A stretch of 34,996 nt of DNA, from positions 1-34,996 of the forward strand of contig JANWIA010000034.1 of NCBI GenBank assembly GCA_025450105.1. The letters are read 5' to 3'. The stretch's first letter is position 1. Each line of letters starts with the position of its first letter. Under the pieces are notes generated by a model, which did not search any database, had not been told where the DNA came from, and saw only the letters and a program-made list of their open reading frames with translations. This document shows positions 1 through 34,996 of the stretch, one piece after another. The DNA comes from Candidatus Doudnabacteria bacterium (GTDB lineage: Bacteria > Patescibacteriota > Doudnabacteria > UBA920 > O2-02-FULL-48-8). The translations under genes and the position numbers were made by a program.

Positions 1-2194
1 AGATGTCTTCGATTTCGGTGGCATTGATACAGTCAGTACAGTTGAGGTCTGTGGCAGCTCCGGTTAGGGCTCCAACAAATGTGGTAGTAGTTAAGGTTCC
101 ATTAGAAGCATCATAGAGGAGGGCTCCATCTGTCTTTACTGCCATGTTCCCGGTTGCTGCATCAAAGATGGCAATGAAGGATGTGGCATCGGTTCCGTCT
201 ACTACTGTTACTGTGGAAGCTAATGTGGCTAGATCAATGGTGATGTTGTTTGGGACTTGGCCATCTGTTACTGCTCCTTGGAGATCTTGAAGTTCCAGGG
301 CTGCTTCCAATGTGGCTTCTGTTGTGGCATCAATGGCATCAAGACCATTGATGGTTCCTGTTCCTGTCAGATCCAAAGTGTCTGTGTTAACATCGATGGT
401 TCCGAAGTCAAAGTCTGTGACACCGGTTGAGGATGAGACACTCACAGTATTTGATGTATCGTCAAAATTAAAAGTTAAGTCTTCGTCGGTTCCGTTTCCA
501 AGGCCAAGAATCGTAATTGCTCCATCACCGTCAGTTGAAAGATCGACCCCAGCTGAACCGATAGAAATATTATCCGAAATTACAAACTTATTATTGGTAG
601 TGTCATAAGAAAATGTTTGGTCACCGTCGGAATCATCAAATGTCAGTGTTGTTCCTGAAGCTCCGCCGAAACACGCCCCGGTACCACAGTCACCCACCGC
701 GGAAATATCTCCAGTTTCAGTAAAGTTCAAAGTTGTGGTGCTGAAAGAAAATCCACTGCCAACGGTTAACCAATCAATTGAACCAGCTGAATCATCCCAG
801 AATAAAATTCGGTCTGCCCCAGGGTCCACCAATGCCGCCCCGGTACCGCCGTTTACCAAAGGCAAAACTCCAGTGACTTCGGCCGTCGCTAAATCAATGG
901 CATTATCCAAAATCGCAAATTCAGAAGATGAAATTGTCGCACCTCCAACCGTGACATCGTTGCTACCCAAAGCAATGCCAGTCGCAATGTCAGAATCACT
1001 GACATCAATCGCGGTTGTTATTGCACCGCCACCGGCAACGTTGAAGCCGATACCTGCCGTTACCGTTAAATTGGTGTCGAGATTTTCAATCAACAACAAT
1101 TGTGCCGGGACCTCTACTGAAGCACCGTCCGCGCGAGAAATACTGACAGTGTTATCGGCAACAATATCGATATCAAGATTTGAATCAGTAGCGCTATCAG
1201 TCAAGGTTAAATCAATATCCTTAGCATCGCTGCTTGAAATTGAACCGCCGTTGTTATAGGCATCCTGCAAAGTTCCGGCACCGCCACCGACTGTATCCAA
1301 ATCAGAGACAACGCCATTCTGACATTTTTTCAATTTCGCGTCACCAGAGTTTGCCCAGATCAAATAGTCGTTGGCGTTACAAGTTGGGTTCGACGCTTCT
1401 TCGTTAAAAGCAATGTGGTCATTGCCCGATCCGTCGCCAACAGTTATTGAACCGTCTGTTGCAAGATTGCCATTCTCATCAACGGACAATTTGGAACTGG
1501 AGTTGACTTGCAGGTCCAAAAGATTTCCAGTGTAAGTGTTGGCAGTGTTAATCAACAATGCAGTGCCAGAGGTTAAAGCACTACCGCCTTGGATTTGGTT
1601 TGATGTAACTATGTCACCGGCAATGTCGATGTCACCTTGTGCATCGAGCAACAAAATATCATCGCTGCCTGTTCCTGGCGCTGCGCCTTGGACGGTGTTG
1701 GCGTTGATAGCATAACCAGCAGCAGTAATTTGTTGGCGAGGTGAAAGTGTTTCGTACGCCAGTGTAGTTGAATTATAAACTTCAACTTGCAAGTAAACTG
1801 TATCGTTGGTTTGGAAGTCATAAGTCAACGCATCAGGAAAACCACCTACGGTGTCCCCAATGTTAACGTTGAAAACACCATCATCAACGGCGAGAGTAAT
1901 TGAACCTGGGGCGCCTGCTGGCCAAAGTTTTGTTCCGCCTGGTGGAGTCGGGTCATCCCAAATAGAAAACTTGAAATCAAAATTTCCGTCTTGCAGTTCA
2001 CCAGTGTCATCAGTAAGGCGCCCTTGGTAACTGATCATTTCCGGTACACCGGCAACAGCCTGCGCTACGCTTGGTGCGGTTGGAATATTTTGCAGGATCT
2101 GAATATCCGGGAACACATACGGCAAAATAAAGAACGCGATCGCAGTATAGACCGAAAGCTTTCTAAAAATAATTTCTAGTATGTTTCGGTTCAT
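1..2194 (-). CDS. Large secreted/surface protein, N-terminal >=731 aa, continues past the window edge
   Basis: Absent from the ORF track because it is open at position 1. Manual translation from ATG 2194 gives MNRNILEIIFRKLSVYTAIAFFILPYVF...AVAGVPEMISYQGRLTDDTG...FNVNIG...ETLSPRQQITAAGYAINA...TLQDAYNNG...VTGVLPLVNGGTG...DLNCTDCINATEIEDI. Same frame at both ends and no stop in the segments checked. Hydrophobic leader, G/T/D/S-rich body. ATGA overlap with the upstream HTH gene. Confidence 0.9.
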   Translation of the reverse strand, partial: MNRNILEIIFRKLSVYTAIAFFILPYVFPDIQILQNIPTAPSVAQAVAGVPEMISYQGRLTDDTGELQDGNFDFKFSIWDDPTPPGGTKLWPAGAPGSITLAVDDGVFNVNIGDTVGGFPDALTYDFQTNDTVYLQVEVYNSTTLAYETLSPRQQITAAGYAINANTVQGAAPGTGSDDILLLDAQGDIDIAGDIVTSNQIQGGSALTSGTALLINTANTYTGNLLDLQVNSSSKLSVDENGNLATDGSITVGDGSGNDHIAFNEEASNPTCNANDYLIWANSGDAKLKKCQNGVVSDLDTVGGGAGTLQDAYNNGGSISSSDAKDIDLTLTDSATDSNLDIDIVADNTVSISRADGASVEVPAQLLLIENLDTNLTVTAGIGFNVAGGGAITTAIDVSDSDIATGIALGSNDVTVGGATISSSEFAILDNAIDLATAEVTGVLPLVNGGTGAALVDPGADRILFWDDSAGSIDWLTVGSGFSFSTTTLNFTETGDISAVGDCGTGACFGGASGTTLTFDDSDGDQTFSYDTTNNKFVISDNISIGSAGVDLSTDGDGAITILGLGNGTDEDLTFNFDDTSNTVSVSSSTGVTDFDFGTIDVNTDTLDLTGTGTINGLDAIDATTEATLEAALELQDLQGAVTDGQVPNNITIDLATLASTVTVVDGTDATSFIAIFDAATGNMAVKTDGALLYDASNGTLTTTTFVGALTGAATDLNCTDCINATEIEDI

Positions 2195-2376
2195 ATTGGT
2201 CGCGTAATAATTCCCCTAATAGTTTCTTTTTTGTACCGTCGATCTTTGCGTGGGCCAATCCGGACAACAGGAATCAAGCCTTCTCTTTCCCAGTTGCGAA
2301 GGGTGTTTGGGTGCACATTCAGTAAATGTGTCGCCTCACGTATTGTTAATAACTCCGGTAATTCTTCTATCGACAT
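2191..2376 (-). CDS. MerR-like/excisionase-type helix-turn-helix protein
   Basis: LLTIREATHLLNVHPNTLRNWEREGLIP...RRY is the typical HTH_17/MerR-like pattern; 61 aa. Confidence 0.88.
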   Translation of the reverse strand: MSIEELPELLTIREATHLLNVHPNTLRNWEREGLIPVVRIGPRKDRRYKKETIRGIITRPI

Positions 2377-2618
2377 TTTGTTTATGTTTTACAGCACTTT
2401 TGTTTCACACTTTTTGTTTATTGCCCTTTTTTTATTTATCTCGGATCCTCGTTTATCCGAGATTTTTATCCGATTTTGGACGCATTAAATTAGGAAAAGC
2501 TCTAATTGGGGAGCTTTTCAAAAATTTCTCGTTTCAGTTGTAATTTGTTTTAGTTTCTGACCTAACAAAACCTACTATTTATACTTAAAGTATATCAAAA
2601 TTTTGCTCTAAAGTCAAT

Positions 2619-2648
2619 AAAAAAACCCGGCTGTCGTTCATTAGCCGG
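2619..2648 (-). terminator. Intrinsic terminator after clpP
   Basis: CCGGCT/AGCCGG inverted repeat flanked by A-tracts (U-tract on minus). Confidence 0.6.
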
Positions 2649-2677
2649 TAAAAAATAAAATATTTTTTGATTGTTAA

Positions 2678-3295
2678 CTATTGTTCGGTTATAACTTTAT
2701 CAATTAAACCGTACTCCAATGCTTCGTTTGGACTCATGAAAAGATCGCGGTCTGTATCAACATCAATTTTCTTGATTGGTTGCCCCGTGTGCTTGCTTAA
2801 GATCTCATTAATCTGTAATTTGAGTCGTAGCATTTCCTTTGTCTGGATTTCAACGTCAGTTGCTTGGCCTTCAATGCCACCGTAAATTCGAACTTGGTGA
2901 ATTAAGAGTCGGGCATTTGGCAAAGACATTCTTTTTCCTTTTGCACCGGATGCCAAAATGACTGCGGCGGCGGATGCGGCTTGTCCAATACATACTGTCA
3001 CGACATCTGGTTTGATGTATTGCATTGTGTCGTAAATGGCCAAGGCCGCGGTTGCGGATCCGCCTGGAGAATTGATATATAATTTAATTTCTCGTTTTGG
3101 ATCTTCGGCCGCTAGGAACAACAATTGGGCAATTACTAAATTCGCGACATGGTCGTCAATTGGTTCGCCCAAAAAAATTATCCTTTCTTTGAGCAAACGG
3201 GAGTAGATATCAAATGCTCGTTCCCCGTATTGAGATTTTTCAACCACCATTGGAATAAGCGGCATCATGGGTTGAATTAAATTATTTTTAGCCAT
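2678..3295 (-). CDS. clpP: ATP-dependent Clp protease proteolytic subunit
   Basis: [35 protein letters not shown] (catalytic Ser), LIHQ; purine-rich SD upstream. Confidence 0.98.
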
Positions 3296-3346
3296 ATTTC
3301 CTTCCTCCCTATCCTGACGGTATCAGGATCTGGATCTTGGTTAATA

Positions 3347-4492
3347 TTATTCTGCTTTTGCTTCTGGTTCCTTAACAGCGTCTTCGGTTGGAACTTCAGT
3401 CACTGGAGCTTCTTCTGGTTTTTGTTCTACTGTTTCTTCTTTTCCTTCGCCGGCAATTTTTTCTTCAGCAATATCAATCTTCCATCCGGTTAAACGAGCA
3501 GCCAATCGAACATTTTGTCCGGCCTTACCAATTGCCAGTGACAACTGATCTTCCAAAACACCGACTCTTGCTTCCTTGGCTTCTTCATTCAATTCAACAT
3601 TCAAAATTTTTGCCGGTGACAAAGCATTGGCAATAAATTTCACAGAATCTTCTGACCAGGAAATAATATCGATTTTTTCGCCGTTCAATTCATTCATGAC
3701 TACTTGAACACGGGTACCTCGTTGTCCGACACAAGCTCCAATTGCGTCCACGCCATCTTGCGATGACCAAACGGCAATCTTGGTACGGCTGCCGGCTTCA
3801 CGAGCAATGGCCTTAACTTCCACGATGCCGTTGAAGATTTCAGGCACTTCCAGTTCAAATAATCGGCGGACAACGTCTGGATGCGATCGGGAGAGGGTAA
3901 TTTTTGGGCCCTTTGCGGTTGGTTCAACATGCAAAATCAAAACTTTCACACGACTACCGATACTATATCGTTCGCCTTTAATTTGTTCGGACGGGAACAA
4001 AACGCCCGTTGCCTTACCAATGTCTACCAGGACGGTATCCCCTTCAATTCTCTGGACCATACCGGAAATGAGTTGGCGTTCCTTGGCTTTGTAGTCAGAG
4101 AACATGACTCCGCGTTCCGCTTCACGGATTTTTTGGACAATAACCTGTTTGGCTGTCTGAGCCGCAATGCGCCCGAACGTCGCCCCGCTCTTTGGGGTGA
4201 TATCGGTTTTGATTTCGTCTCCAACCTTGGCACTCTTCTTTAATTTATGTGCTTCGTCCAAAGTAATTTCTTTGACCGGGTCGACAACTTCTTCCACAAC
4301 TTTCTTTACGTCATAAACTTTGGTCGACAAATTTTCCGGAAAAAATTCCACAACAATGTTCTGGTCTTTTTTTCCGTAATCTTTTCTAAAGGCTGCGGCC
4401 AAAGAAACCTCAATCATTTTGAGGATCTCGTCCTTGTTAATGTCTTTTTCTTCTGCGATTTGATTTAAAGCTTGCTCAAATGCTTCATTCAT
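3347..4492 (-). CDS. nusA: Transcription termination/antitermination factor NusA
   Basis: FGRIAAQTAKQVIVQKIREAER, AREAGSRTKIAV, LSLAIGKAGQNVRLAARLTGWKIDI. Confidence 0.98.
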   Translation of the reverse strand: MNEAFEQALNQIAEEKDINKDEILKMIEVSLAAAFRKDYGKKDQNIVVEFFPENLSTKVYDVKKVVEEVVDPVKEITLDEAHKLKKSAKVGDEIKTDITPKSGATFGRIAAQTAKQVIVQKIREAERGVMFSDYKAKERQLISGMVQRIEGDTVLVDIGKATGVLFPSEQIKGERYSIGSRVKVLILHVEPTAKGPKITLSRSHPDVVRRLFELEVPEIFNGIVEVKAIAREAGSRTKIAVWSSQDGVDAIGACVGQRGTRVQVVMNELNGEKIDIISWSEDSVKFIANALSPAKILNVELNEEAKEARVGVLEDQLSLAIGKAGQNVRLAARLTGWKIDIAEEKIAGEGKEETVEQKPEEAPVTEVPTEDAVKEPEAKAE

Positions 4493-4543
4493 GATTTTAA
4501 TAATTTAATTAATGGTTAAAAAAGAAACGAGCTTAATGCTCGT

Positions 4544-4912
4544 TTAATCATCTTCTATAGCGTTCGTAAGTATTGTAACAGAACCGTTGCCGTTGTCAAT
4601 GGCCACTGCTGCAACATCAATCCGGTATTCATAGCCGTCATATTCTTTATGGATCAACATGAAGTACTTGGCCATCTGGATTAATTTTCTTTGTTTAAAT
4701 TCGTCGACCGATTCAAATGGTCCGCCGAATTGTTTGGAGTTACGCATTTTTACTTCCACAAAAACAATTTCCTTCTCTTTTTTGCAAACCAAATCTAATT
4801 CCCCTGCTTGCTTGCCGGTCTTGGGGATATAATTGCGGGCGATAATTTTGTAGCCTTGCTTTTGATATTCAGCAGCGGCCAAATCTTCGCCGATTTTGCC
4901 TGAGTCATTCAT
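4544..4912 (-). CDS. yraN: YraN family (UPF0102) nuclease-like protein
   Basis: GKIGEDLAA, GELDLV, VFVEVK, RIDVAAV. Start moved to ATG 4912 because the longer track start runs through a terminator. Confidence 0.92.
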   Translation of the reverse strand: MNDSGKIGEDLAAAEYQKQGYKIIARNYIPKTGKQAGELDLVCKKEKEIVFVEVKMRNSKQFGGPFESVDEFKQRKLIQMAKYFMLIHKEYDGYEYRIDVAAVAIDNGNGSVTILTNAIEDD

Positions 4913-4918
4913 AGTGAT

Positions 4919-4942
4919 CAAAAACCCCGCTTGTAGCGGGGT
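4919..4942 (-). terminator. Intrinsic terminator
   Basis: ACCCCGCT/AGCGGGGT stem with A-tract on the left. Confidence 0.7.
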
Positions 4943-4948
4943 CATTAT

Positions 4949-5344
4949 TTATCGTCGGGGTTGCGGCATATACTTATTTCTGACCAAACTATCTTCGTAC
5001 TCTCTTTTATCGGTACGATACTTTGTCACCATATATTTGAGGATATAAAATGCCCAAACCAAACCAATTAAAATAATTAATCCAGCCCAAAATCTTTTTG
5101 CAAAGATTGGAGTATTTTCGTAACGGAACGCGCCCCAAATAATGCCACTGGCGCCCAGGGATAAAAACAAGCTTCTCCAGCGCTTTAAAGTTCTAAGGAC
5201 AATAGCGTGCTTAATCAACATTGAAGCAACCCAAAAAATTAATCCGGCCAGGAACATACCCGCAAATAAATACAAAAACTGCCAATCAAATTCATTTAGT
5301 AATGATGCTGGTTGTAAAAACCAAAAATATGATTCTGTATACAT
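4949..5344 (-). CDS. Hypothetical membrane protein (about 3 TM)
   Basis: Three hydrophobic segments; C-terminal KYMP; co-oriented with neighbours. Confidence 0.8.
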   Translation of the reverse strand: MYTESYFWFLQPASLLNEFDWQFLYLFAGMFLAGLIFWVASMLIKHAIVLRTLKRWRSLFLSLGASGIIWGAFRYENTPIFAKRFWAGLIILIGLVWAFYILKYMVTKYRTDKREYEDSLVRNKYMPQPRR

Positions 5345-5378
5345 AATTATTGTATTTGACGCTTCGCTTACGCTCGCG

Positions 5379-5930
5379 TCATTTAGTGAATAGTAATCCG
5401 TAATGATATGAATCTGTGTCTATGTGTTTTTCGAACTTGAACCCGGATTCATGCAATTGTTTCTTGCCGTCCTGTTCGCTGACCCGTTCGTCATGCTTTG
5501 GACCAATCGGACTCGGCTTTTCGTTCCAGTCAACAATCAGTAATTTGCCACCGGTTTTTAAAATGCGGTACGTTTCTACCAGCAAATTTTTTCGATTCTT
5601 AACCTGATGGAACAAATTGCCAAAAACCACAAAATCACAAATACCGGAATCAATTTGTTTTAGCGAATGGGTCTGGTCTAAATCTGTGCGGATGGTGCGG
5701 ATGTTTTTTAGCATTCGCAATCGGGCATCAGCCGTGACATGGGCCAGAGTCGCTTCTTGGATATCAACAACAAAAACTTTGCCGTTCGGGCCTATCATCT
5801 GCCCGCCGACCAAAGCGAAGTATCCGGAACCTGCACCTAAATCAGCCATGGTTTGGCCTTTATGCAAGCCGGCCCGGAACAAAACTTTTTCCGGATCCAA
5901 GAACCTTTGATTGATATTGTAGCCTGTCAT
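5379..5930 (-). CDS. Class I SAM-dependent methyltransferase
   Basis: ADLGAGSGYF motif I, VVDIQ, RILKTGGKLLIVDW. Confidence 0.93.
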   Translation of the reverse strand: MTGYNINQRFLDPEKVLFRAGLHKGQTMADLGAGSGYFALVGGQMIGPNGKVFVVDIQEATLAHVTADARLRMLKNIRTIRTDLDQTHSLKQIDSGICDFVVFGNLFHQVKNRKNLLVETYRILKTGGKLLIVDWNEKPSPIGPKHDERVSEQDGKKQLHESGFKFEKHIDTDSYHYGLLFTK

Positions 5931-5952
5931 ATTTTTGTTTTAATTCGGTGGA

Positions 5953-6768
5953 TTAAAGGTCGACAATTTGATGAAATTGCCTGATCCCCGTCGCTTTTCG
6001 GGTCTTTTCATCCACCTCTATAATAACATAACTTAATTCCGCAAATCGAGCGTCATCGGAAATCTCATAAGGTGCATAGCCTTTATTTACAAACCGTTCC
6101 AGCGAGACTTCTTTTTTCATGCCTAGCACCGAACCCGCAGCCCCACACATACCGACATCGGTAATGTAGGCTGTGCCGCCTGGTAAAACTTTTTGGTCTG
6201 CGGTTGGGACATGAGTATGAGTGCCTACCATGGCGCTGACCTTGCCATCCAAGAAGTGGCCAAAGGCAACCTTCTCGCTAGTGACTTCGGCGTGCAGATC
6301 AATCAAAGATGCTACAACCGAATCATCCATATTTTTTTGCAACCAAGGAGGAAATTGATCAAACGGCGATTCGATTGGATCCTGGAATTGTTTTTCCATA
6401 AAAACCTGGCCAAGAAAATGACCGATCAAAACAATTCCTTTATCCGTTTTAATTTTGATGGCGCCTGAACCAGGGTAAGTATCAGGGATGTTGGACGGTC
6501 GGGCAATAATATCCTTGTACTTCACAAAGGCTGCGTCTGATAATTCCTTTTTGGAGAATCCGTGATTGCCGGAAGTAAATCCCATAACACCGGCGCGGAT
6601 CAATTCCTCCAAAGTTTTGACGGTTACCCCTTTGCCGTGCGCCAGGTTGTCGACATTTGCCAAAATCAAATCCGGCTTCTCAGATTCCAGAAGCTTGGGC
6701 AGGTTATTGCGAACCGCTTTGCGCCCCGGTTCACCGCAGATGTCTCCAAAGAAAATAATTTTAAGCAT
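5953..6768 (-). CDS. ymdB: YmdB-family metallophosphoesterase
   Basis: FFGDICGEPGR, TSGNH, DLHAEVTSEK, GTHTHVPTAD, TDVGMCG; usual position after rny. Confidence 0.95.
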   Translation of the reverse strand: MLKIIFFGDICGEPGRKAVRNNLPKLLESEKPDLILANVDNLAHGKGVTVKTLEELIRAGVMGFTSGNHGFSKKELSDAAFVKYKDIIARPSNIPDTYPGSGAIKIKTDKGIVLIGHFLGQVFMEKQFQDPIESPFDQFPPWLQKNMDDSVVASLIDLHAEVTSEKVAFGHFLDGKVSAMVGTHTHVPTADQKVLPGGTAYITDVGMCGAAGSVLGMKKEVSLERFVNKGYAPYEISDDARFAELSYVIIEVDEKTRKATGIRQFHQIVDL

Positions 6769-6783
6769 AGGTGATTAAATTCT

Positions 6784-6878
6784 AATATCAAATATCGAAA
6801 TCCGAAACAAATGTCTTGAATTTTGAAATTCGAATTTAAATATTGTTTCGAATTTCGTGTTTCGGATTTCGGATTTTA
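6784..6878. repeat. Heptamer-periodic imperfect palindrome
   Basis: Right arm TGTTTCG AATTTCG TGTTTCG GATTTCG GATTTTA; complementary left arm AAATATC GAAATCC GAAACAA. Confidence 0.8.
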
Positions 6879-8393
6879 CCTGGCGTATTCAATAACTCTT
6901 GTTTCTCGAATGACCATGACTCGAATTTCACCAGGATATTTCAAATCCTGTTCAATCTTATTAGCAATTTCACGGGCAAGCTTTGACGCGCCCCAGTCAT
7001 CAATTTTTTCCGGTTTAACAAAGACCCGGATTTCACGACCGGCTTGAATGGCATAAACTTTTTCAATACCTTCAAATCCCATAGCCAGAGTTTCCAAATC
7101 TTCCAAACGCTTTACATATTGTTCATAGGAATCGCGTCGGGCACCAGGACGGCCACCTGAAATATTATCGGCGGCATCAACAATTGCCGCTTCAATCGAT
7201 GTGTATTCGACATCGCCATGATGCGCTTCAATGGCGTTAACAATTTTTTCCGGCAAATTGAATTTCTTGGCAATTTGCTTACCGATTTCAACGTGCGTAC
7301 CTTCCATGTCTTGGTCTAATGCTTTTCCAACGTCATGGAGCAAAGCGCCACGTTTAACAATCGGCACATCGGCCCCGACTTCTTCGGCCATTAAGGCGGC
7401 AAGCTTGGCCATTTCAATGGAATGCTTCAAAACGTTTTGCCCGTAACTAGTACGGAATTTCAAACGACCAATCAATTGCACCAACTTGGCAGGAAATTCC
7501 GTAATGCCTAATTCATAAACCGCAGCTTCTCCGGCTTCCTTAATCATTTCCGCAACTTCTTTCTTGGCTTTCTCTGTGGCTTCTTCAATCTTGGCTGGAT
7601 GAATGCGACCGTCCTGAATCAATTTTTCCAGGGCAATCTTGGCAATGTGTCGGCGGACGGAATTAAAACCGGAAATAACTACAGCGTCTGGTGTGTCATC
7701 AACAATAACTTCCACACCAAGCATCTGTTCAAAAGTTCGAATGTTGCGACCTTCTTTACCGATAATTCGGCCCTTCATTTCTTCGCTTGGCAAAGTCACG
7801 GTTGTGGTTGTAGTTTCAGAAGTAACTTCCGAAGCACAACGTTGAATGGCCAACGAAACAATTTCACGGGCTTTTTTGTCGGCTTCATCGCGGGCATTAG
7901 CTAATAATTTTCGGGTTAATTGAGCCAATTCGTCGCGCATCCCTTTTTCCGCGGACTCCAACAGCACGCGCTTGGCATCTTCGGTGCTCAAGCCGCTGAT
8001 TTTTTGCAATTGATCCAATTGTCGTTGTCGGACTTCCTTTAATTCGTCGTGGGTCTTAACCATTTCGTCGCGCTTCTTGGCTAAATCCTGACGGGTGTTA
8101 TCCATTTCCTTGTTACGACCTTCCAAATCCGCTTCGCGTTTGCTTAAGCGGTCTTCGATCTTCAACAATTGGTTGCGAAATTCCTGTTCGCTCTTCTTGG
8201 CCTGCTCGGTAATTTCCAAAGCCTTGGCTTTGGCTTCGAGCATAATTTCTCGTTCTTTGGATTTGGCATCATCCAAAGCACGCGCAACTTTTGCTTCCAC
8301 CGAATTTACCTGCTGGGCAATTTGGACTTTGCGTACAAAATAACCGACGAGTAATCCAATGACAGCAGCTGCGACTGCTATTCGTATAGACAT
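6876..8393 (-). CDS. rny: Ribonuclease Y
   Basis: N-terminal TM, coiled coil, KH (EMKGRIIGKEGRNIR), HD (LLHDVGK), RPGARR. Confidence 0.98.
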   Translation of the reverse strand: MSIRIAVAAAVIGLLVGYFVRKVQIAQQVNSVEAKVARALDDAKSKEREIMLEAKAKALEITEQAKKSEQEFRNQLLKIEDRLSKREADLEGRNKEMDNTRQDLAKKRDEMVKTHDELKEVRQRQLDQLQKISGLSTEDAKRVLLESAEKGMRDELAQLTRKLLANARDEADKKAREIVSLAIQRCASEVTSETTTTTVTLPSEEMKGRIIGKEGRNIRTFEQMLGVEVIVDDTPDAVVISGFNSVRRHIAKIALEKLIQDGRIHPAKIEEATEKAKKEVAEMIKEAGEAAVYELGITEFPAKLVQLIGRLKFRTSYGQNVLKHSIEMAKLAALMAEEVGADVPIVKRGALLHDVGKALDQDMEGTHVEIGKQIAKKFNLPEKIVNAIEAHHGDVEYTSIEAAIVDAADNISGGRPGARRDSYEQYVKRLEDLETLAMGFEGIEKVYAIQAGREIRVFVKPEKIDDWGASKLAREIANKIEQDLKYPGEIRVMVIRETRVIEYAR

Positions 8394-8712
8394 AATAAAA
8401 TTCCAATCCGGTTGGATCGTCTTAGACTTTGGTTTTATTTCAGATCGTTAAACACACAAAAGCGCCCTATAGTTTATAGCGGCGCATTAGGAACAGAAAA
8501 ATATTTAAACGATAATGAGAAATAATTCATGAAGCAAAGAGACGATACAACCTGTTTTAAGTGTAAATCAGTATATTTCTACTAATTCGGCCATTACTGG
8601 CCACCTTCAATATACCATAAATGCCCTCGGAGTCAAAGATCGCTCAAAGCACCGGACAATTGACTCGATTTTATCGGCTGGTTAGTATAATTGAGTCCTT
8701 AACCAAAAAAAT

Positions 8713-9294
8713 ATGAAACATGAATTGCCAAAACTTGCCTATGGTTACGATGCGCTAGAACCTTACATTGATGCCAAGACCATGGAACTGCATCACAGCA
8801 AGCACCATCAAGCTTACATTGATAAACTCAATACGGTCTTAGAAAAATATCCCGATCTTCAGGGTCGGCCAATCGAAGAACTGCTTTCTGATCTGCAAAA
8901 TTTGAAGGCTGAAGATGCAGACCGTACCATGATCCGCAACCAAGGCGGCGGACACTTGAACCATACGCTATTTTGGAAATATCTCGATCCTGCAAACAAA
9001 ATGGATGAATTGGTTGCCAAGGAAATCAAATCAACTTTCGGCTCAATGGATGATTTCAAAAAAACTTTCACCGAATCGGCCACAAAATTATTTGGATCCG
9101 GCTGGACCTGGCTAATGCGCGATGGAAAAAATTCCAAACTCATTATCCAAAACCTGCCTTTGCAGGACAACCCGGTCATGCTCGGCCATCAAGCAATTCT
9201 AGGTTTGGATCTCTGGGAACATGCTTACTACCTCAAGCATCAAAACCGCCGACCGGAATATATTGAAAACTTCTGGAAAGTGTTTAAATTCTAA
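8713..9294 (+). CDS. sodA: Fe/Mn superoxide dismutase (probably Mn-type)
   Basis: HHSKHH, GGGHLNH, FGSGW, DLWEHAYY. Confidence 0.95.
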   Translation: MKHELPKLAYGYDALEPYIDAKTMELHHSKHHQAYIDKLNTVLEKYPDLQGRPIEELLSDLQNLKAEDADRTMIRNQGGGHLNHTLFWKYLDPANKMDELVAKEIKSTFGSMDDFKKTFTESATKLFGSGWTWLMRDGKNSKLIIQNLPLQDNPVMLGHQAILGLDLWEHAYYLKHQNRRPEYIENFWKVFKF

Positions 9295-9298
9295 AATA

Positions 9299-9327
9299 AA
9301 AAAAGAGCTCCAATCGGAGCTCTTTTT
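9299..9327. terminator. Bidirectional terminator between sodA and rplS
   Basis: AAAAAGAGCTCC-AATC-GGAGCTCTTTTT between convergent genes. Confidence 0.9.
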
Positions 9328-9333
9328 AAAATC

Positions 9334-9678
9334 TTATTTAGTTTCCTTGATTCTTGCTTCTTGGCCAGTGCGGCTGTAATAAAGTTTGGCTTTGCGAACT
9401 GTACCATCCTTGATGACCTCAATCTTTTCGATTGATGGCGAGTGGATCGGGAAGATGCGTTCTACTCCAACGCCCGATGAAACTTTGCGGACTGTGACAG
9501 TGCCATTAATGGCTTTGCCGCCGCGGGTTCCAATAACCACACCTTCGAAAATCTGGACACGTTCCTTTTCTTTGCCGTCTGGCGAAACGTCTTTAATCTT
9601 TTGATAAACGCGGACGGTGTTACCAGCCTTAAGCTTAGGAACATCCTTTAATTGATCTTGTTTAAATGAATTTATCAT
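9334..9678 (-). CDS. rplS: 50S ribosomal protein L19
   Basis: [39 protein letters not shown]. Confidence 0.98.
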
Positions 9679-10579
9679 ACTTGATATTAACTTTCTTTAA
9701 GACCTCTTGTAATTCTTCCGGAAGTGGAGAGTTTAAGTCCAGCCAAGTTCCATCTGACTTTTGAAATCGCAAGTGGAAGGCGTGGAGGAATTGTCGCTTA
9801 ATTAATTCCTGATCTTTCTTCTTATTTTCAGCCCCATATATATCGTCGCCGACTATTGGGTGTTTGATATGTGCTAAATGCACTCTTATCTGATGAGTGC
9901 GACCTGTGTGTAAGTTTACCTTAAGCAGGGCCATTTCGTCAACAGTCCCGACGTTATCTCCGACAATGACATATTCAGTCTTGGCTTCACGACCCGGCCC
10001 GACCTTCATCTTGCGAGTTTTGAAGCTCTTTACCAGCGGTGCATCAATAACGTCATGGAGTTTTTGCGGTACGCCATGGACCAAGGCCAAATATTCTTTT
10101 TGGACTTTTCGATCCTTAAACATCTTCTTTAAATATTCGTAGGCTTCATTGGTCTTGGCAATGATGAGTAAGCCCGATGTATCTTCATCCAAACGATGAA
10201 CAATGCCTGGGCGGAACTTTTCACCAACGTTTTTGATTTGCGGGAATTTAGTCAGGAGTGCGTGACTTAGAGTGTCTTCGGTTTTGCCGGCGCCAGGATG
10301 AACCAAAAGTCTGGCCGGTTTATCGATCACAGCCAAATTATCGTCTTCATAAACAATTTTTAATTCCCGATTACTTGGGATAAATTCAAAATCCTTAAAT
10401 TCCGGCAACTCAATCACGTCCTGGTCAAAAACCTTCCAATCGGTTTCCAGTTGGACTTTGCCATTGACCGTAACCGATCCGGATTTGATTGCCTTCTGAA
10501 CAGCGCCCCGTGATTTTTCAACCACAGAAGCTAAATATTTATCCAAACGTTCAGTTTTATCGGCAACGAATTTGAGCAT
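9662..10579 (-). CDS. rluD: RluA/RluD family pseudouridine synthase with S4 domain
   Basis: RLDKYL S4 start, [28 protein letters not shown]. Confidence 0.92.
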
Positions 10580-11256
10580 TATTTTAGTAAATCGGGACGG
10601 CGCTTTTTGGTGCGCTTTAATGATTCCTTACCCCGCCATTCATTAACATTTGCATGATGACCCGTTAGCAATACCTTTGGCACAAGCATTTTTTTGTAAA
10701 CATCTGGGCGGGTGTATTGTGGATACTCCAACAGCCTATTATTGAAACTTTCGTCAGATAAAGATTCGGCTTTACCCAAAAAACCTGGGATCAGACGTGA
10801 CACTGCATCGACCACGGCCATTGCTGGAATCTCCCCGCCAGTCATGACAAAATCGCCGATGGAAATTTCCATGTCGACCAAGGAACGGACGCGTTCATCA
10901 AAGCCTTCGTAGCGGCCACAAATCAAAGTAATCTCTTTGTAGTTGGAAAGTTTAGTGACTAATTTCTGATCAAACTTTTTACCTTGAGGTGTCAGTAATA
11001 CAATCAGTTTCCCCTTACTCCCCTTTTTCCCTTTCATCCCATTTAGGGCCCGATCAATAATATCCACACGCATGACCATTCCCGCGCCGCCGCCGTATGG
11101 TCGGCCATCCACGGTTTTGTGCGGGTCGGTTGCGTAGTCGCGTAAATTTACAATTTCAATATCAATAAATTCTTTAGCCTGACCGCGTTTAATGAGACTC
11201 GTATTAAAATACGAATCAAACGCTTCGGGAAAAATTGTCAGGATTCTAAATTTCAT
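10579..11256 (-). CDS. trmD: tRNA (guanine37-N1)-methyltransferase
   Basis: PYGGGAGMV, CGRYEGFDER, SIGDFVMTGGE, LLEYPQYTRP. Confidence 0.98.
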   Translation of the reverse strand: MKFRILTIFPEAFDSYFNTSLIKRGQAKEFIDIEIVNLRDYATDPHKTVDGRPYGGGAGMVMRVDIIDRALNGMKGKKGSKGKLIVLLTPQGKKFDQKLVTKLSNYKEITLICGRYEGFDERVRSLVDMEISIGDFVMTGGEIPAMAVVDAVSRLIPGFLGKAESLSDESFNNRLLEYPQYTRPDVYKKMLVPKVLLTGHHANVNEWRGKESLKRTKKRRPDLLK

Positions 11257-11266
11257 ATTTAGTATT

Positions 11267-11295
11267 TAAAATCCCCGACGACGTCGGGGATTTTT
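11267..11295. terminator. Terminator-like hairpin after khpA
   Basis: AAAATCCCCGAC-GAC-GTCGGGGATTTT. Confidence 0.75.
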
Positions 11296-11299
11296 ATAT

Positions 11300-11635
11300 T
11301 TAGAGTTTAAATTCGTCGATGTCTGCGGACAATTCTTTATCGGCTGACATATTGTTGCTGTCTCCTCGAGGGGCGCGTCTTGAACCTTCTGGTTCATGAA
11401 TCTTAAGATTCACTCGGGACTTTCTCTTGGCTCCGACAACTCGCAACAGCGTGCGGATTGACTTAGCGGTTTGTCCCTGACGACCGATCACTTGTCCCAT
11501 ATCCTCAGGATTGAGGTGGAGAGTGAGCAAGACACCCATCTCGTCAACAGTTCGCTCAGTTTTGACATCTTCAGGATGGTCAACTAAAGCCTTTACGAGA
11601 TACTCAACAAACTCTTGGTCTTTTTCTTCTGCCAT
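11300..11635 (-). CDS. khpA: KH-domain RNA-binding protein (KhpA/YlqC family)
   Basis: LVKALVDHPEDV, DMGQVIGRQGQTAKSIRTLL; downstream of rpsP. Confidence 0.93.
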   Translation of the reverse strand: MAEEKDQEFVEYLVKALVDHPEDVKTERTVDEMGVLLTLHLNPEDMGQVIGRQGQTAKSIRTLLRVVGAKRKSRVNLKIHEPEGSRRAPRGDSNNMSADKELSADIDEFKL

Positions 11636-11723
11636 ATCTATTGAATAGTGTTAATTCTGTAACTCAAAAAGAGCAATTTAAGTGAGCTTGTTCGACTAAA
11701 CCGAAGCTTACTTAAGCACAAAT

Positions 11724-11752
11724 ATTATAATTTTTTTTGGACGTAGTGTCAA
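11724..11752 (-). promoter_or_regulatory. sigma70 promoter for khpA
   Basis: TTGACA-17 bp-TATAAT, exact consensus. Confidence 0.85.
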
Positions 11753-11799
11753 TCTGGATAACCCGACGTTAATGGCGCAATCAGAATCTGTCTATCCCC

Positions 11800-11870
11800 A
11801 TCCTGACGCATGTCAGGATCTACTTCTGATCCTGAAACGAGACCCGTCAGACGGGTCAAGTTCAGGATGG
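11800..11870. repeat. REP-like ATCCTGA/TCAGGAT palindromes with a nested hairpin
   Basis: ATCCTGAC-GCAT-GTCAGGAT, then ATCCTGAA...GACCCGT-CAG-ACGGGTC...TTCAGGAT; related copy at 3311-3329. Confidence 0.7.
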
Positions 11871-11921
11871 TCTTGCGGAAAAAACAAAAAACCTGCCGTT
11901 ACAGCAGGTTTGAATGATTGA

Positions 11922-12347
11922 TTAAGCTTGAGGTGCAGCTTCTTTTGGAGCTTCGGCAGGAGGTGCTTCCGGAGCTGGGGCTTCTGGAGCCGGAGCTTCG
12001 GCAGGAGCGGCAGCGGCTTCAGTCTTTGGAGCTTCAGCTGTTGGAGCCGGGGCAGTTGGAGAATCGGTTGCTTCCTTTTTCTTTGGCTGCCAGGCTTTAA
12101 CTTTTTTGCCTTCAACCAATTTCTTTTCTACAAAAAGGTTGTGAACGCTTGGAGAAACCTGCACGTTCTGGTCTAACCAATATTTAAGTCTTGTTTCATC
12201 TTTAACGGCAAAATTCTTACTGCGTGGATCATAACTGCCCAAAACTTCCAAGAATTTCTTGCTTGCAGATTTATGTGCTTCAGCCAAAACAATGCGGAAT
12301 TGAGCTTTGTTCTTGGTGCCAGTTCGTTGTAATCGGATAGTTAACAT
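11922..12347 (-). CDS. rpsP: 30S ribosomal protein S16 with Pro/Ala/Glu-rich C-terminal tail
   Basis: MLTIRLQRTG...FRIV...EVLGSYDP...YWL; low-complexity APEAP tail. Confidence 0.97.
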   Translation of the reverse strand: MLTIRLQRTGTKNKAQFRIVLAEAHKSASKKFLEVLGSYDPRSKNFAVKDETRLKYWLDQNVQVSPSVHNLFVEKKLVEGKKVKAWQPKKKEATDSPTAPAPTAEAPKTEAAAAPAEAPAPEAPAPEAPPAEAPKEAAPQA

Positions 12348-12406
12348 GTAGTAATTAATAAATTAGTGCTCGCGTATAATAACAAAAGTGTGCAATATGG
12401 TCAAGC

Positions 12407-14512
12407 CTATGATTTCACTTGCTTCTCCGCTTGTTCGAGCTTTAAGGAAAGGATCTTCGAGATGCCTTCGTCGGTCATGGTTACACCATAAAGCGTATGG
12501 GCTTCGTGCATAGTCGCACGGTTATGGGTAATAGTCACGAATTGCGTTTGATGAGCTAGCGTCCCGAGAATTTTTGCAAAACGAATTGAGTTGGCTTCAT
12601 CCAAAGCAGCATCGACTTCATCTAATACTACGAATGGCGATGGGTACGATGCGAGCATGGCGCAAAGCAAAGCGATTGAAGTTAATGCGCGCTCCCCACC
12701 AGATAATGCGGCGATGGTAGAAAGCTTTTTTCCAGGAGGAGTTGCTTTGATTTCAATCCCGACTACCTGCTTAGTGCCCTTTATTTCCTCATCCTCCCCT
12801 TCTTCCTTTTCTTCAATCTCTTCGCCTTCTTCTGTAACAATTTCCTTCAACAAATTCATGTGCGCCCGGCCACCGTTAAATAAAATACGGAAGTATTCCG
12901 AAAACTTTGTGGAAATTAGGCCGTAGGCTTCATCGAATTGTTTCTTAATAACATGGTCAAGCTCATCAATAACCTGCCGCAAATCCGTAACAGCTTTTGT
13001 TAAATCCGCATGCTGCGACGACAAATAATTAAACCTCTCTTCGGTTTCGCGGTATTCCTGCATGGTCAATTCATCAACACCACCGGCGAGTTCCAATTGC
13101 CGCTTGAGCTTTTCAATTTTATGAGGCAAATCTGCAGCAACACTTTCGACTTTATCAGTAGGCTCAACCGCATGGCCCATAGTCTCGCGTGAAGTCTGCA
13201 ACATCGACTCGAATCTTGTTTCTATGCGGGCCTTTTCCACCATGATTTTGGTCTGCTCTTCCTTTAACAAATTTAACTGCGAAGATTTAATGCGGAATCT
13301 TTTTTCCTCTTCAGTCAAAAAACTTTTCTTCCGTTTTTCTTCCGCAATTAACTTTTCACGGGCAGTGTTATGGTCGTGTATTTCCTCAACCATTTTTTCC
13401 AAACGGTCATCCAACTCCTTCTTCTGTTTCAATAACTCCGTATTATCGCTTTGGCTGTATTCAGCAACGAGATCCTTAAGCTTCTTTTTTACTTCACTAA
13501 GATTTTTCTCTGTGATGGATTCAATAATTTCCTCAAATTGTTTGCGGAATACGGAAAAATCTCTGGCAACCGGTACCTTAAGCTTACCTCTAATCTCGGC
13601 GAGCTTTTCCAGTAAATCCAATTTCTTTTTTTCCAACGCACTGCCCTTTTTATCTAATTCATCCAAAAAACTGTTGGAGTTTCCGGTTTGAACCTCTTCC
13701 TTTTCTAAAACTTTTTGGAAAGATCCGATTTCGTGCTCCAATTTTTTAATACCCTCCTGGCTGCCATCAAAACGACCTGAAATTTCCTTCAATTCCTTAT
13801 CCAACAAATAATACTGGTGACCAAAGTACTGTCGATTTAAATCTGAATACTCTTTTTCTAAACCTTCGCGCTCTTCCATCCGCTTGGCTTGGCGGCGCAA
13901 AGACTTCAAGCGCGGCTCTATTTCGTTGATTAAACTTGAAACTTGGGTTAAATTTTCTTCGGTTTGCTCCAAACGACGAATTGTTTTGTCGCGCTTGGTG
14001 TAATATGGCTTAACGCCAGATGCTTCTTCGATTAAATTTTTAACTTCGGCCGGACCGGCCAAAACCATTTGATCGATAGTACCCTGCCCAATAACCGCAT
14101 AGTGGCTCGCGCCGAATCCGGAACGGGATAAGGCATCGACCACATCCAGTAAACGGACACGCTGGTTGTTAACCAAATATTCCGATTCTCCATCGCGGTA
14201 AACCCGGCGGCGGATTTCCACCTCGGAATATTCAAACGGCAACTTATGGTCTTTGTTATCGAAAGTCAGCGCGACTTCGGCCATAGATTGCTTCGATTTT
14301 TTGTCGGAACCGGCAAAAATTACGTCTTCGGTTTTTTTCCCGCGCAAAAGTTTCATGGATTGTTCTCCCATGACCCAGCGCAAAGAATCAGCGACGTTGG
14401 ATTTACCCGAACCGTTGGGGCCGACAACCGCAGTCATGCCTGGTTCAAATTCCAATACCGTTTTGTGCGCAAAGGATTTGAACCCGTGAATTTCTAACCG
14501 TTTTAAATACAT
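12407..14512 (-). CDS. smc: SMC-family ATPase, short form (701 aa)
   Basis: GFKSF, Walker A GPNGSGKS, DVIFAGS, signature LSGGE, Walker B VVLDEVDAALD, ITH. Confidence 0.93.
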   Translation of the reverse strand: MYLKRLEIHGFKSFAHKTVLEFEPGMTAVVGPNGSGKSNVADSLRWVMGEQSMKLLRGKKTEDVIFAGSDKKSKQSMAEVALTFDNKDHKLPFEYSEVEIRRRVYRDGESEYLVNNQRVRLLDVVDALSRSGFGASHYAVIGQGTIDQMVLAGPAEVKNLIEEASGVKPYYTKRDKTIRRLEQTEENLTQVSSLINEIEPRLKSLRRQAKRMEEREGLEKEYSDLNRQYFGHQYYLLDKELKEISGRFDGSQEGIKKLEHEIGSFQKVLEKEEVQTGNSNSFLDELDKKGSALEKKKLDLLEKLAEIRGKLKVPVARDFSVFRKQFEEIIESITEKNLSEVKKKLKDLVAEYSQSDNTELLKQKKELDDRLEKMVEEIHDHNTAREKLIAEEKRKKSFLTEEEKRFRIKSSQLNLLKEEQTKIMVEKARIETRFESMLQTSRETMGHAVEPTDKVESVAADLPHKIEKLKRQLELAGGVDELTMQEYRETEERFNYLSSQHADLTKAVTDLRQVIDELDHVIKKQFDEAYGLISTKFSEYFRILFNGGRAHMNLLKEIVTEEGEEIEEKEEGEDEEIKGTKQVVGIEIKATPPGKKLSTIAALSGGERALTSIALLCAMLASYPSPFVVLDEVDAALDEANSIRFAKILGTLAHQTQFVTITHNRATMHEAHTLYGVTMTDEGISKILSLKLEQAEKQVKS

Positions 14513-14518
14513 ATATAA

Positions 14519-14651
14519 AAATTTGAAATTCGAAGCACGAAATTCGAAAAAATATCTAATTGTAAATATTTAATATATAAATCTGATTTTGAATTTATTA
14601 TTTTTTTCATTTAAATTTGTTTCGGACTTCGATATTCGGATTTCGTATTTA
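14519..14651. repeat. Heptamer-periodic imperfect palindrome
   Basis: Left arm TGAAATT CGAAGCA CGAAATT CGAAAAA; right arm TGTTTCG GACTTCG ATATTCG GATTTCG TATTTA. Confidence 0.8.
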
Positions 14652-15332
14652 TAGATCGCTAACTTTTAATCCATTTTCTGCCGCGGCAATTTCCGCTTCC
14701 TGTTTTGAAGAACCGACACCTGTTGCAATTTGTTTCTCTCCGACAAAAACTCCGACTTCAAAATTCTTATTATGATCTGGTCCCCATTCGGCCAAAACTT
14801 TGTAATGCGGTGTCACTCCTAATTTTTCCTGGGTCAATTCCTGGAATTTGCTTTTTGGATCCAAAATTTTTCCTTCAGCAACAATTCCCTTTAATTTATC
14901 AATAATAAATTTGTCCACGAATCTTTTGGTGACATCAAAACCAGAGTCTAAATAGATTGCGCCAATCAAAGCTTCAATGGTATTAGCTAAAATTACTTGG
15001 CGGGCGCGACCAGTATCCTTGGCTTCGCCCTTGGACAACAAAATGTATTGATCCAAATCCAATTCCGAGGAAATTATGGACAGCATTTTGTAATTGACGA
15101 GCGCTGATCGCAAATTAGTCAATTCACCTTCTGGATTTGGAAAATTTTTGTACAAATACTCTGTCGTGATCAATTCCAAAACGGCATCGCCTAAAAATTC
15201 CAGGCGTTCGTTGTGGGGCAATGGCCATTTGCGGTTCTCGTTCAAATAAGAACGGTGGGTCATGGCTGACTGCAAAATGTTGCGGTCATTAAATTTTATT
15301 TCGATTTTGTTTTCTAGAGTTTCTAAATCCAT
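14649..15332 (-). CDS. rnc: Ribonuclease III
   Basis: THRSY, NERLEFLGDAVL, EALIGAIYLD, dsRBD DPKSKFQE...GSSKQEAE. Confidence 0.98.
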   Translation of the reverse strand: MDLETLENKIEIKFNDRNILQSAMTHRSYLNENRKWPLPHNERLEFLGDAVLELITTEYLYKNFPNPEGELTNLRSALVNYKMLSIISSELDLDQYILLSKGEAKDTGRARQVILANTIEALIGAIYLDSGFDVTKRFVDKFIIDKLKGIVAEGKILDPKSKFQELTQEKLGVTPHYKVLAEWGPDHNKNFEVGVFVGEKQIATGVGSSKQEAEIAAAENGLKVSDL

Positions 15333-15425
15333 CGTAAATGAAATTCTCTTTACGAATTACGAATGATTACCAATATACAAACTTGTATATTCGTACTGAT
15401 TAGTAATGAGTAAAAATTAATTATC

Positions 15426-15500
15426 TGGTGGGCAGTATAGGGATTGAACCTATGGCCTACTCTACGTCAAAGAGTCGCTCTACCACTGAGCTAACTGCCC
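15426..15500 (-). tRNA. tRNA-Val(GAC)
   Basis: GGGCAGTTAGCTCAGTGGTAGAGCG ACTCT-TTGACGT-AGAGT ... ATAGG-TTCAATC-CCTAT ACTGCCC ACCA; full cloverleaf, encoded CCA. Confidence 0.96.
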
Positions 15501-15513
15501 TATACTAAATTTT

Positions 15514-16452
15514 TTAAACAACTTCCGGTACTGTTTCTGGTTGTGGTTGATCTTCGAATTTTTTTGGCTTCACCAGCTCCAAAAAAATCAAGATCCAGCA
15601 AATGTGCTGGAGGGTTGAGACTACGGCTGTCAGTCCCAAAAAAACCAAAAAACCGGTAAAGATTCCGCTTAAAATAACTGGTGAATTTAAGCTGAAACCT
15701 ACCATATCATACGGTAATCCGGACAAAATTACAAACGGTATAAGGATAATGGCTTGGATAATAATGATGCCGATCATGCTCAGAATAGACAACATTAGCA
15801 ATAAAATGGCAAGGCGAACTAAAATCGGCCAAATTTTCCCAATCAAATCTACACTAACCCGAATGCTGTTTCTGACCGTAACTTTATGCAAGACCACAAG
15901 CAGGCCGGCAAAAGTATTGACTGTGGACAGTAAAAAATAAATTGGGGCGAAGATTAAGAGTCCGGTAATCCCCAAGGTCGTGGCCTGGGTTGTTGCTTGG
16001 GCATTCCATAAGTGACCAATCGGCGCGCTAAGCAAAAACAATGCCAAAAAAATTGTCCCAAAAGTCACGGCCCAGATTGCCGCTAGTTGGGGGATAAATT
16101 TTCTCCCCTGCTTCACCGTTTTCCAAAATTCGATCGGTTCCCGGGCTATACTTTTGTCTACAATCACCATTAAGCTGGCACGGGAAACTAAATACATTAA
16201 CCAAAAAATAATGGCCGCAATAATAATTATCGCTCCAGACATGATTACGGTACTGCCCTTTGTCATTACCAGTTGAGTTAGGTCTTGAGCGACGTTGTTT
16301 TGTTGTTGCTGGTCTTTTGGACTAAACGTAGTAATTAAAAAATAGATAAAGACATTGCCCCAAATCAAAAACAAGCCCAAGCTCCACAAAACTTTTTTAG
16401 TTTTGGTAAAGCTTAAGGCTTGTTTAATGATTTTATCTTGAATTAAACGCAT
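15514..16452 (-). CDS. Hypothetical polytopic membrane protein
   Basis: About 6 long hydrophobic segments; 5 bp downstream of ftsH. Confidence 0.82.
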   Translation of the reverse strand: MRLIQDKIIKQALSFTKTKKVLWSLGLFLIWGNVFIYFLITTFSPKDQQQQNNVAQDLTQLVMTKGSTVIMSGAIIIIAAIIFWLMYLVSRASLMVIVDKSIAREPIEFWKTVKQGRKFIPQLAAIWAVTFGTIFLALFLLSAPIGHLWNAQATTQATTLGITGLLIFAPIYFLLSTVNTFAGLLVVLHKVTVRNSIRVSVDLIGKIWPILVRLAILLLMLSILSMIGIIIIQAIILIPFVILSGLPYDMVGFSLNSPVILSGIFTGFLVFLGLTAVVSTLQHICWILIFLELVKPKKFEDQPQPETVPEVV

Positions 16453-16457
16453 GAACC

Positions 16458-18344
16458 TTAGACCGCCGCTGGTGACAAAGTTTCCATTGCTGGGCCAGCA
16501 GATTTTTTCATCAATTTTTCTTGGGGAATGATATCAGCCAGGAGCTGTTCATATTCTTCGCGTTCCAAAGTTTCAACTTCAATCAATTTTTCCGCCAGAA
16601 CCGTCAATTGTTTACGGTATTTTTTGAGAATTTCTGTCGCAGTCTTATATGCCCTGTCAATAAAGCCGGAAATTTCTTCGTCGATTTTTGCGGCGACTTT
16701 TTCGGAATAATTTTTCTGTTCTGAAATTTCCCGGCCCAAGAAAATCATTTCCTGATGGTCACCAAAGGTCATTGGGCCCAGGGTTTCGGACATACCATAA
16801 GTTGTGACTAATTTGCGAGCCAGGTTTGTTGCGACTTTCAGGTCATTAGAAGCGCCGGTCGTTAACTCATTGAAAATCAAGTTCTCTGTCGCATAACCAC
16901 CAAGAGTCATGGCTAAATCAGCAATAAATTCAGATTTAGAATGGAGGTTTTTATCTTCTGTCGGCAATTTCATTGTGTAACCAGCAGCCCGGCCACGGGA
17001 GACTATTGAAACTTTGTGGATTGGATCGGCATGAGGCAAAACTGTTGCGACCAAAGCGTGTCCTGCTTCGTGCCATGCGGCAATCTCTTTTTCGCGCTTG
17101 GACAACAAATGGCTTTTGCGTTCCGGACCAAGCATAACCTTTTCGATTGCTTGGATCAGGTCAATTTGGAAAACCTCTTTCTTATTTTGGCGGGCAGCAA
17201 GGATGGCGCCTTCGTTCATGAGGTTCGCCAAATCAGCACCGGAAAAACCCGGGGTTCGTTCGGCAATCGCCCGCGGATTAACATCCTTTGCCAAAGGTTT
17301 ATTTTTGGCATGGACTTTAAGAATTGATTCGCGATCATTAATGTCGGGCAAATCCAGGATCACTTGCCTATCAAATCTTCCTGGTCGCATTAATGCCGGA
17401 TCCAAAACGTCAGGACGGTTGGTAGCGGCAATGACAATGACATTGGTTTCGTTATCAAAACCATCCATCTCGACTAAAATTTGGTTCAGGGTTTGTTCAC
17501 GTTCATCGTGTGATCCACCAAGACCGGCGCCACGCTGTCGTCCGACAGCGTCGATTTCATCAATGAAGACAATGCAGGGTGAATTACGTTTGGCCTTCTT
17601 AAACAAATCGCGAACGCGAGACGCGCCCACCCCGACAAACATTTCTACGAATTCCGAACCAGAAATATGGAAGAATGGGACATTGGCTTCGCCGGCAACG
17701 GCTCGGGCCATAATAGTTTTACCAACGCCCGGAGGACCGAGCAACAAAACTCCTTTAGGAATTCGGGCGCCCAAAGAAAAAAACTTTTGAGGGAAACGTA
17801 AAAATTCCACAATTTCGCGCAATTCTTCTTTTGCCTCTTTAACTCCGGCAACATCAGAAAAAGTAATTCGCTTTCGGCGATCACTTTGCTCCAGCATTTT
17901 TGCGGAAGATTGGCCAAAAGACATGGCGCGGTTATTAGAACCCTGTACTTGTCGCATCAAAAACCAAATAAATCCCGCGATGAGTAGAAATGGAATAACA
18001 AACGGCAGAATTGTCGTGACAATCACAGACGATCCCCCGCCGTTCTTTACTTCAATCTTTAATTCTTTAATTTTTCCTTCATCAACGCCGTAATTGATCA
18101 GACCTTCAGTCAAGGAACCTTGTTCCTTTGTGGCGGCCTGCTTCTTGCCATCTTTAAGTGTGGCCAAAACATCATCACCACTGACTTCTATTTTTTCAAC
18201 AGCACCAGCATTAATTTCCTCATAGATCTGGGAGATGGATGCCTTCTCTATGCTTTTATCTTCTGTATCGAAAAATGCAAACGCTCCCGCAACAAGCAGG
18301 AAGACTCCAAAAATGATAAACAAGTTCCTAATAAATCTACTCAT
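16458..18344 (-). CDS. ftsH: ATP-dependent zinc metalloprotease FtsH
   Basis: Two TM helices, [30 protein letters not shown]. Confidence 0.99.
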
Positions 18345-18495
18345 ATTTGTTCTTGATTTCTTAAAATTAGCTTTCGCTTAAGTCCTAAAATTTTACTTAA
18401 AATGATTACTATTGTCAACCTAACAAAATGTTTAAACCCATCGTATTGTTTTGCCGTAGGCACCAAAACTTTCAACTTTTCACTTTCAACTTTTT

Positions 18496-18582
18496 TGGTG
18501 CCGGGGAAAGGACTTGAACCTTCATGGGATTGCTCCCGTCAGCTCCTAAAGCTGATGCGTCTGCCAATTTCGCCACCCCGGC
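18496..18582 (-). tRNA. tRNA-Leu(TAG)
   Basis: GCCGGGGTGGCGAAATTGGCAGACGCA TCAGC-TTTAGGA-GCTGA, long variable arm, GAAGG-TTCAAGT-CCTTT CCCCGGC ACCA. Confidence 0.96.
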
Positions 18583-18653
18583 AAGCTCACTAATTATAAC
18601 AAAGCCCACGTTTTAAGGCTAAAGGTTAATTTATCCTCCACAAATGCCCGTTT

Positions 18654-18695
18654 TATGGCTTATCTATTGACAATAAGCCATATTTATGCTATCCT
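18654..18695 (+). promoter_or_regulatory. sigma70 promoter with overlapping inverted repeat
   Basis: TTGACA (18667)-17 bp-TATCCT (18690) with extended TG; TATGGCTTAT/ATAAGCCATA palindrome straddles the -35. Confidence 0.75.
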
Positions 18696-18795
18696 ACGCT
18701 ATTCAGTTACGGTCAGGAGCCGTACCCAAAAAACGGTTCCGGAGAAACACAATTTCCCAGGTCTTTAACAATTCGAGTTCATAGAGGAGTTTGAA

Positions 18796-19479
18796 ATGGC
18801 TGATCAAAAGAAGCCCGGAAAAGAAGGTGCTCGGCACAGTCTTTTTCTTGAGGTCATTCCAGTCGACGACAATACCTTCGACATCAAGCTGACTGCTAAG
18901 GTCAGGGACGGACAGGCGCTCGCTTCAAAGAGAGTTGTCTTTTCCGTCGGCGGAGCTCAGCTGCCTGGTTCCGAAATCACGGATGCGACTGGTGTGGCGA
19001 ATCGCCGTGCCAGCGTCGCCGGGATGAATGGCAAAATCATGGTTCGAGCGGAAGTCGAGGACAACGGCTACAAAGAAGTGCCGTTTGATGTTGGTGCAAA
19101 ACCCACATCGGGTCCGGCGAAAGTCCGACTTCAGATCGAAGACAATGTGCGCAGCACCGGCGAACGCATCCTGGACATTCTCGTCTTCGATGCCGTAACC
19201 GGACGCAGCGTCGAAGCTAAGATCAAGATCACGCCAAGCGAACCGGTTTTGTTCAATGGCGTGTTGCTTCCTAGACCTGGTCATTTGTTTTTCATCAGGA
19301 CCGTTCCAGTAAGCGGACTCGTGTTCGCCGTCGAGAACCAAAACGATTGCGAGCTTGATATCCAGGTCGTTAGCTACGATGCCAAGTTCCAGCTGAAGCT
19401 TCCGAAATCGAGGCTGAAGCGGATCACTGCCGAGCCTGATAGCCCGGCGCTCGTCCGTCTTTTCGACGGATGCAACTAG
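18796..19479 (+). CDS. Hypothetical protein with probable Ig-like (Big_1/invasin-type) domain
   Basis: SD AGAGGAG; LTAKVRD...VVFSV...TDATGVA resembles bacterial Ig-like repeats; beta-rich, no signal peptide. Confidence 0.7.
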   Translation: MADQKKPGKEGARHSLFLEVIPVDDNTFDIKLTAKVRDGQALASKRVVFSVGGAQLPGSEITDATGVANRRASVAGMNGKIMVRAEVEDNGYKEVPFDVGAKPTSGPAKVRLQIEDNVRSTGERILDILVFDAVTGRSVEAKIKITPSEPVLFNGVLLPRPGHLFFIRTVPVSGLVFAVENQNDCELDIQVVSYDAKFQLKLPKSRLKRITAEPDSPALVRLFDGCN

Positions 19480-19488
19480 AGGACACAC

Positions 19489-20280
19489 ATGGACCAACTT
19501 CGGCGCTCCAAAAGGCTTTGCCTCCGTGGTCTGTACGCGGCATTTGTGTCGGCGATCTTCATCGCTAACATTTTTGCCAGCTGGACCCTCGGCTTTGCTG
19601 TCATCATCCTCCTGCTCACCGTTATCTCCATCAGTGTCTTTACTGACCGGAGAGAATCGGTGAAGTTTTTTAACACTACCCTCATCCGACCCACTATGCG
19701 AACCAACAACCGCTGGTGGGTGTGCATGGCGGGTATGGTAATCATCAGTGGTGTTGTCTGGATTGGAACCTGGGCGATCTTTGGGATGGGAAGTCCCACC
19801 GGAGGTCGCCACCCCACGGAAATCATGTCCAACCAGTCTACTTCTTTAATGGATCAGCGAATGGCCAACCTTCAAAAGTCTGGCCGTTTTGCTTCCAACG
19901 AAGAACTGGGCCTGGGAGGACAAGTCGAGCAAGTCTCGATTCTTTCCAACGACAGGCAAGACCCCACCCGCGAAGCGTGGATCTTTAGGTTGAGAGGGAT
20001 ATTCATTTTGCTCATCCTTCTCCTACTCTACTCGTTCTTCGCATTCTCGGATGAAGTCAAAGACACCTGGTACGCAGCCAAAGCCAAAGTCACGGGAGTA
20101 ACGGAAGGAACCTCTATTCCCACGACCGCGGTCCAAGCTGCTATCGCAACCGCAGTCCCAGTTGCCGCCGCCGCTGTCACCAAATCCGCAGGGATTGGTT
20201 TCGGCCGGTTGCTTGGGATTGATATCCTCAGCGAGTTCATCACTGGATTCGCTTCCCGAATAATCAGAGGCGCGCGCTAA
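19489..20280 (+). CDS. Hypothetical membrane protein
   Basis: SD AGAGGA; about 4 hydrophobic segments; Ala/Thr linker; operon spacing. Confidence 0.75.
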   Translation: MDQLRRSKRLCLRGLYAAFVSAIFIANIFASWTLGFAVIILLLTVISISVFTDRRESVKFFNTTLIRPTMRTNNRWWVCMAGMVIISGVVWIGTWAIFGMGSPTGGRHPTEIMSNQSTSLMDQRMANLQKSGRFASNEELGLGGQVEQVSILSNDRQDPTREAWIFRLRGIFILLILLLLYSFFAFSDEVKDTWYAAKAKVTGVTEGTSIPTTAVQAAIATAVPVAAAAVTKSAGIGFGRLLGIDILSEFITGFASRIIRGAR

Positions 20281-20298
20281 GCGCCCAGGAGCTAACGG

Positions 20299-20985
20299 AT
20301 GGTCAAACGTCTCATCGCCGTAATCGTGCTGTTCTTCCTGTTGGGTGTCGCCCTCGCCTACATTGGCGTTGTCGATTCCGCAGGATCAGCATTCTGGTGG
20401 CTCATGGCGCTAAGCCTGCCGCTGCTCGTCGCCCACTACTTCGTCAGTGAAGGTTACTTCGGACCTCATCAAGTCCTAGTGCCGGTCATTGCGGTGTACA
20501 TTCTGTTCGGCGGCATCGCCTGGCAGTATTACAGCAGCAGTTTCCCGTTCACCAGCCAACAGATGGTTCAGGGGAAAATCGAAGCTGACGTCAAAACGGC
20601 CGACGCTCTCGAATCCAAAACCGGACCCGGAATTCACATCCTGGCTCGTGAGGATCGAGAAGAAAGCAAGGCCAAGGTCACAAAGTGGACCGCCGACCGA
20701 CTTAGAGGACTGGAAGACCAGTTCAATAAGAAGGAGATCACCTACCAACAGTGGGTTGATCTAAAGGCTGACACTTATAGACACAATACAGCTTTGCTCG
20801 CAGAAATCGATGCCAAGCTGCGTGTCCCGGACACCGATGACGGACTAGCAGCGCGATCGACGTTCAATATTTGGAAAGATCGCATTGCAGGGTTCGCCAG
20901 CGAGCCGGAGAACTTGATTGCCGTGATTTTCGTCGGCACTCTGTTCCTCCTGGCTTTTTCATCCACCGGCACTGCCAAAAAGTAG
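20299..20985 (+). CDS. Hypothetical membrane protein
   Basis: SD AGGAG; three N-terminal TM segments, helical loop, C-terminal TM. Confidence 0.78.
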   Translation: MVKRLIAVIVLFFLLGVALAYIGVVDSAGSAFWWLMALSLPLLVAHYFVSEGYFGPHQVLVPVIAVYILFGGIAWQYYSSSFPFTSQQMVQGKIEADVKTADALESKTGPGIHILAREDREESKAKVTKWTADRLRGLEDQFNKKEITYQQWVDLKADTYRHNTALLAEIDAKLRVPDTDDGLAARSTFNIWKDRIAGFASEPENLIAVIFVGTLFLLAFSSTGTAKK

Positions 20986-20991
20986 GTGACC

Positions 20992-21846
20992 ATGCTCAAT
21001 TTCATCAAAGGTCTCGTATCCTTCGTGGTCTTGGTGGCTGTCTTCCTGCTTTTCCGCGACGACATCTACGCAATGCTGCGCCGGACGCCGCTGTCCAAGG
21101 GCGATCGAGAAATCGAACGCACTACGGACGTGCTCACGGACAATGGCATTGCCAAAACCCGTGTGCAGAACCAGCCAGTACTCAATGCCTCTGCTCAATT
21201 CGCCAGCACCAATGCTGACGAAGCCGAAGCCCTCAACCGAATTGGTGACATGATCTTCGACAAGACCACCAACGAGTTGCGAGCCAAGCTTCGGGCGCGA
21301 GGCAAGGTCTTCGGTGACTTCTCCATCAATCCGGGAGCAGTTATCGTCGAACCGTTTCAGGGCACCGCAGTACTCAATCCGGCAAGCCTCAAGCACACCG
21401 GCAAGAGTATCTGCGGTCAGGGCACGCTGGTCATGTACGGACGTGTCAGTTCCGATCCAGACAACAGGGTTCTCAACATACCTGTTGATGGTCGGGGCTG
21501 GGTCGATACTCTTGGGAATCGGTTACCGAACCCCGAAGGCTATCGACCCGTAGGCAGCGTCAACGGTTGGCCACTGGTGCACGAAGATGCACCATATATG
21601 GCCGCATTGGTCTATCTCGACACTGACCAGCCGTACTACAACTGGAAGCCTGTCCAACAGGCTCCAGACGGAACCGTCACCGCCGTCGCACTCGAGGTGA
21701 CTGGCATCCCAGGATGTCACGAAATCAAATGGGCGTTCAACGACTTTATTGTCGACAACGCCTTTCCAAGACCAAGCCCTGCCCGTGACGGCATGGCGAG
21801 GAACTATTCAATCGGAGGACCAATCGAAGTTCGAGTGATTCAGTAG
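20992..21846 (+). CDS. Hypothetical membrane-anchored protein
   Basis: SD AGGTG before ATG 20992; single N-terminal TM, beta-rich C-terminal part. Confidence 0.75.
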   Translation: MLNFIKGLVSFVVLVAVFLLFRDDIYAMLRRTPLSKGDREIERTTDVLTDNGIAKTRVQNQPVLNASAQFASTNADEAEALNRIGDMIFDKTTNELRAKLRARGKVFGDFSINPGAVIVEPFQGTAVLNPASLKHTGKSICGQGTLVMYGRVSSDPDNRVLNIPVDGRGWVDTLGNRLPNPEGYRPVGSVNGWPLVHEDAPYMAALVYLDTDQPYYNWKPVQQAPDGTVTAVALEVTGIPGCHEIKWAFNDFIVDNAFPRPSPARDGMARNYSIGGPIEVRVIQ

Positions 21847-21881
21847 ACTGTCAAAGACGGTCTCCTGATCCAAGAATCAAC

Positions 21882-21930
21882 AAAGGGGTTGTGGCGCGTA
21901 GCAATGCGTGACCACAGCCCCTCTTTTTTT
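21882..21930 (+). terminator. Intrinsic terminator of the four-gene orphan operon
   Basis: AGGGGTTGTGG...GCAA loop...CCACAGCCCCT followed by T7. Confidence 0.88.
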
Positions 21931-21963
21931 ATTTAAATTGCTTCCGCTTAGATACCAAAAGCC

Positions 21964-21992
21964 TTGACAAACCGACTATTTTTTGATATATT
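21964..21992 (+). promoter_or_regulatory. sigma70 promoter
   Basis: TTGACA-17 bp-TATATT with extended TG. Confidence 0.8.
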
Positions 21993-22070
21993 TAGCTGTT
22001 CATTTTAGGATCGTTCTTTTAAATTCTCGTTAACCAATTTCGGTATCAACGATCTTCAGGAGGAAGTTCA

Positions 22071-23288
22071 ATGAAACGCAATGTGACGTTCGTCGCAACG
22101 CTTTTGGCACTGGTCATGACAGCCAGTGTTGCCAACGCCCAGAAGCTGCCCAAGGGCATGAGTCGGACAGTGGCGCTGGAGAATGTGAAGCGCGAGGTTC
22201 TCCTCAAGAATTCACAACTCAAGTTCGTTAACCAAACGACAATCACCGGCAACATCACGGAACCGATTGATCTGCAGACCATGTCCAACGGCGACGCCCT
22301 GACCAAAATCCTGGCGCCGGACAATGCCTGGTACGCAGCTGGCGAGATCATTTACCTCGTCAGGCTCGATCAGCTGCCGGAAGCCGCCGCGAAAACCGCG
22401 ACTCCTTCGGCGCCTGCAACTTCGACAGCCTCTTTGGCCCGAAGCAATTCGCCGCAGATGCCGCAAGAGCAGATGCCGCAACAACAGTACCCGCAAGTTC
22501 CCTATCCACAGCAGAACGTTCCCAACGTTCCTGCCCAACCCGCGCCTCGGCGCCCGCCATGCAGTGATGGTGCTCCCGGCTGCATGTACTATGACGGAGT
22601 CAACCCACCGCTGATTTCCTACAACGGCGGTCCAATGGCTCCTGCTGCAGCGTACCGTCAGCAGTACCCCACGGCGACCTATGTCGGCGGCACGGGAACT
22701 CCGACGAACACTTACTATGGTGGCGTCGGTTATCCCAGCGGTTACCGCAACGGCTACAATCAGTACGGCTACGGTTCCTACGGTCAATACGGCCGTTACG
22801 GTTTCTACGCCAACTGCTCCATGCCCATGTTCCAGGGCGACGCGGACTGCACCCACGGCGACATCAAAATCGACGCGGGTGACGGCAGCTTCCTCAAGAA
22901 GTTGTTCGTAAACTTCGGCGATCGGGAAGCCGCAACACGTGGTGTCAGTATCTACGTCGACGGCGACTACTTTGGCCCAGCCAGCAAGCACGACAGCGGG
23001 CACAACGACTCTCTTCGACTGCCTGTTGGTCGACACCTGATTCAGTTGGTCAATCTCTCCGAATCTCCGACCGTCTTCGAAACCACCATCAACGTCAACA
23101 GCGCCTACGTCAATAAGGGCAAGCCCTTGTTCGTCCGAGTCGACCAGTTGGTCTTCACTCGAGCCCCATTCCTTCGGGCGTTCGAAAACGAAGTTCCACA
23201 AATGGAATCAGCTGGCGACATTCTCGCCCGACCGCCCAGCGTTCACACACTTCCCTGCCGACCAATCGCCGGCGGTGGATGCAATTAG
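22071..23288 (+). CDS. Secreted protein with PQ-rich and GY-rich regions and a probable PEGA-like domain
   Basis: SD AGGAGG; signal peptide ending ANA-Q; VSIYVDGDYFG...LPVGRHLIQL fits the PEGA pattern; paired cysteines. Confidence 0.8.
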   Translation: MKRNVTFVATLLALVMTASVANAQKLPKGMSRTVALENVKREVLLKNSQLKFVNQTTITGNITEPIDLQTMSNGDALTKILAPDNAWYAAGEIIYLVRLDQLPEAAAKTATPSAPATSTASLARSNSPQMPQEQMPQQQYPQVPYPQQNVPNVPAQPAPRRPPCSDGAPGCMYYDGVNPPLISYNGGPMAPAAAYRQQYPTATYVGGTGTPTNTYYGGVGYPSGYRNGYNQYGYGSYGQYGRYGFYANCSMPMFQGDADCTHGDIKIDAGDGSFLKKLFVNFGDREAATRGVSIYVDGDYFGPASKHDSGHNDSLRLPVGRHLIQLVNLSESPTVFETTINVNSAYVNKGKPLFVRVDQLVFTRAPFLRAFENEVPQMESAGDILARPPSVHTLPCRPIAGGGCN

Positions 23289-23340
23289 TTTCACTGAACT
23301 CAAGTCACTGTAAGCGCAAGCGCTGACAGTGAGGTAAATC

Positions 23341-23373
23341 AAAAGGCCGCTCCCACATGGGTGCGGCCTTTTT
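23341..23373. terminator. Bidirectional terminator
   Basis: AAAAGGCCGC...GCGGCCTTTT between convergent genes. Confidence 0.85.
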
Positions 23374-23394
23374 CTTTTAAACTAGATTTTCGCG

Positions 23395-23760
23395 TTAGAC
23401 TGTTCCGAGCAAAGCATTCTCAATAACACGGAGAATGACATAAGCGAGGATGATGACGATGATACCAATGATAGCGTTGAGGATCGTCTTTTTGGCAGCC
23501 TCGACAGTTTCTTCATTGCCACCCGCGGTTACGTATCGGAATCCACCGATGATCAAGAAGAGAATTGCGATTAATCCGGCAAGTGCCAAAGCAATCTGGA
23601 CAATTCGAGTGATGATCGAGGTGATTGTGGTGTTACCGCCGGAAAAACCTGTGGCTAATCCCCCGGGAGGCGGCGGAAGAATTTGCGCCGATACCAACAA
23701 AGGGACTGCCAAAGCTACTACGGTAGCCGCTGCTGCAAAATGTCTGGATGTTAGTTTCAT
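23395..23760 (-). CDS. VirB2/TrbC-like (CPR-type) pilin
   Basis: Signal peptide; IIGGFRYVTAGGNEE...AKKTILNAIIG between two TM helices. Confidence 0.9.
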   Translation of the reverse strand: MKLTSRHFAAAATVVALAVPLLVSAQILPPPPGGLATGFSGGNTTITSIITRIVQIALALAGLIAILFLIIGGFRYVTAGGNEETVEAAKKTILNAIIGIIVIILAYVILRVIENALLGTV

Positions 23761-23845
23761 ATTTTTATACCTTTCTTATTTCTGTCCCGCCTATTGGCGG
23801 GATCGACCTTTATTGGTTTTAAAAATTAACCGACAAATTAATTTA

Positions 23846-24226
23846 CTATCCTATATTGCCATCGATCGCGTTCACAATTACTACAAGGATGACCCAGGAT
23901 AGGATAATGATTGCCAATCCAATGATGGCGTTTGTTAAAACACGCTTGCCTTGTTCGGTTCTGTCTTCGTTACCACCAGCCGTCATGTACAAGTAACCAC
24001 CATAAACGACAAATGCAATTGCGATGACGCCTGCAATTTCCAAAGCCAAGGTTACGATCGCCCGCAAGATACCGCCAATTGTCAGATCGCCGGTGCCGAA
24101 AGCAAAAGTGGCCTGACCAGGGACTGACTGTAATACAATAGCGCTAGCACTTGGTACGTTTAAAACAAAAACCATTACTAGCCCTAGCAATACTGGCAAA
24201 TATCGAATTATTAGTTTGTTTCGCAT
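23846..24226 (-). CDS. VirB2/TrbC-like pilin
   Basis: VYGGYLYMTAGGNED...GKRVLTNAIIG. Confidence 0.9.
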   Translation of the reverse strand: MRNKLIIRYLPVLLGLVMVFVLNVPSASAIVLQSVPGQATFAFGTGDLTIGGILRAIVTLALEIAGVIAIAFVVYGGYLYMTAGGNEDRTEQGKRVLTNAIIGLAIIILSWVILVVIVNAIDGNIG

Positions 24227-24279
24227 ATGAAAATTTAGCCTAAATATTATAACAATGCCTAATTATTATTGCAAATTTT

Positions 24280-24660
24280 TTATGGTGCACCGACATCGCC
24301 GTTAATTGCATTGGTGACAACAACCAGAATGACCCAGGACATAATTATTATTATTAGTCCAATGATGGCGTTGGAAATGATCTTCTTGCCCTTCTTGTTT
24401 TGATCCTCATTTTGTCCTGCCGTCATATAATAGTAGCCGCCGAGGACTAAAAAGAACATTGCGATCACCCCAGAGATCTCCAACATCAATTCCAGGATTT
24501 TTTGGAGTATTCCTTTGAAGGTGCCGTTACCAAATGAGGCAAAGAGACCAGGAGCCGGGTTATTATTCCCCCCATTTAGGAAACCCTGAGCATAAACACT
24601 ACTGGCAAAAGCGAAATTTACGACCAGTAACAGAAAAAATATTTTGAGTTTTCTTTTCAT
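24280..24660 (-). CDS. VirB2/TrbC-like pilin
   Basis: VLGGYYYMTAGQNED...GKKIISNAIIG. Confidence 0.9.
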   Translation of the reverse strand: MKRKLKIFFLLLVVNFAFASSVYAQGFLNGGNNNPAPGLFASFGNGTFKGILQKILELMLEISGVIAMFFLVLGGYYYMTAGQNEDQNKKGKKIISNAIIGLIIIIMSWVILVVVTNAINGDVGAP

Positions 24661-24663
24661 AAA

Positions 24664-25293
24664 TTATACAAATAAATTTTTAACAGCTTCAATTAACACG
24701 TAAGCAAGAAGTGCAGTCATGAACCCGACAATTGACCAGAGCAGTCCAGTTTTAGCTTTGGCAGTTTGTTGTTCGTTGCCGGCGGCCGTAATATAAAGGA
24801 AACCATTATATACAATCATGACTGAAGCGAGGAATCCTAGCAAGCCCAAGAACATGGTTACGATCTTGGTTATGAACTGCTGCGTGTCACTTGAGCTCAA
24901 CGGATTCTGGATAGTTGGATTGCCTACGCCGCCTGGAATTGGAACAAAACCAATAAAATTCTGGAATCCTAATACTATTGAAAATGACAGGACGGAAACA
25001 ACCACGCCGATTCTCGCGTAACTAAAACCTGCTTTAGCAATTTTTAAATTTTCCGGTTCACCTCTGGCCATCAACATTCTGAATCCACTGACAACAATCA
25101 TGGTCACTGCCAGCATTCCAATTACAGTGCCGACAAAGACCAGAGTTCTAACCATCAACCCTTCAAACGAAGTGATATCACCCAAACCATTGCAAAGTTG
25201 CGTAGTTGCCGTGCCTGTACAAGTCGCTGCACTAGCAAACAACGGGGTGACTAATAATGCTAAATTAAATTGTAATAATAAAAGTTTTTTCAT
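24664..25293 (-). CDS. Tandem two-domain VirB2/TrbC-like pilin
   Basis: Two pilin motifs (SGFRMLMARGEPE..AK; NGFLYITAAGNEQ..AK); ATGA overlap with the upstream gene supports start 25293. Confidence 0.88.
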   Translation of the reverse strand: MKKLLLLQFNLALLVTPLFASAATCTGTATTQLCNGLGDITSFEGLMVRTLVFVGTVIGMLAVTMIVVSGFRMLMARGEPENLKIAKAGFSYARIGVVVSVLSFSIVLGFQNFIGFVPIPGGVGNPTIQNPLSSSDTQQFITKIVTMFLGLLGFLASVMIVYNGFLYITAAGNEQQTAKAKTGLLWSIVGFMTALLAYVLIEAVKNLFV

Positions 25294-25691
25294 CCCCAAA
25301 ATTGGAATATTCCTTGGAAGCCAGGAAGCGAACCACCGGAAAGCTGACTAACAACGATATTAATAATCAAATACGATGCAAGAACAATCCCCAACCCCAA
25401 TACTGCATTACTTATTGTTGCTTTGCCTTTCTTAATAGACTCCGGGTTACCGCCAGACATAAGCATCTGGACTCCGCCAACCACCAAAAATAATAGTGCT
25501 ACCATTCCAGAACTAACCAAAAGAAAATTTATCATGTAAATGATCAATGTTTTGAGATCGCTTAGTCCGCAATCCTTGGCAGCTTGCGCCCCTTGGCAAT
25601 CAGTCGGCACTAAACCGGCCGCTATTACAAACATTGGCAGCGCCAGCAAAGTCAACACAAGTAAATTAACGACAAATGTTTTTCGTGTCAT
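25290..25691 (-). CDS. VirB2/TrbC-like pilin with Cys pair
   Basis: GLVPTDC...DCGLSDL; VGGVQMLMSGGNPE...GKATISNAVLG. Confidence 0.9.
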   Translation of the reverse strand: MTRKTFVVNLLVLTLLALPMFVIAAGLVPTDCQGAQAAKDCGLSDLKTLIIYMINFLLVSSGMVALLFLVVGGVQMLMSGGNPESIKKGKATISNAVLGLGIVLASYLIINIVVSQLSGGSLPGFQGIFQFWG

Positions 25692-25692
25692 G

Positions 25693-26982
25693 TTATTTTG
25701 GAATTAACCTTAACTGTTGATTGGCGTTTTGCACTGCCGTATCGGGGCTGACATTTCGCAAAACTACATCTTCGATCATTTTAATGAAGATTCCTTCAAA
25801 TTCATTTGCATCCTGTTTGCGTACACTTTTGGATGACGGCGCGTTTTGCGCAAAATGGCCAATATCTAAATCGGAAAATTGCTCGGTAATAGTATCCTTT
25901 CGGGATGCCGGGAGTTTGTGCACCGCGTAATATTTTTGCAGGACATCTTTTTGCGTGATGAACTGCAGAAAGTCCCAAGCCGCGGCTTGCTTGGTGGATG
26001 TTTTAGAAACAGCCTCGCCCCAGTAATTGGCAAAATTAACTTTTGGATTGACTAAGTCCGGCTGCGGCACTGGCGCCACATCCCAATTAAGATTTGGAGC
26101 TTTATCGATAATGCGATCCCGCATATAGGAATAGGAAATCATCATGCCCAATTTGTTTTGCGAAAAGGCATCCACGCTATTGTCCGATCGGGAGTTCCAG
26201 GTATAAGAAACTAACCCTGGATTTGTGAATTGTGTAAAATATTCCAAAGCCTTTGAGGCTGGGAAATATGTATCATTGCCTGTACCTGGCAAACGCTTAT
26301 CCAAACTTGGATCGCCTTGCTCGTTATAAAACTCCGTTCCGTTTTGCAGCATGAGTAAGGATAAAATATCTACGCCACGATTGACGTTAGAGGCCGCACC
26401 CATGGCAATTCCGGAATGGATAAAGTCACCATTCTTTTGCTGCGAGGTAATTTTTTGCACTGCACTGACAACTTCCACCCAAGTCTTTGGCGGTTCCGAA
26501 ATCCCAACCGAATTCAAAATATCCTTGTTGTAGTAAAGCGCCAAAACATCCACCGACAGCGGCATGGCGTAAATTTTTCCGTCTTCTACAAAATCGGCGC
26601 TGGCTACATCAAGAAAAGTATCCTGATATTGGCGCTGGGTCACGCCAGGCGCTGGGGCCATTTTTTCAATATGATTTGGCAACCAGTCGTTATGAATCGA
26701 AAAGATGTCCGGACCCTTGCCCGAGGCAATGGCGTCGATCAATTCCTTCTCGTAGTTGTTGATGTCCTTGGTTACCGGCTGGATGCGGACATTTTTATGG
26801 ACCGCGGTATAAGCGTCGATTAATGGCTGGAGATTGTTGGTTGTTTCGAAAGGCTTCCACCAAACGAGTTCAATTTGCTCGTTGCTGGTTTTTGGCGTGC
26901 CGCCAGAAGATAACAATGCACCGAGCACCAAAATAATGAAAAAGAAGACAATGGCGCCGATTATTAAGTATTTTTTTGACAT
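25693..26982 (-). CDS. Extracellular solute-binding protein (sugar-binding family 1), membrane-anchored
   Basis: N-terminal TM; ASGKGPDIF, GKIYAMP, LYYNKD, AAWDFLQF. Confidence 0.92.
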   Translation of the reverse strand: MSKKYLIIGAIVFFFIILVLGALLSSGGTPKTSNEQIELVWWKPFETTNNLQPLIDAYTAVHKNVRIQPVTKDINNYEKELIDAIASGKGPDIFSIHNDWLPNHIEKMAPAPGVTQRQYQDTFLDVASADFVEDGKIYAMPLSVDVLALYYNKDILNSVGISEPPKTWVEVVSAVQKITSQQKNGDFIHSGIAMGAASNVNRGVDILSLLMLQNGTEFYNEQGDPSLDKRLPGTGNDTYFPASKALEYFTQFTNPGLVSYTWNSRSDNSVDAFSQNKLGMMISYSYMRDRIIDKAPNLNWDVAPVPQPDLVNPKVNFANYWGEAVSKTSTKQAAAWDFLQFITQKDVLQKYYAVHKLPASRKDTITEQFSDLDIGHFAQNAPSSKSVRKQDANEFEGIFIKMIEDVVLRNVSPDTAVQNANQQLRLIPK

Positions 26983-27077
26983 GTTTGTTTCGGAAATTTG
27001 GTTTCTTTCATAAAAATTCTACAATATATGATTGAAAAAATCAAATTGGTCAATGTGCACATTCTGATTTTAGAAAC

Positions 27078-27110
27078 AAAAAACCCTGAAATGTTATTCA
27101 GGGTTTTTTT
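27078..27110 (-). terminator. Terminator after galU
   Basis: AAAAACCCTGAA...TTCAGGGTTTTT. Confidence 0.8.
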
Positions 27111-27111
27111 A

Positions 27112-28011
27112 CTAAATTTTTAATCCTTTAATGTACTTAGCAAAATCTTCACGCATATCTTCATGCTTGAGTCCGAATTCGACAACGGTTTTGAGGTATT
27201 CCAGTTTGTTGCCGCAATCATGGTACTTACTGTTTTGGATTTCTGCCGCATAAATTTTCTTGCCTTCTTCGAGCATTATGTTTACGGCGTCGGCATAAAG
27301 TAGTTCACGCGGTGTGTTAGATTTTTCAGCGCGCTTCATGACTTGCTCAATGGCCGGAAAAATTTCTGGGGTATAAAGATAACCGGAAACGATTGCGTGC
27401 TTAGATTTGGTTTTTCCGACTCCCGGCTTCTCAATAAGTTCAGATACTTCCAAAATTTGATCGTCGATTTTTTTACCGTCGGCTATGGCGTATCTGGTAT
27501 AATCTTCCGGTTTAGAAACCGGAATGCTTCCAAGGATCGCACTGCCACCAACCTTCTCGTATGCCGCAATTAACTGCTGGCAACGAGTTGGTGTTGCTTC
27601 GATAAAATCATCTCCCCATAAAACTATAAAGGGTTCATCCCCTACTAAATTTTTAGCGTTCCAAATTGCAGTCGCGGTTCCAGGTGGTCCCTTTTGTCGG
27701 ACGTAATAAAAGTTGGCCATTTCAGCAATGCGGCGAATTTCGTCCAGCTCAGTTTGCTTGCCGGAATTCTGCAATCGCTTTTCTAATTCGTAAGGATAAT
27801 CAAAATGGTCCTCGATATTTCTTTTGTGCCAGCCAGTGACAATAATAATGTCTTCGATCCCTGCTGAGACTGCATCCTCAACCACATATTGAATAATTGG
27901 TTTGTCGACAATCGGCAGCATTTCCTTTGGCTGGGCCTTTGTCGCAGGTAAAAATCGGGTACCAAAGCCGGCGGCTGGAATTACTGCTTTGCGAATTTTT
28001 TGCTTTATCAT
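27112..28011 (-). CDS. galU: UTP-glucose-1-phosphate uridylyltransferase
   Basis: KAVIPAAGFGTRFLPATKAQPKEMLPIVDKP, IEDHFD, IEKP, DCGNK. Confidence 0.96.
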   Translation of the reverse strand: MIKQKIRKAVIPAAGFGTRFLPATKAQPKEMLPIVDKPIIQYVVEDAVSAGIEDIIIVTGWHKRNIEDHFDYPYELEKRLQNSGKQTELDEIRRIAEMANFYYVRQKGPPGTATAIWNAKNLVGDEPFIVLWGDDFIEATPTRCQQLIAAYEKVGGSAILGSIPVSKPEDYTRYAIADGKKIDDQILEVSELIEKPGVGKTKSKHAIVSGYLYTPEIFPAIEQVMKRAEKSNTPRELLYADAVNIMLEEGKKIYAAEIQNSKYHDCGNKLEYLKTVVEFGLKHEDMREDFAKYIKGLKI

Positions 28012-28075
28012 AGTCCAAACATTAATGTAAGTGTATTAATATTAGTGCACTCTTAGGGAAAGGACAAGTCCACCC

Positions 28076-29596
28076 TCACTCAACTTTTGGCCTGTATTGA
28101 ATGGCTTCTGCAATATGTTCCGTTTTAATTTTCGGTTCTAAATTTAGATCGGCAATGGTTTTGCTGACCTTTAGTATCCGATGATATGATCGTGCCGATA
28201 AATTTAATTTAATCACAGCGTTCTTAATAAATTCCTCCTCCTTTTTACCCAGGATACAATGTTCACGAATTTCTCTTAGCCCCATTTCAGAATTTGTTTT
28301 GATGGATTCCTTTCCCATAAATCTTTTTGTTTGCTCGTCGCGGGCTTTTTGCACTCGATCTTGAATTTCTGCCGACGATTCTGATTGGGACAGTCCAGTT
28401 AATTTTTCATAATCGACCCGGCCGACCTCAACATGCAAATCGATGCGATCCAGGAGTGGACCAGAAATTTTCTTTTGGTATTTCATGACCTGGGCCGGAC
28501 TACAAATGCAAGATTTGCTTGGATCACTGAGATACCCGCAAGGACAAGGGTTTTGCGCCGCGACTAATGAAAACTTTGCCGGGAATACATAAGTTCCTGC
28601 TGCCCGAGCAACGGTGACAATACCGTCTTCTAATGGTTGGCGCAAATTTTCCAAAACTGATCGGGAAAATTCGGGAAACTCATCTAAGAATAGAACACCT
28701 CGATGCGCAAGGGATATTTCTCCGGGTTTTGGGTTTGATCCCCCACCGACTAACGCCACTCCCGATGTTGTGTGATGCGGATTTCGAAATGGGCGAACGG
28801 TAATCAAGTGGTTACCAAAGTTTAACAAACCAGCCACACTATAAATTTTGGTAATTTCCAAAACCTCATCCACGTTTAAACGAGGAAGAATGGATGGCAA
28901 GGCCTTGGCTAGTAAAGTTTTCCCGGATCCAGGCGGCCCAGACAATAAAACATTATGACCGCCTGCTGCGGCAATCTCTAATGCCCGCTTTGCAGTTTCC
29001 TGACCGCGGATCAGTTTCATGTCAAAATCGATTTTCGGCACACTTAATACTTTCTTCCAATCCGTTCGCGGAACTGGATCTAAATGTATCATGCCCTGAA
29101 GATATCCAATTAATTGCAGTAGGCTGTCGCAGGCAATGATTTTAACTCCCGTGACCAAGCCTGCTTCATTAATATTTCCTGACGGCACAAAAATTTCACT
29201 AAATCCCCTGTCCTTGGCCGTTAACAGAATTGGCAATATTCCAGCGACTGTCCGAATACTGCCATCCAGCGCCAATTCCCCCACAAACAGTTTCTTGGTC
29301 GGATCAAATTCTATTTGTCCGGAATTCAAAAGAATGGAAACAGAAATCGGCACATCAAAATGCGTTCCGTTTTTGGCAAAATCCGCCGGCGCCAAATTAA
29401 CCGAAACTTTGTTACGCGGAAAAATAGCATTCGAGTGTTTTATTGCCGCCTTCACCCTCTCTTTTGCTTCCTGAACGGCGGTATCTGGTAAGCCACCAAT
29501 TATGGTTTTTGGCAAACCTGGTGAAATATCAACCTCGACTTCCACCAATTCCGCATTTAACCCAACCACAGCGGCTGAATAAACCTTGGTCAGCAT
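28076..29596 (-). CDS. comM: YifB/ComM family Mg-chelatase-like AAA+ ATPase
   Basis: GLPDTAVQEAKERV, VNLAPAD, GPPGSGKT, PGEISLAHRGVLFLDE, NPCPCG. Confidence 0.96.
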   Translation of the reverse strand: MLTKVYSAAVVGLNAELVEVEVDISPGLPKTIIGGLPDTAVQEAKERVKAAIKHSNAIFPRNKVSVNLAPADFAKNGTHFDVPISVSILLNSGQIEFDPTKKLFVGELALDGSIRTVAGILPILLTAKDRGFSEIFVPSGNINEAGLVTGVKIIACDSLLQLIGYLQGMIHLDPVPRTDWKKVLSVPKIDFDMKLIRGQETAKRALEIAAAGGHNVLLSGPPGSGKTLLAKALPSILPRLNVDEVLEITKIYSVAGLLNFGNHLITVRPFRNPHHTTSGVALVGGGSNPKPGEISLAHRGVLFLDEFPEFSRSVLENLRQPLEDGIVTVARAAGTYVFPAKFSLVAAQNPCPCGYLSDPSKSCICSPAQVMKYQKKISGPLLDRIDLHVEVGRVDYEKLTGLSQSESSAEIQDRVQKARDEQTKRFMGKESIKTNSEMGLREIREHCILGKKEEEFIKNAVIKLNLSARSYHRILKVSKTIADLNLEPKIKTEHIAEAIQYRPKVE

Positions 29597-29830
29597 TTAT
29601 TTAATTGTCTCGACAAAACCAAAAACCTGGGACAAGGAACTCTTAAAATTTTCAATTTCTGATTCAAAAATCATTATATTTGCCCTTTGCTTTTCGCCAT
29701 TAGCCTTAACCGAAGCTTCAGAAATCCGAATATACGGCTTGTCGTCCTTGGTTTTTCTGACATCAAAGAAAAAATTCCTTCTGCCCGCGTTAAATTTTGT
29801 TGAAAACAATGGTGGTGTAATTTCCGCCAT
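29597..29830 (-). CDS. DUF3276/PUR-like ssDNA/RNA-binding protein
   Basis: FSTKFNAGRRNFFFDVRKTK..PYIRISE...IMIFESE..F pattern. Confidence 0.85.
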   Translation of the reverse strand: MAEITPPLFSTKFNAGRRNFFFDVRKTKDDKPYIRISEASVKANGEKQRANIMIFESEIENFKSSLSQVFGFVETIK

Positions 29831-30000
29831 AAAATCCTTTCTGGGATAATCCCAGCATTTAATGATAAGAAAATATTCTATAAACTAGAAAAAATCTTGT
29901 AAATACTCCTAGCTTGTGGGTAACTTTAGGGGCGTTGCTCAGATTGGGCAAAATAAAAAAGATCCCTAAGGATCTCATTTAAATCTGCTTGTTGAAAAAA

Positions 30001-30183
30001 TTAACGGGTGAACAGTAAACCGTTAAATCGGTCGTTTACAATTAACGGAACTCCGGAAAGCTGCTTTACTTCTTTGGCCAGGTTCTGGAGTCGGCAGTCG
30101 TGAGCCAGTCCATTTGTGCAATGGGCGCAAAGGCCACGGATCTGTTCTGCGATATTAAATTTTTGTTGTTCAAACTCTGACAT
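30001..30183 (-). CDS. Small Cys/His protein (CxxC...HxC), possible Zn binder
   Basis: 60 aa, starts 16 bp after the lexA stop, followed by a hairpin plus U-tract at about 29955-29975. Confidence 0.7.
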   Translation of the reverse strand: MSEFEQQKFNIAEQIRGLCAHCTNGLAHDCRLQNLAKEVKQLSGVPLIVNDRFNGLLFTR

Positions 30184-30199
30184 ATGTTTACAATTTAAT

Positions 30200-30814
30200 T
30201 TATTCCATTCTTCGGATCAGTCCTACGACCTTGCCTTGGACTGACCATTCGTGTTCCGGATAGATATTCGGATATTCTTTGTTTTCAGCTTTAAGAAAAA
30301 ATTTGCCGTCTTTTTTTACTAAACGCTTTACCGTAGCTTCGTCTTCCAGTAGCGCAACCACAATATCGTTTACTTCGGCAATCTTTTGTTGTTTAACAAG
30401 AACCAAGTCTCCATTCAAAATTCCGGCGTCTTTCATACTCATACCTTGGACTTTGAGCAGGAACATATCCTTGCGGCCTCTAATCAAACTTACAGGCAGC
30501 TGCAACCAATCTTCAATTTGCTCTTCGGCAAGCATTGGCATACCGGCTGTAATTCGTCCGAGCAGCGGGATATTGATCATGCCTCGGGTGAGCGGTTCCC
30601 CTTCTCCGGTTAATACTTCTATTCCGCGAGCTTTACCACTTTTGCGAACGTAACCCTTGGCTTCCAGTGCATTCAGCAACTTTGCAACAGCATTCTTAGA
30701 TTTAACTTTTAGCGCGGTGGCCATCTCCGAAACACTCGGCGGTAATCCATTATCTTGGATTTCACCAGACAAGTAATCGAGAAGTTTCTTTTGTTTAGGA
30801 GTTAGTTCGTTCAT
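30200..30814 (-). CDS. lexA: LexA SOS repressor
   Basis: LTPKQ...GLPPSVSEM HTH, AG cleavage site (TAGMP), GMSM catalytic Ser, ATVKR catalytic Lys. Confidence 0.96.
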   Translation of the reverse strand: MNELTPKQKKLLDYLSGEIQDNGLPPSVSEMATALKVKSKNAVAKLLNALEAKGYVRKSGKARGIEVLTGEGEPLTRGMINIPLLGRITAGMPMLAEEQIEDWLQLPVSLIRGRKDMFLLKVQGMSMKDAGILNGDLVLVKQQKIAEVNDIVVALLEDEATVKRLVKKDGKFFLKAENKEYPNIYPEHEWSVQGKVVGLIRRME

Positions 30815-30815
30815 A

Positions 30816-31130
30816 TCAGTCTTGTTTAAAATCTAATTGCTCATTCGGAATGTTTATGGATAATCCATATTTAATGGCCTCGACTTTGTCTGTAACCACC
30901 TTGTCCTTAAATACTACAAGCATTCCTTTTTCACTCCAAAAATTAGCGTACCATGGACCTTCTTTAATAAAATCTTTTAGTTCGGTTACTTGTTTTTTTG
31001 AGCCGATGACTTTGACTAAGTTCCAAGTATCATTTTCAGGACCAATTGTTTGAGTAGAAAGAACTTCAAACCGATCAAGTACTGCAATGTCAGATAAACT
31101 CTCTTTAACTATTACTCCTAAATATTTCAT
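30816..31130 (-). CDS. Hypothetical protein (104 aa) translationally adjacent to lexA
   Basis: Start reassigned to ATG 31130 (MKYLGVIVKESL...PWYANF...IPNEQLDF); the longer track ORF starts inside the promoter and crosses the hairpin region. Confidence 0.78.
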   Translation of the reverse strand: MKYLGVIVKESLSDIAVLDRFEVLSTQTIGPENDTWNLVKVIGSKKQVTELKDFIKEGPWYANFWSEKGMLVVFKDKVVTDKVEAIKYGLSINIPNEQLDFKQD

Positions 31131-31135
31131 AAATT

Positions 31136-31285
31136 TGGTAGGGTCCCCTCCGCCCTCCAGCAGGAGGGGTTGGAAGCTTCGCCCGGTCAGGACGACCGGG
31201 CGTCCGATCGAATGATCAGACGAAGGAACCAATAAGATTGGGGGCGGCTCCCAAACCCACCGATTCCTTCGTTTTGTTCTTCCGT
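31136..31285 (-). ncRNA. Candidate structured RNA/leader of the lexA operon
   Basis: Four consecutive hairpins between promoter and ATG; G-U pairs only on minus; ends in CCCUACCA. Confidence 0.6.
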
Positions 31286-31291
31286 ATAGAC

Positions 31292-31320
31292 ATAGTATAC
31301 GATCGTTCACCCAATGTCAA
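31292..31320 (-). promoter_or_regulatory. sigma70 promoter with imperfect palindrome (candidate LexA box)
   Basis: TTGACA-17 bp-TACTAT; GTGAAC-GATC-GTATAC at 31295-31310 overlaps the spacer and -10. Confidence 0.7.
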
Positions 31321-31448
31321 GAGCCCGTAATTCCAAAATAAAATAAGACCTCATCAGCCTTATCCACACCATCATCTTTTTTATTTTCTACTGAGGAACT
31401 TGCTAAACTAGACGACGAGATTTGGGGACTTTACAAACTTTCATCAAA

Positions 31449-31484
31449 TAAAAGTGGCACTTGCGCGGGATACGCAAGTGCCAT
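31449..31484 (-). terminator. Terminator-like hairpin
   Basis: TGGCACTTGCG/CGCAAGTGCCA 11-bp stem followed by TTTTATTT on minus. Confidence 0.7.
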
Positions 31485-31506
31485 TGCACCTTCTCAAAGT
31501 TAGGCG

Positions 31507-31815
31507 CTAACCTTCTTTGCAGCTGGAGGAGTTGAGGTATTCCTGGGCCTCTTCCAACTGTGTCTTGTAGTGATCGTAGAGGACGGAGTTTGGATCCAGA
31601 CCCGCCATTTCTCGCTCTGCGATCGCGGCGTCGGTTCGTGCGTCTTTGCAGTCGCACGCCTCTGCTCCCATGGTTGTGGGGAGGACGAAAAGGACGAGTG
31701 CAGCGGCGGCTGCTGGTGAAGCGGTGGATACGATTGGCAGTCTCGCCCCCACTGATCCAGCCAGCAACATGAGAGATACTGCCATGGCCCTCAGACGTGG
31801 TTTCTTTTCTTTCAC
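31507..31815 (-). CDS. Small orphan secreted/membrane protein
   Basis: SD AGAGG before GTG 31815; hydrophobic N-half ending AEA-C; own TTGACA promoter (31904-31909) and terminator. Confidence 0.65.
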   Translation of the reverse strand: MKEKKPRLRAMAVSLMLLAGSVGARLPIVSTASPAAAAALVLFVLPTTMGAEACDCKDARTDAAIAEREMAGLDPNSVLYDHYKTQLEEAQEYLNSSSCKEG

Positions 31816-31905
31816 AATTCCTCTTTTGTAGATCACCTAGCAGGTACGGTTGATCCGCTATGCAGGTGACTCTACAGAAAAAATACCACGCTCTTTGCTC
31901 GAGTG

Positions 31906-32574
31906 TCAATATTTCAGGATTTGACTTTTCTGACTTGGTGGACTGTAATATCTAGTCGCCTGACCGACAAAAAAGACCCAAGAAAACATTCCTTGGGTCT
32001 TTCGTGATTTAATTAGTTCTTCAATGACAGCTAATACTTCTGGAATCTCAATCGCGTCCTTTTTAGAAAAATGGCCTTTACCGGGAATGATAAATGTTTT
32101 AGCCCCAAGCTGTTGCCGATAAAGTTGTTCATTCAACAACGGCACGTAAGGATCGTTATCGGAAAAAAATGCGATAATCTGCGAGCAATTCTTTTTAATC
32201 TTTTCCGCATCCATTGGAACATTGGTCCATTGCATAGCGATGGAGCGGTCTTCTTCGGTTTCTAAAGATTTTTCTTCCAGGCTCATCCATCCCGCAACTA
32301 ATATTGCCGCCCCAACTTCCGAATTAATTTCCTGCAGATATCTTAAAATGGTTCGACAACCCATACTGTGCCCGACGAAAATCGTATCCTCGTCTGGACT
32401 AGTAATTACAGTTTTTAAATGTTTGACCCAATCCTCTAAAATTGGATGGTCGGGATTTGGCATGGCTGGAATCTCAATTTCAACGTCATGTACTTCCAGC
32501 TGATTCTTGAGCCAGACAAACCACGGCTCATTTGGACTGCCACCCCAACCATGAACAATAACAACTCGTTTCAT
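31906..32574 (-). CDS. RBBP9/YdeN family alpha/beta hydrolase
   Basis: IVHGWGG, GHSMG nucleophile elbow, SDNDPYVP, GHF. Confidence 0.93.
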   Translation of the reverse strand: MKRVVIVHGWGGSPNEPWFVWLKNQLEVHDVEIEIPAMPNPDHPILEDWVKHLKTVITSPDEDTIFVGHSMGCRTILRYLQEINSEVGAAILVAGWMSLEEKSLETEEDRSIAMQWTNVPMDAEKIKKNCSQIIAFFSDNDPYVPLLNEQLYRQQLGAKTFIIPGKGHFSKKDAIEIPEVLAVIEELIKSRKTQGMFSWVFFVGQATRYYSPPSQKSQILKY

Positions 32575-32583
32575 AAAATCTTT

Positions 32584-32660
32584 TGGTGGGCCAGGAAGGA
32601 CTCGAACCTTCGACCTAGTGTGTATAAGACACTTGCTCTAACCAACTGAGCTACTGGCCC
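32584..32660 (-). tRNA. tRNA-Ile(TAT)
   Basis: GGGCCAGTAGCTCAGTTGGTTAGAGCA AGTGT-CTTATAC-ACACT AGGTC GAAGG-TTCGAGT-CCTTC CTGGCCC ACCA; anticodon UAU, discriminator A. Confidence 0.94.
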
Positions 32661-32814
32661 GTATTATCATTAGGTTCTGTCTTATTATACAATTTACGGG
32701 CCAAACTTAAAAGCTTGGTCCGTGAGACAAAGGTTACCTTTGTCTCATTTTTCGAGCGCAAAAAAAGCCAAAAGCCGAAAGCCTTACTGACTTTCAGACT
32801 TAAGACTTTGAATT

Positions 32815-32943
32815 TTATCGACTAGAACTGCTATTCTTTCGTCGTCCTCGACCACGCGCCTGCCCCCCTAATTTACCAGCCCGGGCGTGTCCTGCTGTGT
32901 CACCAAACCATCCGCGGCCACTGCCGCTTGTACCTCGTGCCAT
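32815..32943 (-). CDS. 42-aa Gly/Arg-rich microprotein, KGG stress-motif-like
   Basis: Below the ORF track cutoff; strong SD GGGAGGTG; MARGTSGSGRGWFGDTAGHARAGKLGGQARGRGRRKNSSSSR. Confidence 0.8.
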   Translation of the reverse strand: MARGTSGSGRGWFGDTAGHARAGKLGGQARGRGRRKNSSSSR

Positions 32944-33047
32944 AAATAACACCTCCCTTCTTCCTTATGCCTTCTTTGAAAAAGACTAAGGAATAATACA
33001 TTATTATGGTAACCCTTAATAAAACTTTGGTCATCGCACATAAGACC

Positions 33048-33077
33048 CAAAAAAATCCGCAGACGCGGATTATTTTT
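33048..33077 (-). terminator. Terminator after lspA
   Basis: AATCCGC-AGAC-GCGGATT with A-tract on the left. Confidence 0.75.
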
Positions 33078-33099
33078 GTATTATCAATTGATCTTTCCA

Positions 33100-33537
33100 C
33101 TACTTATTGCTTAATGACGACTTTAATCGCGGATTAAGCGAAACCAACAAAATTCCGAGCACTATATAAACATCAGCAAAATTAAAAACAAATCCCCAAC
33201 CGATATCAAAAAGGTCGCGGACATAACCATATATAATGCGGTCAAGAATGTTTGATGCCGCCCCGGCAAAAATTAATATGAATCCAAAATTTTCTGTGCG
33301 GCTTAGCGAGCCGTGATTTGAATAATAATATTTAATGAGTATCGCTAAAACCAATGCCGCGATTATGAAGCTGACCCAGGAACGCGATTGGATGCCAAAC
33401 GGCAAACCAAAATTTTTGACCAAGGAAATCGCAATCAGTCCACAGAAAAAATCACGAGTGCTAAGTATCGCCTTCGTGATTTGATCAACGACCATTAAAG
33501 AAACTAAAAAGTTTAAATTGGAAATGTATCGTTTCAT
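33100..33537 (-). CDS. lspA: Lipoprotein signal peptidase (SPase II)
   Basis: DQITK, NFGLPFG, GAASNILDR..GYVRD, VFNFAD. Confidence 0.9.
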   Translation of the reverse strand: MKRYISNLNFLVSLMVVDQITKAILSTRDFFCGLIAISLVKNFGLPFGIQSRSWVSFIIAALVLAILIKYYYSNHGSLSRTENFGFILIFAGAASNILDRIIYGYVRDLFDIGWGFVFNFADVYIVLGILLVSLNPRLKSSLSNK

Positions 33538-33545
33538 TTTAAATT

Positions 33546-33902
33546 TTATTGCGCGTGGGTTTTACAGGTGCGGGCTTCCGGTAATGCGCGCAAACGATCT
33601 TCTTCGATCTCATCGCCCATCTCGCAGACACCGTAAGTTCCATTCTCAATTTTTTTCAATGCCGCTTCGATGTTCATGAGCTTGTCTTCCAAGTCTTGTG
33701 TCACTGCCAAGTTGCTGGCGTACTGTTCGACTTCAGAAGCGTTCTCCCCTTCTTCGCGTCCGACTTCCGGAAAATCCGGTTTGTACTCGCCGGGAAATTC
33801 TCCCTTGCCGTCTAATTTTCCTTCGTGGCCCAAAACAGTTCGGATGCGCTTGGCTTCGTCCAACAATTTTTTCTTATTCTCTTCTGCTAATTTTTGGTTC
33901 AT
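33546..33902 (-). CDS. DksA/TraR family protein
   Basis: IEAALKKIENGTYGVCE..EIEEDRLRALPEARTC..H; own promoter TTGGCA-17-TATACT at 33926-33954. Confidence 0.9.
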   Translation of the reverse strand: MNQKLAEENKKKLLDEAKRIRTVLGHEGKLDGKGEFPGEYKPDFPEVGREEGENASEVEQYASNLAVTQDLEDKLMNIEAALKKIENGTYGVCEMGDEIEEDRLRALPEARTCKTHAQ

Positions 33903-33967
33903 AAAAATAGGTTACTGACAAAAGTAGTATAGCAACATCTGCGGCCCGTGCCAAGATTTTGCAAAAT

Positions 33968-33989
33968 AAAAAAAGAGCCTACTGCTCTT
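33968..33989 (-). terminator. Intrinsic terminator closing the non-coding transcript
   Basis: AAGAGC-AGTAG-GCTCTT followed by a T-tract on minus. Confidence 0.75.
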
Positions 33990-34454
33990 GGATTTAAAAA
34001 TAGAGTGTGGGCGGATGATACCGCTCTTATATAAAAAATATGTAGCGTCATCCGCCCAACTAACGACTTCCACGAAGTCGATCTTCGTTCGCAGGATTGG
34101 GAGGCCTACTAATACTTTAAAAATTTTGTTTAAAGCGTAAGTCGCCCAAGCCTGGAACAAAGGTCGGCATTCTTTTGTGAAAACCGTTTGTACTTATATA
34201 TCTAATCACTTTATAAGTGTAAGAATGTTCATCACTGTTCTTACGGTTTTTTAGACCTAACAAATTTTTGATGTTTTTATTTTTGTTTTATTTTTATTTT
34301 TAAAACTTTTTGATTTTTGTTTTACAAGCAGCTGGATTAGAACAGCTATGACGAATAGTGAAGAACGGAAATTGGTTAAAGAGGTCTTTCACCCCTAACC
34401 GCCCCGCGCTATATCTATTGTTGAGGTCTAAATGTATTTCGTTTTTAATGTTCT
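33968..34454 (-). ncRNA. Candidate large structured ncRNA (about 490 nt), family not recognised
   Basis: Perfect promoter, terminator, no credible ORF, many local and long-range helices. Confidence 0.6.
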
Positions 34455-34460
34455 GTAGAC

Positions 34461-34489
34461 ATTATAGCAAAAAAAACCGGCCCTGTCAA
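34461..34489 (-). promoter_or_regulatory. Consensus sigma70 promoter
   Basis: TTGACA-17 bp-TATAAT with extended TG. Confidence 0.88.
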
Positions 34490-34675
34490 TGATTCTGCTG
34501 TATTATTGACCAAAAATCAAGGCGGCCGATCCAAGTATTTTTTAAATTCCCAAATGAAAAATAATATTTCTCGAGGCAATAAAAAAATTCGGCTCTAAAA
34601 AATTATTTGAGTCGAACTTTTTTATTTTTTCCTAAATTGATCCGAGGTTTTGCCAAATCTGTTAAGCAATTCCCG

Positions 34676-34996
34676 TTACTCGCCTGTGCTTAGCACTAAA
34701 TCCGTTTCCTTGGCCTTGGCCCGGATTTGTTTTTCAATTTCTGTGCATAACTTGGAGTTGTCCCCAAGGAAAGTCTTGGCTGCTTCCCGTCCCACGCCAA
34801 GCTTGGTCTCACCAAAGCTAAAGGTGTTGCCCGACTTGGTGATGACCTGGAACTTGGTTCCGGTGTCGAGCAGATCCGAAGTGTAGGAGATGCCACCTTC
34901 GCTAAACATGATGTCGAACTCTGTGGTCTTGAACGGCGCCGCAACTTTATTCTTTACAATTTTTGCTTTGACGCGGTTACCAATGATTGCTTCGCC
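34676..34996 (-). CDS. recA: Recombinase A, C-terminal fragment (truncated by window)
   Basis: GEAIIGNRVKAKIVKNKVAAPFKTTEFDIMFSEGG...KSGNTFSFGETKLGVGREAAK. Confidence 0.96.
   Translation of the reverse strand, partial: GEAIIGNRVKAKIVKNKVAAPFKTTEFDIMFSEGGISYTSDLLDTGTKFQVITKSGNTFSFGETKLGVGREAAKTFLGDNSKLCTEIEKQIRAKAKETDLVLSTGE

Follow-up and report, generated by a model that had tools for sequence, protein, structure and literature searches.

A putative gene for an undescribed, highly structured RNA of about 490 nucleotides in Candidatus Doudnabacteria

The transcription unit and its gene neighborhood

We analyzed a stretch of 34,996 nucleotides from a Candidatus Doudnabacteria genome (the window). 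Near one end, an earlier note made from sequence alone had proposed a stand-alone, ORF-free noncoding RNA (ncRNA) gene downstream of recA. The unit and the genes that follow it lie on the minus strand, and the two protein-coding genes were identified by Pfam and NCBIfam matches:

34489-34461, minus: promoter, with -35 TTGACA (34489-34484), a 17-nt spacer, and a TG-extended -10 TATAAT (34466-34461)
34454-33968, minus: RNA gene, ~490 nt (487-488), inferred start through the last U of the terminator
33989-33968, minus: intrinsic terminator, AAGAGC-AGUAG-GCUCUU plus U7
33954-33926, minus: promoter-like site of the dksA-like gene, TTGGCA-17-TATACT with TG (sequence match)
33902-33546, minus: yteA/dksA-like zinc-finger gene
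33537-33100, minus: lspA

A near-consensus, TG-extended sigma-70 promoter and an intrinsic terminator belong to the unit itself. The promoter scores 12/12 against consensus, with TG preceding the -10 box. A homologous promoter scoring at least 10/12 was present in 72 of 77 homolog loci, compared to 179 of 1540 shuffles (11.6%) and just 2 of 36 downstream control stretches. The family alignment likewise contains a terminator, with a GGCUUUUUUU tail. Thus, the exact TTGACA-17-TATAAT promoter at 34489-34461 and the terminator at 33989-33968 (hairpin plus T-run) that the earlier note had called both held, but its description of the RNA as abundant was derived from the promoter only and has not been demonstrated. 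Transcription is inferred from the promoter to start near 34454, and both RNA ends are inferred from promoter and terminator rather than mapped. Full-length homologs in the window's family span 428 to 549 nt (23 sequences), and the unit was kept in all 24 of the same-family genomes searched with blastn.

The yteA/dksA-like-lspA pair lies downstream on the same strand in 36 of the 40 loci with at least 800 nt of flank, including loci from other classes. Upstream, recA is found in 22/22 loci of the window's family versus 0/18 of other families, so the claim that the unit sits downstream of recA held for the window's own family only, and the conserved neighbor is yteA/dksA-like-lspA. The distance from terminator to gene is 15 to 135 nt in most loci. 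Past the terminator, 21 of 40 loci have a strict TGnTAnnnT, and TATAAT/TATACT-like hexamers are visible in others; in the window itself, the claim that the dksA-like gene has its own promoter held to the extent of a promoter-like site. In one remote genome, the RNA and the dksA-like gene are separated by an lgt-like gene. A stop-to-stop measure of ORF-free sequence upstream provided no discrimination.

A multidomain fold with a kissing loop

The folding energy of the 488-nt RNA is -137.9 kcal/mol (z = -8.4), a value equaled by none of 100 shuffles. In the resulting multidomain fold, helix P2 (13-14 bp) closes a central domain that holds P3, two A-rich single-stranded tracts, and P5. The loop of P3 kisses the loop of P6, which is the start of a 3' domain (P7, P8, and P9). 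From 5' to 3', the elements are as follows:

34454-34442, minus: 5' motif AGAACAUUAAAAA, conserved, with family consensus AGAACNUUGAAAA
34411-34399 with 34368-34356, minus: P1, a purine-rich/pyrimidine-rich helix that may close the 5' variable hairpin
34400-34374, minus: 5' variable hairpin (GAAAG loop), position kept and sequence differing
34360-34353, minus: P2 5' strand CACUAUUC, plus extension GUUCU (34366-34362)
34352-34346, minus: junction GUCAUAG (CGUCAUAG motif), nearly invariant throughout the class
34347-34330, minus: hairpin P3, AGCUG/CAGCU, with conserved loop UUCUAAUC (34342-34335)
34326-34265, minus: A-rich tracts, mostly unpaired; UGUAAAACAAAAAUCAAAAAG with invariant AAAACAAAAA, then a small variable hairpin and a second tract AUAAAACAAAAAUAAAAAC
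34257-34245, minus: hairpin P5, GGU..ACC, only 3 bp in the window, with a conserved AYAAG after it
34240-34233, minus: P2 3' strand GAACAGUG, plus extension AUGAAC (34232-34227)
34217-34193, minus: hairpin P6, CUUAUA/UAUAAG, with a 13-nt loop containing GAUUAGA (34207-34201)
34186-34177 with 34073-34064, minus: P7, CGGUUUUCAC with GUGGAAGUCG, spanning the 3' domain (34186-34064) and enclosing P8 and a variable hairpin
34171-34155 with 34090-34075, minus: P8, inside P7
34154-34092, minus: variable hairpin of the 3' domain, inside P7
about 34059-34008, minus: long hairpin P9, UGGGCGGAUGA...UCAUCCGCCCA

Covariation among homologs supports this fold. Across 78 homologs, 94.4% of cells in the core were paired and 13 of 18 pairs showed compensatory changes. 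None of 500 shuffles matched this result, and slid controls paired only 37-43%. A more diverse set of 25 sequences gave similar values (95.8% paired; 15 of 18 core pairs compensatory). By helix, compensatory changes were found in five of eight pairs of P2 and four of five pairs of P5 (78 sequences each), and in four of five pairs of P3, where 99.5% of cells were paired. The A-rich tracts contain invariant columns in alignment A1 and are present in remote families too. These statistics carry biases: shuffle controls overstate significance because the homologs are kin, alignments A2 and A4 lean toward the model's structure because they were fitted to the covariance model, and the covariance-model E-values are rough.

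The kissing contact joins the P3 loop UCUAAUC (34341-34335) to the complementary P6 loop GAUUAGA, a contact absent from the list of helices in the earlier note. At least six contiguous Watson-Crick pairs could be formed in 74 of 81 homologs, via at least 15 covarying variants, whereas the same criterion was met by 207 of 4804 non-cognate pairs and 92 of 1620 shuffles. In most homologs, the P6-side partner begins 17-23 nt past the core, and the P6 stem is present when the 23-sequence family alignment is folded. In the 3' domain, folding of the 23 family sequences predicted 36 pairs, 21 of them with compensatory changes. Examples in P7 include columns with CG 18/AU 4, CG 16/UA 6, and UA 15/CG 7. 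P9 is conserved with altered stems in relatives (e.g., GGAGCGGAGAC/GACUCCGCUCC and GGAGAGGAUUGUCC/AAAUCCUCUCC), and its inner stem covaries.

P1 and the P2 extension share bases, the former through its 3' strand and the latter through its 5' strand, so they may be alternative pairings or may meet in a junction. The longest-helix test gave only a weak difference between cognate and non-cognate strands for P1 (7.15 vs 6.23) and was uninformative for the P2 extension (4.88 vs 4.77). The extension is supported instead by a listing by family, in which the sequence differs but complementarity is kept: GUUCU/AGAAC, UCUUG/CAAGG, CUUUA/UAAAG, CUCCUG/CAGGAG, CUCCA/UGGAG, and UCCCC/GGGGA. The 5' motif, which reads GCACCUUGAAA or GUUCUUUGAAAA in other families, is likely single-stranded; when pairing partners were sought for it, none kept a consistent position or covaried across families.

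The complementarities listed in the earlier note are all literally present in the window, but their comparative support is unequal. Of its eight structural elements, five were supported, one proved clade specific, and two clash with covarying helices, leaving three of the eight not conserved. The UAGCUG/CAGCUG hairpin (P3) and the 14-bp pairing of 34366-34353 with 34240-34227 (P2 plus its extension) held with covariation support, as did the A-rich tract, which is conserved, and the terminal stem at 34058-34008 (P9). The GAAAG-loop hairpin held as a variable hairpin of conserved position. By contrast, UUUAGACCU/AGGUCUAAA (34432-34424 with 34258-34250) occurs in only three sequences, those of the window and of its two closest relatives, where the P5 bases can alternatively form this pairing; elsewhere, its 3' partner forms the local hairpin P5 instead. 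The pairings AAAACCGU/ACGGUUUU and GGCGACUU/AAGUCGUU were both unsupported, since their bases pair otherwise in the covarying P7.

Distribution, expression, and searches for known RNAs

The RNA is found in nearly all genomes of the window's class. With the core covariance model, it was detected in 137 of 146 genomes at E <= 0.001 and in 138 of 146 at E <= 0.01, including 115 of 118 high-quality genomes. Each genome with the RNA carries one copy, with the exception of one that has an additional truncated match. Class and order comprise an identical set of 146 genomes here, so the class-level search added nothing to the order-level one. A broader model recovered the RNA from 13 of the 144 genomes sampled among other Patescibacteria families; it is present in at least 10 other families of the Patescibacteria. 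Named records with the RNA are mostly labeled Candidatus Doudnabacteria or Patescibacteria. The suggestion that it is possibly CPR specific survives all tests run. A loose pattern scan of genome contigs returned at least 119 stretches, and 43 of 80 retrieved loci were chance matches that the model did not recognize. Viewed by eye, analogous units (promoter, GUUCUUUG-AAAA motif, A-rich tract, and terminator) appear in two further families.

The unit lacks a conserved reading frame. Its longest sense-strand ORF has 48 codons with a TTG start, and the longest sense ORFs of 24 homologs range from 14 to 60 codons in differing places and frames. No ORF was conserved in frame, length, or start, and the earlier ORF-free call held. 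Evidence for transcription is tentative: the one supporting contig, 157 nt from a soil metatranscriptome, matches 34193-34332 with 90-95% identity, but it is short, comes from a relative, and could reflect contaminating DNA. Among 20 sequencing runs with matches, all shares were <= 0.13, and the three runs examined carry only short pieces from relatives; we draw no claim about habitat or absence from these runs.

No known RNA family accounts for the unit. Rfam 15 (4227 models, among them OLE, ROOL, GOLLD, HEARO, raiA, T-box, 6S, SRP, RNase P, and tmRNA) matched only three tRNAs in the whole window at the gathering threshold. When 33800-34750 was searched at E <= 10, there were 13 matches, none relevant to the unit; the best (E = 0.32, 21 bits vs a threshold of 90) lies outside it. 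The novelty proposed in the earlier note, for which it had named an Rfam covariance search as the check, therefore held. So did the absence of tmRNA, RNase P, and SRP motifs that it had reported, as judged by model searches and the relatives' loci. ARAGORN found no tmRNA in the window, and the genome's tmRNA lies elsewhere (contig C4, 12096-12479; 121.5 bits). RNase P RNA models (RF00010/RF00011) had no match in the window's own assembly, though rnpA is present; 21 of 24 family relatives with the RNA described here have RNase P RNA at other loci. The 6S RNA model (RF00013) matched neither the window's genome nor, at E <= 10, the unit region, and 6S RNA is a ~180-nt irregular hairpin with a central bubble rather than a ~487-nt multibranched fold supported by covariation. 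A resemblance in P9 to the T-box sequence GGGCGGUA..CCGC, noticed by eye, was not borne out by any T-box model match. A T-box is also disfavored because the downstream gene is neither an aminoacyl-tRNA synthetase nor an amino-acid gene. As for other leaders or riboswitches, no Rfam cis-regulatory model matched, and the downstream gene has its own promoter-like site.

In the genomes searched, we found no SRP. The RNA models RF00169 and RF01854 matched 0 of 41 genomes of the class, and RF00169 had no match in five other Patescibacteria. The Ffh M domain (PF02978) was found in 0 of 41 genomes and the SRP54 GTPase domain (PF00448) in 0 of 151 at E <= 1e-10. With E. coli Ffh as a query, tblastn found nothing in the window's genome, while five control proteins matched. 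Ffh, FtsY, and SRP RNA are all undetected in the sampled Patescibacteria. We also observed that the window has smc and rpsP without ftsY-ffh in the slot between them.

Our search of the open full-text literature returned nothing on large ncRNAs in CPR/Patescibacteria; subscription journals and supplements were excluded, and an earlier description is possible. Nor did that search return a paper on 6S RNA in CPR or on SRP loss in Patescibacteria. One article (PMC10768705) names SRP genes with APY09_ locus tags among host-strain comparisons, which we take to be host genes. Another (PMC8321541) mentions a SecA sequence and nothing else relevant, and the searched terms were absent from PMC11665869 and PMC9868632.

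Interpretation and comparison with known systems

We conclude that the locus is very likely (probability of roughly 0.85) a gene for a discrete, noncoding, highly structured RNA of ~490 nt that belongs to an undescribed family and is single-copy and near-universal in its class, although there is no direct proof of a discrete RNA. With its conserved fold, one copy per genome, and no match to a known family, it looks like an undescribed housekeeping RNA. The stand-alone, ornate ncRNA new to Rfam that the earlier note had proposed is supported by all tests run. The fold is already well constrained, with covariation backing five helices and the kissing loop. A near-universal, single-copy RNA runs across a whole CPR class and extends to other Patescibacteria families. 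An important role can be argued, because ~500 bases and a consensus promoter are kept in tiny genomes of 0.6-1.3 Mb. Recognizing the family could improve the annotation of these genomes.

How the RNA functions can only be inferred, and no partner protein has been identified. The mechanism that we favor, at low confidence, is that it would act in trans as a housekeeping scaffold or decoy for a protein partner. In this picture, the invariant AAAACAAAAA-type (AAN)n tracts would be presented on a rigid, pseudoknotted framework along with the CGUCAUAG junction and the 5' motif AGAACNUUGAAAA. Candidate partners are a protein that binds single-stranded RNA, or else RNA polymerase acting with the DksA/YteA-like factor encoded next to the RNA; the partner would be titrated as by the CrcZ, CsrB, 6S, or Ms1 RNAs. 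Hfq was considered as a partner and rejected: tblastn with E. coli Hfq found nothing at E < 7 in the window's genome. The strict same-strand position directly upstream of yteA/dksA-like-lspA would also fit a role in cis.

That cis role forms the first rival explanation, in which the unit is a leader or attenuator of the yteA/dksA-like-lspA operon and the terminator governs read-through. In its favor, adjacency to the dksA-like gene is kept over families and classes (36/40 loci) while the upstream gene varies, the terminator stands only 15-135 nt ahead of that gene in most loci, and by eye ACAGAG farther downstream offers an alternative partner for the P9 3' strand CUCUGU in many members of the family. 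We nevertheless consider this rival unlikely. A separate -10 element lies past the terminator (strict in 21/40 loci), the lgt-like gene intervenes in one remote genome, and no T-box or riboswitch model matches. Furthermore, known attenuators need far less than a consensus promoter and a fold of 430-550 nt in which a tertiary kissing loop is conserved.

An analog of 6S or Ms1 RNA that would bind RNA polymerase, perhaps with its YteA/DksA-like neighbor, is a second rival that we regard as improbable; polymerase binding is an inference. The window's genome has no 6S model match, the gene is single-copy and near-universal in the class with a consensus promoter, and adjacency to a DksA/YteA-family gene is conserved. 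However, the RNA is multibranched with a kissing loop and not a rod with a central bubble, its length is two to three times that of the 6S model (187 positions), and RF00013 had no match at E <= 10. The dksA-like-lspA pairing may also be merely an old gene order; a ylyA-lspA pairing is known in Bacillus subtilis.

Two further rivals can be set aside more firmly. The RNA is very unlikely to be a highly divergent SRP RNA, RNase P RNA, or tmRNA. The lack of SRP RNA in 41 class genomes (RF00169 and RF01854) and five other Patescibacteria (RF00169), and of RNase P RNA in the window's assembly despite rnpA, would speak for it; but tmRNA is found elsewhere in the genome, RNase P RNA lies elsewhere in 21/24 relatives, and an SRP RNA would be without a partner because SRP proteins are missing too. 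A small-protein gene, encoding the MPTFVPGLGDLRFKQNF peptide or a hydrophobic peptide across P2 and P3, is also highly improbable. The ATG where P8 begins (GAAUGYYKRCC) is conserved, but the peptides read from it run from 10 to >40 residues and are unrelated after a few codons, since the variable hairpin that comes next carries non-triplet indels. Nucleotide conservation makes a hydrophobic reading (..SPLFVIAVL.QL.VKQK) recur in several relatives, but this reading lacks a conserved start, is altered by compensatory changes in P3 (AGCUG/CAGCU to AGGAG/CUCCU or AGGUG/CACCU), is broken by non-triplet indels, and is out of frame in the next family.

A bolder reading, which we think doubtful, is that this is a lineage-wide housekeeping ribonucleoprotein RNA filling a gap left by genome reduction. 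Bacteria have few structured RNAs that are both large and deeply conserved; the solved ones (RNase P, tmRNA, SRP, and 6S) are central machines, and OLE, ROOL, GOLLD, and raiA are unsolved. The RNA would then be the core of an alternative machine, such as a membrane- or lipoprotein-targeting particle replacing SRP, or else it would take the place of 6S RNA in CPR, together with the RNA-polymerase factor encoded beside it. The idea of an alternative machine arises because SRP is undetected and the RNA is locked beside lspA (lgt in one lineage) and a DksA/YteA-like gene.

The preferred reading, a discrete RNA of an undescribed family, can be placed beside several known systems. Bacterial SRP RNA (4.5S/6S scRNA; RF00169 and RF01854) would be the "missing" universal RNA of these genomes; the window RNA differs in having no model match and, by eye, no conserved helix-8 motif, in genomes with no detected Ffh or FtsY. 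It resembles 6S (RF00013) and mycobacterial Ms1 RNAs as a housekeeping-style, single-copy, strongly promoted gene, one that adjoins a gene of an RNA-polymerase-binding factor family in a genome without a 6S match, but it departs from them in length and architecture as described above. Sponge RNAs such as CrcZ and CsrB/RsmZ are likewise noncoding and separately transcribed, with repeated short single-stranded motifs. CrcZ has A-rich Hfq/Crc-binding motifs, which the (AAN)n tracts of the window RNA (e.g., AAAACAAAAAUAAAA) resemble. However, the window RNA has only two A-rich tracts, set in a deeply conserved tertiary fold; it is conserved across the class and beyond, and its genome is without Hfq by tblastn.

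The earlier note had compared the RNA in size class to ROOL and OLE, a likeness that we take up although neither model matches. ROOL and GOLLD (RF03087 and RF01998) share its size class (>= 0.5 kb), complex folds with tertiary contacts, and lack of known function. They are often prophage linked and patchily distributed, whereas the window RNA is single-copy, syntenic, and present in 138/146 class genomes, with no match to either covariance model. Multimer formation is known for other large bacterial RNAs. OLE RNA (RF01071) is ~600 nt, ornate, lineage restricted, and chromosomal; many of its unpaired nucleotides are conserved, it works as a ribonucleoprotein, and for a long time it had no known biochemical function. 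The window RNA differs in host phylum, in having no OLE model match at E <= 10, and in its neighbors (yteA/dksA-like and lspA) and its own promoter and terminator; to our knowledge, no oap genes are associated with it. Still, it resembles OLE in being a large, ornate, lineage-restricted RNA of the chromosome.

Transcription unit and neighboring genes

The RNA is encoded by a separate transcription unit on the minus strand and has a compact, pseudoknotted, multi-domain fold with invariant single-stranded elements. The promoter and terminator enclose approximately 487 nt between recA and a YteA/DksA-like gene, and lspA comes next. The features in order of transcription are as follows.

34996-34676, minus: 3' end of recA, upstream of the RNA
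34489-34461, minus: sigma-70 promoter; perfect TTGACA, 17-nt spacer, and TATAAT, with TG preceding the -10 box
33989-33968, minus: intrinsic terminator closing the unit
33954-33926, minus: TG-extended promoter-like site belonging to the YteA/DksA-like gene
33902-33546, minus: YteA/DksA-like C4 zinc-finger gene, downstream of the RNA

The promoter recurs among homologs. A match of at least 10/12 was found 64 to 231 nt upstream of the core (the central part holding helices P2, P3, and P5) in 72 of 77 homologs, and 54 of the 77 had a match of at least 11/12. Of 1,540 shuffled controls, 179 met the lower threshold and 15 the higher one, and downstream stretches reached 10/12 in 2 of 36. On the 3' side of the terminator, a strict TGnTAnnnT motif was present in 21 of 40 loci, and some others show -10-like hexamers by eye.

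Of 40 loci whose flank spans 800 nt or more, 36 have a same-strand dksA/yteA-like gene downstream of the RNA, usually followed by lspA. This arrangement was seen in the window's family (22/23), in three more families from the class (9/9, 1/1, and 1/1), and in remote loci (3/6); one further remote locus carries lspA, along with a dksA-like open reading frame (ORF) recognized by eye. The location downstream of recA, as described in the earlier note, is true for the window's family only (22/22 loci versus 0/18 in other families). In some other Patescibacteria families (L197 of genome G158; L248 and L249), an lgt-like membrane protein gene directly precedes the dksA-like gene, and at L197 it sits between that gene and the RNA. 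The RNA therefore repeatedly adjoins lipoprotein-maturation genes.

Several other elements were observed nearby. A long AT-rich inverted repeat (34576-34628) lies directly 3' of the recA stop codon, where Rfam returned only a chance microRNA-like hairpin score; it resembles a terminator of recA and could separate that gene from the promoter of the RNA. GC-rich palindromes of the type CCGACGCUUCGGUCGGAG / CCCGACNNNNNGUCGGG, which look like repeated extragenic palindromes, border the RNA gene, on a single side or on both, in three family relatives (L013, L014, and L017) and are not in the window. Within a few kilobases of recA (28076-31310, minus) are genes for LexA (30200-30814) and a ComM/Mg-chelatase-like protein (28076-29596), along with a 164-aa ORF without a Pfam match (30816-31310). 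Finally, a tRNA-Ile with anticodon TAT (UAU; 32584-32660, minus) is located between a serine-hydrolase-like gene and lspA. Such a tRNA is uncommon because AUA is usually decoded in bacteria by a lysidine-modified CAU tRNA.

Covarying fold and a kissing loop

The folding energy of the 488-nt RNA was -137.9 kcal/mol versus -92.1 ± 5.5 for shuffled sequences (z = -8.4), and none of 100 shuffles folded as well. Helices P2, P3, and P5 were supported by covariation in three core alignments. In a MAFFT alignment of 25 sequences, 88.7% of cells were paired, with compensatory changes in 8 of 18 pairs (shuffles, 0/500; slid controls, 31 to 51%). A model-fitted alignment of 78 sequences gave 94.4% and 13 of 18 pairs (260 cells; shuffles, 0/500; slid controls, 37 to 43%), and a diverse set of 25 sequences gave 95.8% and 15 of 18 pairs (shuffles, 0/500; slid controls, 34 to 47%). 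Two of the three alignments were model-fitted and are thus biased towards the structure of the model. For the 3' domain, RNAalifold predicted 36 pairs from 23 family sequences, 21 of them with compensatory changes. The predicted helices include the inner stem of P9 and P6 to P8, which are listed here with P2.

34360-34353 with 34240-34233, minus: P2, CACUAUUC with GAACAGUG, supported by covariation
34217-34193, minus: P6
34186-34177 with 34073-34064, minus: P7
34171-34155 with 34090-34075, minus: P8

P2 continues into an extension whose sequence varies by family while complementarity is kept (GUUCU/AGAAC, UCUUG/CAAGG, CUUUA/UAAAG, CUCCUG/CAGGAG, CUCCA/UGGAG, and UCCCC/GGGGA). P1, of the type GGAGAA/UUCUCC, may close the 5' hairpin and overlaps the 5' strand of this extension; the two are either alternatives or parts of a junction.

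Sequence complementarity identified a new tertiary contact, a kissing loop between the 3' domain and the central one. Seven bases of the P6 loop, GAUUAGA (34207-34201), are exactly complementary to the P3 loop, UCUAAUC (34341-34335). In an alignment-free test of 81 homologs, we compared each P3 loop with the 75 nt after its own core. At least six contiguous Watson-Crick pairs were found in 74 homologs (7 bp in 46, 6 in 23, 8 in 4, and 9 in 1), with the partner beginning 17 to 23 nt past the core in most. The same threshold was met by 207 of 4,804 non-cognate combinations and by 92 of 1,620 shuffles. There were at least 15 distinct complementary loop variants, including UCUAACC/GGUUAGA, UCUAGUC/GACUAGA, UCCAAUC/GAUUGGA, UAAGUC/GACUUA, CCGAUA/UAUCGG, and CCAUGA/UCAUGG.

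Of the eight structural elements proposed from sequence alone, five held: the P3 hairpin (by covariation), a 14-bp pairing that corresponds to P2 plus its family-variable extension, the 5' GAAAG-loop hairpin (conserved in position, variable in sequence), the A-rich tract, and the terminal stem (P9). The pairing UUUAGACCU/AGGUCUAAA (34432-34424 with 34258-34250) was confined to the window plus its two closest relatives; in other sequences the 3' bases form hairpin P5. The two proposed closing helices of multi-hairpin domains, AAAACCGU/ACGGUUUU and GGCGACUU/AAGUCGUU, were not supported, and both compete with the covarying P7.

Distribution of the RNA

The RNA is single-copy and nearly universal in a class whose genomes are very small. 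With blastn, the unit was found in all 24 same-family genomes (69 to 82% identity), with a sharply conserved core at 34367-34192. We built three covariance models of the 128- to 134-position core (34362-34231): R1 from 25 sequences (alignment A1), R2 from 78 (A2), and R3 from 25 weighted towards remote members (A4). The order and class search sets were the same 146 genomes, and R1 matched 137 of them at E ≤ 0.001, including 115 of the 118 rated as high quality, and 138 at E ≤ 0.01. Each matched genome in the class carried one copy, the sole exception being one with a second, truncated match. In a phylum sample of 144 genomes outside the class, matches were found in 4 (R1), 5 (R2), and 13 (R3) genomes, the last from ten families and including 7 from the training set. 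Hairpins P3 and P5, the AAAACAAAAACAAAA tract, the junction ACUnnUCGU..AG, and the AAGAnnnGU strand all persist in the remote matches, whose P2 shows compensatory changes.

A loose-motif scan of named genome records yielded at least 80 loci, 37 of which were recognized by R1. These were labeled Candidatus Doudnabacteria (8), (uncultured) Candidatus Saccharibacteria (16), Patescibacteria group (7), Candidatus Kerfeldbacteria (1), "bacterium" (2), and other phyla (3). The last three, at 115 to 124 bits, fall in the scoring range of the window's family, and their names probably reflect submitter labels. The remaining 43 had no R1 score at E ≤ 0.01; most have non-CPR labels and are chance motif matches, and a few carry Patescibacteria-type labels. 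In 25 loci that hold dksA-like genes of other families, a model search with filters off gave nine matches at E ≤ 0.5, of which four were clear and lay upstream of the gene on the same strand, and two weaker ones occupied the same position. Two further families have an analogous unit, recognizable by eye, to which the model gives little or no score. The RNA family is likely wider than the models detect.

Rival identities and possible function

No known RNA family accounted for the unit. At gathering thresholds, Rfam 15 identified only three tRNAs in the whole window, and a relaxed search of 33800-34750 (E ≤ 10) gave nothing credible; the best match (E = 0.32; 21 bits versus a threshold of 90) fell outside the unit. 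Signal recognition particle (SRP) RNA was rejected because SRP RNA models had no match in 41 genomes from the class and SRP proteins were undetected as well. RNase P RNA was rejected since 21 of 24 family relatives encode it at a locus separate from their own copy of this RNA. Neither RF00010 nor RF00011 matched the window's own 93%-complete assembly, G000, despite the presence of rnpA (C14:16051-16362), most likely reflecting an assembly gap rather than loss. ARAGORN found no tmRNA within the window, and the genome's tmRNA is on a different contig. The unit had also been said to lack a credible coding sequence, which held: its longest sense ORF has 48 codons with a TTG start, and those of 24 homologs (14 to 60 codons) differ in place and frame. 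Just one peptide reading recurs; it spans P2 and P3, lacks a conserved start, is altered by compensatory stem substitutions, and is frame-shifted in the next family.

No SRP was detectable in G000 or the sampled genomes by the searches we ran, an observation that bears on these rival identities. Among 151 sampled Patescibacteria genomes, none had a match to the SRP54-type GTPase domain (Ffh, FtsY) at E ≤ 1e-10, and none of 5 genomes searched at E ≤ 0.001 had one above the Pfam cutoff. The Ffh M domain was detected in 0 of 41 genomes, and Small SRP RNA in 0 of 41 and 0 of a further 5. In G000, whose file has no masked bases, tblastn with Escherichia coli Ffh gave no match; the controls SmpB, L19, TrmD, S16, and GrpE all matched. 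In Bacillus subtilis, ftsY and ffh occupy the smc-rpsP interval, which here spans 59 nt.

15332-14649, minus: rnc, adjacent to smc
14512-12407, minus: smc, between rnc and rpsP
12347-11922, minus: rpsP, 59 nt from smc

The SMC homolog (12407-14512, minus) has only 701 aa. Typical SMC proteins have about 1,200. The SMC_N model covers residues 2 to 685, and therefore both head halves are present with a much shorter coiled coil than usual.

Evidence for expression is limited. Twenty sequencing runs share words with the stretch, each at a share of 0.13 or less. An rRNA-depleted soil metatranscriptome yielded a 157-nt contig over 34193-34332 (90 to 95% identity), and two DNA runs yielded short contigs over 34308-34411. 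The former is a weak hint of transcription in a close relative; contigs show no ends, strand, or level. The open-access full texts searched (no non-open journals or supplements) contained no description of such an RNA or of a loss of SRP in Patescibacteria.

We infer that this may be a trans-acting housekeeping RNA whose conserved junctions and A-rich (AAN)n tracts would be displayed to a partner. That it serves as a protein-binding scaffold or decoy remains tentative (probability of roughly 0.3), with no partner known; tblastn found no Hfq in G000. A cis role on the downstream dksA-like-lspA operon, whose first gene has its own promoter-like site, is unlikely. Within the scaffold or decoy reading, a tie to RNA polymerase and to the DksA/YteA-like factor encoded next door, in the manner of 6S or Ms1 RNA, is likewise improbable.
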